From IMG/VR virus record IMGVR_UViG_3300045988_171102: 64,000 nucleotides of DNA; one strand, written 5' to 3'. A program made the position numbers and the translations under genes. Of the stretch, positions 1 to 64,000 are shown piece after piece. The notes under the pieces were generated by a model. The model did no database searches. It had not been told where the DNA came from and saw nothing but the letters and a program-made list of their open reading frames with translations. Numbering within the stretch: position 1 is the first letter of the stretch; every line of letters starts with the position of its first letter. This DNA is from a virus.

Positions 1-41
1 CAGTTCCAACATTCATTGAATAAGTTAATTGTGTTGTTCAT
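1..41 (-). CDS. N-terminal fragment of a hypothetical protein (continues beyond window start)
   Basis: ATG at 41 (minus) preceded by AAGGAAG. The ORF is open to the window edge (MNNTINLFNECWN...). Confidence 0.3.
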   Translation of the reverse strand, partial: MNNTINLFNECWN

Positions 42-96
42 TATACCCGCTTCCTTTTATTTTAAAAATAGAACACTTGTTCGATTACTTAATTTA

Positions 97-125
97 ATTA
101 TAATCAAAAAATTCTATATTGTCAA
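97..125 (-). promoter_or_regulatory. Sigma-A type promoter
   Basis: Minus strand reads TTGACA (125-120), a 17-nt spacer, then TATAAT (102-97), upstream of the CDS starting at 41. Confidence 0.6.
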
Positions 126-147
126 TGAGTAAACCAACATTTATCAA

Positions 148-300
148 TCAAATCTTTGGCTCATCATCATTTCTGTTTTTAATATATTGATTTAAATATT
201 GTTTATTATTTTTTTTGATCTTATGGTTTGCATAATTTTCTTTACTCTTTTCCCACAGAATTAAGATAATAAACCCTATAATACACACTAAAGTTATCAT
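148..300 (-). CDS. Small membrane protein (50 aa)
   Basis: MITLVCIIGFIILILWEK... has a hydrophobic N-terminus. GGTGA RBS. Below the 60-aa cutoff of the ORF track. Confidence 0.5.
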   Translation of the reverse strand: MITLVCIIGFIILILWEKSKENYANHKIKKNNKQYLNQYIKNRNDDEPKI

Positions 301-315
301 GATTCATCACCATAT

Positions 316-495
316 TTATATTAGGTTTAATTCTTTAGTTAAGCGTAAAGCTATTACTGATTTAAAATTTCTTACAGGTACAGATACAGTATTCATTCCA
401 TTGCCATATATCGCATGATTACCATTCTGCCTAAGAAAACTATACCCATTATTCCTTAACTTTCTTAAAAAGGCTCTTTCATTTACCTGTTTCAA
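316..495 (-). CDS. HicA-like small protein (59 aa, TTG start)
   Basis: MKQVNERAFLRKLRNNGYSFLRQNGNHAIYGNGMNTVSVPVRNF... matches the HicA pattern (L.k.G....R..GsH..y...tv.vP). The TTG start overlaps the stop of the upstream ORF (ATTGA). Confidence 0.5.
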   Translation of the reverse strand: MKQVNERAFLRKLRNNGYSFLRQNGNHAIYGNGMNTVSVPVRNFKSVIALRLTKELNLI

Positions 496-722
496 TTATA
501 AATTTCCTCCAATTCTTGAATAGTCGATGACAAATCATCAAGTAAATCCTCAAAGTTATCATAGGACTCACAGTTCTCTTCATATCTTTCTGAGTTTTGC
601 AAATTTTCAGGAACAGAATCTAAATACTCTTCTTCTTCGGAAAGAATATTTTCTAACTTACCAATGCATATATTAATAGAATCTATTTCTACCTTAATTT
701 TCTTTCTTCTTAAATTGTTCAT
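492..722 (-). CDS. Acidic coiled-coil protein (76 aa), possible partner of the HicA-like ORF
   Basis: ORF track entry. Very acidic (EEEEYLDSVPENLQNSERYEE). Translationally coupled to the downstream ORF. Confidence 0.6.
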   Translation of the reverse strand: MNNLRRKKIKVEIDSINICIGKLENILSEEEEYLDSVPENLQNSERYEENCESYDNFEDLLDDLSSTIQELEEIYN

Positions 723-747
723 ATATATTCATTTACCTTTCACTATT

Positions 748-777
748 ATTGTACAAAATTTTCCTATCCAAATTCAA
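748..777 (-). promoter_or_regulatory. Candidate promoter of the 76-aa/HicA-like operon
   Basis: Minus strand reads TTGAAT, an 18-nt spacer, then TACAAT with an upstream TG. Confidence 0.45.
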
Positions 778-799
778 CCCACAAAATATGGAAATAACA

Positions 800-828
800 T
801 TGACAAAATTCTCCAAATAGTGTATCAT
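800..828 (+). promoter_or_regulatory. Sigma-A type promoter of sRNA-A
   Basis: TTGACA (800-805), a 17-nt spacer, then TATCAT (823-828). Confidence 0.6.
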
Positions 829-834
829 TATGTT

Positions 835-936
835 AGGCTTAGAAAATGGGTAGGCTAACGCTGACCATCTTTCGATAGCTTACTTGGTATAGACATCACC
901 AGATTTTCGCAGGTCGAAGTGATGTCTATTTTTTTA
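835..936 (+). ncRNA. Candidate small RNA A (about 100 nt)
   Basis: A consensus promoter is followed by an intrinsic terminator: 11-bp stem 889-899/919-929 plus a T-run at 930-935. There is no ORF. It contains GCTAACGCT (854-862). Confidence 0.5.
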
Positions 937-953
937 TGTATAAAACCTTTGTT

Positions 954-1238
954 TTAAACATCTTCCGATACATAATGTTCGTACCGTAATCTATTTAACA
1001 ATTCTTCAAGCGTAATTGATAGGGCGTATTCTTTGTCTGTCATACCGCCTATAATAGATTTTTTAAGACTAAATCTGCTTACTATCTGTATGTCAGGCGA
1101 ATTTGCAACAGAGCGAAACGAAATAATAACATAACATCTCAAATCTTTACCATAGAGCCGAATGTCATTTTCTACTCTTTCTATCATCTCGGTATGATTA
1201 ACTTCAATGGGTTTATCGTTATTGTCAAACCACGGCAT
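954..1238 (-). CDS. Hypothetical protein (94 aa)
   Basis: ORF track entry, overlapping the upstream ORF in operon style. Confidence 0.7.
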   Translation of the reverse strand: MPWFDNNDKPIEVNHTEMIERVENDIRLYGKDLRCYVIISFRSVANSPDIQIVSRFSLKKSIIGGMTDKEYALSITLEELLNRLRYEHYVSEDV

Positions 1239-1443
1239 TTAATACCCTCCTTATTACTGTCTGAGCATAAGCGTCAGTTTTAGCTTTCTCGTCAACATAT
1301 TCCACCTCGGAATTAGCAAGATTGATTTTGGCAATTACTTTACCCTCTTCGTTGGAACTTGTTGTTCTCCAAGCGTCAATATACATTATATTTTTATCAT
1401 AATCAATAAAGTTGCTTCTAATTTCTCTATATTTACTTTGCAT
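1225..1443 (-). CDS. Hypothetical protein (72 aa)
   Basis: ORF track entry with an AGGAGGAATG-type RBS upstream. Confidence 0.7.
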   Translation of the reverse strand: MQSKYREIRSNFIDYDKNIMYIDAWRTTSSNEEGKVIAKINLANSEVEYVDEKAKTDAYAQTVIRRVLNAVV

Positions 1444-1487
1444 AAAGCTACATTCCTCCTTATTTAAGATAATTTTTTAAAAAAGTA

Positions 1488-1516
1488 TTGACTTTTTTAA
1501 AATTGCGATGTATTAT
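1488..1516 (+). promoter_or_regulatory. Sigma-A type promoter of sRNA-B
   Basis: TTGACT (1488-1493), a 17-nt spacer, then TATTAT (1511-1516). Confidence 0.6.
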
Positions 1517-1522
1517 AATGCT

Positions 1523-1612
1523 GTGTAAGGTTTTGTTATTTACTTACGCAAGCATAAACTATTAGTTTTTTAAGCGGAAAAGACTCAGTCAAAAGCTGAG
1601 TCTTTTCTGTTA
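1523..1612 (+). ncRNA. Candidate small RNA B, paralog of the Cas12a-repeat RNA
   Basis: Promoter plus terminator (AAAGACTCAG..CTGAGTCTTT, 1578-1605, then a T-rich tail). Its 5' end (GTGTAAGGTTTTGTTATTTA) and internal TAGTTTTTT are shared with sRNA-C. Confidence 0.5.
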
Positions 1613-1625
1613 TACAAAAAAAAGC

Positions 1626-1654
1626 TTGACTGTAAACTGAAAAAGTAGTATCAT
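1626..1654 (+). promoter_or_regulatory. Sigma-A type promoter of sRNA-C
   Basis: TTGACT (1626-1631), a 17-nt spacer, then TATCAT (1649-1654). Confidence 0.65.
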
Positions 1655-1660
1655 ATAAGT

Positions 1661-1696
1661 GTGGAAGTTTGTTTTTTAATTTCTACTATGGTAGAT
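1661..1696 (+). CRISPR. Solitary type V-A (Cas12a) repeat-like unit
   Basis: GTGGAAGTTTGTTTTTTAATTTCTACTATGGTAGAT. The 3' 20 nt (TAATTTCTACT-ATG-GTAGAT) match the conserved Cas12a crRNA handle AAUUUCUACU-N3-5-GUAGAU at every conserved position. Confidence 0.7.
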
Positions 1697-1755
1697 TAGT
1701 TTTTTTATCCTTTCTTCCGTACCTCGCACACTGTTATACAGTGTGCGTTTTTTTT
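1661..1755 (+). ncRNA. Small RNA C carrying a Cas12a-type CRISPR repeat
   Basis: The predicted TSS is near G1661. A 36-nt repeat-like unit is followed by 28 nt, then a terminator (CGCACACTG-TTATA-CAGTGTGCG, 1725-1747, with T8 at 1748-1755). Confidence 0.65.
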
Positions 1756-1891
1756 ATTGTCAACACACTAATACTTTGGGATTCACTTATTATAAAGCAA
1801 CATTACCGCCTTTAAACTGTATTCTTGTCCTGTTTTTGTACTGCATTACCTTGTATTCAGGATAATCTGATTGATGACTTAAACAATCTCT

Positions 1892-2512
1892 TTATTTGGA
1901 TTTGGTGTCTTTGTCTATGCCTTTCATATAACCATCAATCCACACTACCTGTCCTGTCTGATATCTTCTGAAATGTCCTCTAACTTGGAATACACCTTCA
2001 GGACTGCGATGATGACCGACCGATGTAGCATAAAGCTGATTCTTAAACGGTCTGAATACGATAGTCTTATCTTGATTATCGTTTTTACCAATAGCGGAAA
2101 ACTCTCGTTTATCTCGATCAAGATAATTGCCATACCATAGGAAAGCATTAGCGTTGATATATGAATCAATCATGTATTCTATTGCCTCAAGACAGTCATC
2201 AAGCATTTGTTGACTGTCAATATTGCGTTCAACAATTTGGTAATCTATCTTTAAATCGCAATCGCTTTGTTCAGGTGATTTGTGAAACAATCCTTTGGCG
2301 ATTTGTGTCTTATTGTATTTTAAAGAGAATTTTTGTTTTGGGATATTATTCTTAACACAAGCCGTAACATACAGTATGTATTCGGGACATTCTTTGATTA
2401 TTACTTCACATTTCTCAAAATACGGTTTCGCAGACATAACCTTGTCCATAATGTTGCGATTCCATTGTTGAAAGTATGCGTAAGTGTTTTCGTCAATACA
2501 AATTAGATTCAT
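1892..2512 (-). CDS. Hypothetical protein (206 aa)
   Basis: ORF track entry. The basic C-terminus is GHHRSPEGVFQVRGHFRRYQTGQVVWIDGYMKG. Confidence 0.75.
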   Translation of the reverse strand: MNLICIDENTYAYFQQWNRNIMDKVMSAKPYFEKCEVIIKECPEYILYVTACVKNNIPKQKFSLKYNKTQIAKGLFHKSPEQSDCDLKIDYQIVERNIDSQQMLDDCLEAIEYMIDSYINANAFLWYGNYLDRDKREFSAIGKNDNQDKTIVFRPFKNQLYATSVGHHRSPEGVFQVRGHFRRYQTGQVVWIDGYMKGIDKDTKSK

Positions 2513-2549
2513 AAGGTTGGATTCAACATCCTTTCAATCTTACTCTTCA

Positions 2550-2990
2550 TCACTTATAGAGAATTTCATAAAAATCTTCTGTATAGGTGCCGTCAGCCTT
2601 ATCTTGCTCTTCGTACTTTTCAAGTGCCTTGACTGCATCTTCGTGAGTGTCAAAAGAGTCAATTAACTCTTTTGTTCCTGCGTAAGCAATCCAATATCTT
2701 GGCGGATTCTCACTAAGAATAATAACCAAGATTTGAGCATTCTTGTCACCGAACCAGTCTTCAAAATCTGCGGTAACATCATCATTGGCAATGACGGTCA
2801 TACCGTACTCTTCCTCATCCATAAGTTCTTCATACACAACTTCTTCATTTTCATTGTACTGGTCATTCTCTATATCGTCAGATGTATAAATAAAATCACT
2901 GTGAACACGGTGTGTGAAGTCTGTAAATCTGTAGATTTCGCATTCAACATATTGTCCTTTGTAATGTTCTTTAACTTCTTTGATTGTCAT
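2550..2990 (-). CDS. Acidic hypothetical protein (146 aa from the RBS-supported start)
   Basis: ORF track entry 2550..3029. The internal ATG at 2990 follows AAAGGAGAAAA. Confidence 0.7.
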   Translation of the reverse strand: MTIKEVKEHYKGQYVECEIYRFTDFTHRVHSDFIYTSDDIENDQYNENEEVVYEELMDEEEYGMTVIANDDVTADFEDWFGDKNAQILVIILSENPPRYWIAYAGTKELIDSFDTHEDAVKALEKYEEQDKADGTYTEDFYEILYK

Positions 2991-3660
2991 AATGTTTTCT
3001 CCTTTTTGTTGTTTCTTTGTTTTTTGCAATTAATAATAATTTATCAATGATTAAATTTTCAATCCAACGAGATAGTACCTTTTTTCCACTCTCCAAACTT
3101 TCAATTGTTTGCTGTCTCATTCCAAAAATTTCAGACATTTCTTCTTGTGTTAATTCCGCACACAAGCGAGCTTCCTTTATCGTCATGCGTTTAGAAGGTT
3201 CAAAAATCTCATCAATAGATACAGGAAGATTAAATTTTAAAAGAGTTGAAACTTTATACGCTGAGTCTAATAAAGGTATTTTCTTATGATGATAATAACA
3301 AAATGCAGTTGAATGAGAAATACCATATTTTTTCTCAACCTGCATATAAGTTTCGTCAAGTGCATCAAATGCCTGACTAAAAGCAAAATAAAACTTATGT
3401 TCAATATCTTTTTGAAATTGAATTCTTTCATCGGCACTTACAAATCTTCTGCCATGTAATACCTCTAAAAGGACTACAGCCGTACTATAAGACATCTTCT
3501 TGTTATTGTTACTTTCTACGAAATAAAAACCCATTGTTGAAGGATAATATTGACTCCTTTTAGCTATTTCATAATAAGTTAAATACTGTTCTTTGATTTT
3601 TGTTTTACAATATTGAACAAAAATATCACTTACAGGCAATTTATTATTTTCTTTGTTCAT
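2971..3660 (-). CDS. XRE-family helix-turn-helix regulator (229 aa)
   Basis: C-terminal LTQEEMSEIFGMRQQTIESLESGKK is a classic XRE HTH signature. Confidence 0.7.
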   Translation of the reverse strand: MNKENNKLPVSDIFVQYCKTKIKEQYLTYYEIAKRSQYYPSTMGFYFVESNNNKKMSYSTAVVLLEVLHGRRFVSADERIQFQKDIEHKFYFAFSQAFDALDETYMQVEKKYGISHSTAFCYYHHKKIPLLDSAYKVSTLLKFNLPVSIDEIFEPSKRMTIKEARLCAELTQEEMSEIFGMRQQTIESLESGKKVLSRWIENLIIDKLLLIAKNKETTKRRKHYDNQRS

Positions 3661-3698
3661 ATAATCACCACGCTGTCTTGTTTTCTAAAACAAGAATT

Positions 3699-4376
3699 TT
3701 ATTTATTGTGTTTATCATACCAAGCGGATTTGTTGGTCAGGTAAAGCACAAAATCTTCATCTTTGTATAAGTCTGATAAAGTATCTTCATACTCTTTGTC
3801 ATCGCACCAATAAATCCGCCAGTACACGCATCCAATAAAATCCTCATATATACAATCGTTATAATAAAAATTACAGGAATTTAATTCGTATGCTAATGCG
3901 AAATACCCAGAGCCATCTTGCAATGTATAACTGCCATCATCGCAACAATAGCCGTTATCATATAACTCATATATAGGTTGCTCATAAGAAGCCTTAACAC
4001 TGCTCATAACATTCAGCATAGCTTTATATGTTGATATCACCTCAATAATGTTTGATGCTACACATTTGTCAGTACACAACTGATACGAACTGTGTGTTTG
4101 AGCAACAACATCATTGGTTCTAAATCTAATATATAAATGTTCGTTATCTTGATTCATTTCTTCAAACGCTTCATTGAAAAATTTATTCCGCCACACTTTA
4201 TCAGTTGATGCTTTATAATAGTTAATGATATAATAATCAACAAACTGCATTGAAGTAATATCTTTGACAGCAATGATTTCAGAGTTTGGTAACACTTCAA
4301 AATTAGAATTACCAATTAACCCACTATCATCAAATTGCAACCGTATTACCTCATAGTTTTTATCATATCTTTTCAT
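3699..4376 (-). CDS. Hypothetical protein (225 aa)
   Basis: ORF track entry; no recognised motif. Confidence 0.75.
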   Translation of the reverse strand: MKRYDKNYEVIRLQFDDSGLIGNSNFEVLPNSEIIAVKDITSMQFVDYYIINYYKASTDKVWRNKFFNEAFEEMNQDNEHLYIRFRTNDVVAQTHSSYQLCTDKCVASNIIEVISTYKAMLNVMSSVKASYEQPIYELYDNGYCCDDGSYTLQDGSGYFALAYELNSCNFYYNDCIYEDFIGCVYWRIYWCDDKEYEDTLSDLYKDEDFVLYLTNKSAWYDKHNK

Positions 4377-4416
4377 AAATATCCCCCGCTATATTAGTTA
4401 ATAATAGTATCTGCCT

Positions 4417-4440
4417 TTATTTCTTCAACCGTAGATTAGT
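4417..4440 (+). repeat. Degenerate Cas12a-repeat-like segment
   Basis: TTATTTCTTCAACCGTAGATTAGT compared with TAATTTCTACTATGGTAGATTAGT at 1677-1700 gives about 18/24 identity, including GTAGATTAGT. It is intergenic and has no clear promoter. Confidence 0.3.
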
Positions 4441-4452
4441 ACTCAACAATTA

Positions 4453-4626
4453 TTACTGCCTGTCAATAATGCAATCTTGATAGCCTAAACCTGTTAATGC
4501 GAGTGCAAACTGTTCGGGAGCAATTAAAACAATATCTTTTTTAAAGTCATCATCTGTAATAGATATAATAATTTGATTTATATTATTGATATTACGAGAA
4601 ATAGTTATTTTTGCGTTAGCTTTCAT
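4453..4626 (-). CDS. Hypothetical protein (57 aa from MKANAK start)
   Basis: ORF track entry 4453..4644. GAGGAGGAG RBS lies before the ATG at 4626. Confidence 0.6.
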   Translation of the reverse strand: MKANAKITISRNINNINQIIISITDDDFKKDIVLIAPEQFALALTGLGYQDCIIDRQ

Positions 4627-4754
4627 TTGTTCACTCCTCCTCACACTGTTTTTTCACTACACTTTTAAAGATAGAAGTTAAAATGTCATTAATGCTTTGA
4701 GAATCATTCATCATATGGTCGCCTCCGATCTAAATTTTGTACTTGTTCTAATTG

Positions 4755-5102
4755 TTAAGCTAATTCTGCGACATAAATATCCCAAATTTCCCACTCTGCA
4801 TCCGCATCATAATCCTCTTCATCATCCTCATTAAGAGGGATGCTTTGGATGTACAACACATCATAAGTGTATGTATGAAGTCCATGCTCCAATCCCCAAG
4901 TTGTTGTACACTTATCTTTTGAAGATTCAAACAACTTTCGAGCCTCCTCTAAAGTGTTAAATCTGCCGATAACATTATAAGTATCGCCTAAACAATTACC
5001 TCCGCAGTAGCACGCATGGTCGGCAAGTTGTTTTGTAGTAAGATTATTTTTACGGTTGCGATATTCCCAATTTTCCATTCTTACTTCATATACTTTTTTC
5101 AT
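4755..5102 (-). CDS. Hypothetical protein (115 aa)
   Basis: This is the in-frame part of track ORF 4755..5348. The ATG at 5102 follows a GGAGG RBS (MKKVYEVRMENW...). The longer form would overlap the next gene. Confidence 0.65.
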   Translation of the reverse strand: MKKVYEVRMENWEYRNRKNNLTTKQLADHACYCGGNCLGDTYNVIGRFNTLEEARKLFESSKDKCTTTWGLEHGLHTYTYDVLYIQSIPLNEDDEEDYDADAEWEIWDIYVAELA

Positions 5103-5118
5103 TTTGTATACCTCCATT

Positions 5119-5616
5119 TTATTTGCTATCTTCAAATGGCTCTCGATAAGAATAGTGATTCTCTGTACAGAAAACACAACCCCACCAGCAGTGTTGTTGT
5201 CCACAAGGTCTAACACCATAGCCATCGTACCCTGCATTAAGCTTGCAACCATCACATTCGTCTTCCCCTGTGATTGTACAATATCCTTTCCCATCTGGGC
5301 AAGGTCTATATATATATGTGTGTGTGTCACCAGTTTTCCTTTCAACAAAGACTATCTCGCAATTGTCTGTATCGTAAGTTAAAGCAAAACCATCTGTGAA
5401 ATCTAATGCCTTATTGTTTTTCCAGATTTGCCATTCCTTTACTTTTTCAAATAGTGTTTGCCAATCACCATTTTTGAAAGTTTTTCGGTCAATTCCATAC
5501 ATATCCACTGTATACTCATGACCGCTTGCCTTGTCGATGACTGTAAGAATCACAACACCGTTCTTATAATCAATACAAGCGTTGCCATTTGACAAATATT
5601 TTGGTCTTAACAGCAT
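5119..5616 (-). CDS. Cys-rich hypothetical protein (165 aa)
   Basis: ORF track entry with a C-terminal cysteine cluster (CTITGEDECDGCK...CGQQHCWWGCVFC). Confidence 0.75.
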   Translation of the reverse strand: MLLRPKYLSNGNACIDYKNGVVILTVIDKASGHEYTVDMYGIDRKTFKNGDWQTLFEKVKEWQIWKNNKALDFTDGFALTYDTDNCEIVFVERKTGDTHTYIYRPCPDGKGYCTITGEDECDGCKLNAGYDGYGVRPCGQQHCWWGCVFCTENHYSYREPFEDSK

Positions 5617-5652
5617 ATTATATCCTCCTTATGTTTTACCAATTCGACATAC

Positions 5653-5850
5653 TCATATGCCAATCATCGTATCCATTGTATTGTGTATCAAATCAATGTT
5701 TGTTTGGATTTCAAACCGTTCATCTTCTGTTGTTGTATAGGCAATACCGATACATTCAAGGTTTGAAAAGTCAACATTCTCTGTTCCATATTCTTCTTCG
5801 CAAAAATCAGTTATCAACCGTTTTGCATCGTCAATTGTATATTGTCTCAT
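5653..5850 (-). CDS. Hypothetical protein (65 aa)
   Basis: ORF track entry with a GGAGAA RBS. Confidence 0.65.
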   Translation of the reverse strand: MRQYTIDDAKRLITDFCEEEYGTENVDFSNLECIGIAYTTTEDERFEIQTNIDLIHNTMDTMIGI

Positions 5851-5890
5851 TTTGTATTCTCCTTTATTATATCATAATATCAACAATATT

Positions 5891-6121
5891 TCAAGTGAAA
5901 CTCGCTAATATTTTATTATTTTCCACAATGTTAAGCCAATCTATCGGTTCTTTTGTTCTCCTGTTTGTGAGTAAACCTTTTCTCAGCAAGGGCAATAATG
6001 TATTGAGATGAGTTTTGGCTTCGATATATGTTCCAAACAATCCGTAGGGTACATATGTGTCAGCATCTTCATTATAACCATTAACACTAAACATGCTCTC
6101 TATCTTGTCCACTTTACACAC
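5891..6121 (-). CDS. Hypothetical protein (76 aa)
   Basis: ORF track entry with an AAGGAG RBS. Confidence 0.65.
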   Translation of the reverse strand: MCKVDKIESMFSVNGYNEDADTYVPYGLFGTYIEAKTHLNTLLPLLRKGLLTNRRTKEPIDWLNIVENNKILASFT

Positions 6122-6160
6122 TCCTTTTTCTTTATCGGCATTAAAATATCGGTTTTATTT

Positions 6161-6685
6161 TTAGTCGTCATCTTCTATACATTCATTGTCTAACCATTCA
6201 TCAAAGCAAGGATAAATCATTCCACCTTTAAATCCTGTATCTTCAAACAAATCAAATGCATCCCAAATATCAATAGTCTTATCGTAAAGACAACCTTTAA
6301 ACACTGGCTCTTTTGCCTGTAACTCCTCATAACAATCGTTAATTTTACTTAAAAAATCTATTAGAGAATAACCGTGTGCAGCCATCCATTTTAATTGAAA
6401 ATCATGATACTGTTTTATAATTTCTCCTTGCTTATTTAGTAATGCCTTTACCATTTGTGCGTTACCGCAAAATATGTCCATATACCTTTCAAGATTTTTT
6501 CGATAAAAACGTCCTTTGTCCAGACTAATCAAGACATTAACAGCATACTCAAAAGTCAACATCTCATCATCACGCCCACACAAAGATGTAAAAATATCTT
6601 CGATAGTTCCATATTTATCCAGCATTGAAGAATTGATTACCCGATCAATATCGTTGTATATTTTCTGTATTTTTGATATATCCAT
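6161..6685 (-). CDS. Hypothetical protein (174 aa)
   Basis: ORF track entry with an AAGGAGGA RBS. Confidence 0.75.
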   Translation of the reverse strand: MDISKIQKIYNDIDRVINSSMLDKYGTIEDIFTSLCGRDDEMLTFEYAVNVLISLDKGRFYRKNLERYMDIFCGNAQMVKALLNKQGEIIKQYHDFQLKWMAAHGYSLIDFLSKINDCYEELQAKEPVFKGCLYDKTIDIWDAFDLFEDTGFKGGMIYPCFDEWLDNECIEDDD

Positions 6686-6778
6686 ACTTTAATCCTCCTT
6701 AATTAAAAAAACTATATTATGTAATATTACATAAACAATTCCGAGTTATAAAAGTGTTTTAATCTCTGTTTGCCGTAA

Positions 6779-7060
6779 TCAAATCATTATTATATAATTA
6801 ATGCTATCTGAATCCATCTGAACCTTACAGTCTTGTTTCTTAAACCAATTTGCAACTTCTGGTGAGATTGTTCTCCCTACACCTAATTGCACCAAATCGT
6901 GCCAAATATATGGTATAGTTTCATATTGTACTAAAGTTAATTTATTTTTTCTCATATCCACAGCATTATCAATTGATTTCCATTTTATAAAGATTGCTTC
7001 TGTTTTTTTATTAGCTCTATACTTTTTGCCGTCATACCATTTATATAACATTTTTTGCAC
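6779..7060 (-). CDS. Hypothetical protein (93 aa)
   Basis: ORF track entry. Confidence 0.65.
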   Translation of the reverse strand: MQKMLYKWYDGKKYRANKKTEAIFIKWKSIDNAVDMRKNKLTLVQYETIPYIWHDLVQLGVGRTISPEVANWFKKQDCKVQMDSDSINYIIMI

Positions 7061-7104
7061 CTCATTTATGAATATAACTATTAAACAATCTTAAAAGTAA
7101 TTAC

Positions 7105-7302
7105 TTACAGATACACTTTACGCAACTCCATATCTGATAATCCGATTGTTCCATCAAGAAGATTGCATAACATATTATATTGCTCATTCTCATTAGTAGC
7201 ATTGTTTGAAACGAAATCAAGAATATTACTAATCAGTCGATAACTCTCACCAGTTATATTGAAATTTTCTTCAATGTATAACAAAAACTCTGATTTATTC
7301 AT
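7105..7302 (-). CDS. Hypothetical protein (65 aa)
   Basis: ORF track entry with an AAGGAGAA RBS. Confidence 0.65.
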   Translation of the reverse strand: MNKSEFLLYIEENFNITGESYRLISNILDFVSNNATNENEQYNMLCNLLDGTIGLSDMELRKVYL

Positions 7303-7347
7303 TTATATTTCTCCTTATCGTTTATAGTTCTCCTTAAAAGTGCCGTT

Positions 7348-7875
7348 TTAATCTTCTCTGAATGTACATTTAAGTTCTTTATACCCAACCGGAATATCAT
7401 CTTCAACGGATATAGCACACCAAGCCCAACCGCCAACTTGATCTTTATTGATGCCATAATAATCTCCGTCACCCAAACCGTTGCCTACGGCTGTCAATAA
7501 CGGCAATGGATGTAAAATCCAACCATTATTATTACATCTTGCTTTATACTTGTCACAATCGAGATATGCTCCTATTGTATGATTAACAAGATACTTACCG
7601 TCAAGATACATTTCATCCTGATGTATGCTATGTTTTTCAACCTCATCTTCCCAAGCAAATTCAAAGAGTGTCTGGTTGATTTCTTTAGAATAATCACCTA
7701 TCCACGCCACTTTACAGGGATTTTTATATAACAATTTTGCAATTGAAGAAACAAATGGATTATACCACCACGAATGTTCTGTCAATTTTGGCATTGTGTA
7801 CTTGCCATCAACTTTTTTGTTGTATGTGATTATTCTGTTGTTATTATAGACTACAACATTATAATACTGCCCCAT
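7348..7875 (-). CDS. Hypothetical protein (175 aa)
   Basis: ORF track entry with a GGAGG RBS. Confidence 0.75.
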   Translation of the reverse strand: MGQYYNVVVYNNNRIITYNKKVDGKYTMPKLTEHSWWYNPFVSSIAKLLYKNPCKVAWIGDYSKEINQTLFEFAWEDEVEKHSIHQDEMYLDGKYLVNHTIGAYLDCDKYKARCNNNGWILHPLPLLTAVGNGLGDGDYYGINKDQVGGWAWCAISVEDDIPVGYKELKCTFRED

Positions 7876-7877
7876 AA

Positions 7878-8081
7878 TTAAACCTCCTGTACACCTGCAA
7901 TCGTTTCAAGCACTTTATACAATACTCTGTACCCTTCTGGATTATATGGATTTTGAGTTGCTGCTAATAATCCGAGTAAACCGTCTGTACATTCCATTAT
8001 AGTTTGCCTGCTTGGATTATAAAAAGCAATCAAACATAAAGCTTCAGCTACATCTTCTGGATAGTATTTTACTGTAAACAT
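7878..8081 (-). CDS. Hypothetical protein (67 aa)
   Basis: ORF track entry, tightly packed in the operon. Confidence 0.65.
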   Translation of the reverse strand: MFTVKYYPEDVAEALCLIAFYNPSRQTIMECTDGLLGLLAATQNPYNPEGYRVLYKVLETIAGVQEV

Positions 8082-8083
8082 AA

Positions 8084-8356
8084 TTAAATCTCCCTATACA
8101 TTTTCTTTGCGGTTGGTACGCCATACTCTTGAACAAGATTCCAAAGCACATCCAACCCTTGTATATCTATATGCAAAATTTCTGTCGAATCTACAACACC
8201 TTGCAACCAAGCTTGTGCTGTTTCATCTGCAATATTCATGAATTTTCCATATATCTTTTTACCAGTATCGGATTCTAAAAGAACAGGTAAATCTTTGGAA
8301 TAAATTTCTTTCCTTGTATATGGTTGTTTCTTTATGATACTTTTTGATCTCCCCAT
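8084..8356 (-). CDS. Hypothetical protein (90 aa)
   Basis: ORF track entry; overlaps the end of the upstream gene. Confidence 0.65.
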   Translation of the reverse strand: MGRSKSIIKKQPYTRKEIYSKDLPVLLESDTGKKIYGKFMNIADETAQAWLQGVVDSTEILHIDIQGLDVLWNLVQEYGVPTAKKMYREI

Positions 8357-11316
8357 CTTATTACATAACCTTCTTCCGTTTTTTCTTTATACATGAGGTT
8401 CTGCAACATATTACTATCCACTCCAAAACGTTCATATAATTCATCGTCTGTCAAATCCTGATCCTTCATAAACAGATTTAATTTGTCTTTTACAAGAATC
8501 ATTTTTAACAGATTGCTTTCAATACTATTCTCGTAAGTTACAAAATACACTTGCTTGAATTCCGTTGAAGTATAACGAATAAAGCGGAAATAATACTGAC
8601 TCATGCTGGAGTTGTTCCAGTGCAATTCTGGAATAATACACTTATTCACAAAATCAATATTCATACTTGCAGATAAGCTCTGCTGTGTGCTTATTAGAAT
8701 TCCGTTTGTTGTTTCTTTTAACTCTTTGACAATTTTCTTTCTCTGTTTCAATGTAGTTTCATTTCCAGTAATCACAAATACAGGTCTACCCGGAAATGCT
8801 TTTTTGATTTCCTTTGCATATGCATCTACTACTGAAATATGACGCACACCAATAGCAACTCTTTCATCAGAAAATTCGTCTAAAAGTGATAATACAGTTT
8901 TGAATTTTTCCGGCATTATCGACTGATTGTACTCTCTCAACATCTGAGGCGCAGCGCAAATCTTCAAAAGTGCAAGCAACTGATTCAAAATTTTCAACAT
9001 TGCATCTTTCCGGCTGTTCCCAGTTTTCGCAAACAGATATTCCATTTTATAGAACTCATCCAATGCAACCTTATACAGACGTTTCTCTTCTTCTCCCATT
9101 TCACAAGCAATCTGTATAATCTCATAAAGCTGTTTGCCAGTAATTTCTTCAAATGTACGTGTGATAATCGTCTTATCAATCATCTGTTTCAAAATGTCTG
9201 CATTAAGAATATCTTGTGTGAACTGAGATACGCCAAATACAGTGATTTTCTCTGGAATATGACTCGCTGCAAATAACTTACTACCCTTACGATATGCTGG
9301 ATATGGCTGTAAAAAATATTCATTTATCCGGTTTTCCAGTTCTCCATCTTTGTTGCGTTCCATAATATACTCACATTCAGACAGCATATTGATAGAATTG
9401 TTGTACAATAATTCAAACTGAGGATAAATTTCAGTGATATTATTCCTTGTGCTTGTACCCGTCATCAGTGTTTTATACTTCAGCCGGCGAAAAGCATTTA
9501 ATACGGCTTTTGTCCGTTTACTATCCTGATTACTCATATTATCCGATTCGTCAAAAATCAAAACGGCTTTCTGGCAGATTGATTTTACATATCGCTTGAT
9601 GAATTTATGATATTTACACATCATATTTAAAGTGATAATTACAAATTGACCTTCTTTGATATTTTGAATATCTGCAAGGTTTCCAATCATAACAAAATCA
9701 ATACCGTACTGATCCAATACATCCTGCCAATTGTTCTTGATTGAGATTGCCGTACTCACAATAAATACATTTTTCACATGATCGTGCTGCAAACGATATT
9801 TACCTATTGCAATTCCGGCGAATGTTTTACCGCTTCCCTGTTCCCACTGTATGAAACTATATGGTTTCTGAATAAACAGATTCAGATCCGCTTTCTGAGC
9901 ATCATTCAGCTTTATAGTTCTTTCATCATCCGTCAATGTAAACTCATCAAGCCACTTTGCTATTTTTTTGTTTGGTTGCATTTCAGAAAATGGCATATTC
10001 TGGATATCATACATCTTTCGCTTTTTATTCACGATCTTATCAATCCATTTTGACTGAAAATGCCCCATTGAAAAGCCTTGCAACACAACATCGTTTATAG
10101 ATGTAAAATCGCCATTATACTCAAATGTATAATTGTTTTTAATAATTCTACCAGTTCTATCAAGTTTTGGATTCTGTGAACATAACGCCATTTTTAAATG
10201 CTTAATAACATCTTTCGGCTTGATTTTAAGTTGTTCCCATTCGTCCCATTTGATATGATCCGGTTTTTTCTGTGTCTTATACCTATTGACATATTCACAA
10301 CATTCTGCATACTGGCTGCATGTTTTCGGATTTCGTTTGATATCATACAGGAGTTTCTCAACCTTAAAACTCCACGCTTCATCGTCTTTACTATTTCTTA
10401 CGGTTTCCAGAAAAATCTTGTTTTTAATCTGTTCTCTTTCTTCTGTAATAGGCTTTAAATACTGCTCCCATACTTCATCGGAAGTAACACCGGAAAGTAT
10501 CTCTGTACTATATGGAACTTCTTTCGTATATTCAGATTTTTTCTGAAAGAACACTATTTTGGTCTTGTAGTTCTCAACGCCCAAATGCTTAAAAGTATTC
10601 TTGTCAAGTTCTACTTGGCAGATAAAATTAAAATGCTCATTCATTCCGTCAATCATGCCACCATCAGAGAAACTGTCAGCACAAAACGACATAGGCACGA
10701 TAATAGCCATAATTCCGGCTGGCTTTAACAGTTCCGCAGCTTTCAGACAATAATAATATTCTGACAAATAGTTACTGTCATCTTTTCTCCATCTCAGATT
10801 ATACGGTGGATTTCCCAGAACATAATCAAAAGTAATTTTCGGCTCATAAAAACGAATATCTGTATTTTCCAGCTTTGCATCTGGATAAAGGTATTTTGCC
10901 ACTCTGTACGGCTTCCCGTCTAATTCGCAACCGTAAAAATTCGATTCAACCGGCGCACAACTAATAAATGAACCATGTCCACAAGTAAGATCTGCTATCA
11001 AATCAGTATTTGAAATATGTAAACAATTATAAATCCATTCAACCAGCTTATAAGGTGTAAAGAACTGTCCTTGCTCAATATCTGCTTTCGCTCTCTGATA
11101 ATCATAGTAACTATCATAGTTGTTGAACTCTAAACCATGAAGCCCACCTAATCCAGTATATGCATTGAAAATATCATCTTTTGAAATACCTGTTTCTACT
11201 TCTGGCAAATCGTTATTCACAATATATTCAATTTTTGTATTGATGTCTTCCCTCATTTTCTGTGGGATTACTTCATTTGTACATTTATACTTCATGACTT
11301 GTATATCTCCATTCAA
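8332..11316 (-). CDS. N6-adenine DNA methyltransferase fused to an SNF2-family helicase (994 aa)
   Basis: Methyltransferase motif I is DLTCGHGSF and motif IV is GNPPYNLRW. Helicase Walker A is EQGSGKTF, motif II is LIFDESDN, the SNF2-type motif III is LMTGTSTRNNITEIYPQFELL, and a C-terminal helicase lobe is present. A start at 11295 (MKYK) is also possible. Confidence 0.8.
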   Translation of the reverse strand: MNGDIQVMKYKCTNEVIPQKMREDINTKIEYIVNNDLPEVETGISKDDIFNAYTGLGGLHGLEFNNYDSYYDYQRAKADIEQGQFFTPYKLVEWIYNCLHISNTDLIADLTCGHGSFISCAPVESNFYGCELDGKPYRVAKYLYPDAKLENTDIRFYEPKITFDYVLGNPPYNLRWRKDDSNYLSEYYYCLKAAELLKPAGIMAIIVPMSFCADSFSDGGMIDGMNEHFNFICQVELDKNTFKHLGVENYKTKIVFFQKKSEYTKEVPYSTEILSGVTSDEVWEQYLKPITEEREQIKNKIFLETVRNSKDDEAWSFKVEKLLYDIKRNPKTCSQYAECCEYVNRYKTQKKPDHIKWDEWEQLKIKPKDVIKHLKMALCSQNPKLDRTGRIIKNNYTFEYNGDFTSINDVVLQGFSMGHFQSKWIDKIVNKKRKMYDIQNMPFSEMQPNKKIAKWLDEFTLTDDERTIKLNDAQKADLNLFIQKPYSFIQWEQGSGKTFAGIAIGKYRLQHDHVKNVFIVSTAISIKNNWQDVLDQYGIDFVMIGNLADIQNIKEGQFVIITLNMMCKYHKFIKRYVKSICQKAVLIFDESDNMSNQDSKRTKAVLNAFRRLKYKTLMTGTSTRNNITEIYPQFELLYNNSINMLSECEYIMERNKDGELENRINEYFLQPYPAYRKGSKLFAASHIPEKITVFGVSQFTQDILNADILKQMIDKTIITRTFEEITGKQLYEIIQIACEMGEEEKRLYKVALDEFYKMEYLFAKTGNSRKDAMLKILNQLLALLKICAAPQMLREYNQSIMPEKFKTVLSLLDEFSDERVAIGVRHISVVDAYAKEIKKAFPGRPVFVITGNETTLKQRKKIVKELKETTNGILISTQQSLSASMNIDFVNKCIIPELHWNNSSMSQYYFRFIRYTSTEFKQVYFVTYENSIESNLLKMILVKDKLNLFMKDQDLTDDELYERFGVDSNMLQNLMYKEKTEEGYVIRWGDQKVS

Positions 11317-11346
11317 TTACATTTATTATCGTGTATATGATTCCTC

Positions 11347-12213
11347 CTAAATAAGTGTATAACCACACCATTCTCTTGCGAATTTACGGCAAAATTCTGC
11401 ATCTGTAAAAGTAACATCAACCCTTCCATTCTTGAAGAGTTTGATATGCTTGACTCCGACCTCTGGTGCTGAAAATCCATTCTGAAAATCATCCTCTTCA
11501 AGTCTTATAGAATAAGAGTCATATAGATGATTCAGTGAATAAACTTGTGTTTTTTCTCCATATGTATTAAATGCCAACGCATCAATAAAAGCACATAACC
11601 ATTCTGTACCACCGAAATTGTAATAATCAAAATATTTTTCTTTACTACAATAACCACCTGTATATGTGAATTTATTACCTTTTACTTTAATTTTCCATGT
11701 ATCACGATAGCCGTTGTAACATTTTTCTTTCAATTTATCTTTTATTTCTTTGATAGCCTTTTCTTCAAAACTCATACCGCCTAACTGGTCAAAAATCTTG
11801 TCAAGCACTGCATGGTAGTCAATGAAGTCAACAACAAGCTCTTTGATAGGTTCTGAGTCAGTGTATCTGTAATATTCTCTATCCAGATCATATCTATCAA
11901 AATTGTTTTCAAGTTGCACATTATACTTATTTGAAAAGTAACTGAAAATACCGCTTATATAATTATTTTGAACATCAGAAAGCGATTTTGGGACACCAAA
12001 ATTCCCAACTAAAAAAGAAGAATACTTGTAATTTTTGCGGTCTTCTTCTGAATATGATTCATTTTCTGCCTTATAGATATTATAAACAGACTTGTAAACT
12101 GCAATTGCTCGTTTGTATAATTCCTCTCTGTGAGTCAACCATGCTTGATCTTCCTTGCTGATTCTATCAGATTTCTTAATTTGAAAGTTTCCGAATTTAT
12201 CTGTAATTCCCAT
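11347..12213 (-). CDS. Hypothetical protein (288 aa), possibly a methylase-associated DUF4942-like protein
   Basis: ORF track entry. The C-terminal VKHIKLFKNGRVDVTFTD resembles, from memory only, the C-terminus of DUF4942 proteins. It sits next to the methyltransferase gene. Confidence 0.3.
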   Translation of the reverse strand: MGITDKFGNFQIKKSDRISKEDQAWLTHREELYKRAIAVYKSVYNIYKAENESYSEEDRKNYKYSSFLVGNFGVPKSLSDVQNNYISGIFSYFSNKYNVQLENNFDRYDLDREYYRYTDSEPIKELVVDFIDYHAVLDKIFDQLGGMSFEEKAIKEIKDKLKEKCYNGYRDTWKIKVKGNKFTYTGGYCSKEKYFDYYNFGGTEWLCAFIDALAFNTYGEKTQVYSLNHLYDSYSIRLEEDDFQNGFSAPEVGVKHIKLFKNGRVDVTFTDAEFCRKFAREWCGYTLI

Positions 12214-12270
12214 TTTATAACTCTCCTTTATACTTTTAATTTTTAACCTGTACGATGCATTGTTTTCTCT

Positions 12271-14100
12271 TTAAAATACAGGCTTATATGTATTGATAAT
12301 AGGTTTCAATCCTTGTTCCGCAAAGTATTCAAGTATAGCATCATACTGCTTTCTATCAAATAATGCCCATTTAGATTTTTGTGTAATACAATGTTCTTTG
12401 TATGATATATCAAACAGAACTGTATCAGGAAGGTCATACCATCCATTGTAGATGATAACATCTCCATAAAACCACTTATAATAAAGACCTTTCTTTCTAT
12501 GCGGCTTGAATGTCATTTTCACAGAATTATCATACTGTGCGTATTGCCCGATTTCGTAACTATGAAATGTTACTTTTGATACCGACATCATACCAAAGTC
12601 GCTATACTTTACGATTGTGATTCTCTGTCCTGCCTCAAGGTTTGTATTTTTGAATTGTTCCGCTATGCTGTCAACTTCTGTAAGAACCTTATACATAACC
12701 GTTTTAAGTTCGGGAATTGTAATTGCTCTGACAATGCCGGCATTCAACTTGAATTTATTTGCATAAATCCATTCTTTCATACAAGCCTTATATAAATCAA
12801 AATCTTCATCCTGCCATGTCTTTTTGATTTCATTTTGGCTGATAATCTCGGTGCTGACATCTTCAATAGTTTCTGCAAGTTCAATATTATGCTGATGTTC
12901 TTCTTCACTAATACCATAATCTGAATGGTAAGTGTCAACCTTTTGGCTCTGCTCATCGTAAACATATACATATCTTGCATAATTGTAACCCTGTGGATCA
13001 ACGATAAGTTTCAGTTCACCATCACAATATATAGCAACGCAATCAATATTGTACCACTCGACAGTTTCCCTTTCTTCTTCGGTCATCATATCGTAGTCTA
13101 TTGATGATTGGATTCTACTGTCATCTGTACGGCTTCCGCCCATTCCATCAAAGAATGAATAATCGCTCATCAACTGTTTTTCAAAAAGTGCATAGACCTC
13201 TGTGGTAAAATGTACTTCTCTGGAAACCTGACAAGTTTCTCTACACTGTTTTTCATCATAAATTTCAGTGTGGTCAAGGTTGTCATCTTTGTTAGCCTTT
13301 AGAATGGCATTCACGATAGTATAATCAACCGCTTTAATCTCTGCGTTCTTTTCAATTCTGCGGATTTTCTTCTGTCGTTCTGCTTCTGCTTTTTCATACT
13401 CCGCCTGCCTGATTTTATATTCTTCAACACCTTTTTTAATTCGTTCTTCTTCCTGCTTCTTTTGTTCGGCATCAAACTCTGATTTTTTTACAAGAAAATC
13501 TGTTTCAAGCTCTGTTTCGTTCGGTTTACATTCACGCTGATTATAGTTGTAATTTACAATGTCATTTTTATAAACGCCGTAAAAATTGACATCAAAATAA
13601 TCTGTCATGCTGTCGCTGTTGTCATAATTCCAGCTCTGCGCATATGTATAAGCATAATTAACAATAGCCTTCAAAGCCTCTGAATTCCGTGAAAATGGGC
13701 TTTCAAGCAATTCAACACGAATACTGTTATAATCACTCGTAACCGACCATTTGCACATTGAAAACCTATTCCGTAAATGTTTACGAATATTGGCAGCAAT
13801 TTCTTTTGTATTCGTTATGTGGGTTTTACCGTAATTATCTTCAATTCCTTCTGTATGTGTTAAAGACCATAAGTCAATGTTAGTTTCTGTTTTTGGCTTA
13901 TACTCAAAACTGCCTTCCGATTCTGAAATTTGATTAGCAAGAGCAACCGTGTCATCGTTTTGTTTTGCGTACCACATCCGCTGTTTTCCATTCCAACGAA
14001 ATCCCGCTTCTTTAATGGCAGTAATAACATCTGTATTCGGTTTAGTGTCAAAGCGTAATTCAATGCCGTTCTTCTCTGTATTTAATGTAATGTTTAACAT
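12271..14100 (-). CDS. Large hypothetical protein (609 aa) with a central coiled coil
   Basis: ORF track entry. The N-terminal GFRWNGKQRMWYAK motif resembles modules of polyvalent proteins from mobile elements. There is a K/E-rich coiled coil (EQKKQEEERIKKG...). Confidence 0.7.
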   Translation of the reverse strand: MLNITLNTEKNGIELRFDTKPNTDVITAIKEAGFRWNGKQRMWYAKQNDDTVALANQISESEGSFEYKPKTETNIDLWSLTHTEGIEDNYGKTHITNTKEIAANIRKHLRNRFSMCKWSVTSDYNSIRVELLESPFSRNSEALKAIVNYAYTYAQSWNYDNSDSMTDYFDVNFYGVYKNDIVNYNYNQRECKPNETELETDFLVKKSEFDAEQKKQEEERIKKGVEEYKIRQAEYEKAEAERQKKIRRIEKNAEIKAVDYTIVNAILKANKDDNLDHTEIYDEKQCRETCQVSREVHFTTEVYALFEKQLMSDYSFFDGMGGSRTDDSRIQSSIDYDMMTEEERETVEWYNIDCVAIYCDGELKLIVDPQGYNYARYVYVYDEQSQKVDTYHSDYGISEEEHQHNIELAETIEDVSTEIISQNEIKKTWQDEDFDLYKACMKEWIYANKFKLNAGIVRAITIPELKTVMYKVLTEVDSIAEQFKNTNLEAGQRITIVKYSDFGMMSVSKVTFHSYEIGQYAQYDNSVKMTFKPHRKKGLYYKWFYGDVIIYNGWYDLPDTVLFDISYKEHCITQKSKWALFDRKQYDAILEYFAEQGLKPIINTYKPVF

Positions 14101-14155
14101 AATGTTACCTCCTTAACATTCTGTTTTATTCCTGAGAATGCTACACAATTTTTAA

Positions 14156-14323
14156 TTATTCAAATTTAGCACCACTGAAATACCATCCGGGATGGCGTTT
14201 CAAAAGGTTTTTCAACTCATTATAACTATAACCAACGCACCATACTACAATACGACCGTCTTTGTCTCTGATGCATTGTTCTGTTCCTTTTTTTCTACTT
14301 CTACAATAATCTGCCCATGCCAT
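14156..14323 (-). CDS. Small hypothetical protein (55 aa)
   Basis: MAWADYCRSRKKG... with an AAGGAGGAAAA RBS. Below the track cutoff. Confidence 0.55.
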   Translation of the reverse strand: MAWADYCRSRKKGTEQCIRDKDGRIVVWCVGYSYNELKNLLKRHPGWYFSGAKFE

Positions 14324-14362
14324 AATATTTTCCTCCTTAAAATCAATGAAATGTTAGTTTTA

Positions 14363-14587
14363 TTACCATTTAATGTTTCCAACTTTGATATAACTATTTT
14401 CATACATCATTTCAGCAGTGTCAGATACCTTTATATCTTCCAAAGTGCAATGCTCGGACTCTATCTGCTCGAATTGCTCCCGCAAGCCCTCACCAAAAGC
14501 AATAGCACATCTTTTATTTACAACTTCCTTTTTGTCTCCCAGATATTTCGTCCGATGTCCTTTTGCGTGATACTTCACAACAAACAT
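14363..14587 (-). CDS. Hypothetical protein (74 aa)
   Basis: ORF track entry with a GAGGAGGAA RBS. Confidence 0.7.
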   Translation of the reverse strand: MFVVKYHAKGHRTKYLGDKKEVVNKRCAIAFGEGLREQFEQIESEHCTLEDIKVSDTAEMMYENSYIKVGNIKW

Positions 14588-14888
14588 TTTGATTATTCCT
14601 CCTCGATAATTTCTAACTCCCGCATTCCCACTCCCATTCCGCTTCTCTAAACTTCTTCATAAACTCATCAAAAGAAAGATTTTTCCAGTCATTGATTGTT
14701 TTCTTATTCCATCTACATTTTGCTCTGTTGAATTTGAAAGCCGTCAAGCCAGATGTTCCGAAGGATACAAAAGCAACTACTTGATATATCCATATCCTCT
14801 TTATATATGCTATTCTTTAACCTTTCTCTATATCTTTCGTAGTTTTGTTTTAGGATTTCAATATCTCTGTTGTTCATATTTTCACCCC

Positions 14889-15236
14889 TTACTGTTCGTA
14901 CACATTGTACTTCAAAATTGCATTTCCTCTAACCTGATTATCAAGAATTTTTCCGTTGTAGTTATAATACTTGCCTTTTACGGGTTCATAACCAGCAAGC
15001 CAAGGGCAAGGGCATTTCTTGAAATAGTCCTTCTTTTTCCAGTAGACATCACCGTATGGATTCTGCTTGTAGTAGTCATCCTCGATTTTCTGCCAGTCTG
15101 CAAGAATTTTCCTCTCCTGCTCGGTCAAATCCCTTTCGCCTCTCTCATAGATGGTCAAGGATTTTCCGTCATATTCGATTAACTTTGCTGGAGGAAAATC
15201 CAAACTGCTGGTCAATCCATCGGCGGTTTCAAGCAT
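14889..15236 (-). CDS. Hypothetical protein (115 aa), possibly the C-terminal part of a split gene
   Basis: ORF track entry. It overlaps the upstream 51-aa ORF at a homopolymer run. Confidence 0.6.
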   Translation of the reverse strand: MLETADGLTSSLDFPPAKLIEYDGKSLTIYERGERDLTEQERKILADWQKIEDDYYKQNPYGDVYWKKKDYFKKCPCPWLAGYEPVKGKYYNYNGKILDNQVRGNAILKYNVYEQ

Positions 15237-15384
15237 AATTTTTTACAGTATTTACAGATTGAATCGTTCTGATTCCTCTGTATCTTTCCGGGATTTCTTC
15301 TCCTGTTTTTCCATAGCGTTCCACCATTTCAAGTTTGATTTTTCCGCTTGCTGCATCTCGTTTAAAATCTGCAAGTGTTTTCAT
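15229..15384 (-). CDS. Small hypothetical protein (51 aa), possibly the N-terminal part of a split gene
   Basis: MKTLADFKRDAASGKIKLEMVERYGK... with an AAGGAG RBS. It ends just after an A6 run (plus-strand T6 at 15239-15244). Confidence 0.5.
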   Translation of the reverse strand: MKTLADFKRDAASGKIKLEMVERYGKTGEEIPERYRGIRTIQSVNTVKNYA

Positions 15385-15397
15385 TTCGTTTTCTCCT

Positions 15398-15652
15398 TTA
15401 CTTACTGTAAATTAGTTTGTCGGCTATATCACGCCATTCAAAATTTATATTTAATTTTCCGTCACAAACATCCCATTGTTGTAACTCGCTGTTAAGTATT
15501 GCAGCTAAATCCGATTCCGGATTTTCGTCAACATTTTCAATTAAAGTATCAATTTTTCCATCGTAAAAATTTCCTTGTTCCTCATAGTTATAAAGTACAA
15601 TATTTTCCGTTGTTGTATCTGTTGCCATTTCTAAAAATTCTCTGATTGTCAT
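15398..15652 (-). CDS. Acidic hypothetical protein (84 aa)
   Basis: ORF track entry with an AAGGAGGAA RBS. Confidence 0.7.
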   Translation of the reverse strand: MTIREFLEMATDTTTENIVLYNYEEQGNFYDGKIDTLIENVDENPESDLAAILNSELQQWDVCDGKLNINFEWRDIADKLIYSK

Positions 15653-15680
15653 TCTATTATTCCTCCTTGTTTATGTCTGG

Positions 15681-15745
15681 GTTGCCTCATCAGGCAGTGA
15701 GCGCCCATCTCACTGCTACGGGCTTTTTCTGCCCGTTTCGCCGAT
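15681..15745 (-). ncRNA. Hammerhead-ribozyme-like motif (type II topology) in a 5' leader
   Basis: Minus strand reads CGAAAC-GGGC(AGAAAAA)GCCC-GUA-GCAGUGAG(AUGGGCG)CUCACUGC-CUGAUGAG. Core elements and stems I and III are in canonical order. Stem II is not convincingly formed. Confidence 0.35.
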
Positions 15746-15942
15746 ATTACAACGTATTTTAATTATTTTTAAAATTCTTCTTTTATAAAACAGTAAACGG
15801 AACATCAAAAATTAGCGTGTTATAAAATGCAACAATCAATCACTGTTAAAAAAGGATTTTTGCGTAGCTCATCAACAATTTTTTCATATTCTAAATGTCG
15901 TTGATATTCAGACTCATTTAAAATATGACCAAACTGCTTTAT

Positions 15943-16200
15943 TTACATTTCATAAAAATCAGTAACATTATGAGGGTAATATAATTTTATACCGTCAGTA
16001 TATATGTTTCCCCTGTATTCATTCAAGCCGTTATCAGCTAAAACTTTATGCAGTGAAAACAATTTTGAAGGCGGTAATTGCATAATTGGTGTTATCCCAC
16101 GAATTACACCTTTAGTTTTAAGCGTATTAGAATTTTTTACAGTCCACGAATTTCTACTGATTTTTATAGAATCAGTTTTTTCAATTTCTGTAATTTTCAT
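15943..16200 (-). CDS. Hypothetical protein (85 aa)
   Basis: ORF track entry. Confidence 0.65.
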   Translation of the reverse strand: MKITEIEKTDSIKISRNSWTVKNSNTLKTKGVIRGITPIMQLPPSKLFSLHKVLADNGLNEYRGNIYTDGIKLYYPHNVTDFYEM

Positions 16201-16204
16201 AGTT

Positions 16205-16525
16205 TTAAACCTCTTTTAATAATTCCGCCGTTTCTAATTCCAATTCATAATCCGTTATTTTATTTAAATAAGATATAAAATCACGCAAATAAATAATGGC
16301 ATCCTCGCTCAATTCACATTGATAATTATTTATATATTTATATATAAGTTTCTTTAATACAAAAGTTTCTTTTATATTAAATTTATATATAGTATATATT
16401 TCCATATTGGATTTATTTAGACTATTCCAATCAAGATTTGATATATCATCATTTCTATTCATATCAGTATAATTTGTAATTATATCATAGAATTTAAGTA
16501 TTTTATTTTTAGATTCTGTTTTCAT
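16205..16525 (-). CDS. Hypothetical protein (106 aa from MKTESKNK start)
   Basis: ORF track entry 16205..16537. AAAGGTGGAA RBS lies before the ATG at 16525. Confidence 0.65.
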   Translation of the reverse strand: MKTESKNKILKFYDIITNYTDMNRNDDISNLDWNSLNKSNMEIYTIYKFNIKETFVLKKLIYKYINNYQCELSEDAIIYLRDFISYLNKITDYELELETAELLKEV

Positions 16526-16571
16526 AAATAATTCCACCTTTATTTTTTAATTATTTTGAGTTTTCACTCTA

Positions 16572-16799
16572 TCATATAACTTCATCTGTAAGATTATTTA
16601 ATATACCCAATAATGCGCAATAAGTGCATCCGTTTTTATTGTACAAGTCTGTTGTAAATATTTCCGTATAGTTATCGCTCTGTATAGCTTGCAAGATCTG
16701 TTTGAAAAATAACTTGTTAAAATAACGGATGTTGCTACACTCTGATTGTAATTCTGTTTTAACTGTTTTATATAATTGTTCAAATTTTTTTGTTGTCAT
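16572..16799 (-). CDS. Hypothetical protein (75 aa)
   Basis: ORF track entry with a GGAGGCTGAAA RBS. Confidence 0.65.
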   Translation of the reverse strand: MTTKKFEQLYKTVKTELQSECSNIRYFNKLFFKQILQAIQSDNYTEIFTTDLYNKNGCTYCALLGILNNLTDEVI

Positions 16800-16805
16800 A
16801 TTATT

Positions 16806-16967
16806 TCAGCCTCCGATCATTACAAGAAATTTACAACAGTAATAAAAACTTAAATAGGCAGCAGTAAAAATAATAATAGCAATTGCAAGGAATAAACTAA
16901 TTTCAAGTGTTACGGCTCTGTTATGTTGTTTTTTTCGGTTTACTATGTATTTCGTGGGCGTTCTCAT
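16806..16967 (-). CDS. Small membrane protein (53 aa)
   Basis: MRTPTKYIVNRKKQHNRAVTLEISLFLAIAIIIFTAAYL... with a GAGGAGGAAG RBS. Below the track cutoff. Confidence 0.55.
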   Translation of the reverse strand: MRTPTKYIVNRKKQHNRAVTLEISLFLAIAIIIFTAAYLSFYYCCKFLVMIGG

Positions 16968-17002
16968 TGTGTGTCTTCCTCCTCTTTAAGTAATAAAAAG
17001 CA

Positions 17003-17037
17003 TTAAAAAAAGAAGCTAACACACAAGTTAGCTTCTT
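17003..17037 (-). terminator. Intrinsic terminator after the 301-aa gene
   Basis: 11-bp stem AAGAAGCTAAC/GTTAGCTTCTT followed by a U-run on the minus strand. Confidence 0.65.
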
Positions 17038-17056
17038 TACAATTTAGATTATTCAA

Positions 17057-17962
17057 TTATTTATTTTCGGGTTTTCCGGCTTCAGTTTTTGTCTTTGAAG
17101 GCTTTTCAGCTTCTTTTTTCGGTTTATTTTCCTTTTCGGGTTTTATAGTTTTTGCACAACTATTTTTACTCTTAATGACAAATTGTTCGTCATTGATTTT
17201 TGACTTTACAAGATTAAACAAGTGTTTTTCCATCTTTTTTTCACCTGCAAAAGTGATAAGTCTTTTGTTCTCGGCACATTTTGCGCAGCTATCAATAATG
17301 TAGTGAACATCTTTTTTGCTGACAAGTAAATTAAAGTCCGGAAGCATCAGCTTCAGAAGCTCAGCAAGTGCCTTTTGTATTGTATTAATTGAAACCGAAG
17401 AAGGGCGAAATACTGCAAAATCAGAGTCAGAATTAGTATTTGGCACATTTTCAAATTTTTGAATTGTTTTTGCTTCCTGCTGATTTTTTGCAAATCGGAA
17501 ACAAAGAATATTAAAAAGTGTTAAAGCAAAATCATATTTGAGATCGGTCAAGTTTTTATATTTTGCTTTAATAGCTGCAAAATCAATAAATTTTGACTTT
17601 TCATTAAAGTTAAAGTCTTTATCAATTTTAATAAAGCCGTTCATAAATTCATTTTTACAAATAAATTCAATTAGGTTTTTGCGGTCATCTTTAAACCGTA
17701 AAACGATTTCATTGATCTTAAAATCAGAATAGTAGTTGTTGAAATCATTGCAAAAGTCAACATTTTCATTGAACAAGTCAAAATCATTATTTTTTCTTGC
17801 GTATGTAAAATTGTTTTTGAGAGCTTCTTTAATGCCTTCAAATTCTTCTTGCGTGTGTTCCTGCTGCAAATTTGTTTTTTTATCAAATTCGCAAAAGGGA
17901 TTAGCTGAATAAGTCAAAATGTTTTCGGTTGTTGCCGTTGTTGTTGTGTTAGTTTTTTTCAT
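17057..17962 (-). CDS. Hypothetical protein (301 aa) with a Lys/Pro/Glu-rich basic tail
   Basis: ORF track entry with a GGAGGTAAC RBS. The C-terminus is KPEKENKPKKEAEKPSKTKTEAGKPENK. Confidence 0.75.
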   Translation of the reverse strand: MKKTNTTTTATTENILTYSANPFCEFDKKTNLQQEHTQEEFEGIKEALKNNFTYARKNNDFDLFNENVDFCNDFNNYYSDFKINEIVLRFKDDRKNLIEFICKNEFMNGFIKIDKDFNFNEKSKFIDFAAIKAKYKNLTDLKYDFALTLFNILCFRFAKNQQEAKTIQKFENVPNTNSDSDFAVFRPSSVSINTIQKALAELLKLMLPDFNLLVSKKDVHYIIDSCAKCAENKRLITFAGEKKMEKHLFNLVKSKINDEQFVIKSKNSCAKTIKPEKENKPKKEAEKPSKTKTEAGKPENK

Positions 17963-18299
17963 TTTTTGTTACCTCCTAAAAAATGAATAATAAAATATAT
18001 TTATTGTTGTTTTTTCAAAATGATATAATTTACCTGCGGAATTTAGTACCATTTCTAAAAACAAAATGAATACAAAATGTAAAAATATGATAGATTTGAA
18101 ATCTTTTAAAAATTCAATTTCATGAAGTTTTTTTGTTTGAGCTTCAAAAAATTCATTTTGCAGCCCGAAAAAGATTTTTTTGTCTATATTTTTCAAAGAT
18201 CTAAAAAATAATTCAAGCACATTAAAATTAACGGATGATTTATTTTTTTTAATTGATGGGATAGGACTGATAGGCTCAACCCTTCAGAAACCGTTTAAT

Positions 18300-18500
18300 T
18301 TATTGAATTATAGGCGTTTTATATATTTCAGTTTCCCCATTATATGTAATTGCTATATTGTTATTTGAAGTATAATCCACCTCTAAATGTTTAAGTATAT
18401 AAGACCCTGTAATTTTAACAGTACAAATGACAGTACATGCAAAAATAACAATTATTGCAAAAATTAATGCTATTTTTTTACAGTTACTAAAAGATTTCAT
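18300..18500 (-). CDS. Small membrane-anchored protein (66 aa)
   Basis: ORF track entry with a TGGAGGTAAC RBS and one N-terminal TM segment. It is the first gene of the minus-strand arm. Confidence 0.65.
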   Translation of the reverse strand: MKSFSNCKKIALIFAIIVIFACTVICTVKITGSYILKHLEVDYTSNNNIAITYNGETEIYKTPIIQ

Positions 18501-18531
18501 TTTGTTACCTCCACAGTTTTTTTGATTATGT

Positions 18532-18560
18532 TTGACAAAGAATAAATAATAATGTATGAT
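18532..18560 (+). promoter_or_regulatory. Sigma-A type promoter of the RHH gene
   Basis: TTGACA (18532-18537), a 17-nt spacer, then TATGAT (18555-18560). Confidence 0.6.
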
Positions 18561-18651
18561 ATGTTTTAGATTTTAAACATCTTTTTTTCCTTTTTGTCTA
18601 CGACAATTATATCACAAGTTGTTACATTTTTCAAGCGTTATTTTATACAAA

Positions 18652-18672
18652 GATATAACAACTTGTTATATC
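18652..18672. promoter_or_regulatory. 21-bp perfect palindrome (candidate operator)
   Basis: GATATAACAA-C-TTGTTATATC lies between the promoter and the RHH start. A related half-site copy (ATATCACAAGTTGTTA) is at about 18609-18624. Confidence 0.5.
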
Positions 18673-18710
18673 GGTTTTATATAAACTGCACAATAACAGA
18701 AGGTGATACA

Positions 18711-18932
18711 ATGACAATAAATAACAATAGCAATAACAATAATTTACAAAATAAAACTTCAGAAGCTCGAAAAAAAGCAAGTGCAAAATATACTAAAAAA
18801 ACATATAAAAACAAAACGGTATATATTAAATTAACTGATTTAGAAAAGATTGACGCATACCTTCAAAGCGTGGGTATGAGCTGCACACAGTTTTTTTATA
18901 AAGCGTTAAGGGATAATGGTGTAGATGTATAA
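18711..18932 (+). CDS. Ribbon-helix-helix (CopG/Arc-like) DNA-binding protein (73 aa)
   Basis: GAAGGTGA RBS and ATG at 18711. The pattern KTVYIKLTDLEKIDAYLQSVGMSCTQFFYKAL fits a beta-alpha-alpha RHH fold. Confidence 0.55.
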   Translation: MTINNNSNNNNLQNKTSEARKKASAKYTKKTYKNKTVYIKLTDLEKIDAYLQSVGMSCTQFFYKALRDNGVDV

Positions 18933-19658
18933 ATATTATTGTTTATGGCAGGCAGGAAGATAGGCAAGAAAAAAAGCACAAAAGTGCTTTAACAAATTAA
19001 AGTGTTATAAAAAATATAAGTATTTATTTCGTTGAAGTGCATTTATATATACTTATAAATAATATAACTGTATAATCAATGAATGCACGAAGTCTTTTAA
19101 TACTTTAATGTACTAAAGTGTTATAATAAATATAACTGTATTTTCTCCCGCTCCCACGAACTTATAAAACAGCTCTTCAAGCTCTTTTCTTCTTTTCTAA
19201 CTGTCCGCTTTTTGATGTTTTGTGGACAATTAACAAGTTTTTTAATGCCGATGAAGTAAGATAACGCAAGCTGCTAAAACAAATAAGAAACAATTTTTTT
19301 CAAATTTTAAGAATTAAAATAATCAAAAAACCTCCGATATTATCTATCTTTTTTTTGATTTTCTTAAAGTTTAAAGTATAATGCAAAAGCAAAAAAATAC
19401 AATAATTTATAATTCAAATTTCATAACGCTAACGCTTTATGCCGTACACTAAACGGCTATATATAGGGGGGTAGTTTACATTCCCTAAACGATTTTCATT
19501 TCCAATAAAGGGCATAGTACACTCATCCAAATATTCGCCACCAAAAATCCAATTATGAATTTCCCCACCTCCCCTATCTCTAAAATCCCCTATTTTTTAC
19601 TCTTATATTTTTGACCACTTTTTTTCAACCAATTTAAAAATTATTAATGCTTTATAAA

Positions 19659-19960
19659 TTCCTTAAATACCGCATATTCAAGCCATTTTTTACTTATTAA
19701 ACCTACACAACATTATTTTCATATTTAACCCCTTTAAACTTCCTTAAAACCTCATTGCCAAGCCATTTTCACGAACTTAACATAGAATTAATAAAAAAAC
19801 GCAATTTTACAAATTATAGTATCCCCAATAATACAATTAATATATTCTTTAGGTTTTAAGCCATTTTTTAAATAATTTACGCTTTAAATAATTTCATAAT
19901 CTTAATAGATTCAATATTCAAGTTCATTCCAATTCATTTTCTTAAAATACCGTATATCTA
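19659..19960 (+). repeat. Iteron-like degenerate direct repeats (TTCCTTAAA.ACC.CAT...CAAGCCATTTT family)
   Basis: Full copies lie at 19659-19690 and 19740-19770, 81 bp apart. Partial copies lie at 19851-19870, 19911-19930 and 19939-19958. AAGCCATTTTTT also occurs at 26394-26405. Confidence 0.5.
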
Positions 19961-20186
19961 AATGCAAAAAAATACTTTATTTTTTTCAACTGCTATTTCT
20001 GTAACCATATACAACTTTTAACTTATTACTCTTATTTCCCATTATTGCTTAATAATCATATTAAAAAACAATTTCAATTCTTAGTTTAACCACTCATTTT
20101 TGTATGAAGTGGTCTTTTTATTTCTTAAAGATCTAATTAAACAACCACACTAACGCTACAGTAAAATTACAAAAATTATTATGTCA

Positions 20187-20305
20187 GACAACAAATTGAA
20201 AATAAGAGACGAGTAAACTCGGATGTTATTTTCTGTTTGTTGTCGTAAACAGTTGTTGATTGTTTTACCTTCAGGTGAAACAAGAAATGACTGTTTACTT
20301 TTATT
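20187..20305 (+). ncRNA. Two adjacent long hairpins ending in a U-tract (candidate structured RNA)
   Basis: Hairpin 1 spans 20187-20244 (GACAACAA/TTGTTGTC outer stem, GAAAATAA/TTATTTTC, CGAG/CTCG). Hairpin 2 spans 20245-20298 (GTAAACAG/CTGTTTAC, GTTTTACC/GGTGAAAC). TTTTATT follows. Confidence 0.3.
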
Positions 20306-20723
20306 GGCTTGGCAACAATTATGTGATAAGAAATTTATTTGTTATAATTCACAATAATAAGTATCTCTTATGCTCTTCATAGTCTCTATACGCTCTCAGA
20401 TTGCAATGAACTCTCTTTTATGTAAAAAATACCCTAATACACCAATAACTTTGCTTACAATCAATTTTTAAGCCTTTTAGAGCACATTCTGTTTTATTTA
20501 ATTCTTTAATAATTACTTTTAAAAAATACAACATATCTCTATTTTGCTCTATTTTGCCCTGTATTCGATTTTTTGGTTTAGCAATGTAATTATACTATTT
20601 TTGTATTTTAGTTTAATACAAGCCAATTTTCGCAAGAATAGAATAAGTTTTGAACGCAAATGCTTATTACATATTGATTTAATATTAATTTAATAATATT
20701 TTTTACTTTTTTTACTGAAACTA

Positions 20724-20751
20724 TTGCAATTTTAAAATTATCTGTTATAAT
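20724..20751 (+). promoter_or_regulatory. Extended -10 promoter reading into the AGCGTTAGC sites
   Basis: TTGCAA (20724-20729), a 16-nt spacer, then TGtTATAAT (20743-20751). Confidence 0.5.
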
Positions 20752-20820
20752 ATATTTTAGACATATCAGTTACAAGTGACGGTTAAAGATTATTTGTATT
20801 TACATGTTCAGGATTAAATA

Positions 20821-20911
20821 AGCGTTAGCGTTTTAATCCGTTTAAGGTTTAATTATCGCTAAGCGTTAGCTTAGTGAGAAATAAACCGCAATCAGCCCCC
20901 GTAGCGTTAGC
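20821..20911 (+). repeat. Three AGCGTTAGC sites spaced exactly 41 bp apart
   Basis: Copies lie at 20821-20829, 20862-20870 and 20903-20911. Copies 2 and 3 form 6-bp stems with a GTTA loop (CTAAGC-GTTA-GCTTAG and CGTAGC-GTTA-GCTACG). Copy 1 lies in the loop of an 8-bp stem. Confidence 0.7.
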
Positions 20912-21090
20912 TACGGCACAAAAGAATGAATATATCTAACTAATAAGTTTTCTTATTGGTTTGTTTCTTTTTACTTATGTTCACCGTCATTTGTAATTTA
21001 TGTTTTATTTGACTATTTATTTTATTCTTTTGTTTCTTATTTCTTATTTTCTTAATTTTATTTTGAATTTAAAGAAAGAACCAAAGAAAG

Positions 21091-21128
21091 GATTTACTTA
21101 TTACCCCTAAAGGGGTAATAAGTAAATC
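21091..21128. repeat. Perfect 38-bp inverted repeat
   Basis: GATTTACTTATTACCCCT-AA-AGGGGTAATAAGTAAATC has 18-bp arms with no mismatch. Confidence 0.85.
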
Positions 21129-21220
21129 TAATAATATTAAATTTCTTATATTTATTTCTTATATTATTTATATTATTAAATATATATTATATTATAAATT
21201 TATATTATAAATAACAAAAA
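21129..21220. other. Nearly pure A+T tract (candidate DNA unwinding element)
   Basis: About 90 bp with only a handful of C residues and reiterated ATATTAT/TTATATT motifs, lying between the palindrome and the Rep-like gene. Confidence 0.5.
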
Positions 21221-21329
21221 GGTGTGAGTAAAAAACGAACACCGTATTAATGAACTTTTATTTATAAAAGGTTGTGTGCAAAAAATAGTCGAAAAGTGGT
21301 TACAATTTTGTTACAAAAAGGATGATTGA

Positions 21330-22349
21330 ATGGTGTATACATATAAAAATGAGTTTGTCAATTTTAAGTTACTTGTAAATCAATCAGTTACTTCTAACAT
21401 GACAATACCAAAAAACATTATTGATGAATTATTCAAAAATAAAAATGAAAAAGTTTGGTTTGCGTATTATGTTATGAGAGGGCTTGGGCGGTTAATTATG
21501 TATTCACAAGCAATACATAGTTGGAAGCAAGATAAATTTCAGGCAAGCAATCAAAAAAATGGTAATAAGATTATTGCCGATTATTTTAATAACATAAGAC
21601 TTATTGAAATCAAACGCAGCTTCACTGACTTGACCAAAGACATATTTGAGAATTTTTCATTTTATGTAATTTTTGAAACTTTATTTCCTTTTGTAGATAG
21701 AAAGTTTTATAAGTCACTTGAGAAAATCTTTTTTGATGGATTAGAATATTTCATTAAACAAGGTAAGATTGTACGAATTTGTAATCGTAGAATTGGTTAT
21801 CCGTATTATCGGACTATGTATTGGAACATCACTGTTGATATAAAGCCAATTTACATTACAGATGAGTTTGCAGATGAATTAACAGTTGAGACACTTAACT
21901 TACCTAATAATATTTTAAACACTTCTTACTCATTTAAATCTGAATGGTTAAGTCAATGTTTTAAGATTACCGAAGCGAATCCAATGAAGGCATTAAGGAT
22001 GTCGAGAGTTTTGTGTTTTATAATAAATAAAAGAATTAAGCGATATCATAAAAAAATTGCATATCTATCATTTAGGACATTGAGCAACCTTACAGGACTT
22101 TGTGAACGAAGTATTAAAAATTATGTAAAAGAATTACGAGATAATAATTTACTTTATTATGACAACTATATTTTAATTGCGAATCCTCTGAAGCAGGTGT
22201 GTAAGTATAGCAAAAATTTTTATTGCCTGCCTGAAGATAAAGACTATTTAGAGAAAATAGTTGAAAAATATAGAATTAAAAAAATTGAAGCAGAACAAAA
22301 TACAAAAGCGAAACAACCAATAAATGAAATGATAGAAAATTTTGAATGA
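21330..22349 (+). CDS. Replication initiator-like protein with a C-terminal winged-helix motif (339 aa)
   Basis: ORF track entry. LSFRTLSNLTGLCERSIKNYVKELRDNNLLYY looks like a wHTH. It lies immediately downstream of the iteron/A+T region. Confidence 0.5.
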   Translation: MVYTYKNEFVNFKLLVNQSVTSNMTIPKNIIDELFKNKNEKVWFAYYVMRGLGRLIMYSQAIHSWKQDKFQASNQKNGNKIIADYFNNIRLIEIKRSFTDLTKDIFENFSFYVIFETLFPFVDRKFYKSLEKIFFDGLEYFIKQGKIVRICNRRIGYPYYRTMYWNITVDIKPIYITDEFADELTVETLNLPNNILNTSYSFKSEWLSQCFKITEANPMKALRMSRVLCFIINKRIKRYHKKIAYLSFRTLSNLTGLCERSIKNYVKELRDNNLLYYDNYILIANPLKQVCKYSKNFYCLPEDKDYLEKIVEKYRIKKIEAEQNTKAKQPINEMIENFE

Positions 22350-22548
22350 GTCTTTTAATACATTATTTGGTATTTAGTGTAATTCACTTTAATGCTTTAG
22401 TGTGTTAAAGAGTTTTATGAAAGGTTGTGGTATATTCAATTACTTTTATTTAAATGAAGTTAGTTAGACACCTTTTTCAATTTTAACTAATGGGTAATTC
22501 AACTATTGAGACATTAAAAAACAATTTAGAATGGTCAGAAAGGATTGA

Positions 22549-22743
22549 TTGATAAATGATTATGAAAGGAAAAGTAAAGTTACGAAAAATTTCAATTGCA
22601 TATGGCACGATGTTTGCGAGGATAATTGTATGAATTGTGAATTTGGTGCGAACATAGAAGTTTTGGCTGAAAGAGAATATCGAGAAAGTCTAAACGAGAG
22701 ACAGGAATATTACCTTGATATTATTGCAGATTTTAATGACTAA
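22549..22743 (+). CDS. Cys-rich small protein (64 aa, TTG start)
   Basis: ORF track entry containing CIWHDVCEDNCMNCEFG. The RBS spacing is short, so the start is uncertain. Confidence 0.5.
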   Translation: MINDYERKSKVTKNFNCIWHDVCEDNCMNCEFGANIEVLAEREYRESLNERQEYYLDIIADFND

Positions 22744-22806
22744 TAAAATTTAGTTTTAAAAAATAACATAATGAGATAAGATCTACATAACAACAGAAAG
22801 GAATGT

Positions 22807-23361
22807 ATGACATTGAATAATTTAGAAAACAAACAGAATGATTGCCGTAATTATGAAACAGAATCATTTTTAATTGGTGTTGATGGTTCATTTAAAATAC
22901 ATACTGAACCTCCTACATCAAGTGCAATTGAAACAGTGTTTGAAATAATGCGTACTGAGGATGAAAAAATCGTTTATAACATAGAGAGACTGTTATACTT
23001 TAATTCGGAACAAGAAGAAGCTATATTTTGGCAGAAATGTATTGATAGTTTGATTAATTATGTCGGTAAAGGATTAAACTATAATTTTAAAAGAATCCCT
23101 ATTATGCCACTTGCCTATTCACAGAATATGTGTTATGTGATTAACCGATTATTAAAACTCGTAATAGACAACGATAATATGCAAAATCAAACTTTTAATA
23201 CTGTAGCATCTTTAGCAAATTGTTGCTTAACTATTTTGCAAGATAAACGATATGATACCATTGAAGATTTGATTAATGAGGTATCAATCTGTGTTCTCGT
23301 GATGTTAATTTCAACTAATCTTGATTTAACTAATCTTGATTTGCAAAATATAAATATTTAA
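22807..23361 (+). CDS. Hypothetical protein (184 aa)
   Basis: ORF track entry with an AAAGGAATG RBS. Confidence 0.7.
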   Translation: MTLNNLENKQNDCRNYETESFLIGVDGSFKIHTEPPTSSAIETVFEIMRTEDEKIVYNIERLLYFNSEQEEAIFWQKCIDSLINYVGKGLNYNFKRIPIMPLAYSQNMCYVINRLLKLVIDNDNMQNQTFNTVASLANCCLTILQDKRYDTIEDLINEVSICVLVMLISTNLDLTNLDLQNINI

Positions 23362-23441
23362 AATTCAATAATAGTATTGACAGGAGTGTGATATTTAATT
23401 AATTACAATAGGGGTGTTACAGCATAGCTAAGTCAACAAGT

Positions 23442-26318
23442 ATGGCTCAAAGCAAAGCTGTAAATATACCGTTATTGGACGGTAAAGATGTGTATATTGC
23501 AAATCATTATATTAACAATAGTTTGAACGGATATACACTTAGAGACAAATTTGGTGACTTAAATATAAAGAAATTTGTCGCCACAATGGATTATAGTTTA
23601 GACTTAATTAAATTGAATGATGTTTACAAAGAAGTGTATCGAAATAGAAATTTTTATGAATATGTTGGCAGAAATAAAAAATATACAAGGCATGTTATAA
23701 ATGTCACTTTTAAATACAGCAATAAACTTTACAATCGGGCTGGTTCAGGTTTGTATATTAAATTCGGTTACTCCCCTACCGAAGTTATATTAGAAAATAA
23801 TGCTTGTATTAAAGATGGTACTTTAATAGCTATTCGAGTATTGCCAGATGGTAAAGAAAAAAATATTACAGAAGATTATCTTGTGAAGTCTCCCCTTTCA
23901 CAAGAAATCTTAGGTGAATATTTTTTTTATGATAAAGAATTATCTGTTTATAGAGCTAAAGATAATATTGAGACATTAACCTCAATTTCTGACATTAGAA
24001 CTGATTTATATGAAAATGGTTTTGTTTGTGACGGAATTAAGTATGTACGATTTAAACGCAGTAGTGGTAGCAGTCGTGTAGGTAAATGCCTATTTATTGA
24101 CGAAAAATTATACAAAAAGATGCATAAATGGGAAATGTGTGGATTAAATGTAAAGAATGGTGTTAAATGTGATTTGGCGAGTCTTGAGCCTTATATAGCA
24201 TTAACTCTTTCTTCTATCATAGACACAATAACCATTGAACCAAATGAAATTCTTGTCATCCCCGATTATGAAAGCAAATTTACGACAACTTGCGTTGCTA
24301 CAGAACTTGATAAGGATAATAGACTTATTTCGTCAGCAAAACAAGTTGATATGTCAAATAGTATTTGGGATGGACAGTCCTTATTAGATGTTAGTAAATT
24401 TGAGGACTACAAAAATTATGGTATGTTGTTATTGCGTACACGTTTTTTTAAATCTGCTTGTTTTAATACTAATATTCAGCAATGGTTTACTGATAACGGA
24501 ATCACTGACATATCGCAATTAAATGGATATACTCAAGCCACAAAATTGTCTGATATTAAATTAATTACTACTCCAAGCAGTATTAAATATTTAAAATTTG
24601 GTTCTTTAGAAGATTGGCTATGGACAATTGAACCACAATTTGGTGTTGTAAAACATGAAAAGCCTACTCATTATTTTGATGGTAGAATGGTTCAAACACA
24701 TTATCAATTGCTTAATACTTTACAATTGACGAAAGATGAAGTAGAGAAATTTATTCAACCTACAATTGACTATATTATGAAATTGAAAACAGACAGTGCT
24801 GTATTTAGGCATCACATTAAATATTCAATTCCTGAATATACAAATGCTGAATCTCAACAATTGGCGAATAAAAATGATATTGTATATTACTTGCTTGGAC
24901 TAAATAATAAATTTAGCCAAACCAAAATGTACAAAGACTTTTGTAATGAAACTGTTAAGGCATTTGTTAAAAACTGTCGCAAGGGACATATCTTCGTACA
25001 TGGTAATTATTCAACACTATTTGGCAACCCTATCGAAATGCTACAAAGTTGCATTGGACGATTTAATGGAGAACCTAAAATTAAAGCAGGCACAGTACAT
25101 TGTACGATGTTTAATAATGGTGATAAGTTAATAGGAAGTCGTTCTCCTCATGTTACAATGGGAAATATTTTATGTTGTCAGAATGTAATATATGAGGACA
25201 TTAATAAATATTTTAATTTAAGTAATGAGATAGTATGTGTCAATAGTATTCGTGATAATTTATTAGAGAGATTAAGTGGTTCAGATTTTGATTCTGACAC
25301 TGTTTTGTTGACAGATAATAAAATATTATATCAAGCTGCAATTCGTAATTATGATAATTTTCTTGTACCGACAAAATTAGTGTCAAGTAAAAAATGTGAG
25401 CGTAGATATACGGCACGAGATAAAGCTGAACTTGACATTAAGACAGGAACAAATAAAATTGGAGAAATCATTAATTTATCTCAAGAATTAAATTCTAAGT
25501 TATGGGAATTAATTTATAACGGATATGATATACAATCAAATGAGGTACAATCACTTTATGCTGATATTGCACAATTAGATGTGATGAGCAATTTGGAGAT
25601 TGATTCAGCTAAAAGAGAAAATCCGGCAAACAATTCTATGGAGCTTAAATTATTAAAAGCTAAATATGCTGTATATGATAACAAAGGTAGATATGTCCGA
25701 CCACTATTTTTTAAATATTTGGATAAGTATAAGGGGTATGACAATAATCGAAAACATTATCGGCTTTATAATACTACGATGGATTATGTCGAACTTGCTT
25801 TAAATAAAATACCTCGTGTAAGAAATAATGCTCCCCTTTTAAATTTATCAGACATTTTTAAATCATCTAATGCAATTGATGGACAAGTGTATTATGAACA
25901 AGTTGAGCGTATATTGTCCGCCATTCAAGATACTAAAGACGAAATTGGTCATTTGTGGTCAAAGTATAAATCTAAAACTGGGAATGTTAATAAAGGTGAA
26001 GATGCTTTCTCTTATGAGCAGTGTTTAAAGATGACAGAAGAAGCAAAAGAAGATTGCGTAGAATATATTAATTCACTTAAAATTTCTAAAAAAACAATGC
26101 GTTATCTTTTATCTTTAATCGAAAAACCCACACATAAAAATTATTCAGCATTATTTTTATCAGCAATATTCACTTACCACAATATAAATTTTGATGAATT
26201 AGTTGCCGATAGTCAAGAAAATGTATTTCAAATTAAAGAATGTCCGATAGAATCAGAACAGTATGACATTAAGTTATATGACTTTAATTACCGATATGTA
26301 AGTAATGTGAATACATAA
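23442..26318 (+). CDS. YonO/RdRP-like two-barrel single-subunit RNA polymerase (958 aa)
   Basis: LSGSDFDSDTVLL (DFDSD at nt 25284-25298) resembles the DxDGD catalytic loop (SGGDLDGD) of QDE-1-type RdRPs, YonO and the beta-prime NADFDGD. The upstream GSRSPHVTMGNI resembles RNPCLHPGDI. The size is appropriate. Confidence 0.6.
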   Translation: MAQSKAVNIPLLDGKDVYIANHYINNSLNGYTLRDKFGDLNIKKFVATMDYSLDLIKLNDVYKEVYRNRNFYEYVGRNKKYTRHVINVTFKYSNKLYNRAGSGLYIKFGYSPTEVILENNACIKDGTLIAIRVLPDGKEKNITEDYLVKSPLSQEILGEYFFYDKELSVYRAKDNIETLTSISDIRTDLYENGFVCDGIKYVRFKRSSGSSRVGKCLFIDEKLYKKMHKWEMCGLNVKNGVKCDLASLEPYIALTLSSIIDTITIEPNEILVIPDYESKFTTTCVATELDKDNRLISSAKQVDMSNSIWDGQSLLDVSKFEDYKNYGMLLLRTRFFKSACFNTNIQQWFTDNGITDISQLNGYTQATKLSDIKLITTPSSIKYLKFGSLEDWLWTIEPQFGVVKHEKPTHYFDGRMVQTHYQLLNTLQLTKDEVEKFIQPTIDYIMKLKTDSAVFRHHIKYSIPEYTNAESQQLANKNDIVYYLLGLNNKFSQTKMYKDFCNETVKAFVKNCRKGHIFVHGNYSTLFGNPIEMLQSCIGRFNGEPKIKAGTVHCTMFNNGDKLIGSRSPHVTMGNILCCQNVIYEDINKYFNLSNEIVCVNSIRDNLLERLSGSDFDSDTVLLTDNKILYQAAIRNYDNFLVPTKLVSSKKCERRYTARDKAELDIKTGTNKIGEIINLSQELNSKLWELIYNGYDIQSNEVQSLYADIAQLDVMSNLEIDSAKRENPANNSMELKLLKAKYAVYDNKGRYVRPLFFKYLDKYKGYDNNRKHYRLYNTTMDYVELALNKIPRVRNNAPLLNLSDIFKSSNAIDGQVYYEQVERILSAIQDTKDEIGHLWSKYKSKTGNVNKGEDAFSYEQCLKMTEEAKEDCVEYINSLKISKKTMRYLLSLIEKPTHKNYSALFLSAIFTYHNINFDELVADSQENVFQIKECPIESEQYDIKLYDFNYRYVSNVNT

Positions 26319-26490
26319 AAATAGCTCATTTTTTGCAAAAAACGGCAAAAAACTAAGTTTTTTAAATTGAAATCTTCAAAAAAGCCAGTATTTAAGCCAT
26401 TTTTTATAATAAATAAAAGATGTATATGGTAAAGAGAGTGAACCTCCCCATCACTCTCTTTAAATATAATTTAGAAAGAGTGATTTATTT

Positions 26491-26691
26491 TTGTTTCCTA
26501 TTACAAAGGAAGAAAGTATAAAAATCAGAAAGAAATATCCTGAAGCAGAAATCAGAAGAACTGTTAAGCAGAAAAGTAAGAGGCATAAATATTTTTGTCC
26601 AGAGATAAAAAAATATCTTGTATTAATCAAAGATACGAATGAGATAGCTTGTTCAATCTATACACGAAAGAGAAAATACTTTAATGCTTAA
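26491..26691 (+). CDS. Basic small protein (66 aa, TTG start)
   Basis: ORF track entry; overlaps the start of the next gene. Confidence 0.55.
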   Translation: MFPITKEESIKIRKKYPEAEIRRTVKQKSKRHKYFCPEIKKYLVLIKDTNEIACSIYTRKRKYFNA

Positions 26692-28012
26692 TCCAAAATA
26701 TCAGCAAAAGCCTAATGAAAATTGGCGTGATTATGGAATTAGGTTGATTGGCACATTAATTGAACAGAGACCAGATGATTTAGAATGGCAGGATATAGTA
26801 GATGCTTTAAATTTAAATATACATAGAGATAGCTTGAGGAAAGCTCAAAACACGGAATTTGGCGGTTATGCTATTTACAAGTATATGTTAGATAAAATTG
26901 ATAAACTTAGAGCAGAAAATCAAAATTGCACAACTGACGAAGATTATCTTGCAAGCATTAAAGAAGAACGAAGAAAACTTGAAAATGAAAAATATAAAAT
27001 TCGTGATGAACGCAGTGAACTAAGACGATTACAAAGAGAAGAATCTCGTAGAGAAAGCTTTATTGATTTAATTAAACGAGTATTAAGTGACAATATAGAA
27101 CCTTTGCCCTATTCGGCTTCTAATTCAAATAAATGTGAATTGGCAGTTATGGATAAAGGGGTTAAAGATGTAGATGAGTCTACTTTGATTATACCCATTA
27201 CAGATGTACATACTGGTATAGTATGTAAAAATTCTTGGAATAGTTACAGCTCTGAAGAACTGATATGTAGATTACATTCATATTATCAGCAAATATGTGC
27301 TATTCGTAAAAGACATAATGCTCATAATGCTGTTATTGTGCTTGGTGGAGATTTAATTAGTGGTATAATTCATAAAAATTTACGGATAGAGAATAATGAA
27401 AATGTTATTGAACAATTAAAATTAATTTCTATTTACTTGACAAATTTTGTTAAAGATTTATCAGAAGAATTTAAAGAAATTAAAGTTTATTCTGTCAATG
27501 GAAATCATTCACGAATAATGGAGAATAAAGAAGAAGCACTAAAGGGTGAAGAATTGGATGCGTTAATTCCGTTTTACATGAAGGCATCGTTACAAAATTT
27601 CCATAATGTACATATATTCACTGAAAATTCAACTGATGATACAATGGTTGCTTTTAAAATTTATGATAGATTATGGTACGCAGTACATGGAACATATGAC
27701 AATCCGGCAAGTGTTGTTCAGAATTTGACAATGATGACAGGACTTAAACCTGACGGTGTTTTAATGGGGCATAAACATACTAATGCTCTTTTGAGTGTAC
27801 ATGATACTAAAGTTGTACAAAGTGGTTGTTTATCAGGTGTGGATAATTACGCAATTCAAAAAAGACTTGCAAACACATCTGAACAATTTATAGTAGTCAG
27901 TACACCTAATAGTACAATTGAATGTTTATATGATGTTCAATTAGCAGAACCTTCTGTACAAAAAGCGAAAACAACAATTATAAATTCAACGAAAGAAAAG
28001 AACGAGTTATAA
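26684..28012 (+). CDS. Calcineurin-like metallophosphoesterase with an N-terminal coiled coil (442 aa)
   Basis: Motifs read by eye are PITDVHTG, VLGGDLISG, VNGNHSR and LMGHKHTN. Confidence 0.7.
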   Translation: MLNPKYQQKPNENWRDYGIRLIGTLIEQRPDDLEWQDIVDALNLNIHRDSLRKAQNTEFGGYAIYKYMLDKIDKLRAENQNCTTDEDYLASIKEERRKLENEKYKIRDERSELRRLQREESRRESFIDLIKRVLSDNIEPLPYSASNSNKCELAVMDKGVKDVDESTLIIPITDVHTGIVCKNSWNSYSSEELICRLHSYYQQICAIRKRHNAHNAVIVLGGDLISGIIHKNLRIENNENVIEQLKLISIYLTNFVKDLSEEFKEIKVYSVNGNHSRIMENKEEALKGEELDALIPFYMKASLQNFHNVHIFTENSTDDTMVAFKIYDRLWYAVHGTYDNPASVVQNLTMMTGLKPDGVLMGHKHTNALLSVHDTKVVQSGCLSGVDNYAIQKRLANTSEQFIVVSTPNSTIECLYDVQLAEPSVQKAKTTIINSTKEKNEL

Positions 28013-28028
28013 CAGCTCGTTCTTTTTT
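27999..28028 (+). terminator. Intrinsic terminator
   Basis: AGAACGAG..CTCGTTCT stem followed by T5. Confidence 0.55.
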
Positions 28029-28063
28029 CTATTTTTTAGTGTAACAAGTAAGGTGGTGATTGG

Positions 28064-29056
28064 ATGCCTGTAAGAAGTAAAAAGATATGTCTACTTGACT
28101 ATGATAAACTAAGCAAAGTTAATTCTGAAACGCTTAAATTATACAAGAAATATGAAGCTGATATGGCTATTCGAGAATTGTCCAAAAAATCTATTGCAGT
28201 GTATTACAATGACCTTGTTAATTGGTGGATGTACATTTATGACTATCAGGATAATCGCTCAGTCAAAGAAATTAACGAAGATGACATTATTGAATTTATT
28301 TACTTCTGTAAGCAGAATGGTAATAACACAGAAAGAATAAAGCATAGAATGGCTTCAATTTCAGCTTTTTATAAATTTTTAAGAAAAAGAAAATTAATTG
28401 TAGAAAATCCAATGGATTATGTTGACCGTCCAAAAAAAGGTCAAGCTGTTGTTAAGCAGACTTTTTTAACTGTTGAACAAGTAGATACAATGAGAAAAGT
28501 CTTAAAGCAGAAGATTGAGGATAGTAAAAATAAATCCTTGCGTTGTAAACATGACTCGATTATGTTGAGGGTGTATGCAGAATTTTCGCTTATTACAATG
28601 GCAAGAATAAATGCTATTGCTAATTTGCGTTGGGAACAAATTGATTTTGCTGAATGTGTCGCAAACGATGTTATTGAAAAATTAGGCAAAATTGTAAGTT
28701 TGTACTTTGATGAGAGCACTAAAGAGTATTTGATTGAATTACAGAATTTCAGAAAAGAAAACAGAATTAACGATAATGGATGGGTGTTTTATTCTATGGC
28801 ATCGCAGACAGGCAATCACTTATCAACAACAGCCTTATCTGATATGTGCAAAGAAATTGGACAAATGATTAGTGTTCCTACCCTACATCCACACGATTTT
28901 CGTCATAGTGGTGCTACTTTATACAAGAATGCAGGAATGTCATTAGAAGAAGTTTCTCACTGTCTGCATCATGAAAGTACAGAAGTTACCCGAAAATTTT
29001 ACATCAAAGAAAATGACACTGAATTAAGAGCGAAAAAGAATCAGTGTCATATTTAA
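28064..29056 (+). CDS. Tyrosine recombinase (XerC/D- or phage-integrase-family, 330 aa)
   Basis: TMARINAIANLRWEQID, HPHDFRHSGATLYKNAGMSLEEVSHCLHHESTEVTRKFY (R..HxxR..H..Y catalytic pattern) and an N-terminal SAM-like core-binding region. Confidence 0.85.
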   Translation: MPVRSKKICLLDYDKLSKVNSETLKLYKKYEADMAIRELSKKSIAVYYNDLVNWWMYIYDYQDNRSVKEINEDDIIEFIYFCKQNGNNTERIKHRMASISAFYKFLRKRKLIVENPMDYVDRPKKGQAVVKQTFLTVEQVDTMRKVLKQKIEDSKNKSLRCKHDSIMLRVYAEFSLITMARINAIANLRWEQIDFAECVANDVIEKLGKIVSLYFDESTKEYLIELQNFRKENRINDNGWVFYSMASQTGNHLSTTALSDMCKEIGQMISVPTLHPHDFRHSGATLYKNAGMSLEEVSHCLHHESTEVTRKFYIKENDTELRAKKNQCHI

Positions 29057-29072
29057 AGGGCGGTGAGCGTTA

Positions 29073-30212
29073 GTGGCAAACAATACAACTACCAAAACTC
29101 AGCGTGAATATAAATGTAAAATATGTGGAAAGTCATATAAAAATATTACAGGCAATTTTTATAAATCTGCTAATTCTTTATATTTCATTAGTAATAATGG
29201 CATTATAGATGTGTGCGTAGATTGCTTAAAGGAGTTATTTAGTCAATTAAGTAAAAAATATGATTCTGATAGAATGGCACTTATTGCAATTTGTGCTTTA
29301 ACCGATTGGTATTACGATGAAAGTGCATATAATACAGCGATAAAAAATCGAGAAGAATTTAGTATTGGTGTATATGCAAGACTTATGAACACTGTTAAGT
29401 ATAAAGGAAAAACTTTTATTACCAGTGTTGCAGAGAAAAAACTGGGGGAAACAACCATTCAAATGGTTGAGCAGACTCATGATGTGGGTTGGAATGATAT
29501 TGATAAAAAGAACAGAGATACTGTAATTGAGATTTATGGATATGATCCATTCCCTGATAATGATTTTTCAGATAAAAGTAGAAAATATTTATTTAATACA
29601 ATAATAGATTTTCTTGATGAAGAAACTCAAGAAGATGCTTTCAAGAAATCACAAATCATTCAAATTGTTGTTAATAACGAAATGATTCAAAGGTGTAATG
29701 CAAAAATTGCTTCACTTGATGAAACAAGAGATCTTGAGCAAATTAAAAACTTAAGTAACATTATTACCTCGAAAGTTAATGATAATGATAAAATCGCAAA
29801 AGAAAACGAAATCTCCGTTAGAAATCGTAGTAATAAAAAACAAGGTAAAGGTACATTTACAGATTTGCAAAAAGAATTAAGGTTAAAAAACTTTGATGAA
29901 GCAGAAGCAAATTATTACAAGCAATTACAATCTGAGGGCAGTGCATGGGCTGTTAATCAATCTATGCAAGCAATAAAGAAAAATTCCTTTTTTGATGAAA
30001 GTGACCAAAAAGAAATTGTAGATATACAAAGAGAACTGATAGAAAAAAAGGATAAGGCATTAGATGATGCTTTAGAAGAAAACAGATTATTGTATGTAAA
30101 TATTGAGAAATATAAATCTCAAATAAAGGAACTTGAAAATAAAAATAGCGAACTTAATGAAGAGTTGACAAGCTTTAATAACAAACATAATACAGGTGAT
30201 GACAATGAGTAG
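29073..30212 (+). CDS. Zn-ribbon/coiled-coil protein, possible small terminase subunit (379 aa)
   Basis: Lies immediately upstream of and overlapping terL. The N-terminus carries CKICGK...CVDC. The assignment rests on position only. Confidence 0.35.
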   Translation: MANNTTTKTQREYKCKICGKSYKNITGNFYKSANSLYFISNNGIIDVCVDCLKELFSQLSKKYDSDRMALIAICALTDWYYDESAYNTAIKNREEFSIGVYARLMNTVKYKGKTFITSVAEKKLGETTIQMVEQTHDVGWNDIDKKNRDTVIEIYGYDPFPDNDFSDKSRKYLFNTIIDFLDEETQEDAFKKSQIIQIVVNNEMIQRCNAKIASLDETRDLEQIKNLSNIITSKVNDNDKIAKENEISVRNRSNKKQGKGTFTDLQKELRLKNFDEAEANYYKQLQSEGSAWAVNQSMQAIKKNSFFDESDQKEIVDIQRELIEKKDKALDDALEENRLLYVNIEKYKSQIKELENKNSELNEELTSFNNKHNTGDDNE

Positions 30213-32037
30213 TTGTCAATTTATTATGTCTGAGCGTAAACGCAGAATTTGTGAATTAGATGCTAAAAGTATTGCTTTTTATAGAAAAAACCCATGTATA
30301 GCTTGTGAAGATTTACTTGGTATCAAGCTTATAGATAGCCAAAAGTACATATTGCAATCTATATGGAATGCTGGTCATTCAACATTGTGCTGTTCCAGAA
30401 ACTTCGGAAAATCTTTTCTTGGTGCAGTATTTATGCTTTTAAAAGCTATCTTATATGAAAATCAAGCAATTTATATTGTATCTTCTGTTGGTGATCAAGC
30501 TAAAGAAACCTTTACTAAAATTGAAGAGATTGTTCTTAACACAGGTAAAACTGCAAATTCTATTAGAAGTTTGAAATCAATTGTAAAAAATGAAGTTGTA
30601 ATTACTCCACCTTCACAAACAGGATTTTCACATTCAGCCAGTGGTTATCATGTTAAATTCTTTAACGGTAGTGAAATTTATACTTTAAACTCGAAACCAG
30701 ATAACAACAGAAGTAGAAGAGCTACCCTTGTATTTTTTGATGAAGCAGCGTTTTGTGAAGATGATCTTATTTTAGTTTGTGAAGCATTTGCGACACAGAA
30801 TATGGATTTTGAAACTTCTACTGATGAATTGTACAACCCTAAAACAGCAAAAAGGCAATGTCCAACACAATTAGTTTATGCTTCTTCTCAAGGCGGTACT
30901 GATACGGTGTTCTATAAACATTATAAAGAGTTTGCTAAGAGAATGATTGCCGGTGACAGAGATTATTTTTGTTGTGATATGGATTGTATGACAGCTATCA
31001 ATGTGTATTTAGATGGCAAGAAATGGACTCCTCTTTTAACTATGGATAAAGTTGAAGCTGCTTTAAAAGGTAATAGACAAAAAGCATTAAGAGAATATTA
31101 TAATCAACCAATTGTTGATGGTGGTGTAAATCAAATTGTCAAAAGAGGTATGATTACTCGAAATGAATCTTTTATTTTACCGACTTTATTTAGAGACGGT
31201 AAGAACAAATATGTTTTAGCATTTGATCCAGCTCGTACTTTTGATAACAGTGTAGTTACTGTAATGGAAGTTTGCTATGACAAAGAAATAGGATACTATG
31301 GTAAAATCGTCAATTGTGTTAATCTTGTAGATTTAGGCAGTAAACGAGGATATAAGTTAGATTCAAATAAACAGGTTGATATTATTAGACAAATGTTAAT
31401 TGATTATAATGGCGGCGCTCCTGATTATGAGTATCTATACAAACTTTTAATTGATGCTGGTGCTGGTGGTGGTGGTCAACAGTATGGCGATAGATTATTG
31501 CAATCTTGGACTGATGTCAACGGCAAAAAGCATAAAGGGCTAATAGACGCTGATTATAGACTGTTTGAAGGATATGGAGATTTATACCCAGACAATATAG
31601 ATAAACTTGAATTAATTGATCCAAGAGCTGAAAAGCGGATTATGGTTGAAGAAATGATTGAAATAGTATCAATGGATTTGATTAAATTTCCAAGAGAATA
31701 TTCAGGCAAAGGCTCAATTAGAGTTTATGAAAGCAATGGTGGCGGAGAAGAAAATGAAGAAAGTTATAAAGATATAATACTATCTGATGAGCAAGAAGCA
31801 GCCTTGTATAACATTGATAGTTTAAAAACTGAAGTAACTTCTATTCACCGTTTTACTAATAATTCAAGTAAAAATGTTTATTATGCTTTGCCGAAAGATA
31901 AAGAAAATAAAATGCACGATGACCGTTTTTATACATTCATTATGTTGTGTCATTTTTTGTACCAATTAAGACGAGAAGATAATTTTAGTTCGGTAATGAA
32001 TAGTGATGCATATACTTTTCAACCTTTGTATGATTGA
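30196..32037 (+). CDS. terL: Terminase large subunit (613 aa)
   Basis: Walker A-like SRNFGKSF and Walker B LVFFDEAAF, with a C-terminal nuclease-size domain. It sits before the portal gene. Confidence 0.85.
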   Translation: MMTMSSCQFIMSERKRRICELDAKSIAFYRKNPCIACEDLLGIKLIDSQKYILQSIWNAGHSTLCCSRNFGKSFLGAVFMLLKAILYENQAIYIVSSVGDQAKETFTKIEEIVLNTGKTANSIRSLKSIVKNEVVITPPSQTGFSHSASGYHVKFFNGSEIYTLNSKPDNNRSRRATLVFFDEAAFCEDDLILVCEAFATQNMDFETSTDELYNPKTAKRQCPTQLVYASSQGGTDTVFYKHYKEFAKRMIAGDRDYFCCDMDCMTAINVYLDGKKWTPLLTMDKVEAALKGNRQKALREYYNQPIVDGGVNQIVKRGMITRNESFILPTLFRDGKNKYVLAFDPARTFDNSVVTVMEVCYDKEIGYYGKIVNCVNLVDLGSKRGYKLDSNKQVDIIRQMLIDYNGGAPDYEYLYKLLIDAGAGGGGQQYGDRLLQSWTDVNGKKHKGLIDADYRLFEGYGDLYPDNIDKLELIDPRAEKRIMVEEMIEIVSMDLIKFPREYSGKGSIRVYESNGGGEENEESYKDIILSDEQEAALYNIDSLKTEVTSIHRFTNNSSKNVYYALPKDKENKMHDDRFYTFIMLCHFLYQLRREDNFSSVMNSDAYTFQPLYD

Positions 32038-32141
32038 GAAAGGAGTGATAAAAAATAAGCATATTAGATAAATTATTTGGCGGTAAAAGAGAAATAAATG
32101 ATAATCTAAATATAAAAAATAATAAGCAAGATAATAATGAA

Positions 32142-33761
32142 TTGTGTGCCAATAACAGTGAAATAAATTCACATGATTATTCACAAATAAATTTCGCTCC
32201 TGACCTTGTTGAATATTGTAACCATCGTCATTTTAATGGTGAGTTACTTTATTCTTTATCACAAGTTGAAACAATTATATCTCATCCACAAGATTACCCA
32301 GTGGCTGCAAGGAAGTTGGGACAATGGGCATATAATACAGACGGTGCTATTAAATCAGGAATTAATAAAATGTCTACGATGCATTATTTAAGCTATGTAT
32401 TATTTAGTTCAAGTTCAAAAGGTAAAGATGAATTGGTTTTAAAAAACAAGCAAAAGTTTAATGCTACTTTAAGAAAAATTCGATACAAAAATTTTTTTAG
32501 AGATTGCATTAAGAGAGTTTCGATTGAAGGAACGGCTTATTATTACTTTGATGTTCAAAAGAGAAATTCAAGTGTCGGAAAATATATGAGTGACATAGAT
32601 GTTTCATTTATTCAAGAAATAAATAATAAGAAAAATTTAGATTATGAAGTTAATTTATATTCTTTACCCTTTGAGTATTGTCAGTTGGTAAGTCGTCAAA
32701 ATGGAATACCAATTATAGCTTTTAATGTCAAATATTTTACCGAGAACTGTGTTTCAGAAAGTGAAATTCAAAGGCAGTTAGCAACTATGCCATTAGAAAT
32801 TGGTAAAGCTTTTGATAAGTGGAGAAAGACAGGTAACAAAGGTAAAAATTGGATAGTTCTTGATTGGCGTAAAACAATTTATATTACTAATGGCAGTACA
32901 GACAGAGATAAATGGGGTGTTCCACTTGCTCTAACCTCTCTTGATGAAATTATGTATGCTAATTATTTTGTTGATACTAAACGAGGTGTTTTGAGTAACA
33001 TCAATAATAATTTAGTTTATGAAACATTTCCACTTAGAGGTGATGGCTCAGGTAAGAGTACATTGACAGATGCTCAACAGAGAGAACAGCATAATGTATT
33101 AAAAAATGCAGTTTCACAAAAGAGTAATAGTCAAAGAACTGCTGTAGTATCATTGGCTGCTGGTACACAGTTAAATAATTTAAAAATAGACACAAGTTTA
33201 TTTGATGAGAAAAACGAAAAGTCAATTAAGGATAATATAGCTGAGTCATTAGGTTTTTCTCCATCAGCTTTATATGGCGGTTCAAAGTCAAGTGGCTCAA
33301 ATTATGCAACTGCTCTTTTGAATTTGGAGTTAGTAGCAAGTGATACATATTCAATTATTGAAAAGATCGTAGATGAATTAAATAAGTGTATCAACTTTAA
33401 TATTATTAAAGATGTTAATAATATAGTAAATATGTACATTCTTCCTATTACATCCTTTAATAGAGATAAATATTTTGATAAGTTTAAATCTATTTATTCA
33501 GATTGCGGTGGTGCTATGACACCTTTGATTGCTGCGACTGGTATAGAACCTGATGTTTATATTGACATTATGAAATTTGAACGAAATCAAAATTATGAAG
33601 AATTATTTCCCCCACATCAATCAATGTACACCTTGAGTAATAAAAATAAGCAACAAAATACAGACGATAAAGGTGGTAGACCTGAAAAGGATAGTTTAGA
33701 GAACGAGAATACAATAATATCTAAAAATAATAATGCAAATATTTCCCCTTCTCCAAATTAA
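32142..33761 (+). CDS. Portal protein (539 aa as tracked; likely starts upstream at 32055)
   Basis: Position after terL and appropriate size. The frame stays open back to 32052, with AAGGAG at 32040-32045. Confidence 0.75.
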   Translation: MCANNSEINSHDYSQINFAPDLVEYCNHRHFNGELLYSLSQVETIISHPQDYPVAARKLGQWAYNTDGAIKSGINKMSTMHYLSYVLFSSSSKGKDELVLKNKQKFNATLRKIRYKNFFRDCIKRVSIEGTAYYYFDVQKRNSSVGKYMSDIDVSFIQEINNKKNLDYEVNLYSLPFEYCQLVSRQNGIPIIAFNVKYFTENCVSESEIQRQLATMPLEIGKAFDKWRKTGNKGKNWIVLDWRKTIYITNGSTDRDKWGVPLALTSLDEIMYANYFVDTKRGVLSNINNNLVYETFPLRGDGSGKSTLTDAQQREQHNVLKNAVSQKSNSQRTAVVSLAAGTQLNNLKIDTSLFDEKNEKSIKDNIAESLGFSPSALYGGSKSSGSNYATALLNLELVASDTYSIIEKIVDELNKCINFNIIKDVNNIVNMYILPITSFNRDKYFDKFKSIYSDCGGAMTPLIAATGIEPDVYIDIMKFERNQNYEELFPPHQSMYTLSNKNKQQNTDDKGGRPEKDSLENENTIISKNNNANISPSPN

Positions 33762-33881
33762 TAAATTAAATATTAATAATACTCTAAGACCGCTACTATA
33801 AGCGGCTTTTTGTATATGTGGAAGATGGCGAGTGAACCTTCCAGCCTTAATGCTTTTGAGCAGGAGGTGAAATTATAAAAA

Positions 33882-35036
33882 ATGTTTTTATATGAAATTA
33901 GCAATCAACAACAAGCAGGCTATGTTAAATGCAAATTAGCACTTCATGAAATATTTGATAGCAATGACAAATATCAGAACAATGGTATTTCATGGCAAGA
34001 ACCATATGTAACTAATAATTTAAAGTCTGCTATTGGTGCATCAATTACTGCCGAATTTACAGATGACGATAAAACAGAAATTTGGTCACATGGTATGACA
34101 GGATATCGCAATGGAGTATTGCAATGTGCAAATGCAAGTATTGTTGGAAGTATTGTAGATGCATATGTGACTGATATTAATTTAGATGGAAAATTTATAA
34201 AAGTGCTTATGGCAGATTGTAAATTAGATTATATTCGGCATGGAGCATTTATTGATCATTATAGACAAATGTTTAAAGAGCATGGACATATGTATGGTTC
34301 TGTTGAAATAACAGGTACGGCAGAAAACAATAATCAAATTGTTTATAAGGATAATTTTACTGGCACAGGACGAGTACCGACAGAATATGAATATAGCGGT
34401 TTTGCATTATTGGATTCTTTTGTTGGACAAGGTGATGATGCGGCAATAGTTGTTGAATTAAATGCTAAACATACACAAGGAGGAAAAGAAATTATGGATA
34501 TGGCACAGTTGGTTAATGAAATCTCTCAGAAGATTTCTGATGAAGTTAATAGCCTTAAAGACGAGTTTAAATCAAAGAAAACAATTGAAGAACTTGAAGC
34601 TCAGGTGTCGGAACTCAATGAGAGAATTACAAGTTTGAATGACACGATTAATAGTAAAGATGTAACAATCACAGAGCTAAATCAGCAGATTGAGGATATT
34701 AAAGCTGAAAAATCTGTTTGTGATAAAAAGCTTTCAGAGATTGAAAAAGTTAATGAATGTAACTCTTTAGAAGAAGCATTGAAGCCTTTTAGTGAAGATG
34801 AGAAAAAGTGCGTAGAGGCTGAAATTAATTCATTTAAGGAGAGTCCATTTGATAGCAAGATGTCTATAGATGAAATCGTTACTAAAATTAAGGCTACTGC
34901 ATTTGATAAGATTCAGGCTGATAAGAAATCAAGTGAAATTAATTCACTTGGCATAGGTTCATTGTTTATTGATGTTGATATGCCTGACGAAACAAACCTT
35001 GAAAAAACAGAAGAAACTGATATTTTTGATATTTAA
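33882..35036 (+). CDS. Scaffolding protein, possibly a protease-scaffold fusion (384 aa)
   Basis: Lies between the portal and capsid genes. The C-terminal half is an acidic coiled coil (EELEAQVSELNERITSLNDTINSKD...). Confidence 0.55.
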   Translation: MFLYEISNQQQAGYVKCKLALHEIFDSNDKYQNNGISWQEPYVTNNLKSAIGASITAEFTDDDKTEIWSHGMTGYRNGVLQCANASIVGSIVDAYVTDINLDGKFIKVLMADCKLDYIRHGAFIDHYRQMFKEHGHMYGSVEITGTAENNNQIVYKDNFTGTGRVPTEYEYSGFALLDSFVGQGDDAAIVVELNAKHTQGGKEIMDMAQLVNEISQKISDEVNSLKDEFKSKKTIEELEAQVSELNERITSLNDTINSKDVTITELNQQIEDIKAEKSVCDKKLSEIEKVNECNSLEEALKPFSEDEKKCVEAEINSFKESPFDSKMSIDEIVTKIKATAFDKIQADKKSSEINSLGIGSLFIDVDMPDETNLEKTEETDIFDI

Positions 35037-35053
35037 AAAAGGAGAGAATAATT

Positions 35054-35512
35054 ATGGTTAAGTTTAAAATGGTTGGCGACTATAAGAACGCTCGTAATAT
35101 TGGCAATCTTAAAGCCTCCGTAAATCTTAAGAATGGTAATCTTGTTACCGTTGACAGAGCAACAGGCACTGTTGCTCTTCCGACAGCTACTACTGCAAAG
35201 AAAGGTCTTTGGCTTGTACAGAATGAAAGAGAACCAGTAGAATATATCGGTTCTACACCTGAAAACATTATAGCTATTGGTGAGCCAGTAAGACTGTTTG
35301 ATACAGCAACACTTAAAGATGTTGTTCTTGAAATTGACGATTCTGTACTTACGACTGATTACGCTTCAATTTCAAAGGGCGATACACTTGTAGCTGACAC
35401 AAAGGGTAATTATGAAAAGTCATCTGATGCTACTGGTTATGAAGTTACATTTACCGTTTTGGAAAAGACAAACTACTGCGGTCACGGTCTTAGTATTTCT
35501 GTAAATGTTTGA
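35054..35512 (+). CDS. Head-associated protein (decoration or scaffold-like, 152 aa)
   Basis: Lies directly before the major capsid gene, with a strong GGAGAGAA RBS. Confidence 0.4.
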   Translation: MVKFKMVGDYKNARNIGNLKASVNLKNGNLVTVDRATGTVALPTATTAKKGLWLVQNEREPVEYIGSTPENIIAIGEPVRLFDTATLKDVVLEIDDSVLTTDYASISKGDTLVADTKGNYEKSSDATGYEVTFTVLEKTNYCGHGLSISVNV

Positions 35513-35532
35513 TAAAGGAGGAATGAATAATT

Positions 35533-36621
35533 ATGTTTTCAATTGAGCTTAATAACGCACAGAGAAAAGAAGTAAGAGTAAAGAATGTTGATAAGATCAA
35601 AAGATATGCTGAAATTAATATGGCACTTCTTACAGGTCAGGATACAACTGCGTATGGTAAGGAAGTTGATGAAGTAGTTAAGTTTATGTCTCAGCTTGGT
35701 GCAAGAGCTGCACAGAATGATGAGACAGCTAAAGCTGAAATTAATACAATTGTAAAGATTGGTATTGAGCCACTTCTTGTAAAGCAGATGCAGGTTTATC
35801 AGCTTTTTGGTAATTATAGATCTATTGGCATGGATGAAACTCCTGTTGTACATACATGGACATATGAAAGTCTTAATGCTGATATTCAGGCAAAGGGTTC
35901 AGATGTATCATTTGCTGACCGTAAAGAAGTTAGTTATACTATTCCTACAAAAACTATTTCTGCTGGTATGAGATACAATTATCGTGACTTTGAGTCAAAG
36001 AATTTTGTAGGTACAAACGCACAGGAAATTGAGCAGATTCAGACAACAATGCACAATAAAGGTGTTGCTTATGTTATTGATACAATTGTATCAGCTTTAA
36101 AGAATAACACAACAGGAGTAAAGTTCTACGGTGAATATAATGACGAACCAACACAGACTGCTACTGATGATATGATTAAGAAGATTCGTAGAATGGGTAA
36201 GGTTAGTGTTCTTGGTGATTTTGATAAGATTGCTACAATTTCTGGCTTTAATGGTTATCAGAATCCAAACTCAACAACACTTCCCTTCTATACACCTTCA
36301 CAGGTTGATGAAATTGCAAAGCAGGGTTATAACGGTGATTACAAGGGTTCAAGTCTTGTTGTACTTCCGAACGCTTATAATTTCACAAAGCCTCTTGCAG
36401 ACAAGACTGCTTTTGAGACTTATTATAATCCAGATCACATTTTCTTTGTACCACAGAATGGTCAGTCTCCTATTAATATTATTCGTAGAGGTGGCTTGAC
36501 AACAATGACAGGTAATGATGTATCAACAGGTTCAATTCTTACAAGATTTGATATGGAAATTGGTGCAGATGTTGTTAAGGGTAGAGAATTTGAGATTGGT
36601 TGCCTTACAAAGTCAGCGTAA
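35533..36621 (+). CDS. Major capsid protein (362 aa)
   Basis: Position, size, AAGGAGGAA RBS and a hairpin after the stop. Confidence 0.65.
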   Translation: MFSIELNNAQRKEVRVKNVDKIKRYAEINMALLTGQDTTAYGKEVDEVVKFMSQLGARAAQNDETAKAEINTIVKIGIEPLLVKQMQVYQLFGNYRSIGMDETPVVHTWTYESLNADIQAKGSDVSFADRKEVSYTIPTKTISAGMRYNYRDFESKNFVGTNAQEIEQIQTTMHNKGVAYVIDTIVSALKNNTTGVKFYGEYNDEPTQTATDDMIKKIRRMGKVSVLGDFDKIATISGFNGYQNPNSTTLPFYTPSQVDEIAKQGYNGDYKGSSLVVLPNAYNFTKPLADKTAFETYYNPDHIFFVPQNGQSPINIIRRGGLTTMTGNDVSTGSILTRFDMEIGADVVKGREFEIGCLTKSA

Positions 36622-36711
36622 TAATTATACTTAAATTAATTATTTTGTTTAATACGGACAGGTTAGTTATTTAATCTGTCCGTAAATATATTTATAAAGG
36701 AATGATATTTT

Positions 36712-37230
36712 TTGGCAAGAGGAACTACAGAAACGACAATTAACACTGAAGGTAGAATTGCTATTACCAATTTGCGTGGATATGCTTTGCATTTTCGTGA
36801 TAGTGACAATCGCTCTGATATTATGATTCCCGCAGGTGTAAAAGGCTGGAAAGGCTTGACTTATAGAGAAGTTGAAAATCAAGTGGCAATGGACAATAAG
36901 ATGTTTACTGGAAGTGATACTAAAGGTTCTAATGCCCGTATAGTAATTGATGATGAATCGGTCAGGAAAGCTATTTTTCACATTGATAATATTGATGAAT
37001 TAAATACTAAAACTTTAAGTTTAGATAGTGTTAAGAGTTTACTTAAAATTACAGATATAAAAGCATTTAGAGCAGAAATTGCCAAATATGTTAATAATGA
37101 AGGTGACAAACAGGCATTTATTGATCTTGCAAGTCAGGCTGGTATTGATAAAGCAACGGTTGCTCAGAAAAATGCAATTGAAAAAATAACAGGTTATAAA
37201 TTTTCCAAGAAGGCTGAAGATGGTGAATAA
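36712..37230 (+). CDS. Hypothetical head/connector-module protein (172 aa, TTG start)
   Basis: ORF track entry within the head module. Confidence 0.55.
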   Translation: MARGTTETTINTEGRIAITNLRGYALHFRDSDNRSDIMIPAGVKGWKGLTYREVENQVAMDNKMFTGSDTKGSNARIVIDDESVRKAIFHIDNIDELNTKTLSLDSVKSLLKITDIKAFRAEIAKYVNNEGDKQAFIDLASQAGIDKATVAQKNAIEKITGYKFSKKAEDGE

Positions 37231-37250
37231 AAAATAATTTTTTAGGAAGG

Positions 37251-37661
37251 GTGTTGTGTGTGAGCGAATTTGAACAAATTATAGAAATTTTTGAAACTAA
37301 ATATGTTGATGCTTCAACTCTTCCTAAAGAGTTAATATCATTGTGGGCGAAGCTTGCAATTGCAGATTACGAAAGAGAAGTAAGTTCTTTAAATTTTGAT
37401 GTACAAAATGAAGTTTTTAAGAACGGCATATCTTTAACAACTATGGATGTAATAGCCAATATTATGAAATTGTATTATCTTGAAAGAGAATTTGATCGTC
37501 AAAATAAAAAAATTAATATTGTTGGTAAAGATTTATCTCTCAATGATACTTCAAATGCTAAGAAAATGACTTTAGCGGAATTGGAGTATTTTAAATCTAA
37601 AGTAAATTTATTACTCGATCAGGCAAAAATGCCTGCATATGGTGGTGAGTCGAATGGCTAA
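37251..37661 (+). CDS. Head-tail connector candidate (136 aa)
   Basis: Position only. Confidence 0.4.
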   Translation: MLCVSEFEQIIEIFETKYVDASTLPKELISLWAKLAIADYEREVSSLNFDVQNEVFKNGISLTTMDVIANIMKLYYLEREFDRQNKKINIVGKDLSLNDTSNAKKMTLAELEYFKSKVNLLLDQAKMPAYGGESNG

Positions 37662-38451
37662 AGAATGGACTCAATTTGCTTCTCCCCCATCCTATACTGG
37701 TGGAAATGAATCAAATGATTTTAATTTTTTTAAAGAATTATACTTAGATGATATTTTCGATAGTCCACTTGGTAGTGATTTAAAATATTATCATGGAAAA
37801 CCAAATCTTGTAAATGATAATGGTGTTTCATTTAAGGGGGTAGTCCAGCAAGTCATTTCTGACAATGATGATAGCAGTAAAAAAAGACAAGTCTTGTGTT
37901 CAGTAGGCACTTTAACAAGTGGAGACTACATTAAATACAAGGATAATTTTTGGATTGTTGTTGGATTAGTTGATGATAATAAATTTTATGAAAAGGCAAT
38001 TATTTATTATTGCAATTGGGTTTTAAAATTTACATTATCGCCTGATTTCGGAAGTAAAGTTGCTGAATACCCTGTATATTGTACTAATTCTACTCAATAT
38101 AATAGCGGTGTAAAAAATGCTATAAATACAAAGTTTGGCAGTGCTCAATATTTAGTTTATATTCAAAGTAATGATGAAACTAATATGGTTGAGAGAGATA
38201 CCAGATTTTTAATTGACAAAAATAATTTAAGACCAACTGCTTATAGAATTACGCAGGTAGATGAAACAAGTAAGTCTTTTAATAACAAAGGCGTCAACAT
38301 TTGGACTATTATGGAATGTCAGACAGAATATATGAATGATGATATACATAATGGTATTGCAAATAAAGTTAAGCAAGAAGTTGTGAGCGATAGTTATAAA
38401 AATCATAATATTTCAACGAATAATCAAAATTTATTAGACGAATGGGCGTGA
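37654..38451 (+). CDS. Head-tail joining/structural protein (265 aa from MAKEW start)
   Basis: ORF track entry 37639..38451. GGTGGTGAG RBS lies before the ATG at 37654. Confidence 0.45.
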   Translation: MAKEWTQFASPPSYTGGNESNDFNFFKELYLDDIFDSPLGSDLKYYHGKPNLVNDNGVSFKGVVQQVISDNDDSSKKRQVLCSVGTLTSGDYIKYKDNFWIVVGLVDDNKFYEKAIIYYCNWVLKFTLSPDFGSKVAEYPVYCTNSTQYNSGVKNAINTKFGSAQYLVYIQSNDETNMVERDTRFLIDKNNLRPTAYRITQVDETSKSFNNKGVNIWTIMECQTEYMNDDIHNGIANKVKQEVVSDSYKNHNISTNNQNLLDEWA

Positions 38452-38488
38452 GCATATCGCAAGATTAGACAATTTAAATATTTATGAA

Positions 38489-38944
38489 ATGCAAATTTTA
38501 AAGAAACTTTGTGAGAACATTGATATCCAAAGACTATTGGATAACGGTGATCCATCATATGATCCTCATACTTTAAAATGGGATTATGTTAGACCAGAGG
38601 TTTATTATCCTAAAGTTGGCGATGCAGCTCGAACTTATATTACTTTTGGCATTAGTGGAGATGTTTATGGTGGCAAAACAGAAAAAATGTTATATGTTAA
38701 TTTTTACATTTATTGTCATGACAGTTTGCTACGAACAGATAAGGGTAAAAGAACCACTTTGATTGCTTCCGTTATAGATAAATTGTTTAATGGCACACAT
38801 GATATTGCATTAGGTGAAATGCAATTAACGCAGTTTGATGGAAATTTCAGTGCCACACAAGATTATCATGGGTATCATTTGATATATGCAGTTCGAGATT
38901 TTAATAACCTCTCAAATAGTGACACATTAAGTTATGCAAAATAA
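38489..38944 (+). CDS. Tail completion/terminator-like protein (151 aa)
   Basis: Position only. Confidence 0.35.
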   Translation: MQILKKLCENIDIQRLLDNGDPSYDPHTLKWDYVRPEVYYPKVGDAARTYITFGISGDVYGGKTEKMLYVNFYIYCHDSLLRTDKGKRTTLIASVIDKLFNGTHDIALGEMQLTQFDGNFSATQDYHGYHLIYAVRDFNNLSNSDTLSYAK

Positions 38945-39737
38945 AATATTTTTAGACAATTATATTAAAATTAATGATTATGTTGAATTGTACATTCCAA
39001 CAGTGCGTGAAGTATATAAAAATGAAGATGATTATTATTTGTTATCATATCATTTAACCGCTATGCCTTTCACTCGCAGGGCTGAATTGTGGTTAAATAA
39101 AATAGATTACATTACTTTGAATTTTTATGATTTGTTTACTTACGCATTGTATGAAATGAAAGTGCTTGCTTCTAATGATACACAAATGATTACGAAGGTG
39201 TTTGGGACACATAAAAAGAGCAACCCAAACATTGGTAATTTATTTTTTAGAGGGTTTGATATAAAAAATATTGAAATCAGATATACAGAGGACAAACATT
39301 ATCTTGTTGCAGATAGTACAAATCAACATATTTTATTTGATGAAACTGACATAGATAAAACGGCAGAAGTTTTAAGAAAAATTATAGGTGAAAAGAAAGA
39401 CAATAGAAAAGAGGATGCTAAAGGTGCTTCTGGTAGATATGTTCTTGAACGAGCTGTAAAAGTATTAAAGAGAAAGCTAAAAAAAGAGGCTGAATGTCCA
39501 CGACAGTACAGTATCATTGAGTCGTATATTGTAACTTTGGTTAATAATAAAGATTTTAAGTATAATTTTGGAACTGTAATGGACATGAGTTATGTCGAAT
39601 TTATTTTGTCAGCTAAACAAATTTTACAAAATATTCATGTAGCAAATATTGACTTGGGAATATATACAGGCAATATTTTAGCTGATAAATTAACCGATAA
39701 AGACCGTTCTTACTTTGCTTTAGAAGTAATTAAGTAA
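38934..39737 (+). CDS. Hypothetical structural-module protein (267 aa)
   Basis: ORF track entry; overlaps the preceding gene. Confidence 0.5.
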   Translation: MQNKIFLDNYIKINDYVELYIPTVREVYKNEDDYYLLSYHLTAMPFTRRAELWLNKIDYITLNFYDLFTYALYEMKVLASNDTQMITKVFGTHKKSNPNIGNLFFRGFDIKNIEIRYTEDKHYLVADSTNQHILFDETDIDKTAEVLRKIIGEKKDNRKEDAKGASGRYVLERAVKVLKRKLKKEAECPRQYSIIESYIVTLVNNKDFKYNFGTVMDMSYVEFILSAKQILQNIHVANIDLGIYTGNILADKLTDKDRSYFALEVIK

Positions 39738-39776
39738 GAATGGTCTTTATTATTTTTAAGGAGGAATTATTTATTA

Positions 39777-40570
39777 TGTCAAAGTTAAATGTAAATAATG
39801 TTGTTTTCACAAGCGTTGACACTGTTGATGTGTTTACACCAATGTTTGGCTCATATAAATATACTTGTGATGAAATTACAAGTTTTGTAGTAAATAACGG
39901 TCAGACAAACACTGATATTGTTGGTGGTAACGGTGCTATTATTAACACTCTTAAAAGAAATCCTAATGCAACAATTAGTTGGACTGCTGGTGTTGTTGAC
40001 GCTAATATTATGGCTGATGAACACGGTACAGAAGTTGTAAATGGTGCAGTGACAATTGGTTGGAACGACACCGTTAAGATTGCTTCTAATAAAGCAGAAT
40101 TAAGTTTTATCCCTGTGGACAACCCACTTATGATTAAGGTTGGTGATATTGAATATACTGTCGGTAAGGCTGCTGAGAAGGGTAAAACAGTTACATATAC
40201 ACAAGGTAGTAAGACTACAAAAGCATCTATTACTTTTGCCGAAGGTGAGTATACAGATGGTACAGAAGTTCATGTAAAGTATGATCGTCAGATTCTTGCA
40301 AGTTATGTTGATAGAGTTTCAGATAAGGTTTCTGAAAAGATTGCCATTAGAGTAACTGGACAGTGGGAGGACGCTTGTAACACTGTTCGTAAATGGGAGT
40401 TTGATGTTTATACTCTTGACCTTACTGGTGAGTATGAAACAAATATTAGCGACAGTCAGACAAATCAAACTTTTGAGGGTAAAGCTCTTAAGACAAGATG
40501 TGGTGGTTCAAAGATTCTTACTCGTTGGAAGTTCTTTGATGAAAATGAAGAGGATTATACTACAGCATAA
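39777..40570 (+). CDS. Major tail (tube) protein (264 aa)
   Basis: AAGGAGGAA RBS before the ATG at 39777. It lies upstream of the chaperone and tape-measure genes and has a Thr/Val/Gly-rich beta-type composition. Confidence 0.6.
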
Positions 40571-40581
40571 GGAGTGATAAT

Positions 40582-40917
40582 ATGAAGGTTTATAAAACCT
40601 GCCCTATTTGCTCTAAGCCTTTTAATCCGTGTAGAATTGGCATTGCCACAACTGGTACTTTTAATTGGAGAGAAGTAGCTTGTTCGTTTGAATGTGGTCA
40701 AAAATATCTGCTTAAGATTGAAGAAGAAAAGAAACCTAAATCAGCTAAAGAGTTTGCAGATACGGTAATTGAAGATGTGAATAATTTACAAAATGTTATT
40801 ATTACAGATGATATTGACGAAAGCACATCAACCTCTAAGGCTACAGACCTTAAAAGCAATAAAACCAAAATAAAAAGTAAAACGAAGTCGAAGTTTACTG
40901 AGGATGAAATGATTTAA
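40582..40917 (+). CDS. Zn-ribbon protein with a Lys-rich tail (111 aa)
   Basis: Contains CPICSK...CSFECGQ, with a GGAGTGA RBS. Confidence 0.55.
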   Translation: MKVYKTCPICSKPFNPCRIGIATTGTFNWREVACSFECGQKYLLKIEEEKKPKSAKEFADTVIEDVNNLQNVIITDDIDESTSTSKATDLKSNKTKIKSKTKSKFTEDEMI

Positions 40918-40931
40918 AAACATAATTTTAA

Positions 40932-40970
40932 TAAGGGAAAATAGACAAAGCCTACTTTCCCTTATTTTTT
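40932..40970 (+). terminator. Intrinsic terminator
   Basis: TAAGGGAAA..TTTCCCTTA stem followed by T6. Confidence 0.6.
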
Positions 40971-40985
40971 ATAATGTGATTATTT

Positions 40986-41507
40986 ATGAATAAGAGTAAT
41001 AGGACAAAATTTAATGTAGATAAAAATACGGCAAAAAGAATGTCCGATGATGGCATTGTTTTTGATAGTATTTTAGAGAAAAATTTTTATCAAGAAGTTA
41101 TTTTGCCCAATGTGCAAAGTGGTATTATTGTTGAATATGAATTACAAAAAAAATATATATTACAAAATGACTTCAAGAGAAAAAAACATACTGTCAGGGC
41201 AATCACTTATGTAGCTGATTTTTATGTCAAACTATATAACGGGAAAGAATTTGTTTTGGATACGAAAGGTATGCCCGATTCTGTTGCCAAAATAAAAAGA
41301 AAACTATTTTGGCATAATTATCCTTTAATTGATTATTATTGGGTAGCATACTCTAAAATTGATGGTGGCTGGTTGGATTATGAGTTTATACAAAAGCAAA
41401 GAAGAATTAGAAAACGACATCCTGAACTTGCGTCACATAATAAAATAGAAAATCAAAGATTGTTAGAGGTGAATTTTTTTGAAAAAATTGACAAATACAC
41501 AGGTTAA
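40986..41507 (+). CDS. DUF1064-like PD-(D/E)xK nuclease (173 aa)
   Basis: ITYVADFYV...VLDTKG matches the remembered DUF1064 core (Y.aDF...D.KG). Confidence 0.5.
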   Translation: MNKSNRTKFNVDKNTAKRMSDDGIVFDSILEKNFYQEVILPNVQSGIIVEYELQKKYILQNDFKRKKHTVRAITYVADFYVKLYNGKEFVLDTKGMPDSVAKIKRKLFWHNYPLIDYYWVAYSKIDGGWLDYEFIQKQRRIRKRHPELASHNKIENQRLLEVNFFEKIDKYTG

Positions 41508-42117
41508 AGAATTAACTAAAGTCAAAAGTTACTCGAAAAAATATGTTTTTGATTCGGGTGATGAATTACTGTATACAGAATATGCATGGATTGGTCAGGC
41601 AACACAATTAGATATGATTACCAGCATAGCAGAACAAGTATTGTTTATAGATGACGATTATTGTCCTCAGTATTTAATAGTTGCAAATTATGTTGCGTGG
41701 TTAAACGTATGTACTGATATACCTCTTGTAATGAAAAAGATAAAATATAACAATAGTGTTATTGAAGTAATTGATTTTGAAACGAATTATAATGTAGCCC
41801 AAACATTAATTCATACCAATGGCATCCCTCTATGTTTGGATGTAATTGCACATATTATAAAAGAATATGTTGACGATAGACTGATTGTTAATCATAATCG
41901 TCTTAAAACTAAATTAGAGACACTTACTTCAAATTGTGAAAGAAGTGTCTCTATTATTATGAATATTAGTAATGAGTTAGAAAAAATATATAAGGATACT
42001 GATATTATGACTGGATTACAAGATGTAGCAAATGAAATGAATGGATTAAACAAAAGGTTGGATAGCAATGCCAGTGATAAAATAATAAATATGTTGGCAA
42101 ACAAAGACAGTGATTAA
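41479..42117 (+). CDS. Hypothetical protein, possible tail assembly chaperone (212 aa, TTG start)
   Basis: Position upstream of the tape measure only. Confidence 0.35.
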   Translation: MKKLTNTQVKELTKVKSYSKKYVFDSGDELLYTEYAWIGQATQLDMITSIAEQVLFIDDDYCPQYLIVANYVAWLNVCTDIPLVMKKIKYNNSVIEVIDFETNYNVAQTLIHTNGIPLCLDVIAHIIKEYVDDRLIVNHNRLKTKLETLTSNCERSVSIIMNISNELEKIYKDTDIMTGLQDVANEMNGLNKRLDSNASDKIINMLANKDSD

Positions 42118-42679
42118 TATGGCAGAATTTAAATCTTTAGCAGACTTATTTAAATCAGTAAATAAGGATATTGATCAAGCTTTAGATAGTGGTGTTAGTG
42201 ATTATGTAACTCAAGTGGCTATTAGCTATGCTAAACAGAGAGTGTATAATAGATATCGCATTCATTATGAACGCAAATCGAGACCGCATTATGTCAGAAG
42301 GAAGAGTCTTTTGCAGGAAGAAAATTGGAATAGCGAACTTATATCACAACCTGCAATTGAAATTGGTGTTTCAAATCATACTGTCGCAATTTATAATACG
42401 GCAAAACCTAATAAGGTATTAAATGATAAAGGCGAAGCAGCGAATAACACAGATGAGATACAAAGTTTGCCTGAATTAATTGAACTTGGACAAAAAAAAT
42501 ATACGCAAAAATTTGGTGGCGTTGGCTATATGTTTAATAATTTATCTACTAATAAATATAGATATTTGCAAGCCAGACCTTTTGTACAAGCAACTGTAAA
42601 ACAATTAAATAGTAATGATATATTATCAACGGTATTTGATACTTGTTTGATAATGAATGGTTATCGAATAAAAGATTAA
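42110..42679 (+). CDS. Hypothetical protein (189 aa)
   Basis: ORF track entry; a terminator hairpin follows at 42679-42706. Confidence 0.6.
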   Translation: MINMAEFKSLADLFKSVNKDIDQALDSGVSDYVTQVAISYAKQRVYNRYRIHYERKSRPHYVRRKSLLQEENWNSELISQPAIEIGVSNHTVAIYNTAKPNKVLNDKGEAANNTDEIQSLPELIELGQKKYTQKFGGVGYMFNNLSTNKYRYLQARPFVQATVKQLNSNDILSTVFDTCLIMNGYRIKD

Positions 42680-42724
42680 GAGACGGGTTTCCTGTCTCTT
42701 TTTTATTTGTAGGTGGTGAATAAA

Positions 42725-45700
42725 ATGGCAGGAAACACTAATCATGAATCAACAATTTTAGTCACAGCTAAGTTGGATGAAGCTCGTAGTGCTGAAGTTA
42801 TCAATAATCAATTAAAGACTATAAAATCAAAATTAAACAAGGTAGAAGTTGATATCGGTGTTAGTAAAGCAACTTTGTCTAAAGGTTTAGGAAATATTAA
42901 ATCTGACATTCAGAAACAATTTTCAACAATTAAACTTGATTTAGGACAAGCTAATATTGATAATTTACTTAATAAACAAAGCATAGAAGAAGCAAGGGTT
43001 AAATTGCAAAATTTAGCTGCTGAAATAGGTAAAGATTTAGGACAAATTGATAAAATTAGATTTACTAATTTGCAAAATGGTCTTGTTGATTTTGAGCAAG
43101 GGACTCAAGCTGTTGTTACATATGTAGATAAACTTAATAATGGTTTAACAAGAACAACTGATTTAGTTTACAGAATGAATACGCTTGTAGATGAAAATAG
43201 TGGTGGGACTATTCAGGAAATGTCTGCAAATGTCTCTCGTATGATTGAAAATTATTCTAAAATGGATAAAGCAAAAAATCAAAGAGAGCAAGCATATTAT
43301 GAAGAACTACAAAGAACGAATAAGGAATTAGCGGAACAAGAAAAACAACTTCAAAAAGTTGCACAGACGGAAAAAGCTGTTCGTAGTAACATGCACTCCG
43401 CTGGACAACAAATGTATAATTTGCCTACTCCTACTACTTCAACAGAAGCATCTGCAACGGCATATAGTGCAGTAGTGAGTCAATATGAAAAAATAATATT
43501 ATTACAACAGCAATATAATAACAGCATGAATGGCACAGGCAAGCCATTGTCTACTGAACAACAACTGCAATCGTTAAAACAAATTGATATTGAATATCAA
43601 CAGTTGCTTGATTTGGTAAGTCAATATAAATCTGAGGTTACTTATGCTAATAAAGCTGCAAATAGTCAAAATCAAGCAGTTGCAAAGTTACAACAAGAAA
43701 ATCAGCAACAATCTCTTTTAAATTCAAAAATTGAAAAAGCTCAAGCTGATATTATTGCTTTATCTAATGCTTGGACAAATATAAAGCGAAATCCTGTGTT
43801 GTTAAATGAATTAAATCAACTTATTGCTAAAAGTAAAGAGTTACACACTTCTGCTGACTTAACTGAATTCAATACACAATTAGGAGCTTTTAAATCAAAA
43901 TGTAAAGCTGCTGGCGTTGCTACTGCAAGTTGGGTAAGTGGCATTAAAGATGCGTGGACACATTTTAGTTATTTTTTCGGTGCATCAAGAGTATTTTATG
44001 CCATTATTCAAAGGACTAAAGAGTTATATAATAATGTCAAAGAACTTGATACTGCTATGGTGGCTTTAAAAAAAGTTACTGATGAAACAAGTGGTACATA
44101 TTCAAGATTCTTATCAGATGCAAAGCAGTCATCAAAAGAATTGGGTGCAAGTCTAACAGACTTTGTAAACTCTACGGCTGATTTTGCAAAATTGGGTTAT
44201 TCTATTAGTGATTCTTCCGAATTGGCTAAAGTGGCTACAATGTACTTAAATGTAGGCGATGATTTAGATGGTATAGATGACGCTACATCAACCATTGTGT
44301 CAACTTTAAAAGCATTTAATATGACCGCAAGTCAATCAGAAAGTATTATAGATAAATTAAATGAAGTTAGTAACCGATTTGCAGTTAGTTCTGGTGACTT
44401 AGGACAAGGATTAGCAAATTCTGCGGCAGCATTATCAACGGCAGGCAATGATTTAAACGAAACAATTGCATTATTAACCGCTGGTACAGAAATTACTCAA
44501 AATGCCAGTGAAATGGGTAACTCTATTAAAGTGTTAAGTATGCGACTTCGTGGTATGAAAGGTGAATTAGAGGCACTTGGCGAAGATGTAGATGATAATG
44601 TTGAATCCATCTCAAAAATGCAAACTCAAATTTTAAATCTTACTCACGGTAAAGTCAATATATTTGAGTCTAATGGTGATTTTAAATCTACATATGAGAT
44701 AATGAAAGAAATCAGTGAGGTTTATAGTAGTCTTACTGATCCTGAAAAAGCTCAGTTATTGGAAACAATCGCCGGCAAACAGCGTGGCAACCAAATTGCT
44801 GCTATTTTAACAAACTTTTCTCAGGCTGAAAAATCATTAGCAGTATCTATGAACTCAACTGGTTCAGCAGCTAAAGAACAAGCAAAATGGATGAATAGCA
44901 TTGAAGGTCGTTGCAATCAATTGCAGTCTGCGTGGGAGTCTTTAAGTACAAGTATGCTTGATGACAAATCGGTAAAAAATACGATAGTTGGACTCACTGG
45001 ATTGGTTGACGCTTTAGATGACATTATTAATACTATTGGTTTATTTCCTACTGTTATTGGTGCACTTGGTCTTGGTTTGCTAATAAAGAATATAAACAAT
45101 ATTAAATCTACTATAGTAGGCGTTAGTAGTGCATTATCTCAAGTCAATCAAGTAACCAGCCTTAATGCAAATGGACAATTGTTCACTCTTGATGCTAACG
45201 GAAATTCTACTGGTCAATTGACAGATGTTGCAATTATGAAATATCAGTCAGCATTGGAAGGATTGTCTGTTTCACAACAAAAAGCTGTATTGAGCAGTGG
45301 TGGATTAAATCAAGCAATGCAAGAACAAATTTTGTCAAGTAATCTTTTGGAAAATAGTACAAAAACACTTTCTTTAACTGATACTCAATTGCTTTTGTCA
45401 ACTGCAAATATTAGTGAAGAAGAATATGCGAATATACTTGCTTTTACACAAGGTAAACTTGCCGTTGATGGATTAACAGATGGCACAAGGCAATTAAGTT
45501 TAACAAATTTAATGTTATTAAAAGAACAAGGTCTGTTATCAGAGGCAACTTATAAGCAAGTTGAGGCTTATTTGGTGCAAAAGAATACAATGAGCAAGTT
45601 AAGTGGAGCTGGAGTTTCTTTAAAGGCTATGTTTAAATCTGTCGGCACATGGATTGGTATAGCAACTATGGCTATTACTGCTGGCATTGCTATTTGGAAC

Positions 45701-48613
45701 GCTTACGATCAAGCTCAGCAAAAAATTTATCAAGATACAATACACAAGGCACAAGAAAGCGCAAGTAGTATTGAAAAAGTTTATCAAGCATGGGACAGTT
45801 ATGCGTCACTTGATAGTTCTGCAACTGAAAAAGAAAAGCAATCTGCAATTGACAATGTTAATGAGCAGTTAAAAAATAAAATTAAGTTATTAAAAGATAC
45901 AACTGATGCAGAGAAGGAATATGCTGACGCTGTTAAAAAATCAAATTCAGAAGATTTCAACAAAGCAAAAACTGATGCATATACTGCGGCAACGAAAGCA
46001 AAAGAAAAAATTAAGTCAAAATGGACTTCGGATTTTCAAAGAAGTATAGTATATAATGATAAAACTAATGATGGTGATAAGCCCGAAATAAGTGATCAGG
46101 CTTATGGAATTATAAAAGACATATTAGGCAAATATGCTACTCAGAAATACACTAATGCCAAAGATATATATGGAAATGTAATTAGTGGTATTTCATATGG
46201 TCTTGGAGTAAATGTAGATACATCTAATATAAAATCTGTATTAGATTATTATGATAAAGTGCAAAAGGCTATTGCTGACATTGAAAGTGAGGCAGAAAAA
46301 CTTGGCGGTAAACAGGGCGATAAATTATTGTCGTCTGATGTATATAATCGTTTGAAAAGTATATTTGCCGATGATGAAAGTAAACAAGATGATTTATATG
46401 ACTTAATCAGTAACTATGTTGATAATCAAGCAAATTATATTATTTCAAATACAGAGTCTGCTCTTGGACTGCCAACAAGTACAGAAGAATTTGCTAAATT
46501 TAAAGAGTCTTGTGAAAAGGCTACCGATTCAGAGACTGTTCAAGAAGCTGTATTAAATAGACTGTCGGAGCTATTTCCTAAATTAGCACAAAATACAGAA
46601 GAGGCTACTACCGCTACTACTGCATGGAATTATTCTATTACATCATCTAAAGTTGATGATAAACTTGGTTCTGCAAAAGATGCTTTAGATGATATCGGAA
46701 AAACTTATAAAACGCTTTCTGGCGTTGTTGAAGATTACAACACTAATGGATATTTAACATTAGAAAATCTTGATAGTATTATTGATGCTGGTGACGATTA
46801 TATAAGTGCATTGTTTAATGAAAATGGACAATTGGAATTAAATAAAAATGCTTATATTAAATTGGCAAAAGCTAAGATTGAGAATTTAAAGTATACACAA
46901 TTACAGTCTGCTTTAAGCGATATAAATGCGTTATCAAACGCCACTGAAGTTGCTACGACCGATAAATTAACTAATAGTACACTTAAACTAACTGAAGCAA
47001 CTCTTACAATGGCTGCTGCTAAAAAAATTGCAGAAGGTATTGATCCGAAAAAAGTATATGGTGTTATTGATAGGTATTCTAAAATCATTACTATATATGA
47101 TGAGGCTGAAAATCAATTAGAAAATAATACTGATGCGTTTTTTGGTTATACAAAATCTACCGATAAAGCTACTGATGCTTTAGAAAAACAAAAGGATACT
47201 TTAGAAAAAAATAAAGATGCTTTAGAAAAGCAAAAGGACGCTTTAGAAGATGCGAAGGACTCAACAGAGAACGGTATAGATAGTATCAAAGACCTGATTG
47301 ATTTAGTTCAGGAAATGATACAAAAAAATAAAGAACTTGAAAAAGAAGGTCTTGAAAAGCAAAAGAAATCTCAAGATGATATTATTGATAAATATAAAGA
47401 GCAGTTAGACCTTCAAGAAGAACAAATTAAAAAAGCAAAAGAATTAGCAGAAAAAGAATCTGATGTAGCAAAAAATGCTTTAAGTGTTGCAATTACAGGT
47501 CTTGACGATTCTTCAGCGGGTAAAAAGGCAAATAAAGAAGCTCTTGATTCTTATAATGATAGTAAAGATGATTTATCTGACACACTTAGAGAAGATACAT
47601 ATAATGATCGTATAGATGCTTTAGATAAGTTAAAAGAAGCTAATGATAAGTATTATGATGATAAAATTCAGTTAATTGAAGATTATCTTGGTGATGAAGT
47701 ACGATTATATAAAGATGCTTGTAGTATGATTGATAACGATAACGGACAATTGTATAGTCAATTATCCGCATATGTACAGCAATACACTACTACTTCTGAA
47801 GCCGAGTTTAATCATATGTGGACTGAGGCACAAAATGCTTTACAAGCATATAACACTGATAATTTATCGACTATTGATTTACTTAATGTAATGCAAAATC
47901 ATATCTATGATTTGACAGGACAAATTGAAATTTATCAAACTCAAATTGATAATGTTAGCGATGCTATTGATAGTGTTAGTAGTTCTATTAATACTATTAA
48001 GGATAACATTAATAATAATGCCAGTGCGATTACTAATAATGCACAAGCTGTTATGGACTACACTGATAAAGCTAATAAGCTGAAAGAGGCATTAGGCGAA
48101 GCTGTAGAAAATGGTAAGAAATTTCGTAAATTATATGACTCTCCTATCGGTCCGGTTCAGCAAAGAAATTATAACAACCCTAAACCATTTTTATACGGAT
48201 CTCCTATTGGTTTTGTGGCTGGTAAACACGCAAGTGGTACAAAATCAGCCAAAGGCGGTTTGTCTATTGTTGACGAAGAGGGCATCGGTTCAGAACTTAT
48301 CCCTACATCTCTTGGCAATGGCAGATATACAATCTTACCACAAGGCAACCCTGTATTTAGCAAAGCGATGACAAATGAATTGTTTGAATTTGCGTCAGCC
48401 CCAACTGATTATTTTGCACAGAAGTTTGGCTCTGAAATAACACCGAATGTTGTGAACAATAAATCAACTGTTGTTTCCCCTGTTATTAACATCAATGTGC
48501 AAGGTGATGCTACTCAGGCTACTGTTAATGCACTGCACAAGGAATCCGAAAAGATTATGAATAACACTATCAAAAGACTTATGTCATATACCGTAAATAA
48601 CAGACATATTTAA
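42725..48613 (+). CDS. Tail tape measure protein (about 1962 aa)
   Basis: Giant, largely alpha-helical/coiled-coil ORF with central TM-like segments. GGTGGTGAA RBS lies before the ATG at 42725 (the track starts at 42713). It sits before the Dit and Tal genes. Confidence 0.85.
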   Translation: MAGNTNHESTILVTAKLDEARSAEVINNQLKTIKSKLNKVEVDIGVSKATLSKGLGNIKSDIQKQFSTIKLDLGQANIDNLLNKQSIEEARVKLQNLAAEIGKDLGQIDKIRFTNLQNGLVDFEQGTQAVVTYVDKLNNGLTRTTDLVYRMNTLVDENSGGTIQEMSANVSRMIENYSKMDKAKNQREQAYYEELQRTNKELAEQEKQLQKVAQTEKAVRSNMHSAGQQMYNLPTPTTSTEASATAYSAVVSQYEKIILLQQQYNNSMNGTGKPLSTEQQLQSLKQIDIEYQQLLDLVSQYKSEVTYANKAANSQNQAVAKLQQENQQQSLLNSKIEKAQADIIALSNAWTNIKRNPVLLNELNQLIAKSKELHTSADLTEFNTQLGAFKSKCKAAGVATASWVSGIKDAWTHFSYFFGASRVFYAIIQRTKELYNNVKELDTAMVALKKVTDETSGTYSRFLSDAKQSSKELGASLTDFVNSTADFAKLGYSISDSSELAKVATMYLNVGDDLDGIDDATSTIVSTLKAFNMTASQSESIIDKLNEVSNRFAVSSGDLGQGLANSAAALSTAGNDLNETIALLTAGTEITQNASEMGNSIKVLSMRLRGMKGELEALGEDVDDNVESISKMQTQILNLTHGKVNIFESNGDFKSTYEIMKEISEVYSSLTDPEKAQLLETIAGKQRGNQIAAILTNFSQAEKSLAVSMNSTGSAAKEQAKWMNSIEGRCNQLQSAWESLSTSMLDDKSVKNTIVGLTGLVDALDDIINTIGLFPTVIGALGLGLLIKNINNIKSTIVGVSSALSQVNQVTSLNANGQLFTLDANGNSTGQLTDVAIMKYQSALEGLSVSQQKAVLSSGGLNQAMQEQILSSNLLENSTKTLSLTDTQLLLSTANISEEEYANILAFTQGKLAVDGLTDGTRQLSLTNLMLLKEQGLLSEATYKQVEAYLVQKNTMSKLSGAGVSLKAMFKSVGTWIGIATMAITAGIAIWNAYDQAQQKIYQDTIHKAQESASSIEKVYQAWDSYASLDSSATEKEKQSAIDNVNEQLKNKIKLLKDTTDAEKEYADAVKKSNSEDFNKAKTDAYTAATKAKEKIKSKWTSDFQRSIVYNDKTNDGDKPEISDQAYGIIKDILGKYATQKYTNAKDIYGNVISGISYGLGVNVDTSNIKSVLDYYDKVQKAIADIESEAEKLGGKQGDKLLSSDVYNRLKSIFADDESKQDDLYDLISNYVDNQANYIISNTESALGLPTSTEEFAKFKESCEKATDSETVQEAVLNRLSELFPKLAQNTEEATTATTAWNYSITSSKVDDKLGSAKDALDDIGKTYKTLSGVVEDYNTNGYLTLENLDSIIDAGDDYISALFNENGQLELNKNAYIKLAKAKIENLKYTQLQSALSDINALSNATEVATTDKLTNSTLKLTEATLTMAAAKKIAEGIDPKKVYGVIDRYSKIITIYDEAENQLENNTDAFFGYTKSTDKATDALEKQKDTLEKNKDALEKQKDALEDAKDSTENGIDSIKDLIDLVQEMIQKNKELEKEGLEKQKKSQDDIIDKYKEQLDLQEEQIKKAKELAEKESDVAKNALSVAITGLDDSSAGKKANKEALDSYNDSKDDLSDTLREDTYNDRIDALDKLKEANDKYYDDKIQLIEDYLGDEVRLYKDACSMIDNDNGQLYSQLSAYVQQYTTTSEAEFNHMWTEAQNALQAYNTDNLSTIDLLNVMQNHIYDLTGQIEIYQTQIDNVSDAIDSVSSSINTIKDNINNNASAITNNAQAVMDYTDKANKLKEALGEAVENGKKFRKLYDSPIGPVQQRNYNNPKPFLYGSPIGFVAGKHASGTKSAKGGLSIVDEEGIGSELIPTSLGNGRYTILPQGNPVFSKAMTNELFEFASAPTDYFAQKFGSEITPNVVNNKSTVVSPVININVQGDATQATVNALHKESEKIMNNTIKRLMSYTVNNRHI

Positions 48614-48689
48614 TTGTATATTATGAATAAATGCCAACCCTTGTGACACAATAAATGTGTATATTTCATCCCGATTTTACAGAAAAGTC

Positions 48690-48719
48690 TTGACTTTTGC
48701 ACAATATATAGTATATAAT
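48690..48719 (+). promoter_or_regulatory. Sigma-A type promoter of the moron cassette
   Basis: TTGACT (48690-48695), an 18-nt spacer, then TATAAT (48714-48719). Confidence 0.55.
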
Positions 48720-48819
48720 ACTTCTATGACGATTGTGACAGTAATACAATGCATGAGGGTTGGCATATACTGAACATAGTCATAATGATATAGGGCATAA
48801 TAATGATAGGAGGATTTAT

Positions 48820-49068
48820 ATGAAAACTACCATTAAACCTAATGCCATAAAGATAGAATATAATCAAGACAGCTTTATGATTATGTTTGCCCAGATGGAC
48901 GAAAATGAAAATATTCTTAATGAAATATGTATACAAGTAGATCCCAGAAATATGTTGTCTATTACTGCTCCTATAATAGAAGCAGTGTCAGGGTATCAGG
49001 ACAATTACGATATAGATCTTGGTATGCGTATTCAAGTAAGAGAAAATGACGCTGCAAAGGAGGAATAA
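48820..49068 (+). CDS. Small protein, DUF3467-like (82 aa)
   Basis: AGGAGGA RBS before the ATG at 48820 (the track starts at 48760). AIKIEYNQDSFMIMFAQ...RNMLSITAPIIEAVSGYQDNY resembles DUF3467, recalled from memory only. Confidence 0.4.
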   Translation: MKTTIKPNAIKIEYNQDSFMIMFAQMDENENILNEICIQVDPRNMLSITAPIIEAVSGYQDNYDIDLGMRIQVRENDAAKEE

Positions 49069-49070
49069 CT

Positions 49071-49472
49071 ATGCATGCCTCAAAGTTGCAAGCGATTTCT
49101 GATATAGATAAAAAATATACTATTATCGTTGATTCAAATACAACGCATAAAATGCTTAAAAAAAATGCGTCAGTTGTTCAGGGGAAAAATTATGTAATTT
49201 CAAATCTCTTATATGAAAATGACTATTTAGAGTTTGCTTACAAGATTAAGCGTGTGTCACCAGAAACAATTACGGTAGGCATTAGAAGATTATCTGAAAA
49301 TAATATTGAATATTGGGTAATCTATGACCATCCCAATGAGCATCTATTGGATTTGGTGGCTGATGTATATATTGACAACCATCGTGACTTTAATTTCAAT
49401 GTCGAGATTGTGAATATTAGTAAAGCAGAGATGAAAGAAGTTACTCATATTAGATTTCAAGACGAAGTGTAA
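49071..49472 (+). CDS. Hypothetical protein (133 aa)
   Basis: ORF track entry with an AAGGAGGAA RBS. Confidence 0.7.
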   Translation: MHASKLQAISDIDKKYTIIVDSNTTHKMLKKNASVVQGKNYVISNLLYENDYLEFAYKIKRVSPETITVGIRRLSENNIEYWVIYDHPNEHLLDLVADVYIDNHRDFNFNVEIVNISKAEMKEVTHIRFQDEV

Positions 49473-49494
49473 AAATATATTTAAGGAACAGAGT

Positions 49495-49875
49495 ATGAAT
49501 GAGAAAATATATAATACGCATATAGAACAAATGAATCATAATAAAAACTTCATAAGTTTTGGTATTAGCAATTCTAAGGAATCTTTTTTAGATTGGGAGA
49601 TTGTAGCATATTTTTATACTGCTGTTCATTTGATTGAAGCTGTATTATGTAAAGAATGCGGTATTGATAGTGTAAATAGCCATCAAGAACGCAAAGAATA
49701 TATATGTGATTTTACAAATATATTTTCTCATCAAGTGCAAAGAGATTATATTAAACTAATTGCGTTAGCACACAAGGCACGATATACTGGGTTTGCTGTG
49801 GTGTCTGAACAGGATGGCAGGAATGCTCAAATGTGGTTGGAAAATATGGAATTTGCATTAAGTACATATATGTGA
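49495..49875 (+). CDS. All-alpha hypothetical protein, weakly HEPN-like (126 aa)
   Basis: WEIVAYFYTAVHLIEAVL...SHQERKEY...AHKARYTGF fits a helical-bundle pattern. No clean Rx4-6H motif is present. Confidence 0.3.
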   Translation: MNEKIYNTHIEQMNHNKNFISFGISNSKESFLDWEIVAYFYTAVHLIEAVLCKECGIDSVNSHQERKEYICDFTNIFSHQVQRDYIKLIALAHKARYTGFAVVSEQDGRNAQMWLENMEFALSTYM

Positions 49876-49914
49876 GTACGACATTCTATTAAAAAGAATA
49901 TTAAAAATATTTAA

Positions 49915-49945
49915 AGAGAAGATGAAATTTCATCTTCTCTTTTTT
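49915..49945 (+). terminator. Intrinsic terminator closing the moron cassette
   Basis: AGAGAAGATGA-AATT-TCATCTTCTCT followed by T5. Confidence 0.75.
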
Positions 49946-49961
49946 ATTGCAAAATTAAAAG

Positions 49962-49985
49962 AAAGGCTGCCGGTTGACAGCCTTT
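49962..49985 (-). terminator. Intrinsic terminator of the antisense membrane-protein gene
   Basis: AAAGGCTG/CAGCCTTT stem followed by a T-rich tract on the minus strand. Confidence 0.55.
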
Positions 49986-49989
49986 TGTG

Positions 49990-50202
49990 TTACTTAGATT
50001 GTTCCATTTCGTGAGCTAAATAATGTATTGACTCATGATAAGTACACCAATAACTGTTATTAGCTCTTGGTCGGTCACATCCATCTTCAATACAAGTTGA
50101 TGAACAATTTGAGCCAATCAATGAAAGTAACAGTATTACGCCCACTATAATGCCAATGGTAATCAGTTTTCCACTATTGTTTTTAGTGTTATTTGCATTC
50201 AT
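49990..50202 (-). CDS. Small membrane-anchored Cys/His-rich protein (70 aa)
   Basis: ORF track entry. It is the only minus-strand gene in the late region. It has a TM segment (LITIGIIVGVILLLSLIG) followed by C..C...C...C..H motifs. Confidence 0.65.
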   Translation of the reverse strand: MNANNTKNNSGKLITIGIIVGVILLLSLIGSNCSSTCIEDGCDRPRANNSYWCTYHESIHYLAHEMEQSK

Positions 50203-50292
50203 TATTCTTCACTCCCTTTTTGTTTTATTTTACCATAATATTTTTATTTTTACAAGTAAGATTATATATTTATCTATGTTTTTATTAAGGAG

Positions 50293-51267
50293 GTGTTTTG
50301 GTTGTTTAGAGATTGTTATTTTACTTACAACGATGTGTACTCAGGTGATTATAATTTAATTTTAGCTTTCGTAAGCGATGATAGTAGTGAGTTTAGAAGT
50401 GGTGGTGAATACGAGCCTACTACTGTGACTCTCCCCCATAATGCTCAACAGCTTTTATACAATCTTAATTATGCTGAACATCCGCTTGAATTTTCTGTTG
50501 AAATTATTAGTCCAGAAGATAATATTCCAGCCGAAATAATGATTGAAATTAAAAATTGGTTATTCGGACAAGACGGTTGGAAACGACTTTACTTACAAAA
50601 CGACACATCCGACTATTACCTCAACGCATTATTTATTCCTGACAGTGATATTACCGATGCACGAGGCTATAGAGGTTTGCGTTGTAAGGTACAAAATGAT
50701 AGTGGATTTTGGTATCAGGATAACGAAGTTGAGTTTAAGGGAGTTACATCTAAACCGTCAAATACAGGGCAAACATTATCTTTTGAAACTACAATTGATA
50801 TTGAAGGACAACCTATCAATAACAAAATTTGTCCTATTATTGATTTAAAAATCGGACACAACTGGACAGAACATCAAATAGATTACACATTATCGAATTA
50901 TAGAGTATATGTCGGAAATAAACTTAATAAGTCTATGTTCGTTTTCGATGCGAATGTGAATTATCATACAAATAAAGATGCAGTATATGAACTGGACACT
51001 AAATATGGAATGGTAACAATGAAAGAACCTAATGAAAAAACTTTTCATTCACTCACTCCCCCATTCATTCAATACAATGGAGTCATTAAAGATAATCTCG
51101 ATTATGTATCTTTATTTTGGCTGGGCAATGGTCAAAATCAGATTTATCTATATATCAAATCCGCAGATAAAACTGATGCTACACATAATTATGCTTACGA
51201 TGTTTTCGATCCCGATAAAAGCTTAGTTTTAAAGTATACTACAATGCATAGGTTGGGTGGTATTTGA
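50293..51267 (+). CDS. Distal tail protein (Dit-like, 324 aa)
   Basis: First gene after the tape measure. The start is uncertain: GTG at 50293 or TTG at 50302, both after AAGGAGG. Confidence 0.6.
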   Translation: MFWLFRDCYFTYNDVYSGDYNLILAFVSDDSSEFRSGGEYEPTTVTLPHNAQQLLYNLNYAEHPLEFSVEIISPEDNIPAEIMIEIKNWLFGQDGWKRLYLQNDTSDYYLNALFIPDSDITDARGYRGLRCKVQNDSGFWYQDNEVEFKGVTSKPSNTGQTLSFETTIDIEGQPINNKICPIIDLKIGHNWTEHQIDYTLSNYRVYVGNKLNKSMFVFDANVNYHTNKDAVYELDTKYGMVTMKEPNEKTFHSLTPPFIQYNGVIKDNLDYVSLFWLGNGQNQIYLYIKSADKTDATHNYAYDVFDPDKSLVLKYTTMHRLGGI

Positions 51268-53849
51268 TGCAAACACGAAATTACGCACAAGAGACTCCCG
51301 ACATGGTGTTGTATAGACAGAATAAAAAGACCTCACTTGGCTATGTCAAAAATATACACAATTGGACTGCTGATTATAATTTTGGGACAGCTTCGGAAAT
51401 GAGTTTTGAAGTACCCAAAAAAGTTTATGACACTCGTACCAACAGTTGGATGGATAATCCCAATTATGATAATCTAAAGCCTGATATGCTTTTGTATCTC
51501 AACGATTCAACTGAGTATTTTAAATTTACTGGAGAAAGTTATTATTCAGATTATATGTATATTTTAAAAGGCGGCGGTACACGAAAAGATTATGAGTTGT
51601 CATTTGATGTCAATACAGCAATTAGCAATTTCAGAATTAAAAATGAAACTATGCTTTTTGATATCGGCACTACATACGGTTACGAGTGGGTATGGGGCGG
51701 CACTATTAATGATGGGATATTTGAAGATTATTCAGAAAGCTTAGACTTGTACAAGCAAGGATGGTATACTTACCAGTATTTAGCCTGTAAAAGTTTTATA
51801 CCTGTGCATAAAGGCGATGTCATTGCAACAAAATGTTTTAACGGTGACACTCTGCGGTACTCATTTAAAATTCATTACTATAAGGAAGCTAACGCAGATA
51901 GCTGGCTTAAATCTGATGATAATTATTATCATGAATCATCGAAACAACCATTCCGAAGATGTGTAGATTTTACAGTAAGAGATAGCGATGGCAACATTGA
52001 AAACAATACTGATACTATTGACGAAGGGTATATCCGAATAAGTCTTGTATGTAGTCAAGCAACATATAGCGATAATACTTATCGTACATATATTCCCAAT
52101 GCCTCTTGGGTGCAAATTTTTTCAAGAGAAAGACTGTGTACACACTTTGAAACAAATAAAAACAAAAACTATGGCATACGAAATGTATGGTGGGTTATTA
52201 CTAACACAGAAGAAATAAATGATAACGGAAGTAATGCTGTGCTAAAAGTAACAGCCCAGTCTTATGAGATAACTTTATCAAAAAGAGCGTTTTCTTTATC
52301 AAACAGTACATTACCACTATTTGTGCCTGATCATATTAACGACCTTGTTACCAGTGATAATTGGTATTACGATTGTTATGGCAACACAAGACATAAGCAA
52401 AAGTTTGTCCGAGGATTGCTGAATCAAATACTTGACTATCTTCCACAATGGAAAATAGGATATGTTTCTCAAGCCGTGTGTGTTAGGTATAGAACACTTG
52501 ACGATGTTGATAATGCAAATGTTTATACTTTTTTAAATAATGATATCGCTTCGTCATACCAATGCTATTTCATTTTTGATTCAGAAAATATGACAATTAA
52601 TATAATAGATGGAAACATAGAGACAGAAGAGCGGCGGTATTATAATACTGATGAAAAATATTTAGGCACTCATTCCAAGGCAATATTAACATGGCAAAAT
52701 GCAATCAAAAATACGAATGTTCACACAACTGATGATAGGTGCATTAGTGCATTAAGAGTGCATACATCTAACGATCAATACGGATTAGGGTTAATCAACC
52801 CTACGGGAAATAATATATTGTACAATTTTAGTAATATTGAAAATCAATTAGATTATGTGGCTGATGACACTAAAAATAGAACCTTAAAAGAAGCTCTTAC
52901 GGTGTGGCAAACAAACATTGAAAAACAGTCTGTAAAATATGCTAATAACGGGGCATTATTGATTGAGTGCAATAAGAAGAAAATAGAGCAAGCTTCTAAA
53001 GTGTCAAAAGCTTTAACAACATACTTAACAGTCGCAGATACAATTAATACACATCTAATAGACAAATATGGGTTTAGTGACAAACCGCTCCCTAACTCTT
53101 CAAGTGGAGAGTTGCGTTATGCTTATCAAGTTCTTGTAGATGACCATGTGCGTATTCCGAGTGGAATGAGAAACCCACCATACGATTACATCAATTACGA
53201 TTGCTATTACTCCAAATCTTTATATACAAAATTGTATTCGGCAGCAGAGACATATTGGAATACAAAAAATGATTATGATAACGCAGTAACCAAATATAAC
53301 ACATGTTATAACAAGATGCAAACAGTAGCTAAAAAGTTTACACTGAATTACAAAACGGCAATTCAGGCAAACAAAGACGGGATTGCAACAATCCTCTCCC
53401 CCGCTGAAATTTTAGAACTTCAAAATTACATTACTGAAGGAGATTGGACAAATGACAATGTTGTATTTAGTGATACCTATTCCGCTAATGATATTATAAC
53501 AACATTGCAAGAAGTAATGGTTCAGGCTAAATCTGACCACGACAATTATCTCAGCAAGCAGTGCTATGAATTTGAGATTGAATCGGCGAACATATTGACG
53601 ATTCCCGAAATGAAGGATAACATTGCAGATTTAACACTTGGTGCAGCACTATCTCTTGAAGTAAAAGACGGTGATTGGCAGTATCCTATTTTGCTTTCAA
53701 TTCATATAAATTATGATGATGTATCAGATTTCAGTTTGACATTTAATACAAACTATTCCGCCAAGCCTCTCAAGAAGAGATTTATTGATTGTTTCAATAC
53801 GATTTCACAAACAAGTGTTAGAAATACAACATTTAATTTTACAGAATAA
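51264..53849 (+). CDS. Tail-associated (Tal/prophage tail endopeptidase-like) baseplate hub protein (861 aa)
   Basis: Position after Dit, size, and an overlapping start. Confidence 0.6.
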   Translation: MMQTRNYAQETPDMVLYRQNKKTSLGYVKNIHNWTADYNFGTASEMSFEVPKKVYDTRTNSWMDNPNYDNLKPDMLLYLNDSTEYFKFTGESYYSDYMYILKGGGTRKDYELSFDVNTAISNFRIKNETMLFDIGTTYGYEWVWGGTINDGIFEDYSESLDLYKQGWYTYQYLACKSFIPVHKGDVIATKCFNGDTLRYSFKIHYYKEANADSWLKSDDNYYHESSKQPFRRCVDFTVRDSDGNIENNTDTIDEGYIRISLVCSQATYSDNTYRTYIPNASWVQIFSRERLCTHFETNKNKNYGIRNVWWVITNTEEINDNGSNAVLKVTAQSYEITLSKRAFSLSNSTLPLFVPDHINDLVTSDNWYYDCYGNTRHKQKFVRGLLNQILDYLPQWKIGYVSQAVCVRYRTLDDVDNANVYTFLNNDIASSYQCYFIFDSENMTINIIDGNIETEERRYYNTDEKYLGTHSKAILTWQNAIKNTNVHTTDDRCISALRVHTSNDQYGLGLINPTGNNILYNFSNIENQLDYVADDTKNRTLKEALTVWQTNIEKQSVKYANNGALLIECNKKKIEQASKVSKALTTYLTVADTINTHLIDKYGFSDKPLPNSSSGELRYAYQVLVDDHVRIPSGMRNPPYDYINYDCYYSKSLYTKLYSAAETYWNTKNDYDNAVTKYNTCYNKMQTVAKKFTLNYKTAIQANKDGIATILSPAEILELQNYITEGDWTNDNVVFSDTYSANDIITTLQEVMVQAKSDHDNYLSKQCYEFEIESANILTIPEMKDNIADLTLGAALSLEVKDGDWQYPILLSIHINYDDVSDFSLTFNTNYSAKPLKKRFIDCFNTISQTSVRNTTFNFTE

Positions 53850-53863
53850 TAGGTGGTGATTAT

Positions 53864-56800
53864 ATGATTATTAGACATTTAAGCATTGACTGTGCTTATA
53901 TTAATAAGGTTCTTGAACCAATCACACAAAGAGAACACGGTGTGACTGAGTTTGAAATTGAGATTAAAAATCACGGTGCTGATATCGACCTTTCAGAATG
54001 TACGCTTGCCACCTATTATGGATTAAAACCAGATGAGCATAAAGTAGGTGTTGAATGCAGAGTAGATAAAGATAAAGGTCTGATTTATTTACCTTTGTAT
54101 TTACAGATGACAACGGCTGAAGGTGTGCTAAAAGGTATTGTAGAATTACAGTTCCCTGAAGGTAATGTAAGATTTTCAGGCGTTAATTTTAAGGTTTCTT
54201 TTGCACCAGATGATACAAAGGTTGAAAGCACTGATGATTTTAATGTCTTAGAAAACTTTATCCCTAAACCGACTATAGACGGTGTTGTCGGACAGGTATT
54301 GTCTATAGACAGTGACGGTAACACTATTTGGCGAACACTTAAAGAGTTTGACGGTGATTATGCGCATTTGAGCAATAGACCTTCTATCAATGGTGTTGAA
54401 CTTAACGGAGATAAGTCGCTTGAAGATTTGAACATTAAGCAAACCTATACTGCTGATGATATTCCGTTTGCAGATGGCGAAACTTTCCAACAGAAACTCA
54501 ACAATGGTGAACTAAAAGGACAAGATGGTGTTTCGGGTACTGACGGAATTACTCCGCATATTGGTGATAACGGCAATTGGTTCATTGGCGAAACAGATAC
54601 AAATAAACCGTCCCAAGGTACAAACGGCGTGAACGGAAACGATGGTGTAGGTGTTACAAAATCCGAAGTTAATACAAGTGGAGAGCTTGTAATTACATAC
54701 TCGAATGGAGATTCAATAAATCTTGGCAAAATCGTAGGTAAAGACGGTCTTGACGGTACAAACGGACAAAACGGTTTATCAGCTTATGAAATCGCAAAAA
54801 ATGGTGGTTTTATTGGTACTGAAGAAGAATGGTTAAAATCTCTTAAAGGTGCTGACGGAGCTAAAGGCGAGCAAGGTGAACAAGGAATACAAGGTGCACA
54901 GGGTATTCAAGGCGAAAAAGGTGCACAGGGTATTCAAGGCGAAAAAGGTAAGGATGGCGCTGACGGTAAAACTCCAGTTAAAGGCACTGATTATTTTACT
55001 GCCGAAGATAAAACTGAATTTACTGCCGAAGTTGCCAAAAGTCTTGAGGGGAAAATAACGAACAAAGCTAACCTCGTTAACAGCTCGAATATCTTTGATT
55101 TTGATGCTTGGGCAAAGGAATTACAAAAACTAAATCCACCAGTTTTTCACGGTAAGCTTGATGAATTGAATTTTGACGAAAAATCAATTACCATTACCCC
55201 TACAGAAAGAGACACTTATACGAATGGTTGGCAATTAAATTACACCAAAGTAATGAAAATAAGTGTAAAACCGAATACTAAATATTTGATTTGTTGGCTT
55301 ACAAATAACAGTAGCAGCAATGTTGTTTGTTTTTTTAACGGAATCACTACCAATAATGTAACAATTCGGGGTGGTAAAGGAACATTTGTCACAAACAATG
55401 ATACATCATTTATAACGCTTAGGTGTGGTAGCTATAGTAATAGTACTTTCAAGGTTTCCAAAATTATGATTACCGAAAAAGAATCAATCTATTTACCAAA
55501 TAAAGTTGCAGAAGGTGTCCCAGAGGTTGCAAACGAAGTTTTGACATTTAAAAAGACAACCCAAGAGGTTGAGGACATTAAGGCATATATAGGTTACACC
55601 GATGATGACATAGTAGGACTTTGTGTTGACTACGAGAACAAGACATTCACTCGACTTGCTGGTGCAGTCGGACTGTCACAGGGAGCAGACTTTGATAAAT
55701 TCACAATGTACGGCGGAAGAAAACGCTGTAATGTGTTGGACGACGGAACTATCGTGGCATACTACGGCGACGAAGGTTACACAGAGGACGGCTCCAACGG
55801 GCAGGTTATGGTTTTTCAGCCGAAATTCTATTATAAAGTTGTTCCACTCAAATTAGAAAAAAACAACGATTCAAGCATCGGCTATCATCTAAGAAAAGTG
55901 AACTATTATGTAAGCTCGAAACCCAAAACAGGCTTTAAGTTGCACCCTGCATTCTTTGATGAAAACGGCAATGCGGTTGATTATATTCTATTTTCAGCTG
56001 ATGAGGGCAGTATGTTTGATGTTTCCGCAGGAGCTTATGTTAATGATAATGTTGATGAGTCTATCACTTACGAGGACGGTGATTTACTTTGCTCGGTTGC
56101 GGGGAAGAAATCTATCAGTGGCTTAAGAAAAGGACTTGGAACTAAGTCAAACCTTGAACAAATGGCACAAAACCGTGGTTCAGGCTGGCACTTGGAAACT
56201 ATTAAGGCAACAAGTGCAAATCAACTTCTGATGATTATTGAACTCGGCACTATGAACTCGCAGACAGGCATCGGTCAGGGTATTGTCAGCATCACCGATA
56301 ACAAGGCATATAACTGTTCAAGTTTGACAGGTTCAACCGCTGAACTTGGTAACAGCACAGGTCAGGCAACTGAAACCGTTAATGAAATAGGCGGTACGGA
56401 AACAACCTACAATGTAAACGGTAAAGTTTCCGTTACATATCGTGGCGTTGAAAATCCTTACGGTAACATCTTTAAGCACATTCAAGGTGTGAATGTTTGG
56501 GGCGACGGCTCTATGTGTGGCGGTCAGCCCTATGTTGCAAATAATTTCACATTCAATGAATCGAAAAACTCTGATAATTATGAAGGAGTTGGATTTACGC
56601 TTCCCAATGCAAATGGTTACATAAATGCAATGGGTTACGGCAAAGAAGAATATGACTGGCTTTTACTGCCTTCGGAAATTGGTGGCACATCTGCACTTCC
56701 TGTTGGTGATTTCTTCTATGTTACATCAGATTTGAACGATTACCGCATCGTACTTGGGGGCGGTAGTTGGAATTATGGTAGTTTTGATGGTAGTTTCTTT

Positions 56801-56881
56801 GGGCGTTGTGGCTACAATGTCGGTTCTCGTGACAGAAGCGCTGGCGGTCGCTTACTGTATGTGCCAACTGCCAAAGTATAA
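53864..56881 (+). CDS. Tail fibre with collagen-like Gly-X-Y repeats (1005 aa)
   Basis: Contains GADGAKGEQGEQGIQGAQGIQGEKGAQGIQGEKGKDGADGKT and several shorter G-X-Y runs. Confidence 0.75.
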   Translation: MIIRHLSIDCAYINKVLEPITQREHGVTEFEIEIKNHGADIDLSECTLATYYGLKPDEHKVGVECRVDKDKGLIYLPLYLQMTTAEGVLKGIVELQFPEGNVRFSGVNFKVSFAPDDTKVESTDDFNVLENFIPKPTIDGVVGQVLSIDSDGNTIWRTLKEFDGDYAHLSNRPSINGVELNGDKSLEDLNIKQTYTADDIPFADGETFQQKLNNGELKGQDGVSGTDGITPHIGDNGNWFIGETDTNKPSQGTNGVNGNDGVGVTKSEVNTSGELVITYSNGDSINLGKIVGKDGLDGTNGQNGLSAYEIAKNGGFIGTEEEWLKSLKGADGAKGEQGEQGIQGAQGIQGEKGAQGIQGEKGKDGADGKTPVKGTDYFTAEDKTEFTAEVAKSLEGKITNKANLVNSSNIFDFDAWAKELQKLNPPVFHGKLDELNFDEKSITITPTERDTYTNGWQLNYTKVMKISVKPNTKYLICWLTNNSSSNVVCFFNGITTNNVTIRGGKGTFVTNNDTSFITLRCGSYSNSTFKVSKIMITEKESIYLPNKVAEGVPEVANEVLTFKKTTQEVEDIKAYIGYTDDDIVGLCVDYENKTFTRLAGAVGLSQGADFDKFTMYGGRKRCNVLDDGTIVAYYGDEGYTEDGSNGQVMVFQPKFYYKVVPLKLEKNNDSSIGYHLRKVNYYVSSKPKTGFKLHPAFFDENGNAVDYILFSADEGSMFDVSAGAYVNDNVDESITYEDGDLLCSVAGKKSISGLRKGLGTKSNLEQMAQNRGSGWHLETIKATSANQLLMIIELGTMNSQTGIGQGIVSITDNKAYNCSSLTGSTAELGNSTGQATETVNEIGGTETTYNVNGKVSVTYRGVENPYGNIFKHIQGVNVWGDGSMCGGQPYVANNFTFNESKNSDNYEGVGFTLPNANGYINAMGYGKEEYDWLLLPSEIGGTSALPVGDFFYVTSDLNDYRIVLGGGSWNYGSFDGSFFGRCGYNVGSRDRSAGGRLLYVPTAKV
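54893..54946 (+). repeat. Perfect 27-bp tandem duplication inside the collagen-like segment
   Basis: GGTGCACAGGGTATTCAAGGCGAAAAA occurs twice, at 54893-54919 and 54920-54946. Confidence 0.85.
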
Positions 56882-56893
56882 GGAGGAATAGTT

Positions 56894-57160
56894 ATGATTG
56901 ATTACGGAGCGGTAAGAAGCACGGTAAAGCCTGATGCAGTCGAAATTGACGAATATTCGGTGTGGTTGAACAGCGATATCAAAGAAATTGAGATGCAGTC
57001 AGAAGATAAAACTCATACCGAGTATGAATTTAATCAGGTACGCTACACCAAAGACGAGTACATTAAGCTGATTGATGAAAGAAACACAACACTCGAATCA
57101 CAGCTTACCGACACTCAGCTTGCACTATGCGAAATATACGAAGGGATTACAAAGGAATGA
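56894..57160 (+). CDS. Small tail-fibre-associated protein (88 aa)
   Basis: ORF track entry with an AAGGAGGAA RBS, lying between the fibre genes. Confidence 0.6.
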   Translation: MIDYGAVRSTVKPDAVEIDEYSVWLNSDIKEIEMQSEDKTHTEYEFNQVRYTKDEYIKLIDERNTTLESQLTDTQLALCEIYEGITKE

Positions 57161-57165
57161 TGTAA

Positions 57166-57267
57166 ATGGCAAAAATTTATGCGGAATTAATCCGTAAAGG
57201 ATTCAAAACTATTGATGATGTACCCGAAAAAATCAGGGCGAAGGTGCAGGAAATCTTAAATAATTAA
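57166..57267 (+). CDS. XkdX-like very small protein (33 aa)
   Basis: MAKIYAELIRKGFKTIDDVPEKIRAKVQEILNN. Its position matches the short ORFs commonly found after fibre genes in Firmicutes phages. Confidence 0.4.
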   Translation: MAKIYAELIRKGFKTIDDVPEKIRAKVQEILNN

Positions 57268-57370
57268 AGAGGAGGGTTTTAAAGCCAAATTATTCGTTAT
57301 AGTGTACAAGTAATGTTTCTATGCAAGAAACTATGATACACATATTAACGAAGTGATAAGGAGGAAAATA

Positions 57371-59824
57371 ATGAAAACCTACAATAAAATATATACAGTA
57401 CATGCTTGGAAAGACAACAACAAGTTTTTTACTGTGACACAAGGCGAGGGTGGTATCAAATATCCTCGCCTTATGGTCGTGGATGATAAAGGAGCAATCG
57501 ACTTAACTGGTTCGGCAGTTACATACACAATAACTCTCCCTCGTGGTTCTGAAGAAATTGTTGACGCAACAATTATAGATGCTAAACGAGGCGTTGTTGA
57601 GTTTGAAGTTAAACCCTCTATGACTGCTTATGCAGGTGTGGGTGAAGGCGAACTTAATATCACCATTGATAACAAGGTTTTGAAAATTAGCGGTATTAAT
57701 CTTACTATTAGCAAGTCAACCAGTGGTCGTGCAATTGAAGCAAGTGAACAGTTTAGTGCATTATTAACCTTGATATCCAAATATTCTAACATCAATCCTG
57801 AAAACAAGGATTGGAAGATTTTGGATAATTCTGATATTACGGACACGGCTAAGAATTATCCAAGCATTCAATATCTCCTAAATAATTTTTGGAGTAATAA
57901 TAATTTTTCGCTATTGAGTGCAACTGCGTATGGTGTTAGTAATTCAGGAGTAGTGACAAGTTTATCGAAAATACCGACAGCTTTGCTAAGCAAAAGATGT
58001 CTTTATTTTCCAGCAGGTACTTATAAGTGCAATGGTATTGCTTTGTCTAATATTGATGACTTGACCATTATTTGTGATAATGCTAATTTTGTATTTTACA
58101 ATCAAGCTACTAATTCGACAGACGCTGCTGAAACGACTGTGCAAGGTTCGTTTTTTAAGTTTAGTAATTGTAATAATTTAACAATTATCGGGGGTTGTTT
58201 CGATGGACAACACAAAGTGTCTCAGTGTATTACATTAGTTGGTTGCCAAAACAGTAATATCACAAATGCAACCATTAAAGGTGCAGGAAACAAAGCATCT
58301 TCATTTGCTGCTGGCATTAATTTAATTAGAGATTGTTCTCAGTTTAATATCAATAATGTTATTGTATCTGACATTAAGGCTGGTACTGTATCTGAGGATA
58401 CATTTATTCACGCAGTCGGTATAGGAGTGTCAAGTGTTAATGGTGAGTTTAGTCAACACGGATATATCGGCAATTCTCAAATTAGCAACATTAATGGATA
58501 CAAAGTTGGCAACAAAGAGCCTGATGGAGATGGTATTTATTTAATTCAAAGACCTTCTGCTGACTGTAGTGGTGATAGTTATATTACTGTATCCAACTGC
58601 ACAATTACTGACTGTGCAAAAAGAGGCATTAAAGTAAGTACAAGATATACCAACATTGACAATTGTTACATTGATATTGATGGTTGGGGTGCGGCAATTG
58701 AAGCACAATACGGTAAGATGACACTTAGAGACTCAACAATACACAATAAGTATGCAAGTTGTGTAACTCTTGATTGGGATAACGGCACTAATTATATTGA
58801 CAACTGTAAACTTTATGGAGCAGATAAAACTGAAACATCTACGCATGGAGACAAATACACTGGCAATGGCATTGTGCTTAATCAGAGACTGTCTGTAACA
58901 GGTACATATTATACCAATGAACCGTGTAGTGTTATTGTACGACATTGCACAATTGAAAATGTGACAAGTCCGTTAAGATCAGGGTATGCAGCAGGATTGA
59001 CTTATCAGTATCAGTCTATCATTTTTGACGATTGTCAAATAGGACATTATCGTGGTGCATCTGCAATTATGTTTGATGCAAGTATGATTTCGGCAATTAA
59101 TAAATTATCTTTATCTGATGTTAATTATAAGTATGGTACAACTGAAAACGAGGTACAAACTGCAAATAATCAATACTTTGGTTTAACGAATAGTGGTAAC
59201 ACTCTCGATATTGGTTCAACAACATATATTAAGCCTAATCATATGCTGTACACCAATAATCTTACAGACGATTATAATAAATTGTTTAGAATGTATGACT
59301 TGTTAGATAGCGACTTTGGTGCGCCAAAAGCTAATGTATCAGATGTGTTAGAGGATGCTCCAAATATTTTATCGTGTACTAATGGTACATATACAAGCAA
59401 AACCAATACTCACTTTAGTGTCGTAGCAACAGACAATACATTGAGTATTAAATGCGATACAGCATACACAAGTGGCAAGTCTTTCGTCTATGTTAAGCTT
59501 GATTCATTGGAATTGAAAGGCGGTACATATAATTTCTATATAGATAATATTACACCAGTTTCATCAGATGTGACAATTACTTTCGCAGATTCGTCTTATA
59601 ACATAATTGATACATCTCTGGAGTTAGCGTTGAATAAGGCTTCCAAGTCATTGATTGTAGACGGTGTAACTAAACCTATTACATATTTACGAGTTAAGCT
59701 TGCAGCGAACAAAACAATTGATATGCAATGCACTGTATCTCTTGCTAATCGCAATAAAGTCTTAAAAGGCAATCTTGAGGCAAGAGTTGCAGCGCTTGAA
59801 AAAATAATACAAACAAAGGAGTAA
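57371..59824 (+). CDS. Right-handed beta-helix (pectate-lyase-like) tailspike/receptor-binding protein (about 817 aa)
   Basis: AAGGAGGAAAA RBS before the ATG at 57371. Reiterated beta-helix rungs are visible (NCNNLTIIGGCFDG, CQNSNITNATIKG, CSQFNINNVIVSD, VSNCTITDC). Confidence 0.65.
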   Translation: MKTYNKIYTVHAWKDNNKFFTVTQGEGGIKYPRLMVVDDKGAIDLTGSAVTYTITLPRGSEEIVDATIIDAKRGVVEFEVKPSMTAYAGVGEGELNITIDNKVLKISGINLTISKSTSGRAIEASEQFSALLTLISKYSNINPENKDWKILDNSDITDTAKNYPSIQYLLNNFWSNNNFSLLSATAYGVSNSGVVTSLSKIPTALLSKRCLYFPAGTYKCNGIALSNIDDLTIICDNANFVFYNQATNSTDAAETTVQGSFFKFSNCNNLTIIGGCFDGQHKVSQCITLVGCQNSNITNATIKGAGNKASSFAAGINLIRDCSQFNINNVIVSDIKAGTVSEDTFIHAVGIGVSSVNGEFSQHGYIGNSQISNINGYKVGNKEPDGDGIYLIQRPSADCSGDSYITVSNCTITDCAKRGIKVSTRYTNIDNCYIDIDGWGAAIEAQYGKMTLRDSTIHNKYASCVTLDWDNGTNYIDNCKLYGADKTETSTHGDKYTGNGIVLNQRLSVTGTYYTNEPCSVIVRHCTIENVTSPLRSGYAAGLTYQYQSIIFDDCQIGHYRGASAIMFDASMISAINKLSLSDVNYKYGTTENEVQTANNQYFGLTNSGNTLDIGSTTYIKPNHMLYTNNLTDDYNKLFRMYDLLDSDFGAPKANVSDVLEDAPNILSCTNGTYTSKTNTHFSVVATDNTLSIKCDTAYTSGKSFVYVKLDSLELKGGTYNFYIDNITPVSSDVTITFADSSYNIIDTSLELALNKASKSLIVDGVTKPITYLRVKLAANKTIDMQCTVSLANRNKVLKGNLEARVAALEKIIQTKE

Positions 59825-59843
59825 TAACCAATGTGGTGATTGA

Positions 59844-60272
59844 ATGAGTAATGAAATAATTGAAATCATTAAGACTATTAGTGTATGCTTTGGTTGTGCT
59901 ACTGCTATATTAACAGTGTTGACTGCTATCGTCACTCCTCTACGCCGTAAAATAATCGGTTGGGTGCGAAATACAAACAACACTAATGACACAATAGAGA
60001 AACTGAACAAAATTGAAGAAATGTTAGAGTCTCACATTTCTCTTGATACAGAGAAGTGGGATATGTCGGTTAAGTTGGCTGAAGCAGTGAAGGCAGGTTT
60101 GAGAAATAGTATCTTAGAGTTGTGTGACAAGTGCATTGCAAAAAATAGTATCACTTCGATACAAAAGCTCAATTTGATTGACCTGTATAAAGAGTATCAC
60201 AATCTCGGAGGAGACACATATTGTACTGATAGATATAAACTGGCATTACATTTGCCAGAAAAGAATATTTAA
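59844..60272 (+). CDS. N-terminally membrane-anchored protein in the lysis module (142 aa)
   Basis: ORF track entry with one TM segment (ISVCFGCATAILTVLTAIV). Confidence 0.55.
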   Translation: MSNEIIEIIKTISVCFGCATAILTVLTAIVTPLRRKIIGWVRNTNNTNDTIEKLNKIEEMLESHISLDTEKWDMSVKLAEAVKAGLRNSILELCDKCIAKNSITSIQKLNLIDLYKEYHNLGGDTYCTDRYKLALHLPEKNI

Positions 60273-60284
60273 GGAGTTGGTTAT

Positions 60285-60536
60285 ATGATTAACTGGACAG
60301 TAAGATTTAAAAATAAAACATTTTGGCTTGCACTTATTCCTGCGGCACTTCTGTTTATTCAGGCAGTAGCTAAAGTATTTGGGTTTGAGCTTGATTTTGG
60401 TGAACTTGGCAACAACCTTACGGCGGTAGTGAATACCATATTTGCTTTGCTTGCAGTGCTTGGTGTTGTGGTCGATCCTACAACTAAGGGTACATCAGAT
60501 AGTGAACAGGCTATGACTTATGGTGAGCCTAAGTAA
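60285..60536 (+). CDS. Holin (phiLC3-like family, 83 aa)
   Basis: Two TM segments and a C-terminal DPTTKGTSDSEQA motif typical of this holin family. It lies upstream of the endolysin. Confidence 0.7.
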   Translation: MINWTVRFKNKTFWLALIPAALLFIQAVAKVFGFELDFGELGNNLTAVVNTIFALLAVLGVVVDPTTKGTSDSEQAMTYGEPK

Positions 60537-60622
60537 TTAAATACAATACATAAAATTAGCACTCATCTCTTAATTGAGGTGGGTGCTTTGTAATTTAAAA
60601 CAGATGAAGGTGAGGAATAATT

Positions 60623-60892
60623 ATGACAAATGCAAATTTTATTGAACTTGCAATATCAGAGGTACGCAGGTATGTTTTAAATCACTTAGATAAGTCAGAT
60701 GGTACACCTGTTTTTGACATTTTTGTAGTGTGGTCATGTAAGACTTTGCAAAACCACAAATGCCTTATTAGCACAACATTACACGATGGTATGTACTACG
60801 AATGCACATACAATGGCGATAAAAACGAAATGTATCTTGACGCATACAAAAAGTTTGAAAACAAAAAAATTATTTGTGAAAGCGAGGAATAA
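60623..60892 (+). CDS. Hypothetical protein (89 aa)
   Basis: ORF track entry with a GGTGAGGAA RBS. Confidence 0.6.
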   Translation: MTNANFIELAISEVRRYVLNHLDKSDGTPVFDIFVVWSCKTLQNHKCLISTTLHDGMYYECTYNGDKNEMYLDAYKKFENKKIICESEE

Positions 60893-60894
60893 TT

Positions 60895-61734
60895 ATGAGT
60901 AATTCAAAACTTGTTGATTACACAAAATTAAGCCCAAACCACAGCGGTAAACGCACACACAGTATTGACCGCATTACTCCGCATTGTGTTGTAGGTCAGT
61001 GCAGTGTTGAAACCCTCGGCAATATTTTTATGAACACAGCTTGCGATGCAAGTTGTAACTATGGTATTGGTTATGATGGCAGAGTATTGCTTTGTGTTGA
61101 TGAAGGTAATCGTTCTTGGTGTAGTTCGTCAAATGCAAATGACCAGAGGGCGGTAACAATTGAATGTGCAAGTGACACAACCGCACCGTACACGATGAAT
61201 AGCAAAGTATACAACAAACTTGTTGACTTATGTGTTGACATTTGCAAGCGAAACGGCAAAACTAAACTGCTTTGGTTTGGCAATGAGAGCAAGACGCTAA
61301 ATTATTCGCCAAAGTCGAATGAAATGGTTTTAACTGTACATAGATGGTTTGCAAATAAATCCTGTCCGGGCGATTGGCTTTACAACCGTCTTGGCAATCT
61401 TGCAAAAACAGTAACTGCAAAACTTGGTGGTAAAACAACAGATACGGAGGAAGAAGAAATGATTAAATACGGTTTACATAACACAGCTATACTTGCATTC
61501 AAGAAACAGTTGATTACACTCTATAATATGGGTATCATCAAGACAAAGGTTGACAACTCGGACGGTTTCGGAGATGGCACTTTAAAGGCTGTAAAAGAAG
61601 CACAGAAAGCAGGTAAGGTCACAGTTGATGGTATTGTTGGAGAAAAGACAATCAATGCTATCTATCATCTTATTAATGACGGTATTCGAGCAAAAGACAC
61701 CAAAATCGCCAATGCTAAAAGGGCACTTGGCTGA
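60895..61734 (+). CDS. Endolysin: N-acetylmuramoyl-L-alanine amidase (Amidase_2/PGRP) with a C-terminal PG-binding domain (279 aa)
   Basis: ITPHCVVGQ and VHRWFANKSCPG give the zinc-amidase pattern. The C-terminus carries GDGTLKAVKEAQKAGKVTVDGIVGEKT. Confidence 0.8.
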   Translation: MSNSKLVDYTKLSPNHSGKRTHSIDRITPHCVVGQCSVETLGNIFMNTACDASCNYGIGYDGRVLLCVDEGNRSWCSSSNANDQRAVTIECASDTTAPYTMNSKVYNKLVDLCVDICKRNGKTKLLWFGNESKTLNYSPKSNEMVLTVHRWFANKSCPGDWLYNRLGNLAKTVTAKLGGKTTDTEEEEMIKYGLHNTAILAFKKQLITLYNMGIIKTKVDNSDGFGDGTLKAVKEAQKAGKVTVDGIVGEKTINAIYHLINDGIRAKDTKIANAKRALG

Positions 61735-61739
61735 CAGAC

Positions 61740-62140
61740 CAAAAGATAACACATAAGTTCGTACTGTGATACTTTAGGGTATACGGTCTTGGTATTTCTG
61801 CAATGTTTTTCGAGCTTGTGGGGCATAATATATTAGTGATCGCCCTGTGATAATCTGAGGATTCACAGGCAATTATGACATTTAGTGTCAGCCCACTTGG
61901 GCAGATTTGTATAGTGGTAACATCTACCTTTAGATGTCAGGAATGCGAACGCAACTACCTTTCTGTAGAATACAGATGAAATGGTTTAGATTCTTGGTCG
62001 TAGCACGATGCCAGCGACTCAAAATAATTGGACAGCGAGCGAAGATAAGACTATGGTTGACCAACATAGAGGAAGATAAAGAGGTGGGTTGGTTTATGGC
62101 GTACCAATGGTCATAAACGCCAATTTCGTTTTTTTAGAAA
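61740..62140 (+). ncRNA. G+C-richer, hairpin-dense non-coding segment (candidate structured RNA, class unknown)
   Basis: No credible ORF. Many local stems are visible (CCTGTGA/TCACAGG, TGACA/TGTCA, GCCC/GGGC, CATCTA/TAGATG, GTTTATG/CATAAAC). It ends with a T7 run at about 62130. Confidence 0.35.
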
Positions 62141-62151
62141 GGATGTTAAAA

Positions 62152-62298
62152 ATGTCAGTGCTTGCAGTACCGATAAGTCAGTCTTTCGAGGTAGATAAAA
62201 ATAAAGTTAAAGATTTTGACAATCAGTCTCACCACAAAAAGCAATGGATATTAGATAGATTATCTAAGTATAATAAAAATGAAATCAAATGGGATTAA
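62152..62298 (+). CDS. Small hypothetical protein (48 aa)
   Basis: AAAGGA RBS before the ATG at 62152. This is the in-frame 3' part of track ORF 62089..62298. Confidence 0.45.
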   Translation: MSVLAVPISQSFEVDKNKVKDFDNQSHHKKQWILDRLSKYNKNEIKWD

Positions 62299-62310
62299 AA
62301 TAATCCTTTT

Positions 62311-62435
62311 AAATGTTTTTCGCTCACCACTAGCGAATAATAAGTGACTGGCTTGAAAATGTTTTTCGCTCACCACTAGCGAATAATAAGTGACTGGCTT
62401 GAAAATGTTTTTCGCTCACCACTGGCGAATAATAA
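62311..62435 (+). repeat. 46-bp tandem direct repeat, 2.7 copies
   Basis: AAATGTTTTTCGCTCACCACTAGCGAATAATAAGTGACTGGCTTGA occurs at 62311-62356 and 62357-62402, with a partial copy (1 substitution) at 62403-62435. Each unit holds a hairpin TTCGCT-CACCACT-AGCGAA. Confidence 0.9.
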
Positions 62436-62553
62436 ATTGGGAGAAGATGTGTTTTTAATATATACTTCCAAAAAATACTGGTTGTCGTTGATTTTCTACA
62501 ACATTTGTGCTACTATAATAATATAATAAATAATTGCTAAGGGTACTGATAAT

Positions 62554-63447
62554 ATGTATAAATGGGTAGAAGAACATAAAAACGACAATAGCGGATTCAT
62601 CAGTTTTCTAAAATTCATCTATGCGATAGGGACAAATAATACTGTGATGGCTATTATTGCGTCTGTATTAGGTATTATAATCCCTATATTTTTTGATTTA
62701 CAAATTTATCTTTGGTTTGTTTTAACTTTTATGTTATTGATTGGTGGCATTGTTTTTAATGCGGTCTGTACAAAATATCAAGAACATCAAAATAAAAAGC
62801 AGCAAATAGCCATCGAAGCTTTGAGTAATCAAAATTCGCTAATGAACACAATAAACATAGAAATTAAAAGCAACCCACAATGGAAATCTCATATTTTTAA
62901 GAAAACAAGCGAAATTGTGTGCGAAAAGATACAGCACTTGTTTAAGGAAGTTTTACACTGTAGCACACGAGTATCGGTTGAGTATGTGTTTAATAAAACA
63001 TCTAAAGACAAAATAGAGAGACATGTGAAAATGTCAGGCAGAAGGAGTCCAAATAGAGATACTTGCAAGGGTTCTAAACCTCTCACAAGTAGAAGTAAAT
63101 ATTATTCGTATTATATTTTTTCAAGCAATAAGGTTGGAATAAGCCTTGTGTCTGAAAATCAAATAAATGCAAAGAATAGCAAATGGTATAAAAATCCTAC
63201 TCACAATATTGATATTAAAGAGTATATTGGTATTGCGGTTTCGGTAATGGATGAAAGCAGTGTAGATTTTATTTTACAAATAGATTGTCTACATAAAACG
63301 CCATTTGGACAACACGCAAAAAGTCGTAAAGAAACCGAAATAGAGATTGAAACTTTCATAAACACATATTTAAAATCGTATATTGACATTGTAGGTTTGT
63401 CTTACTTACTAAATTTAAATAAAAATAAATGTATGCCAGAGGTGTAA
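62554..63447 (+). CDS. Two-TM membrane protein with a GAF-like C-terminal domain (297 aa)
   Basis: TM1 is VMAIIASVLGIIIPIFF and TM2 is LWFVLTFMLLIGGIVFNAV, followed by a helical linker. The C-terminal YIGIAVSVMDESSVDFILQIDCLHKTPFG resembles the core strand pair of GAF domains. Confidence 0.45.
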   Translation: MYKWVEEHKNDNSGFISFLKFIYAIGTNNTVMAIIASVLGIIIPIFFDLQIYLWFVLTFMLLIGGIVFNAVCTKYQEHQNKKQQIAIEALSNQNSLMNTINIEIKSNPQWKSHIFKKTSEIVCEKIQHLFKEVLHCSTRVSVEYVFNKTSKDKIERHVKMSGRRSPNRDTCKGSKPLTSRSKYYSYYIFSSNKVGISLVSENQINAKNSKWYKNPTHNIDIKEYIGIAVSVMDESSVDFILQIDCLHKTPFGQHAKSRKETEIEIETFINTYLKSYIDIVGLSYLLNLNKNKCMPEV

Positions 63448-63452
63448 CACAA

Positions 63453-63614
63453 ATGAAGAAGTCACATAAAAAGAACAAAAATCAAGAAATTATAGCAGAC
63501 AAAAAGACGGTTCATTTTCGTGAATATACGGTTAAAGAGTTGTTGGAACTTGGAGAGAGAACAAATAAGATTCATTTGGTTAAGGACGATAAAACAGACA
63601 AAGAGGATGATTAA
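63453..63614 (+). CDS. Small charged protein (53 aa from MKKSHKK start)
   Basis: AGAGGTG RBS. It lies immediately after the stop codon of the membrane-protein gene. Confidence 0.5.
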   Translation: MKKSHKKNKNQEIIADKKTVHFREYTVKELLELGERTNKIHLVKDDKTDKEDD

Positions 63615-63740
63615 GAAGGTTATTAATAAATGAGCAGAGTCTCTGCGTGAAGTTTTTAGAGATGAAACAAAATAAGGTATCAAAAACCATTAGGTTTTGT
63701 ATTGAGAGGGTTAATGACTTTCCCATAGTTTTTAAATTTT

Positions 63741-63776
63741 TAGGGGTAACTCAAATCGAGTTACCCCTATTTTTTT
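63741..63776 (+). terminator. Intrinsic terminator
   Basis: 12-bp stem TAGGGGTAACTC/GAGTTACCCCTA followed by T7. Confidence 0.8.
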
Positions 63777-64000
63777 GCATTTCATAATAAAGAAATAGTT
63801 AGGAACATACGAGATACCGTACAATTCCTAACTATCAGTTAAGCATACTTGTATTTTTTTAATTTGTCGTTTTTAGTAAATTTTTAGTAAAGTAACGATT
63901 GTATTGTTAAATCCTACAATATGTTGTGATAATACGGATTTATAGTTCTATATATTGCGTTTTGCTCTTTTTTAAAGCTTATTTCTATTATAAAACAGAA

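What the first reader, a model, noticed from the sequence alone, without database searches (positions are those of the whole stretch)
15681..15751. Hammerhead-ribozyme-like motif (type II arrangement) in the leader of an early gene
On the minus strand the sequence reads CGGC-GAAA-C GGGC AGAAAAA GCCC G-UA-GCAGUGAG AUGGGCG CUCACUGC-CUGAUGAG-GCAACCCAGAC, followed 20 nt later by the RBS of the 84-aa gene. This contains both invariant hammerhead cores (CUGAUGA and GAAA) in the correct circular order. Stem III is perfect at 6 bp and ends in the A15.1:U16.1 pair with a GUA cleavage triplet. Stem I is perfect at 8 bp. The G10.1/C11.1 pair is also present (CUGAUGA-G ... C-GAAA). Loop I UGGG could pair with CCCA just 3' of the core, giving a possible tertiary pseudoknot. 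The weak point is stem II: beyond G10.1:C11.1 I cannot draw a convincing helix (GGC opposite GGC). In addition, an extended -10 element (TGTAATAT, 15744-15751) might start transcription inside the motif. Hammerheads, including type II, are known in prophages of Firmicutes, so the context is plausible. If active, cleavage would fall between plus-strand positions 15717 and 15716 and would separate upstream RNA from the downstream cistrons.
Basis: partly seen in the sequence, partly recalled or inferred. Interest (0 to 1): 0.7.

Follow-up and report, generated by a model that had tools for sequence, protein, structure and literature searches.

The report
Type II hammerhead ribozyme, weakened allele
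The motif is a genuine relative of the known type II hammerhead self-cutting RNAs that sit between genes in phages, but this copy has a damaged short helix (stem II), so whether it still cuts itself is uncertain.

Summary
Window 15676-15743 (minus strand) matches Rfam Hammerhead_II end to end. It scores 36.3 bits against a curated cut-off of 37, with E 1e-3 for the whole window. It is the only such match and the strongest G+C island in 64 kb.

All core nucleotides are present: a 6-bp stem III, the GUA cleavage site, an 8-bp stem I, and a 4-bp pseudoknot between loop I and the 3' tail.

In related human-gut prophage contigs, the slot in front of the same 84-aa gene holds this hammerhead (four alleles), a pistol ribozyme (55-57 bits), or nothing. 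Twister-P5 and further pistols lie in neighbouring gene gaps. This is the known pattern of interchangeable self-cleaving ribozymes between phage genes, so it is a new member of a known kind.

Caveat: in 24 of 27 family members stem II is GCC:GGC. The window's allele group has G instead of C at position 11.2. Nearest-neighbour folding also favours a competing pairing that buries CUGAU by about 9 kcal/mol, against about 1 for intact relatives. I put activity of this copy at roughly 50%.

Inferred role: cutting the leftward mRNA between 15717 and 15716, which leaves hairpin-capped ends.

The parts
15676..15743 (-). Whole hammerhead type II element (extent of the Rfam RF02276 match)
   Evidence: 36.3 bits, model positions 1-66 of 66, E 1.1e-3 for the window; top G+C island of the window.
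15740..15743 (-). 5' strand of stem II, CGGC (11.4-11.1). C11.1 is 15740. G11.2 (15741) is the deviant base; intact relatives have C here.
   Evidence: at 10.2:11.2, 24 of 27 family members pair (23 G:C, 1 G-U), and only the window, L001 and L009 types have G-G.
15737..15739 (-). Core G12 A13 A14
15718..15736 (-). Stem III hairpin: A15.1-C-G-G-G-C / loop AGAAAAA / G-C-C-C-G-U16.1 (6 bp)
   Evidence: Family-level covariation.
15716..15717 (-). Predicted cleavage site: after A17 (15717) of GUA and before G1.1 (15716)
   Evidence: Position follows from the alignment to the hammerhead consensus. Cleavage itself was not tested.
15694..15716 (-). Stem I hairpin: GCAGUGAG / loop AUGGGCG / CUCACUGC (8 bp)
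15704..15707 (-). Pseudoknot 5' strand, UGGG in loop I
   Evidence: duplex with the tail, -6.0 kcal/mol; the pseudoknot is a family feature, mean best pairing 4.2 bp against 3.2 in shuffles.
15687..15693 (-). Core C3 U4 G5 A6 U7 G8 A9
   Evidence: Position 7 is U or C among the alleles, the one core position known to be free.
15684..15686 (-). 3' strand of stem II, GGC (10.1-10.3)
15678..15681 (-). Pseudoknot 3' strand, CCCA in the 3' tail
15662..15668 (-). Ribosome-binding site AAGGAGG of the downstream gene
15398..15652 (-). Downstream 84-aa gene. It is acidic (19 D/E against 6 K/R), belongs to no known family, and is the anchor of the conserved slot.
15741..15753 (-). 5' flank that is predicted to pair with the core and the stem II 3' strand: AUCGG with CUGAU, and GUUGU with GCAAC. 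This would be a competing inactive fold.

Best explanation
This is a type II hammerhead self-cleaving ribozyme of the pseudoknot-stabilised kind common in phages. It lies on the sense strand of the leftward (probably early) operon of a large temperate phage of a low-G+C human-gut bacterium, 10 nt upstream of the ribosome-binding site of an 84-aa gene.

Inferred mechanism: when the long transcript folds, the RNA cuts itself after GUA, between 15717 and 15716. The upstream RNA then ends in the stem III hairpin with a 2',3'-cyclic phosphate. The downstream RNA begins, with a 5'-OH, directly at the 8-bp stem I hairpin, followed by the RBS. This separates the fates of the upstream RNA and the downstream cistrons (84-aa gene, LPD29 protein, methylase-helicase), both in stability and in translation.

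What is shown: homology, architecture, strand, and the fact that other ribozyme classes occupy the same slot in relatives.

What is inferred: cleavage in this copy and its consequences. This allele has a G-G mismatch in the middle of the 3-bp stem II and a flank that can pair with the core, so I expect it to be slower than its intact sister allele, or only partly active.
For: - Full-length Rfam Hammerhead_II match: 36.3 bits, E 1.2e-5 locally and 1.1e-3 window-wide.
- All invariant core bases are present, together with A15.1:U16.1, G10.1:C11.1, GUA, a 6-bp stem III, an 8-bp stem I and a 4-bp pseudoknot.
- Perreault et al. 2011 (PMC3088659) define type II hammerheads by this topology and by the loop I/3'-tail pseudoknot. 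They report stem II of two base pairs as common. [quoted passage not shown]
- The slot is a ribozyme slot. Upstream of the orthologous gene (88-100% identical protein), relatives carry the intact allele with GCC:GGC stem II (36.6 bits in L007 and L010; 37.5 bits in L093, which passes the cut-off) or a pistol ribozyme (54.8-57.1 bits; cut-off 34.5). Twister-P5 and a second pistol lie in adjacent gaps, all on the sense strand.
- A wider set of 27 distinct hammerheads from viral contigs shares the frame AGCC-GAAAC...GUA...CUGAYGA-GGC-A-pseudoknot. Stems I and III show 2-6 (mostly 4-6) canonical pair types at each variable position and at least 85% pairing in the core-proximal positions. Pseudoknot pairing exceeds all 1000 shuffles.
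- Members sit between a stop codon and the next RBS.
- The literature places hammerhead, twister and pistol near phage genes and proposes processing of polycistronic mRNA.
Against: - The score is 0.7 bit below Rfam's cut-off.
- Stem II is G:C, G-G, C:G, or two contiguous pairs if the first G after A9 is bulged, which is how cmscan aligns it. Only this lineage (window, L001 and L009 types) lacks the GCC strand, 3 of 27.
- In nearest-neighbour folding without the pseudoknot, the hammerhead-competent fold is 8.7 kcal/mol above the minimum for the window. It is 1.1 above for the intact L007 allele and 0.9 above for a canonical relative. The 4-bp pseudoknot (-6.0 kcal/mol) may not make up the difference.
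- Sister alleles with the same flank carry more defects: a bulge in stem I, wobble or broken pseudoknot pairs, and G-U at 10.1:11.1. They score 30.8 bits or nothing. They diverge about as fast as flanking non-coding DNA while the gene stays identical: 9 of 68 positions in the element against 0 of 255 in the gene.
- Some relatives have no ribozyme in the slot, so it is dispensable.
- No transcript or cleavage data exist.
Confidence: 0.55

Rival explanations
1. Relic hammerhead. The element descends from an active type II hammerhead, but this lineage lost the 5' strand of stem II when the upstream module was exchanged. It no longer cleaves at a useful rate. It persists because it is young and harmless, or because its two G+C-rich hairpins still help mRNA stability.
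For: - Homology with the intact allele ends just 5' of C11.1, within the 5' strand of stem II.
- G-G at 10.2:11.2 occurs in this lineage only.
- The energy penalty for the active fold is +8.7 to +13.3 kcal/mol in this lineage, against about +1 in intact relatives.
- Defects rise and scores fall across the sister alleles: 36.3 bits, then 30.8, then no hit.
- Pseudoknot energy weakens in step: -6.0, -4.2 and -2.4 kcal/mol, against -9.7 in the intact allele.
- The element diverges 9 of 68 positions while the adjacent gene is 0 of 255 different.
- Ribozyme-free relatives exist.
Against: - In the window allele every invariant core base, both capped stems and a G+C-rich 4-bp pseudoknot are intact.
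- Active natural type II hammerheads with one- or two-pair stem II are documented.
- The energy model ignores the pseudoknot and core tertiary contacts.
- No substitution among the alleles hits the 12 unpaired invariant core positions, although about 1.4 hits were expected and the probability of none is about 0.2 (my estimate from the allele differences listed).
- The window allele recurs unchanged in at least three other samples with different upstream genes.
Confidence: 0.38
2. The element is not a catalytic RNA in practice. Either the two hairpins act only as a stability or processing determinant, or a promoter in or just before the motif (TTAAAA-17-TAATAT, or TTTATA-16-AATAAT at 15789-15762) starts the mRNA so that the hammerhead is incomplete or sits at the extreme 5' end.
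For: - Promoter-like hexamers lie next to and inside the 5' flank (and direct reading).
- In the window, 200 nt of non-coding DNA separates the element from the previous ORF.
Against: - Promoter-like sites in this A+T-rich region are fewer than in shuffles: 36 against 45.9.
- The candidate -10 is absent from the intact allele's flank.
- This reading does not explain full-length similarity to the hammerhead model or the presence of pistol ribozymes in the same slot.
- There is no U-run after either hairpin, so the element is not an intrinsic terminator.
Confidence: 0.05
3. Chance resemblance to the hammerhead consensus.
For: The score is just under Rfam's curated threshold.
Against: - E is 1.1e-3 for the window.
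- 0 of 100 shuffles contain the core pattern.
- The element is conserved in many independent contigs at the same place.
- An intact sister allele passes the threshold.
- Other ribozyme classes occupy the same slot.
Confidence: 0.02

Closest known systems
Rfam RF02276 Hammerhead_II: type II hammerheads with a loop I/3'-tail pseudoknot (Perreault et al. 2011, PMC3088659)
   Same: - Same circular permutation, with stems I and III capped and stem II open.
- Same invariant core and an NUH cleavage site (GUA).
- Short stem II.
- A Watson-Crick pseudoknot of 4 bp between loop I and the tail directly after stem II.
- Location among small phage or prophage genes.
   Different: - It scores 0.7 bit under the curated threshold.
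- The middle pair of the family's 3-bp stem II is a G-G mismatch.
- The flank can pair with the core.
- Activity is untested.
Multiple hammerheads flanking genes in prophages, such as the three hammerheads in Agrobacterium tumefaciens and the hammerhead directly upstream of ardA in Legionella (Perreault et al. 2011)
   Same: - An intercistronic position on the sense strand in a block of small genes.
- Anti-restriction-type genes downstream. Here these are a DarB-like methylase-helicase and an LPD29 protein.
   Different: Only one ribozyme is detectable in this window's operon, although relatives have up to three within 3 kb. The gene directly downstream is an uncharacterised acidic 84-aa protein, not ArdA.
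Pistol (RF02679) and twister-P5 (RF02684) ribozymes, which were found through their association with the same phage genes as hammerheads (Weinberg et al. 2015, as summarised in PMC4604425 and PMC4604424)
   Same: They occupy the same slot, or neighbouring slots, in relatives of this phage, on the same strand, just upstream of the same gene. This argues that self-cleavage is the selected activity of the slot.
   Different: The folds and catalytic cores are unrelated, so the equivalence is functional rather than by homology.
glmS ribozyme of Bacillus (from my own knowledge: Collins et al. 2007 showed that the 5'-OH product is degraded by RNase J1)
   Same: It is a self-cleaving RNA in a 5' leader of a Firmicutes mRNA, and its 5'-OH product determines the fate of the mRNA.
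   Different: glmS is ligand-dependent and destabilises the downstream mRNA. Here no ligand is implied. The downstream product would start directly with an 8-bp hairpin, which would be expected to protect it rather than expose it (inference).

Membership tests
Hammerhead ribozyme, type II (RF02276) | Invariant core: C3 U4 G5 A6 N7 G8 A9 on one strand and G12 A13 A14 on the other | tested here: met
   CUGAUGA at 15693-15687 and GAA at 15739-15737. Among the alleles only N7 varies, as U or C.
Hammerhead ribozyme, type II (RF02276) | A15.1:U16.1 pair closing stem III, and an NUH cleavage triplet | tested here: met
   A15736 pairs with U15718. GUA lies at 15719-15717.
Hammerhead ribozyme, type II (RF02276) | G10.1:C11.1 pair | tested here: met
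   G15686 pairs with C15740.
Hammerhead ribozyme, type II (RF02276) | Type II topology: stems I and III closed by loops, with the 5' and 3' ends in stem II | tested here: met
   The order is 5' stem II strand, GAAA, stem III hairpin, GUA, stem I hairpin, CUGAUGA, 3' stem II strand.
Hammerhead ribozyme, type II (RF02276) | A stem II helix (usually at least 2 bp; 3 bp GCC:GGC in the closest sub-family) | tested here: inconclusive
   The window has G:C, G-G, C:G, or 2 contiguous pairs with a bulged G. At 10.2:11.2, 24 of 27 relatives pair (23 G:C, 1 G-U). The literature accepts 1-2 bp in active members.
Hammerhead ribozyme, type II (RF02276) | Pseudoknot of about 4 or more bp between loop I and the tail immediately 3' of stem II | tested here: met
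   UGGG (15707-15704) pairs with CCCA (15681-15678), -6.0 kcal/mol. The family-wide signal exceeds the shuffles.
Hammerhead ribozyme, type II (RF02276) | Operational criterion: covariance-model score at or above Rfam's gathering score of 37 bits | tested here: inconclusive
   The window scores 36.3 bits, 0.7 bit short, with E 1.1e-3 window-wide. The sister allele in L093 scores 37.5 and canonical relatives 42-53. This is a curation cut-off, not a biological feature.
Hammerhead ribozyme, type II (RF02276) | Structure supported by covariation among homologues | tested here: inconclusive
   At family level it is supported: 2-6 (mostly 4-6) canonical pair types at each variable position in stems I and III. 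Within the window's own clade there are only four near-identical alleles. Their changes are wobble-compatible or disruptive, none is compensatory, and none hits the unpaired core.
Hammerhead ribozyme, type II (RF02276) | Site-specific Mg-dependent self-cleavage giving 2',3'-cyclic phosphate and 5'-OH ends | not testable with these tools
   This needs in vitro transcription and cleavage assays, or RNA end mapping.

The most novel reading that the evidence does not exclude
The space in front of this gene is a hot-swappable ribozyme socket. It also acts as a recombination joint of the prophage's early gene block. Hammerhead, pistol or nothing alternate before an otherwise identical gene, and mosaic break-points fall at or within a few nucleotides of both edges of the hammerhead. 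In the wider family the upstream stop codon abuts the first base of stem II. On this reading the short conserved ribozymes would be the linkers at which gene cassettes are shuffled between phages, and the window's broken stem II would be a scar of such an exchange. Translation termination on the abutting stop codon could additionally gate ribozyme folding.
Probability: 0.15. Interest if true: 0.6.

Novelty: new member of a known kind. Interest (0 to 1): 0.35.

Why it matters
The biological role of self-cleaving ribozymes in bacteria and phages is still an open question (reviews read). This locus does not answer it, but it offers a clean natural test set:

- The same 84-aa gene, identical down to the nucleotide in some contigs, is preceded by an intact hammerhead, by three progressively damaged hammerhead alleles, by a pistol ribozyme, or by no ribozyme.
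- Comparing mRNA ends, half-lives and translation across these variants would show directly what intercistronic cleavage does for the phage.
- The graded alleles would also show how much stem II and pseudoknot a type II hammerhead needs in vivo.

In itself the element is an ordinary member of a well-described class in its usual context.

Tried and rejected
- No similar DNA or protein was found in GenBank phages for the region or the 84-aa gene. Only distant SPbeta-like homologues (SPR phage and Bacillus phage EZ-2018a, 32-35% identity) matched the downstream 609-aa protein.
- The exact 21-mer of the window allele is absent from IMG/VR. The allele was later found in ENA assemblies.
- The MAFFT alignment of the family put GUA and the stems out of register. 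I dropped the covariance-model route and counted pairs by numbering outward from the core instead.
- An alternative stem II (G10.1:C11.1, an 8-nt bulge, then GUUGU:GCAAC) is compatible with all allele differences. The energy model does not prefer it, and the changes are transitions that wobble pairing would tolerate by chance, so I rejected it as evidence.
- A predicted long-range pairing of UCCUUUUU (15856-15849) with the Shine-Dalgarno sequence would make cleavage a translational switch. The segment is absent from the L001 and L007 types, so this is probably chance.
- The promoter scan was uninformative, with fewer hits than in shuffles.
- There are no further ribozymes in the window at E up to 1 and no tRNAs.
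- The weak Corona_pk3, snoRNA and miRNA hits are noise.

Full report
**1. The observation**

On the minus strand, window 15743-15676 reads:

CGGC GAA ACGGGC AGAAAAA GCCCGU A GCAGUGAG AUGGGCG CUCACUGC CUGAUGA GGC AA CCCA GA

It is followed by GACAUAAAC in part, then the RBS AAGGAGG (15668-15662) and the AUG of an 84-aa ORF at 15652.
- both conserved core strands;
- a 6-bp stem III ending in A15.1:U16.1;
- a GUA triplet, which puts the scissile bond between 15717 and 15716;
- a perfect 8-bp stem I;
- G10.1:C11.1;
- UGGG in loop I, complementary to CCCA just after stem II.

The weak stem II is equally real.

**2. More than chance**

- A default Rfam scan at gathering thresholds finds nothing in the window.
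- At E-value thresholds the only credible hit in 64 kb is Hammerhead_II (RF02276) at 15676-15743 on the minus strand. It covers the full model, positions 1-66 of 66, at 36.3 bits against a gathering score of 37. E is 1.2e-5 in a 701-nt search and 1.1e-3 for the whole window.
- cmscan treats the first G after CUGAUGA as an insertion. That gives a two-pair stem II (G:C, C:G).
- The bare pattern GAAAC-N14-20-GTA-N20-27-CTGAYGAG occurs once in the window and in none of 100 shuffles.
- The element is the highest 60-nt G+C peak in the window, 0.62 against a mean of 0.32.
- RNAfold recovers both hairpins. The z-score is -2.8 for 81 nt.

**3. Context**

The window is a tailed phage. Terminase, portal, tape-measure and tail genes lie on the plus strand from about 21 kb onward. 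A divergent minus-strand block of small genes runs from about 18.6 kb leftwards.

Downstream of the hammerhead in that block are:
- a 609-aa LPD29/DUF5710 protein with SPbeta-like homologues (SPR phage and Bacillus phage EZ-2018a, 32-35% identity);
- a 994-aa N6-methylase plus helicase fusion with a DarB-like anti-restriction match.

The exact 84-aa protein is recorded in 312 collection blocks. Its contigs reach 0.26-0.45 Mb and one reaches 1.58 Mb (NCBI assembly GCA_041404445.1). The named samples are human-gut metagenomes, so this is a widespread prophage of a gut bacterium. No relative is in GenBank phages or in the GTDB species representatives.

**4. The slot in relatives: the key result**

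Fourteen IMG/VR loci encode the 84-aa protein at 88-100% identity. Directly upstream of the gene, on the sense strand, they carry one of three things.

(a) The same hammerhead, in four alleles:
- window type, 36.3 bits;
- L001 type, 30.8 bits;
- L009 type, no hit at E up to 1;
- L007 type, 36.6 bits. The same L007-type hammerhead in L093 scores 37.5 and passes the cut-off.

(b) A pistol ribozyme in L008 and L011-L013, at 54.8-57.1 bits against a cut-off of 34.5.

(c) No ribozyme but a small ORF, in L003-L006 and in the NCBI genome copy L143.

L011-L013 also carry a twister-P5 ribozyme (50-54 bits) within the 3 kb upstream, L013 has a second full-length pistol (62.4 bits) and L012 a truncated pistol hit. 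Each full-length element lies in an intercistronic gap.

Three unrelated self-cleaving folds in equivalent positions argue strongly that self-cleavage is what the slot is for. This is the association that led to the discovery of pistol, hatchet and twister-sister. It also matches the reported habit of hammerheads to flank small prophage genes, including an anti-restriction gene.

**5. The wider family**

A degenerate core pattern recovered 112 stretches in IMG/VR. After filtering, and together with the window clade, these give 27 distinct type II hammerheads. They share the frame (U)AGCC-GAAAC-stem III-GUA-stem I-CUGAYGA-GGC-A-pseudoknot.

- Counting pairs outward from the core, stems I and III show 2-6 (mostly 4-6) canonical pair types at each variable position, with at least 85% canonical pairs in the core-proximal positions.
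- The best loop I/tail pairing averages 4.2 bp. It averages 3.2 bp in shuffles, and no shuffle mean among 1000 exceeded 3.74.
- Canonical members score 42-53 bits with Rfam, and several contigs carry two to four copies.
- They sit tightly between genes. The upstream ORF's stop codon abuts or overlaps the first base of stem II (UAG-CC or UAA-GCC; median distance -1 nt). The next start codon follows a median of 30 nt after GGCA.

**6. What is wrong with this copy**

- In 24 of 27 family members stem II forms three pairs, GGC with GCC (or GUC in one). The only sequences with G-G at 10.2:11.2 are the window, L001 and L009 types.
- Homology between the window and the intact L007 allele runs from C11.1 through the gene and stops there. 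The 5' flanks are unrelated (AAUAUCGG against GGAGAAAGC). The 5' strand of stem II therefore seems to have been lost in a module exchange.
- The new flank can pair with the core. In the minimum-energy fold, AUCGG (15745-15741) pairs with CUGAU and GUUGU (15753-15749) pairs with GCAAC.
- Without the pseudoknot, the hammerhead-competent fold lies 8.7 kcal/mol above the minimum for the window. The figures are 10.0 for L001, 13.3 for L009, 1.1 for L007 and 0.9 for a canonical relative.
- The window's 4-bp pseudoknot is worth about -6.0 kcal/mol, against -9.7 for the 5-bp one of L007.
- Sister alleles with the same flank have further defects: a one-base deletion in stem I, CC to UU in the pseudoknot, G to A in loop I, and C11.1 to U.
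- Contigs whose gene is identical to the window's (0 of 255 nt different) differ at 9 of 68 positions in the element. That is about the divergence of the adjacent non-coding flank.
- None of these changes hits the 12 unpaired invariant bases. With about 8 events that is not significant, with a probability near 0.2.

Against a pessimistic reading:
- Perreault et al. measured fast cleavage in a natural type II hammerhead with a single-pair stem II and a pseudoknot, and they call two-pair stems II common.
- The window allele keeps a perfect stem I, a perfect stem III and a G+C-rich pseudoknot.
- It recurs unchanged in at least three other samples with different upstream genes.

**7. Mechanism**

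Shown: the element is on the coding strand, 10 nt before the RBS, in a slot used by ribozymes.

Inferred: transcription of the leftward block produces a polycistronic RNA. One candidate start is the near-consensus promoter at 18634-18606. A terminator-like hairpin at 17038-17009 and weaker promoter-like sites leave the actual start open.

The hammerhead would then cut after A15717. The type II layout means that both products end in hairpins:
- the upstream RNA ends in stem III plus a 2',3'-cyclic phosphate;
- the downstream RNA begins at the first base of stem I with a 5'-OH.

From general knowledge of Firmicutes mRNA decay, 3' exonucleases are blocked by 3' hairpins and RNase J is hindered by 5'-terminal hairpins. 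Cleavage would therefore uncouple, and probably stabilise, the two halves and define the 5' end of the mRNA for the 84-aa gene and the anti-restriction-like genes behind it. This is the polycistron-processing idea already in the literature. It is not demonstrated for any phage, nor here.

**8. Rivals**

- The main rival is that this allele is a relic that no longer cleaves (section 6).
- Non-catalytic roles or an internal promoter have little support. The best -35/-10 pairing is 8 of 12. Promoter-like sites are not enriched.
- Chance is excluded by the comparative data.

**9. Comparison and novelty**

The element belongs with RF02276-type hammerheads by core, topology, pseudoknot and context. 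Stem II and the 0.7-bit shortfall are the open points, and catalysis is untested. The class, its phage association and the interchangeability with pistol and twister are all published, so this is a new member of a known kind.

Three things are mildly new:
- the clean orthologous-slot replacement, with hammerhead alleles, pistol or nothing before an identical gene;
- the coincidence of mosaic junctions with both edges of the hammerhead. L093 and L134 share the hammerhead with L007 but have a different gene right after the pseudoknot, and the window differs from L007 just 5' of C11.1;
- the stop-codon abutment in the family.

**10. Verdict**

- I put identity as a type II hammerhead homologue at about 0.95.
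- I put useful self-cleavage by this particular copy at about 0.5-0.55.
- Interest is moderate to low at 0.35. Its value is as a natural allele series for testing what phage ribozymes do.

Noticed in passing
L008 1581-1653; L011 and L012 2864-2936 and 1660-1722; L013 808-875, 2098-2158 and 2864-2936: Relatives of this prophage carry pistol ribozymes (55-62 bits) and twister-P5 ribozymes (50-54 bits) in successive intercistronic gaps of the same small-gene block. One pistol sits in the exact slot that holds the hammerhead in the window.
   Followed up: partly
IMG/VR loci L015-L126 (for example L026 4646-4706, L063 2091-2153, L125 7932-7994 on the minus strand): In the wider type II hammerhead family the stop codon of the upstream ORF abuts or overlaps the first base of stem II (UAG-CC or UAA-GCC; median distance -1 nt). 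The next start codon follows a median of 30 nt after GGCA. A terminating ribosome would therefore cover the 5' half of the ribozyme. Many members are close relatives, so independence is limited.
   Followed up: partly
window 15740-15743 against L007; L093 and L134 right after the pseudoknot CCCA; L136 against the window: Mosaic break-points fall at both edges of the hammerhead. The upstream flank is unrelated from just 5' of C11.1. In L093 and L134 a different gene follows the same hammerhead. In L136 the gene is 0 of 255 nt different from the window while the hammerhead differs at 9 of 68 positions.
   Followed up: partly
window 15874-15938 (minus strand): A long A+U-rich imperfect hairpin (about 8 + 14 bp) starts 4 nt after the stop of the 85-aa ORF. 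It lies in the 290-nt non-coding gap that also holds the hammerhead. The whole gap folds with a z-score of -4.2. Its function is unknown and it is not followed directly by a U-run.
   Followed up: no
window 15849-15856 and 15661-15668 (minus strand): Both the minimum-energy and centroid folds of the gap pair UCCUUUUU with the Shine-Dalgarno AAGGAGGA of the 84-aa gene. Hammerhead cleavage would separate the two strands. The upstream segment is shared with the L009 type but absent from the L001 and L007 types, so this is probably chance.
   Followed up: partly
window 8332-11316 and 12271-14100 (minus strand): Downstream in the same block lie a 994-aa N6-methylase plus DEAD-type helicase fusion (end-to-end match to phrog_24008, with a DarB-like anti-restriction match) and a 609-aa LPD29/DUF5710 protein with SPbeta-like homologues (SPR phage and Bacillus phage EZ-2018a). 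Both resemble polyvalent or anti-restriction proteins. Flanking genes of other family hammerheads include DUF2786/DUF7168, DUF932 and a DnaJ-like protein.
   Followed up: partly
window 15398-15652 (minus strand): The 84-aa protein behind the ribozyme is strongly acidic (19 D/E against 6 K/R). It has no Pfam or PHROG family. Its exact sequence is recorded in 312 collection blocks.
   Followed up: no
L143 (NCBI GCA_041404445.1, contig JBGKOU010000002.1, 1.58 Mb) and L136-L144: The gene lies on contigs of 0.26-1.58 Mb, so the phage is an integrated prophage. The copy in the NCBI genome has no ribozyme in the slot. The host could not be named with the tools at hand.
   Followed up: partly
window 18606-18634 (minus strand), 18532-18560 (plus strand) and 17009-17038 (minus strand): Near-consensus divergent promoters (TTGAAA-17-TATAAT with TG, and TTGACA-17-TATGAT) lie at the boundary between the leftward and rightward blocks. 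A 12-bp terminator-like hairpin with a U-run follows the 301-aa gene, upstream of the hammerhead.
   Followed up: no
window 55627-56888 (plus strand): Several of the window's other G+C-rich patches lie inside the 1005-aa tail protein, which also gives collagen-like and tail-fibre matches.
   Followed up: no
L093 10554-10959; L128 11198-11424: Related contigs carry a cluster of tRNA genes a few kilobases from the hammerhead slot. The window itself has none.
   Followed up: no

What the first reader, a model, noticed from the sequence alone, without database searches (positions are those of the whole stretch)
18933..21329. 2.4-kb ORF-free island in an otherwise tightly packed phage genome
Between the RHH gene and the Rep-like gene the supplied track shows no ORF of 60 aa or more on either strand, whereas typical intergenic gaps elsewhere are under 100 bp. 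The island holds at least four repeat families, an extended -10 promoter with no ORF behind it, several long hairpins, a perfect palindrome and an A+T tract. An origin normally needs only a few hundred bp. The excess suggests additional functions such as a partition centromere, pac/cos, incompatibility determinants, long or multiple non-coding RNAs, or promoters for the phage RNAP.
Basis: partly seen in the sequence, partly recalled or inferred. Interest (0 to 1): 0.7.

Follow-up and report, generated by a model that had tools for sequence, protein, structure and literature searches.

The report
Packaging-start and control region of phage
The 2.4-kb gene-free stretch is real and conserved, and its centre matches the mapped spot where SPbeta-type phages start cutting and packaging their DNA, followed by a tract almost lacking G, lineage-specific RNA hairpins and an origin-like segment next to the replication gene.

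Summary
Window 18933-21329 is the largest ORF-free interval (2,397 bp; next 491 bp; median 63 bp). It stays ORF-free under stop-codon recoding and in every relative recovered, including ones whose Rep is only 52-55% identical.

The window is a ~100-kb temperate phage of the SPbeta type, with a YonO-type RNA polymerase, a YonF-type terminase and a YonG_N protein.

Positions 19458-19542 carry a two-box element: TATATA-G6-TAGTTTACAT, then a second box exactly 40 nt later. The same element occurs once per genome upstream of yonO-like genes in at least 35 viral contigs and in Bacillus SPbeta. There it coincides to the base with the published genome-opening (pac) point, TAGC|ACTTCC.

A 600-nt tract with 4.8% G starts at the predicted cut (19518|19519). 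This bias recurs in all 18 loci tested although the sequence does not.

Downstream lie two long plus-strand hairpins, a conserved extended -10 promoter with three hairpins, a perfect palindrome, an 87-nt tract of 3.4% G+C, and rep.

So this is a composite pac, leading-end and origin-like control region, not a plasmid partition hub. The pac call rests on homology; the origin and the role of the G-poor tract are inferred.

The parts
18973..18990 (.). Short G+C-containing hairpin (AAAGCAC-AAAA-GTGCTTT) just after the upstream small gene.
   Evidence: The terminator-like scan flags it on the - strand only. It lies in the sub-region that varies most among close relatives.
18999..19135 (+). Two 21-nt direct repeats, AAAGTGTTATAAWAAATATAA (18999-19019 and 19115-19135). 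The second carries the extended -10 TGTTATAAT (19119-19127).
   Evidence: Two copies are found against 0.11 expected. See also repeat finder families D3/D8 and the TGNTATAAT list.
19199..19249 (.). Conserved 45-50-nt block, about 270-320 nt from the predicted cut. It is a possible distal edge of the packaging block, but this is not shown.
   Evidence: It is 89% identical to the distant relative L017, while the flanks are unalignable.
19355..19382 (+). Sigma-A-like promoter, TTGATT-16-TATAAT, facing the pac element.
   Evidence: Consensus scan, 10 of 12 matches. It is not clearly conserved in L017 (read).
19458..19481 (+). pac Box 1: TATATATA-GGGGGG-TAGTTTACAT.
   Evidence: It occurs once in the window. 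G5 and TTTACAT are invariant in 21 diverse elements, including SPbeta. It lies inside the published SPbeta pac fragment. An independent profile hits 19462-19538 at E 3e-9, with the next hit at 0.14.
19513..19542 (+). pac Box 2 (CATAGT|ACACTCATCC...). The predicted cleavage / genome-opening point lies between 19518 and 19519. Packaging is predicted to run leftwards.
   Evidence: Box 2 starts exactly 40 nt after the start of TTTACAT in nearly all elements. The SPbeta, phi3T and Goe11 pac fragments begin at GCTATGG, the reverse complement of CCATAGC|. The BUCT083 record is opened at the same phosphodiester bond.
19519..20125 (+). G-depleted tract (G 4.8%, C 20%). It contains dispersed repeats of (ACCGCAT-N5)-AAGCCATTTT at 19669-19689, 19760-19769 and 19858-19867, with a degenerate copy at 19949.
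   Evidence: Composition and the positions of the 29 G residues are, and skew. The same bias holds in 18 diverse loci, with G 4-11% against C 18-33% in the 500 nt after the cut. The repeat is shared with L017, L025 and L091.
20089..20123 (+). Weak terminator-like hairpin plus T-run at the end of the G-poor tract.
   Evidence: It folds at -9.4 kcal/mol with z = -3.1. It is not conserved in L017. Confidence is low.
20187..20298 (+). Two adjacent long hairpins (58 and 54 nt). They are most likely plus-strand RNA, and possibly processing sites.
   Evidence: The + strand folds at -56.3 kcal/mol (z = -9.1) against -38.7 for the - strand. Six relatives keep the pairs through GU/AU/GC changes that pair only on the + strand. 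The hairpins are nearly invariant among close relatives and 82% identical to L017. No copy was found in 32 other loci.
20340..20348 (+). Extended -10 sequence TGTTATAAT.
   Evidence: It shares an 18-nt repeat with 20734-20751 (family D16). It is not conserved in L017.
20546..20641 (.). Conserved block of unknown role. It contains CTCTATTTTG x2 and AAGCCAATTT.
   Evidence: It is 78% identical to L017 amid unalignable flanks.
20724..20751 (+). Conserved extended -10 promoter, TTGCAA-16-TGtTATAAT, with no ORF behind it.
   Evidence: L017 keeps TTGCTT-17-TGgTATCAT at the equivalent place (read).
20811..20916 (+). Three hairpins, each presenting AGC-GUUA-GCU (20811-20839, 20846-20887, 20899-20916). 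A fourth, inverted copy of the 9-mer lies at 19428-19436.
   Evidence: AGCGTTAGC occurs 5 times in the window against 0.17 expected. The region folds at -42.9 kcal/mol with z = -6.4. L017 keeps three hairpins with different stem sequences.
20979..21090 (.). Highly conserved T-rich block: GTTCACCGTCATTTGTAATTTAT, then TTTCTTA repeats, then TTTAAAGAAAGAACCAAAGAAAG.
   Evidence: It is conserved in all lineages, including L015 and L017. Only 3-4% of columns vary among close relatives, as low as in the rep coding sequence.
21091..21128 (.). Perfect 18+18 palindrome (hairpin or cruciform). It may be a terminator or insulator, or an origin element.
   Evidence: 100% complementary arms. It folds at -26.5 kcal/mol with z = -8.1. 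Three different arm versions (window, L015, L017) are all perfect. The arms do not co-vary with Rep type, as shown by L019.
21129..21215 (.). A+T tract of tandem 9-18-nt repeats at 3.4% G+C. It is a candidate DNA-unwinding element and a hot spot for assembly breaks.
   Evidence: At least eight independent contigs end at 21154-21204.
21221..21243 (+). Hairpin GGTGTGAG-N7-ACACC upstream of rep. It is also the recombination boundary between Rep types.
   Evidence: It is invariant in all lineages. L019 switches from window-like to L017-like sequence exactly here.
21317..22349 (+). Ribosome-binding site (AAAGGATGA) and the rep-like gene (339 aa, HTH_36).
   Evidence: Homologues are listed.

Best explanation
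The island is the main non-coding control region of an SPbeta-type temperate phage. It is built from four modules.

(1) 19458-19542 is the packaging-initiation site (pac, the genome-opening point). It has a conserved Box 1 (G-run + TAGTTTACAT) and a Box 2 placed 40 nt later. By homology, terminase cuts at 19518|19519. DNA is then packaged leftwards, through Box 1 and the minus-strand early genes.

(2) The 600-nt G-depleted tract begins at the cut. It is therefore the last DNA packaged. If ejection is last-in-first-out, as in SPP1 and lambda, it is the first DNA to enter a new host, just ahead of rep and the YonO-type RNA polymerase gene. Its few G residues partly fall in dispersed repeats (seen by eye, not counted; ACCGCAT...AAGCCATTTT). 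I take these to be binding sites for a packaging or transcription protein.

(3) 20187-20920 specifies plus-strand structured RNA. This comprises twin long hairpins and then a promoter-driven leader with three GUUA-loop hairpins. It probably controls processing and expression of the rightward rep-yonO transcripts.

(4) 20979-21329 is an origin-like and rep-control module: a conserved T-rich block, a covarying palindrome, an 87-nt tract of 3.4% G+C, a hairpin and the rep ribosome-binding site.

What is shown and what is inferred. Shown: the anatomy, the conservation, the homology to the SPbeta pac fragment, and the strand asymmetry of the hairpins. Inferred: cleavage at this position in this phage, the packaging direction, entry order, the role of the G-poor tract, and origin function.

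Confidence by part: about 0.75 for the pac assignment, about 0.4 for the origin, and low for any specific role of the G-poor tract.
For: Phage type.
- The 958-aa ORF matches SPbeta YonO at E 1e-9.
- TerL matches YonF at E 4e-12.
- YonG_N and YopX domains occur in relatives.
- The gene order yonO-exonuclease-...-YonG-TerL-portal is the same as in SPbeta.

The pac element.
- The motif is unique in the window.
- A profile built without the window or L017 hits only 19462-19538, at 32.9 bits and E 3e-9.
- 35 of 100 pattern-selected viral loci carry the full two-box element.
- Where enough sequence is held, a YonO-like gene lies 0.7-5 kb downstream on the same strand.
- SPbeta carries the element in the yonR-yonP gap.
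- Restriction mapping and read-start analysis place pac in that gap (10.1101/2021.11.22.469490; PMC8270828).
- The published 250-bp pac fragments of SPbeta, phi3T and Goe11 start at the Box 2 position and contain Box 1.
- The BUCT083 and BUCT082 records are opened at the two edges of that fragment.

The element is not coding.

The G-poor tract.
- In the window, G is 4.8%.
- The bias is present in 18 of 18 diverse loci tested although their sequences are unalignable.
- The tract keeps its orientation relative to Box 1/2 even where the downstream ORFs are on the other strand.

Structured RNA.

The gap is conserved in size (2.41-2.47 kb) and ORF-free in distant relatives.

The rep-proximal module is the most conserved part.
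Against: - No physical-end data exist for this phage lineage. One apparent contig end at the predicted cut (L146) proved to be a storage-chunk boundary and not a contig end.
- Homology to SPbeta proteins is distant (23-26% identity).
- Enterocloster phages with YonO-like genes lack the element, so it is not universal.
- The SPbeta authors interpret packaging as headful, yet the sharp 250-bp block could instead be a short terminal repeat. The exact end structure is therefore unsettled.
- AA/TT helical periodicity in the G-poor tract is only weak, which gives no clear support for DNA wrapping.
- Origin function has no direct support. The palindrome arms do not co-vary with Rep type. The GC-skew minimum coincides with the gene-strand switch and with the G-poor tract, so it is not independent evidence.
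- Promoter-like sites in the island are not more numerous than in shuffles under the simple -35/-10 scan. Only the extended -10 class is enriched.
Confidence: 0.6

Rival explanations
1. The whole island is an extended plasmid-type replication and maintenance hub of a phage-plasmid. On this reading it holds an origin with iterons, a partition centromere bound by the upstream small protein, and incompatibility determinants.
For: - A rep-like gene lies directly downstream.
- The island has a very A+T-rich tandem-repeat tract and a perfect palindrome.
- It has dispersed direct repeats.
- A small basic protein gene lies directly upstream.
- The assembly map is circular at about 100.2 kb.
Against: - The central element is homologous to the SPbeta pac site, not to any origin.
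- The AAGCCATTTT-type repeats are irregularly spaced (80 and 98 nt) and lie 1.5 kb from rep.
- The same repeats recur in phages L025 and L091 upstream of Box 1, in loci that gave no match to the window's island or rep region.
- No ParA/ParM or other partition protein was detected.
- The small upstream gene is replaced in close relatives L005 and L007 without loss of the island.
- A close relative lies in the middle of a 346-kb contig, as an integrated prophage would.
- The palindrome does not co-vary with Rep.
Confidence: 0.1
2. The G-depleted, C-rich tract acts at the RNA level. It is an untranslated, unstructured leader that serves as a very long Rho-utilisation (rut) site. It would insulate the rightward lytic operon (rep, yonO) from read-through during lysogeny. 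The twin hairpins behind it would be processing sites. This can coexist with the pac assignment.
For: - The C:G ratio is about 4-7 over 500-600 nt with no ORF, the classic compositional signature of rut sites by established knowledge.
- Plus-strand promoters lie upstream, at 19119 and 19355-19382.
- Plus-strand RNA structure begins right after the tract.
- SPbeta has the same tract between the yonR side and the MrpR-controlled PyonP promoter.
Against: - The tract starts exactly at the cut and always keeps its orientation relative to Box 1/2, even where downstream ORFs are on the opposite strand. This ties it to the DNA element rather than to a particular mRNA.
- It is far longer than any rut site needs to be.
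- No transcript data are available.
- Rho plays a minor role in many Firmicutes (own knowledge).
Confidence: 0.25
3. The dispersed AAGCCATTTT(TT) repeats in the G-poor tract are promoters for the phage's own YonO-type RNA polymerase. On this reading the tract is an array of phage-polymerase start sites.
For: - An identical 16-mer, TTTAAGCCATTTTTTA, occurs at 19855-19870 and at 26391-26406.
- The second site lies in the 365-bp gap between the YonO-like gene and the exonuclease gene. That is the position equivalent to the single mapped YonO start site in SPbeta (PMC5467207).
- L017 carries the variant AAGCCGTTTT both in that gap and in its tract.
- The YonO promoter sequence is unknown (no later report was found).
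Against: - SPbeta, L020 and L133 share no motif between their tracts and their post-yonO gaps.
- The region around the SPbeta YonO start site, bracketed by the published primers, shows no similarity.
- One shared 16-mer is thin evidence and could equally be a protein-binding site.
Confidence: 0.15
4. The island is decayed coding sequence, or it encodes several small proteins.
For: Several 30-49-aa ORFs exist. One of them, at 21000-21110, would encode a hydrophobic peptide resembling a type I toxin.
Against: - All relatives lack ORFs here.
- There are no open frames under alternative codes.
- The minus-strand frame across Box 1/2 is interrupted at different places in different phages.
- The ATG at 21000 is ATA in L015 and L017.
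- Conservation comes as discrete blocks and hairpins, not with codon periodicity.
Confidence: 0.03

Closest known systems
pac / genome-opening region of Bacillus phage SPbeta and relatives (yonR-yonP intergenic region; Fink & Zahler 1982; Kohm et al. 10.1101/2021.11.22.469490)
   Same: - The position is the same, upstream of the operon with the YonO-type polymerase gene.
- The Box 1 sequence is the same, apart from a G-to-A and an A-to-T difference.
- Box 2 lies at the identical 40-nt spacing.
- The G-depleted tract begins at the mapped opening point in both.
- The element occurs once per genome.
   Different: - The proteins are only 23-26% identical.
- The gap is 2.4 kb here against 0.95 kb in SPbeta.
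- A rep-like gene and an origin-like module follow here, instead of PyonP with its MrpR operator (SPBRE).
- The dispersed repeats differ: ACCGCAT..AAGCCATTTT here, ATCGTAA in SPbeta.
- Termini have not been mapped in this lineage.
- The published work gives a 250-bp fragment but no recognition motif.
pac of Bacillus phage SPP1 (pacL-pacC-pacR)
   Same: The logic is the same. A cleavage box is flanked by repeated boxes thought to bind the DNA-recognition subunit. One side is packaged and the other is not. Packaging is unidirectional from the cut.
   Different: There is no sequence similarity; the SPbeta review also reports none. SPP1 pac lies within or beside the small-terminase gene, whereas this site is 10.7 kb upstream of the terminase genes. 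No G-depleted tract is known for SPP1 (own knowledge).
Left end of coliphage T7 (terminal repeat, short-repeat array, A1-A3 promoters, then early genes including the RNA polymerase gene)
   Same: By inference, a non-coding stretch lies at the genome end, with inward-facing host promoters and short repeats. The first genes reached include the phage RNA polymerase gene.
   Different: The polymerase family and the packaging enzymes are unrelated. Entry order and transcription-assisted entry are untested here. The T7 comparison rests on my own knowledge.
Theta-type origins with iterons and an A+T-rich unwinding element next to an initiator gene (for example lambda ori or iteron plasmids)
   Same: An A+T-rich tandem-repeat tract, an inverted repeat and a highly conserved block lie directly upstream of a gene with an initiator-like HTH domain.
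   Different: There is no regular iteron array next to the A+T tract. The palindrome does not co-vary with the initiator. The initiator identity is weak.

Membership tests
SPbeta-type pac / genome-opening site | The site lies in the large intergenic region upstream of, and on the same strand as, the operon carrying the YonO-type RNA polymerase gene. The phage must also have a YonF-type large terminase and a YonG-type protein. | tested here: met
   The YonO homologue is at 23442-26318. TerL matches YonF. YonG_N is found in orthologues. The element is 3.98 kb upstream on the same strand.
SPbeta-type pac / genome-opening site | Sequence match to the published ~250-bp pac fragment: the G-run plus TTTACAT box, and the opening-point box 44 nt after the start of TTTACAT. 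| tested here: met
   Alignment A1. An independent profile hits at E 3e-9 and only once in the window.
SPbeta-type pac / genome-opening site | Virion DNA ends or read starts pile up at the site. | not testable with these tools
   No read data are available. The one suggestive locus end (L146) is a storage boundary and not a contig end.
SPbeta-type pac / genome-opening site | The site occurs once per genome. | tested here: met
   There is one hit in 64 kb of a genome of about 100 kb and one per related locus. The remaining 36 kb was not examined.
Iteron-type replication origin | An A+T-rich unwinding element lies next to the initiator gene. | tested here: met
   21129-21215 is 3.4% G+C and lies 115 nt upstream of rep.
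Iteron-type replication origin | An array of direct repeats specific to the cognate initiator lies next to the unwinding element. | tested here: not met
   Only low-complexity T-rich and A+T repeats lie there. The AAGCCATTTT repeats are 1.3-1.6 kb away and are shared with loci that gave no match to the window's island or rep region. The palindrome is unchanged when the Rep type is swapped.
Iteron-type replication origin | A recognisable initiator protein. | tested here: inconclusive
   The evidence is HTH_36 at E 9e-7 and a weak phage O-like hit at E 0.009. There is no PDB or NCBIfam match.
Plasmid partition locus (parS/parC with ParA/ParM and a centromere-binding protein) | An adjacent NTPase gene and a centromere-binding protein gene. 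| tested here: not met
   No such domain is found in the neighbouring ORFs. The upstream small gene is dispensable in relatives.
Plasmid partition locus (parS/parC with ParA/ParM and a centromere-binding protein) | Extrachromosomal maintenance. | tested here: inconclusive
   A near-identical relative lies at 157-169 kb of a 346-kb contig, which suggests integration. The flanks were not read.
Described RNA families (Rfam 15) | A match at or near a family's gathering score. | tested here: not met
   There are no hits at the gathering score. Only two chance-level hits (E about 3) appear in the island.
Rho-utilisation (rut) region | A C-rich, G-poor, unstructured, untranslated RNA stretch of 70 nt or more. 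| tested here: inconclusive
   The composition fits strongly. Transcription and Rho dependence cannot be tested here.

The most novel reading that the evidence does not exclude
SPbeta-type phages, from Bacillus to human-gut Firmicutes, share a previously undefined bipartite packaging signal: G5-8-(A)T(A/G)GTTTACAT, then a 40-nt fixed spacer, then TAGCACTTCC. It is always followed, from the cleaved bond onward, by 350-800 nt of DNA kept almost free of G on one strand, although the sequence itself drifts freely.

The strand-specific base exclusion would be a functional requirement in its own right, either of the last-packaged, first-injected genome end or of its transcript. Examples of such a requirement are unstructured single strands for end processing or recombination, freedom from G/C-containing palindromic restriction sites, or an RNA that cannot fold. 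On this reading it is not a by-product of transcription or replication bias.
Probability: 0.4. Interest if true: 0.7.

Novelty: new member of a known kind. Interest (0 to 1): 0.5.

Why it matters
SPbeta is a 50-year-old model phage whose pac location is mapped. Its recognition sequence is still unknown; the authors only speculate that a 250-bp fragment contains it.

This comparison narrows the candidates to two short boxes at a fixed spacing, conserved across very distant relatives. It also predicts the cut site in an uncultured human-gut phage. Both points can be tested directly in B. subtilis by point mutation and by pac-dependent transduction assays.

It gives a sequence handle (model R1) for orienting and end-trimming SPbeta-like contigs in viromes.

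It also exposes an unexplained feature: base composition is conserved next to the cut, but sequence is not.

For this window specifically, the analysis replaces a 'phage-plasmid maintenance hub' reading with a 'packaging start / leading end plus origin-like module' reading.

Tried and rejected
- **Alternative genetic codes.** TAG, TGA or TAA recoding opens no gene.
- **Known RNAs.** No tRNA or tmRNA genes. No Rfam family at the gathering score or at E up to 5.
- **DNA similarity.** blastn of the island against the phage and plasmid collections gave no match.
- **Genome scan.** A genome-contig scan with the YonO-like protein found nothing.
- **Small ORF across Box 1/2.** The minus-strand 'VNYPP' frame is broken by stops at different places in different phages. 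Many pattern hits are coding coincidences, which I attribute by eye to a small-protein N-terminus (MTDNVNHPPHYK, DUF3310-like from memory) and to another coding region; neither was searched. They lack Box 2.
- **Box 1 as the YonO promoter.** The mapped SPbeta YonO start lies in the yonN-yonK gap, bracketed by the published primers, and shows no such motif.
- **Box 1 as the MrpR operator (SPBRE).** SPBRE is AAATACAAAWAATATGTATAWA, a different sequence located at PyonP.
- **Conserved partner gene.** The small upstream ORFs in other loci are mostly spurious or unrelated.
- **Physical-end evidence from contig ends.** L146 ends 2 nt from the predicted cut, but this is a storage boundary. The contig ends at 21154-21204 scatter within A+T repeats and are assembly breaks. 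The 100,188-bp contig closes on itself there.
- **Enterocloster phages.** They have YonO-like genes near their record starts but no pac element.
- **Twin-hairpin model R2.** It found no copy outside the lineage.
- **Helical periodicity of AA/TT in the tract.** Only a weak, broad rise at 10-11.5 bp.
- **Type I toxin-like ORF at 21000-21110.** The start codon is not conserved.
- **GC-skew minimum as origin evidence.** It is confounded by the strand switch and the G-poor tract.

Full report
**1. The observation**

The interval 18933-21329 has no ORF of 60 aa or more on either strand; the longest is 49 aa. Stop-free stretches reach at most 61 codons, and reassigning TAG or TGA opens nothing gene-sized.

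It is the largest ORF-free interval in the window at 2,397 bp. The next largest are 491 and 448 bp, and the median gap is 63 bp.

Every listed feature is present:
- two 21-nt repeats;
- three exact AAGCCATTTT copies;
- four AGCGTTAGC copies in the island, five in the window, against 0.17 expected;
- T-rich and A+T tandem repeats;
- three TGTTATAAT extended -10 boxes on the plus strand;
- long hairpins;
- an 18+18 perfect palindrome;
- an 87-nt tract of 3.4% G+C.

Positions 19519-20125 have 4.8% G against 20% C.

**2. What kind of genome this is**

The right arm encodes terminase, portal, tape measure, tail and endolysin. The left arm encodes a helicase-methylase and other early-type genes on the opposite strand.

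- The 958-aa ORF at 23442-26318 is a homologue of SPbeta YonO, the single-chain RNA polymerase (E 1e-9, 23% identity over 511 aa; PMC5467207).
- The large terminase matches SPbeta YonF.
- Orthologues of 29073-30212 carry the YonG_N domain, and a relative carries YopX.
- The gene order polymerase-exonuclease-...-YonG-terminase-portal mirrors SPbeta.

Related contigs come from human gut metagenomes. One 100,188-bp contig closes on itself. A near-identical relative sits in the middle of a 346-kb contig. This suggests an integrating temperate phage of about 100 kb rather than a plasmid.

**3. The gap is conserved, not decayed**

Close relatives are about 95% identical across the island. Variation is graded. 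In 18950-19400, 23-40% of columns vary. In 19400-20700 about 10% vary. In 20700-21330 only 3-4% vary, as low as in the rep coding sequence.

Relatives whose Rep is only 52-55% identical keep a gene-free gap of 2,410-2,474 bp at the same place.

Against the most distant relative, L017, only islands align:
- 19199-19243;
- 19434-19581;
- 20162-20311;
- 20546-20641;
- everything from 20896 into rep.

**4. The central element is an SPbeta-type pac site**

The block 19434-19581 contains TATATATA-GGGGGG-TAGTTTACAT, which occurs once in the window. The same motif is present in L017, L019 and the 176-kb phage MT835469, whose YonO-like protein is 44% identical.

A pattern scan of IMG/VR returned 119 or more loci. 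Many of these are coding coincidences. A large class, however, shares three further properties:
- a second box (consensus TAGCACTTCCAyTCaCACAC) starting exactly 40 nt after the T of TTTACAT;
- a strongly G-depleted 500-600 nt downstream;
- where enough sequence is held, a YonO-like gene 0.7-5 kb downstream on the same strand.

A sequence profile built from 19 such elements, excluding the window and L017, hits the window only at 19462-19538 (32.9 bits, E 3e-9; next best E 0.14). It finds full-length matches in 35 of the first 100 pattern loci. Neither strand is coding across the element.

Bacillus SPbeta itself carries TATATGGGGGTATATTTACAT, then 40 nt, then TAGCACTTCC in the yonR-yonP intergenic region, oriented towards yonP-yonO. 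That region is where restriction mapping, and later read-start analysis of SPbeta, phi3T and Goe11-14, placed the genome-opening point and pac site.

The supplement of that study prints the ~250-bp 'pac fragments'. They begin GCTATGGGTACAT... and contain ...ATGTAAATATACCCC.... In the orientation used here, this means the opening point is CCCATAGC|ACTTCC, inside Box 2, and the packaged DNA runs from the cut through Box 1, away from yonP.

Independently, the GenBank record of phage BUCT083 is opened at exactly that bond. BUCT082 starts at the other edge of the 250-bp block.

By alignment, the equivalent bond in the window is 19518|19519 (CATAGT|ACACTC). I therefore assign 19458-19542 as the pac / genome-opening site. 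The assignment rests on homology, because no read-level data exist for this lineage. One apparent contig end at the predicted cut turned out to be a storage boundary.

The element is distinct from the MrpR operator SPBRE, which sits at PyonP. It is also distinct from the mapped YonO start site.

**5. The G-depleted tract**

The tract begins at the cut and extends about 600 nt in the window, about 380 nt in SPbeta and about 830 nt in MT835469.

In 18 diverse loci the 500 nt after the cut hold 4-11% G against 18-33% C. The 500 nt before Box 1 are unbiased or biased the other way. The sequences themselves do not align, so composition is conserved and sequence is not.

By eye, several of the few G residues in the tract sit in short dispersed repeats; this was not counted:
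- ACCGCAT-N5-6-AAGCCATTTT in the window and L017, and also upstream of Box 1 in L025 and L091;
- ATCGTAA in the SPbeta group;
- TCTCGAAGT in MT835469.

The tract keeps its orientation relative to Box 1/2 even where the next ORFs are on the other strand. This ties it to the DNA element rather than to one mRNA.

Because packaging leaves the cut in the other direction, the tract is the last unique DNA packaged. If ejection is last-in-first-out, as in SPP1 and lambda (own knowledge), it leads the genome into the cell, followed by rep and the polymerase gene.

Possible roles, none tested:
- binding sites for the recognition subunit on the non-packaged side, as in SPP1 pacL;
- an unstructured end for resection and recombination;
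- freedom from G/C-containing palindromic restriction sites;
- at the RNA level, a very long Rho-utilisation-like insulator.

AA/TT helical periodicity is only weakly raised.

One 16-mer, TTTAAGCCATTTTTTA, recurs in the gap after the YonO-like gene, where SPbeta has its YonO promoter. The repeats could therefore be phage-polymerase promoters, but other lineages show no such sharing.

**6. The right half of the island**

*Twin hairpins.* Positions 20187-20298 form two adjacent long hairpins. The plus strand folds at -56.3 kcal/mol (z = -9.1) and the minus strand at -38.7, because several pairs are G.U. Substitutions among six relatives (GU/AU/GC, UG/UA) keep pairing only on the plus strand. The block is nearly invariant among close relatives. 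A covariance model finds it nowhere else, so it is a lineage-specific plus-strand RNA structure. I suggest processing sites, without evidence.

*Promoter and three hairpins.* The extended -10 promoter at 20724-20751 is conserved in L017 as TTGCTT-17-TGgTATCAT. It is followed by three hairpins that each display AGC-GUUA-GCU. L017 keeps three hairpins with different stems.

*Conserved block, palindrome and A+T tract.* Next comes the most conserved block of the island, a T-rich stretch. It is followed by the perfect palindrome, which exists in three different but always perfect versions, and then the 3.4% G+C tandem-repeat tract, where at least eight independent assemblies break.

*Hairpin before rep.* An invariant hairpin follows, and then rep. 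L019 has the window-type palindrome but an L017-type Rep (86% against 52% identity), with the switch exactly at that hairpin. The palindrome is therefore not a Rep-specific site.

This module looks like an origin and rep-control region, but that is an inference.

**7. Verdict**

- pac: yes, by homology to a mapped site;
- structured RNA: yes;
- origin: plausible;
- partition or plasmid functions: no support.

The thing is a new member of a known kind, the SPbeta-type packaging-start region. It adds two points not found in the literature I could search: a defined, widely conserved two-box signature, and a G-free tract starting at the cut.

Noticed in passing
window 23442-26318 (+): The 958-aa ORF is a homologue of SPbeta YonO, the single-chain RNA polymerase related to multi-subunit polymerases. 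It has no Pfam or PDB sequence match. It hits phrog_8308, and weakly hits a PHROG labelled 'RNA-dependent RNA polymerase'.
   Followed up: partly
window 26319-26683: This is a 365-bp gap between the YonO-like gene and the exonuclease gene, the position of the YonO late promoter in SPbeta. It holds AAGCCATTTTTTATAAT, shared with the G-poor tract. It also holds a hairpin with a CUCCCC loop whose stem differs in L017 but still pairs. It is a candidate late promoter or leader.
   Followed up: partly
window 800-937 (+): A putative ~100-nt small RNA. It has the promoter TTGACA-17-TATCAT (11 of 12 matches) and a strong terminator hairpin followed by U7. It contains GGC-UAAC-GCU, complementary to the GUUA loops of the three hairpins at 20811-20916. 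This could be a trans-acting regulator of the rep leader, or simply a fifth site for one DNA-binding protein.
   Followed up: partly
L020 (MT835469.1) 11884-13677: A GOLLD RNA (172.6 bits, above the gathering score) and three tRNA genes lie directly downstream of the YonO-like gene of this 176-kb gut phage. This is the same position as the unannotated non-coding RNA reported after yonO/yonN in SPbeta. The SPbeta gap itself gives a DUF3800-VIII RNA hit.
   Followed up: no
L152 (OBAS01000011.1, 157092-168857 of 346,492 nt): A near-identical relative of the window lies in the middle of a 346-kb metagenome contig. This suggests chromosomal integration. The flanks, attachment site and host were not read.
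   Followed up: no
The island beside it stays about 95% identical, so this is a mosaic module boundary at the left edge.
   Followed up: partly
window 21221-21243; L019 ~9900: Rep types have been exchanged by recombination exactly at the invariant hairpin GGTGTGAG..ACACC. L019 is window-like to its left and L017-like to its right.
   Followed up: yes
window 21154-21204 (and 20958-20963): At least eight independent contigs from different samples end inside the A+T tandem repeats. Two Logan contigs (L015, L016) both start about 367 nt upstream of rep. The scatter points to assembly breaks, but a second physical discontinuity is not excluded.
   Followed up: partly
L021 (SPbeta) 19532-19782; BUCT082 and BUCT083 records: The two sharp edges of the published 250-bp 'pac block' coincide with the linearisation points of two independent GenBank records. 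A sharply bounded block of fixed size resembles a short direct terminal repeat more than headful packaging.
   Followed up: no
window 19472-19481 (Box 1 core AGTTTACAT): From memory, AGTTTACATAA is the reverse complement of the XerD arm of Firmicutes dif (TTATGTAAACT), and UACAU is the B. subtilis MazF cleavage motif. A Xer-like recombinase gene (28064-29056) sits inside the packaging module of this lineage. No second Xer arm is present at the right spacing, so this is probably coincidence.
   Followed up: partly
L021 (SPbeta) 21250-21440 and 23640-23700: Shorter G-poor stretches also precede the SPBRE-controlled promoters of yonT and yonX in SPbeta. G depletion upstream of early promoters may therefore be more general in this phage.
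   Followed up: no
L077, L097, L121 (IMG/VR contigs of 120-125 kb): Three contigs of one sub-lineage all begin 460-477 nt downstream of Box 1. This could be a shared assembly break or a real end. It was not examined.
   Followed up: no

What the first reader, a model, noticed from the sequence alone, without database searches (positions are those of the whole stretch)
20811..20915. Three AGCGTTAGC sites phased at exactly 41 bp, each able to form a GUUA-loop hairpin
AGCGTTAGC occurs at 20821, 20862 and 20903, with identical 41-bp spacing (about four helical turns). This relatively G+C-rich 9-mer recurs in inverted orientation at 19428-19436 (a 12-mer, AGCGTTAGCGTT, is shared with copy 1), at 854-862, and as 8/9 matches at 20149-20157 and 29063-29071. 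Copies 2 and 3 are the centres of CTAAGC-GTTA-GCTTAG and CGTAGC-GTTA-GCTACG. The flanks are not conserved in sequence but keep their complementarity. That is covariation-like behaviour, which argues for a hairpin (RNA or single-stranded DNA) presenting a fixed GUUA loop rather than a simple duplex iteron. Candidate roles are Rep iterons, a single-strand initiation site, or RNA hairpins bound by a protein or by sRNA-A.
Basis: seen in the sequence. Interest (0 to 1): 0.65.

Follow-up and report, generated by a model that had tools for sequence, protein, structure and literature searches.

The report
Three-hairpin RNA domain in gut phage
The three repeated 9-mers are the tips of three stem-loops in a roughly 240-base folded element, most likely a non-coding leader RNA, in the control region of an SPbeta-like gut phage; it is a plausible new phage RNA element of an ordinary kind, not a set of replication-protein binding sites.

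Summary
AGCGTTAGC occurs five times (0.17 expected), three of them exactly 41 bp apart, at the tips of three hairpins. The window is an SPbeta-like temperate siphovirus of gut Clostridia. The sites lie in a 2.4-kb non-coding region between divergent gene blocks, upstream of an HTH_36 gene and a YonO-type RNA polymerase gene.

In the one divergent relative clade (L118/L119) all three hairpins persist, with nine compensatory base-pair changes. G.U pairs occur only on the + strand. However, the 9-mer, the GUUA loop and the 41-bp phasing are not conserved. Loops become GAUA, UUUA and AUUA, and the spacing becomes 48/48. Near-identical relatives show 41/40 and 41/45 spacing and a polymorphic middle loop.

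A recombinant (L124) combines window-type hairpins with an HTH_36 protein only 52% identical. This argues against Rep iterons.

The hairpins lie between an extended -10 promoter and a weak terminator-like hairpin that is fully conserved between clades. A long-range helix (20762-20783 with 20983-21002) encloses all of them.

My best reading is a structured leader or small RNA that gates rightward early transcription. Single-stranded-DNA and pac-site roles are not excluded. There is no Rfam match. Interest is modest.

The parts
20724..20751 (+). Sigma-A/sigma-70-type promoter with extended -10 (TTGCAA-16-TGtTATAAT). The predicted start is about 20759.
   Evidence: 10/12 match plus TG. Invariant in all close relatives. 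L118 has a different, weaker candidate (TTGCTT..TGgTATCAT, read; not flagged).
20762..20783 (+). 5' arm of a long-range helix that encloses the whole domain. It can alternatively form a local hairpin at 20771-20798.
   Evidence: MFE and centroid folds (z = -8.4). Same architecture in L118 (z = -9.0). The core TGACGGT/ACCGTCA is kept in both clades.
20811..20839 (+). Hairpin 1: an 8-bp outer stem, a UAA/GU internal loop, then the GC-GUUA-GC tip (9-mer copy 1).
   Evidence: -9.0 kcal/mol. Two compensatory pairs in L118 and one G-C to G.U change in L268.
20846..20887 (+). Hairpin 2: a 6-bp outer helix plus a 9-bp inner stem (20856-20877) with a GUUA loop (9-mer copy 2).
   Evidence: -18.7 kcal/mol, z = -6.4. 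Six pairs change on both sides in L118, where the stem is longer and tipped CGAC-UUUA-GUCG. The loop is polymorphic in close relatives.
20896..20916 (+). C-run (CCCCC), then hairpin 3 (20899-20916), a 7-bp stem with a GUUA loop (9-mer copy 3).
   Evidence: -12.1 kcal/mol. Stem and flanks are identical in L118 apart from loop position 1. This is sequence-level conservation rather than covariation.
20938..20974 (+). Weak terminator-like hairpin (20938-20961, 10 bp, only 2 G-C pairs) followed by a U-rich tract.
   Evidence: -8.5 kcal/mol. 100% identical between clades apart from one inserted A in the loop. It was not flagged by the terminator scan, which requires 3 G-C pairs.
20983..21002 (+). 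3' arm of the long-range helix. It is part of a block, TATGTTCACCGTCAYTTGTARTTTAT, that is almost invariant between clades.
   Evidence: Also present at the start of contig L123.
19422..19441 (-). Fourth copy, in inverse orientation. It shares the 13-mer AAGCGTTAGCGTT with hairpin 1 and forms a weak hairpin on either strand.
   Evidence: z about -1.1, not significant. The 13-mer is invariant in the close clade, but L118 has ACGCT-TTC-AGCGT at this position. Membership is uncertain.

Best explanation
The three AGCGTTAGC sites are the tips of three stem-loops in one folded element of about 240 nt on the + strand (about 20759-21002). It is most likely an RNA.

Proposed mechanism:
- The host sigma-A polymerase starts at the extended -10 promoter (20724-20751).
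- It transcribes a 5' arm, three hairpins, a C-run, a weak terminator-like hairpin with a U-tract, and a 3' arm that pairs back to the 5' arm.
- The element lies at the head of the rightward early block (HTH_36 protein, a 184-aa protein, the YonO-type RNA polymerase, then the late genes).
- I therefore propose that it is a cis-acting leader. Its folded hairpin domain decides how much transcription passes the internal terminator-like signal into that block. This is the logic used by HK022 put RNA and the conAn2 leader of Gram-positive conjugative plasmids.
- The identical 9-mers in this genome reflect a shared tip motif (AGC-NNUA-GC). That motif is sequence-constrained in hairpins 1 and 3 and free in hairpin 2. 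It is not a phased array of duplex sites.

What is shown: the hairpins, their strand, their conservation and covariation, and their position between promoter-like and terminator-like signals.

What is inferred: that the element is transcribed; that it acts in cis; that it affects termination.

My sub-confidences: hairpins under selection on the + strand 0.8; RNA rather than ssDNA 0.65; leader/antitermination-type function 0.3.
For: - Excess of the 9-mer.
- Fold z-scores: -6.8 for 201 nt and -8.4 for the 244-nt domain, against -4.0 for the opposite strand.
- Same architecture in L118, which is ~74% identical in this region: z = -9.0, three hairpins, a terminator-like hairpin and a closing helix.
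- 98.7% of cells paired. Nine pairs change on both sides, against 0-1 when the partners are slid and a mean of 0.8 in shuffles.
- G.U pairs occur only when the + strand is read (7-159, 13-39, 51-106, 52-105, 61-96 and 171-189).
- An extended -10 promoter about 60 nt upstream, invariant in the clade.
- A terminator-like hairpin plus U-tract, fully conserved between clades.
- No strong promoter-like site between 20975 and the gene at 21330; the only one is a 9/12 match.
- No ORF of note in the element.
- The L188-191 clade has, at the same position, a strong promoter (11/12) followed by a different structured RNA and a long T-run. A promoter followed by structured non-coding sequence at this position is therefore a conserved layout.
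- The conAn2 precedent: a leader of about 240 nt flanked by inverted repeats, in which stem-loops and a GC-rich patch are required for antitermination (PMC8191782).
Against: - There are no expression data.
- All compensatory changes come from a single divergent lineage. That amounts to one independent comparison, made on an alignment fitted to the model.
- Hairpin 3 and the terminator-like hairpin never vary, so they say nothing about structure.
- The terminator-like hairpin is weak (2 G-C pairs) and failed the scan's criterion.
- The L118 promoter is poor.
- The P1 stem (20804-20810 with 20927-20933) has C.A mismatches in 4 of 11 sequences.
- Folding with ssDNA parameters is just as significant (z = -7.4).
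- A copy in inverse orientation at 19428 and a cumulative GC-skew minimum at about 20-21 kb also fit an origin-type geometry.
- The element is confined to two closely related clades. The covariance model found nothing else in ~2.2 Mb of SPbeta-like loci.
Confidence: 0.45

Rival explanations
1. A stand-alone trans-acting small RNA of about 215 nt (20759-20975). It would present repeated hairpin tips and a single-stranded C-run, and act as a protein decoy or sponge or as a base-pairing regulator. It would not act on its own transcript.
For: Promoter and terminator-like signals bracket a 215-nt unit with z = -5.6. The tips of hairpins 1 and 3 and the C-run are conserved in sequence beyond what structure requires. 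The + strand 13-mer AACGCTAACGCTT at 19425-19437 is the exact complement of the tip of hairpin 1 and lies at the 5' end of a candidate + strand non-coding transcript.
Against: The conserved long-range helix needs sequence beyond the terminator-like hairpin. In L118 no complement of its own hairpin tips occurs in the 16.9-kb locus, and the equivalent of the 19425 site is different. Four-nucleotide loops are poor kissing partners. The middle loop is freely polymorphic. No candidate binding protein was identified.
Confidence: 0.15
2. Single-stranded-DNA hairpins used in replication. This could be a priming or single-strand initiation signal on the lagging-strand template, or extruded hairpins at an origin lying between 19.4 and 20.8 kb.
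For: The ssDNA fold is as significant as the RNA fold. The three + strand hairpins lie to the right, and one inverse copy to the left, of the cumulative GC-skew minimum and the switch in gene orientation. For a bidirectional origin, that places each on the lagging-strand template. Downstream are AT-rich short tandem repeats (TTTCTTA x4.4, TTATATTAT and others at 21024-21212) and a gene with an HTH_36 domain and a faint Phage_rep_O match. From my own knowledge, the phage G4 complementary-strand origin is also a set of three hairpins.
Against: Promoter-like and terminator-like signals flank the hairpins and are conserved. The 22-bp hairpin 2 of L118 contains three G.U/G.T pairs, which RNA tolerates better than DNA. 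The inverse copy is a weak hairpin and is not conserved in L118. The skew minimum equally reflects divergent transcription. No origin has been mapped.
Confidence: 0.12
3. Duplex-DNA protein-binding repeats. Candidates are Rep iterons, small-terminase (pac) boxes, or operators of a phage repressor.
For: There are three identical 9-mers at equal spacing, plus copies in both orientations within the same non-coding region. In SPbeta the pac site and genome opening point map to the equivalent yonR-yonP gap, just upstream of yonO (bioRxiv 10.1101/2021.11.22.469490). Five independent assemblies end at window positions ~21157-21204, 250-350 bp to the right of the hairpins. Equal spacing is seen again in L118 (48/48).
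Against: L118 has no common 9-mer in its three hairpins, and the spacing changes from 41 to 48 bp, i.e. from 3.9 to 4.6 turns. Helical phasing is therefore not kept. The flanks evolve by compensatory changes, which a duplex site does not require. Window-type sites coexist with a 52%-identical HTH_36 protein in L124. The contig ends coincide with AT-rich low-complexity repeats that can break assemblies.
Confidence: 0.08
4. No specific function: neutral palindromes in a fast-evolving non-coding region. The three identical tips would result from short-patch gene conversion or chance.
For: The element is restricted to two related clades. The loops and the spacing drift. The 41-nt units share nothing beyond the 9-mer.
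Against: Five copies are found against 0.17 expected. There are compensatory changes in two hairpins. Hairpin 1's tip, hairpin 3, the terminator-like hairpin and the downstream block are near-invariant, while the surrounding region is ~74% identical. The z-scores are very negative in both clades.
Confidence: 0.08

Closest known systems
conAn2 leader RNA of the bipartite conAn antitermination system (pLS20 and other Gram-positive conjugative plasmids; PMC8191782)
   Same: A non-coding leader of about 240 nt in a low-GC Firmicute mobile element. Its central region is flanked by inverted repeats. It contains stem-loops and a locally GC-rich patch. It lies near the start of a long operon and upstream of terminators.
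   Different: No sequence or model similarity was tested or is known. conAn2 follows the conAn1 gene, and no ConAn1-like gene was recognised here. conAn2's flanking repeats were dispensable, and it has two stem-loops rather than three. The function here is untested.
HK022 put RNA (putL/putR), a cis-acting processive antiterminator (PMC9378689; details from my own knowledge)
   Same: Hairpins transcribed just downstream of an early phage promoter. Stems are kept by covariation. Terminators lie downstream. A related copy in opposite orientation serves the other early operon, which would match the inverse copy at 19428.
   Different: put has two stem-loops of about 70 nt in a lambdoid phage of E. 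coli. There is no sequence relationship, and Rfam gave no match. The inverse copy here is weak and not conserved in L118.
Lambda-type nut sites (boxB hairpins bound by N protein; from my own knowledge)
   Same: Small hairpins with a fixed tip downstream of divergent early promoters, in both orientations.
   Different: boxB is a single 5-bp stem with a GNRA-like pentaloop, next to a boxA element. Here there are three hairpins with 4-nt loops that vary among relatives. No boxA lies downstream of the promoter, and no N-like arginine-rich protein was recognised.
Rep iterons of theta-replicating plasmids and phages
   Same: Repeated short identical sequences at regular spacing, near an AT-rich stretch and a gene with a winged-helix replication-type domain (HTH_36).
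   Different: The repeat and its helical phasing are not conserved. The flanks co-vary as stems. The sites do not co-vary with the neighbouring protein.
G4-type single-strand initiation signals and ssoA-type single-strand origins (from my own knowledge)
   Same: A cluster of three hairpins on one strand. TAGCGT, the CS-6 consensus of ssoA loops, occurs in hairpin 1 (20827-20832).
   Different: Those signals belong to ssDNA phages and rolling-circle or enterobacterial plasmids. TAGCGT occurs in one hairpin only and spans loop and stem. No rolling-circle Rep is present. No library was available to test similarity.

Membership tests
Rep iterons (duplex initiator-binding repeats) | Several direct repeats of one conserved sequence, retained in relatives | tested here: not met
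   Three identical 9-mers in the window clade. In L118 the three tips are AGCGATAGC, GCGACTTTAGTCG and AGCATTAGC.
Rep iterons (duplex initiator-binding repeats) | Spacing that keeps the sites on one face of the helix | tested here: not met
   41/41 in the window; 41/40 (L124), 41/45 (L264) and 48/48 (L118) in relatives.
Rep iterons (duplex initiator-binding repeats) | Sites co-vary with the cognate initiator protein | tested here: not met
   L124 has window-type hairpins (97% identical) with an L118-type HTH_36 protein that is 52% identical to the window's. Caveat: it is not shown that binding specificity differs at 52% identity.
Structured cis-acting leader / processive antitermination RNA (put, conAn2, EAR type) | Transcribed from an operon promoter, upstream of the operon's terminators and genes, on the same strand | tested here: inconclusive
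   A promoter-like site at 20724-20751, the same orientation as the downstream genes, and an internal terminator-like hairpin. Transcription itself is not testable here.
Structured cis-acting leader / processive antitermination RNA (put, conAn2, EAR type) | Secondary structure conserved by covariation | tested here: met
   Nine pairs with double changes, 98.7% of cells paired, slid controls 0-1. All the changes come from one lineage.
Structured cis-acting leader / processive antitermination RNA (put, conAn2, EAR type) | Makes RNA polymerase read through downstream terminators | not testable with these tools
   Needs reporter or in vitro transcription assays.
Any Rfam family | Covariance-model match | tested here: not met
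   No match at gathering thresholds in the window. Only three chance-level hits with E >= 1 in 18200-21500, none in the element.
Type III toxin-antitoxin RNA arrays (ToxI-like) / mini-CRISPR or repeat-mimic arrays | Near-identical tandem units of about 28-40 nt, followed by a terminator and, for ToxI, a toxin gene | tested here: not met
   The units share only the 9-mer. No tandem repeat or direct-repeat family is reported at 20811-20933. The downstream proteins have no such annotation.
Lambda nut/boxB | A single short hairpin with a conserved GNRA-like pentaloop, plus boxA, plus an N-type protein | tested here: not met
   The loops are 4 nt and vary (GUUA, GUCA, GUAG, GAUA, UUUA, AUUA). No N-like protein was recognised. 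boxA was judged by reading the sequence only.
Single-strand initiation signals (G4-type ssi, ssoA) | Hairpins functional as ssDNA on the lagging-strand template and recognised by primase or RNA polymerase | not testable with these tools
   Geometry and ssDNA stability are compatible. The CS-6-like TAGCGT occurs only in hairpin 1.
pac site (small-terminase recognition boxes) | Repeated boxes next to the packaging cleavage site | tested here: inconclusive
   The region is the positional equivalent of the SPbeta pac region, and contig ends cluster at 21157-21204. However, the boxes are not conserved in L118, and the ends coincide with low-complexity repeats.

The most novel reading that the evidence does not exclude
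The three-hairpin domain is a previously undescribed cis-acting RNA switch of the put/conAn2 type. It would act on the host RNA polymerase, or recruit a phage factor, to gate read-through from an early promoter into the operon that encodes the YonO-type single-chain RNA polymerase. It would therefore control entry into late, phage-polymerase-driven transcription in SPbeta-like phages of gut Clostridia.
Probability: 0.2. Interest if true: 0.6.

Novelty: new member of a known kind. Interest (0 to 1): 0.3.

Why it matters
If the element is transcribed and regulatory, it adds a new structured non-coding RNA, absent from Rfam, to a large and barely studied group: SPbeta-like, YonO-polymerase-carrying phages and prophages of human-gut Lachnospiraceae and Oscillospiraceae. 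More than 3,000 polymerase homologues were found. It would mark the control point upstream of the phage polymerase gene.

The element is confined to two closely related clades. The eye-catching features, identical loops and exact 41-bp phasing, are not conserved. Multi-hairpin leaders and small RNAs in phage control regions are a familiar kind of thing.

The analysis also redirects attention to a more widely conserved signal nearby, the GGGGG-N4-TTTACAT motif shared with Bacillus SPbeta.

Tried and rejected
- **Rfam.** Gathering thresholds on the whole window and permissive thresholds on 18200-21500 gave nothing relevant.
- **tRNA/tmRNA.** None found.
- **DNA similarity to GenBank phages.** No match for 18900-22400.
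- **Triple-8-mer pattern scan of IMG/VR.** 108 loci. All were unrelated coding or tandem repeats except three near-identical relatives.
- **Pattern scans anchored on the conserved terminator block, in IMG/VR and metagenomes.** They returned only the close clade.
- **Covariance model R1 over ~2.2 Mb of SPbeta-like loci, including SPbeta itself.** It found only the close clade and L118.
- **Loop-loop or antisense pairing with the complementary 13-mer at 19425-19437.** Not supported in L118.
- **Type I toxin reading of the hydrophobic 36-aa ORF at 21000-21110, with a convergent - strand RNA.** The start codon is absent in L118 and L123 and the ORF is absent in L188. T-rich DNA gives such ORFs for free.
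- **Tandem-repeat, type III antitoxin or CRISPR-like reading.** The units share only 9 nt.
- **TGACGGTSA as an operator motif.** The genome-wide excess is unspecific.
- **Function of the 339-aa and 184-aa proteins.** Pfam gave HTH_36 only, plus a faint Phage_rep_O match. NCBIfam, PHROGs and the PDB sequence search gave nothing. The AlphaFold model was unusable at mean pLDDT 36.7, so no fold search was run.
- **GenBank record starts of SPbeta relatives as a proxy for the pac cut.** Uninformative.

Full report
**1. The observation**

AGCGTTAGC occurs five times in the 64-kb window, against 0.17 expected. None of 100 shuffles reached five. The + strand copies are at 20821, 20862 and 20903, exactly 41 bp apart. 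The - strand copies are at 854 and 19428.

- Copies 2 and 3 sit at the tips of perfect hairpins: 20856-20877 (9 bp including one G.U) and 20899-20916 (7 bp).
- Copy 1 has only the two G-C pairs next to the loop. It is closed by an 8-bp outer stem after a small internal loop (20811-20839).
- The copy at 19428 shares a 13-mer with copy 1 and forms a weak hairpin with a non-significant z-score.
- The copies at 854 and 20149 are not hairpins.
- The last 8/9 match lies at 29066-29074, on a ribosome-binding site and start codon.
- Outside the 9-mer the three 41-nt units are unrelated. Neither the repeat finder nor TRF sees a repeat there.

**2. Context**

The window is an AT-rich (~30% GC) siphovirus-type genome.

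- It encodes a tape-measure protein, a large terminase and a portal.
- It has a 958-aa protein at 23442-26318 that belongs to a very large family. More than 3,000 homologues were found, some carrying Pfam RdRP PF05183.
- Syntenic neighbours carry the YonG_N and YonD_N domains.

It is therefore an SPbeta-like phage with a YonO-type single-chain RNA polymerase. YonO is the polymerase that transcribes the late genes of Bacillus SPbeta (PMC5467207). Relatives are prophages of Lachnospiraceae, Oscillospiraceae and other Clostridia.

Genes left of 18.2 kb are on the - strand, and genes from 21330 onwards are on the + strand. Between them lies 2.4 kb with no ORF of note, at the minimum of cumulative GC skew. 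The hairpins lie in this region, about 420-520 bp upstream of a 339-aa protein. That protein has an HTH_36 domain (29 bits against a cut-off of 25) and a faint Phage_rep_O match.

**3. Relatives**

About 17 near-identical copies of the element (96-99%) were recovered from IMG/VR, Logan and ENA/JGI gut assemblies. One divergent clade, L118/L119, was also recovered. Its polymerase is 84% identical and this region is about 74% identical. More distant SPbeta-like phages do not have the element. This holds for BLAST and for a covariance model searched over about 2.2 Mb of loci, including SPbeta itself.

*What changes in relatives:*

| Relative | Hairpin loops (1/2/3) | Loop-to-loop spacing |
|---|---|---|
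| Window and most of the close clade | GUUA / GUUA / GUUA | 41/41 |
| Some close relatives | middle loop GUCA or GUAG | 41/41 |
| L124 | GUUA / GUUA / GUUA | 41/40 |
| L264 | GUUA / GUUA / GUUA | 41/45 |
| L118 | GAUA / UUUA / AUUA | 48/48 |

*What is kept:* all three hairpins. On the model-guided alignment 98.7% of cells are paired. Nine pairs carry changes on both sides: two in hairpin 1, six in hairpin 2 and one in the P1 stem. The slid controls give 0-1 and the shuffles a mean of 0.8. All nine come from L118, so this is effectively one independent comparison. Hairpin 3 and the terminator-like hairpin never vary.

G.U pairs appear only when the + strand is read. One example is the G-C to G.U change in L268. 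Another is the three wobble pairs in the 22-bp hairpin 2 of L118. This identifies the folded strand.

The tip of hairpin 1 (AAAUAAGCGNUAGCGUUUUAA), and hairpin 3 with its C-run and 3' flank, are nearly identical between clades. A common motif, AGC-NNUA-GC, therefore survives in hairpins 1 and 3, while hairpin 2 is free to change.

**4. Against Rep iterons**

L124 is a natural recombinant. Its non-coding region, hairpins included, is 90-97% identical to the window's. Its HTH_36 protein is only 52% identical to the window's and is of the L118 type. The same protein type therefore sits next to two different hairpin sets.

Together with the loss of a common 9-mer and of helical phasing in L118, this argues against sequence-specific duplex sites for that protein. 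More plausible iteron-like material lies further right: TTTCTTA x4.4 and TTATATTAT-type repeats at 21024-21212.

**5. Extent and anatomy of the element**

- An extended -10 promoter (TTGCAA-16-TGtTATAAT, 20724-20751) lies about 60 nt upstream and is invariant in the clade.
- Downstream of hairpin 3 is a 10-bp A/U-rich hairpin with a U-tract (20938-20974; -8.5 kcal/mol).
- That hairpin is too GC-poor for the terminator scan, but it is identical between clades apart from one inserted A in the loop.
- The next block, TATGTTCACCGTCAYTTGTARTTTAT, is also almost invariant. It pairs with 20762-20783, so the minimum-energy and centroid folds of 20759-21002 enclose everything in one long-range helix (z = -8.4).
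- L118 folds the same way (z = -9.0).
- Between 20975 and the gene at 21330, only one weak promoter-like site (9/12) was found on the + strand.
- The L188-191 clade (polymerase 71% identical) has a strong promoter at the same position, followed by a different structured sequence and a long T-run.

**6. Interpretation**

The best-supported reading is a folded + strand transcript at the head of the rightward early block. The need for sequence beyond the terminator-like hairpin favours a cis-acting leader whose fold modulates read-through. So does the lack of a separate strong promoter for the downstream genes. The closest functional precedents are HK022 put RNA and the conAn2 leader of Gram-positive conjugative plasmids. 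In conAn2, stem-loops and a GC-rich patch in an inverted-repeat-flanked region of about 240 nt are required for antitermination (PMC8191782).

This resemblance is one of layout only. No membership is claimed, and the function is inferred.

Rivals:
- **A trans-acting small RNA.** The exact complement of the tip of hairpin 1 lies at 19425-19437 on the + strand. This complementarity is not maintained in L118.
- **Single-stranded-DNA hairpins at or near an origin.** ssDNA folding is equally significant. The + copies on the right and the - copy on the left of the skew minimum fit lagging-strand templates.
- **pac-related duplex boxes.** In SPbeta the pac/opening point maps to the equivalent yonR-yonP gap. 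Five assemblies end at 21157-21204, but those ends coincide with low-complexity repeats.

**7. Novelty and verdict**

There is no Rfam family, and I found no description of this element. It is a candidate new structured RNA of a familiar kind, a multi-hairpin phage leader or sRNA, restricted to two closely related clades of gut phages.

The fixed GUUA loop, the helical phasing and the Rep-iteron role are not. Interest is modest at 0.3. It would rise only if the element proves to gate expression of the YonO-type polymerase operon.

Noticed in passing
window 19459-19481 (+), then 19482-20125; L275 (SPbeta AF020713) 14569-14583 (-): The motif ATATA-GGGGG(G)-N4-TTTACAT is followed by a stretch that is strongly G-depleted on the + strand. 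In the window the stretch is about 650 nt and ends in a + strand terminator-like hairpin at 20090-20125. The motif recurs upstream of the YonO-type polymerase gene in very distant relatives (L116 twice, L118, L150, L155, L163, L181, L182, L188-190, L263). It also occurs as an exact match in Bacillus SPbeta, on the yonP/yonO strand in the yonR-yonP gap, where the pac/opening point was mapped. There too it is followed by G-poor sequence. The poly-G length varies from 6 to 10 among near-identical relatives. It is a candidate conserved packaging or phage-polymerase signal, and arguably more interesting than the assigned finding.
   Followed up: partly
window 21070-21128 and 21204-21232: A polypurine block (AAAGAAAGAACCAAAGAAAG) is followed by a perfect 17-18-bp palindrome. 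The layout is conserved in L118 (4700-4760) and L188 (2785-2835), but the palindrome sequence differs. On the - strand the palindrome reads as an intrinsic terminator. It lies about 70-100 nt downstream of a - strand promoter-like site (TTTACT-17-TATAAT). Together these suggest a small - strand transcript convergent with the hairpin element.
   Followed up: partly
window 21157-21204: Five independent assemblies (L184, L186, L187, L269, L273) end within this 50-nt AT-rich zone of short tandem repeats. One of them is a 100,188-bp IMG/VR contig. A sixth assembly (L123) starts at ~20976. These are either physical genome ends or assembly breaks at low-complexity sequence.
   Followed up: partly
window 19680, 19757, 19858 and 26394 (+): The motif AAGCCATTTTT recurs in the G-depleted stretch and again in the gap between the polymerase gene and the next gene (26318-26684). 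Similar copies occur in L118 and L188. Its role is unknown.
   Followed up: no
window 20187-20244 and 20245-20298: Two adjacent long imperfect hairpins (28 and 26 nt arms, 81-82% complementary) are conserved at 82% identity in L118 (3735-3887).
   Followed up: no
L246 2437-2660 (also L258, L262, L248); L161 2790-2900; L236 2625-2690: Other SPbeta-like relatives carry short tandem arrays of hairpin-forming units a few kb upstream of the polymerase gene: 34 nt x7 followed by a terminator, 68 nt x2, and 41 nt x2. They are unrelated in sequence to the window's hairpins.
   Followed up: no
L124 versus window 18204-21384: Mosaicism: the non-coding control region is 90% identical to the window's, but identity drops to 52% (protein) right at the start of the HTH_36 gene. 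That gene is instead of the L118 type. This indicates modular exchange at the boundary between the non-coding region and the gene.
   Followed up: yes
window 21000-21110 (+): A 36-aa hydrophobic ORF with a KKEPKK tail lies between the hairpin element and the palindrome, which resembles a type I toxin layout. Its start codon is missing in L118 and L123 and the ORF is absent in L188, so it is probably an artefact of T-rich sequence.
   Followed up: yes
window 28064-29056 (+): A XerC/D-like tyrosine-recombinase gene sits between an exonuclease-like gene and the YonG-like/terminase genes, and is conserved there in L118 and L122. From my own knowledge, SPbeta's master repressor is a recombinase-like protein, so a non-integrase role is conceivable.
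   Followed up: no
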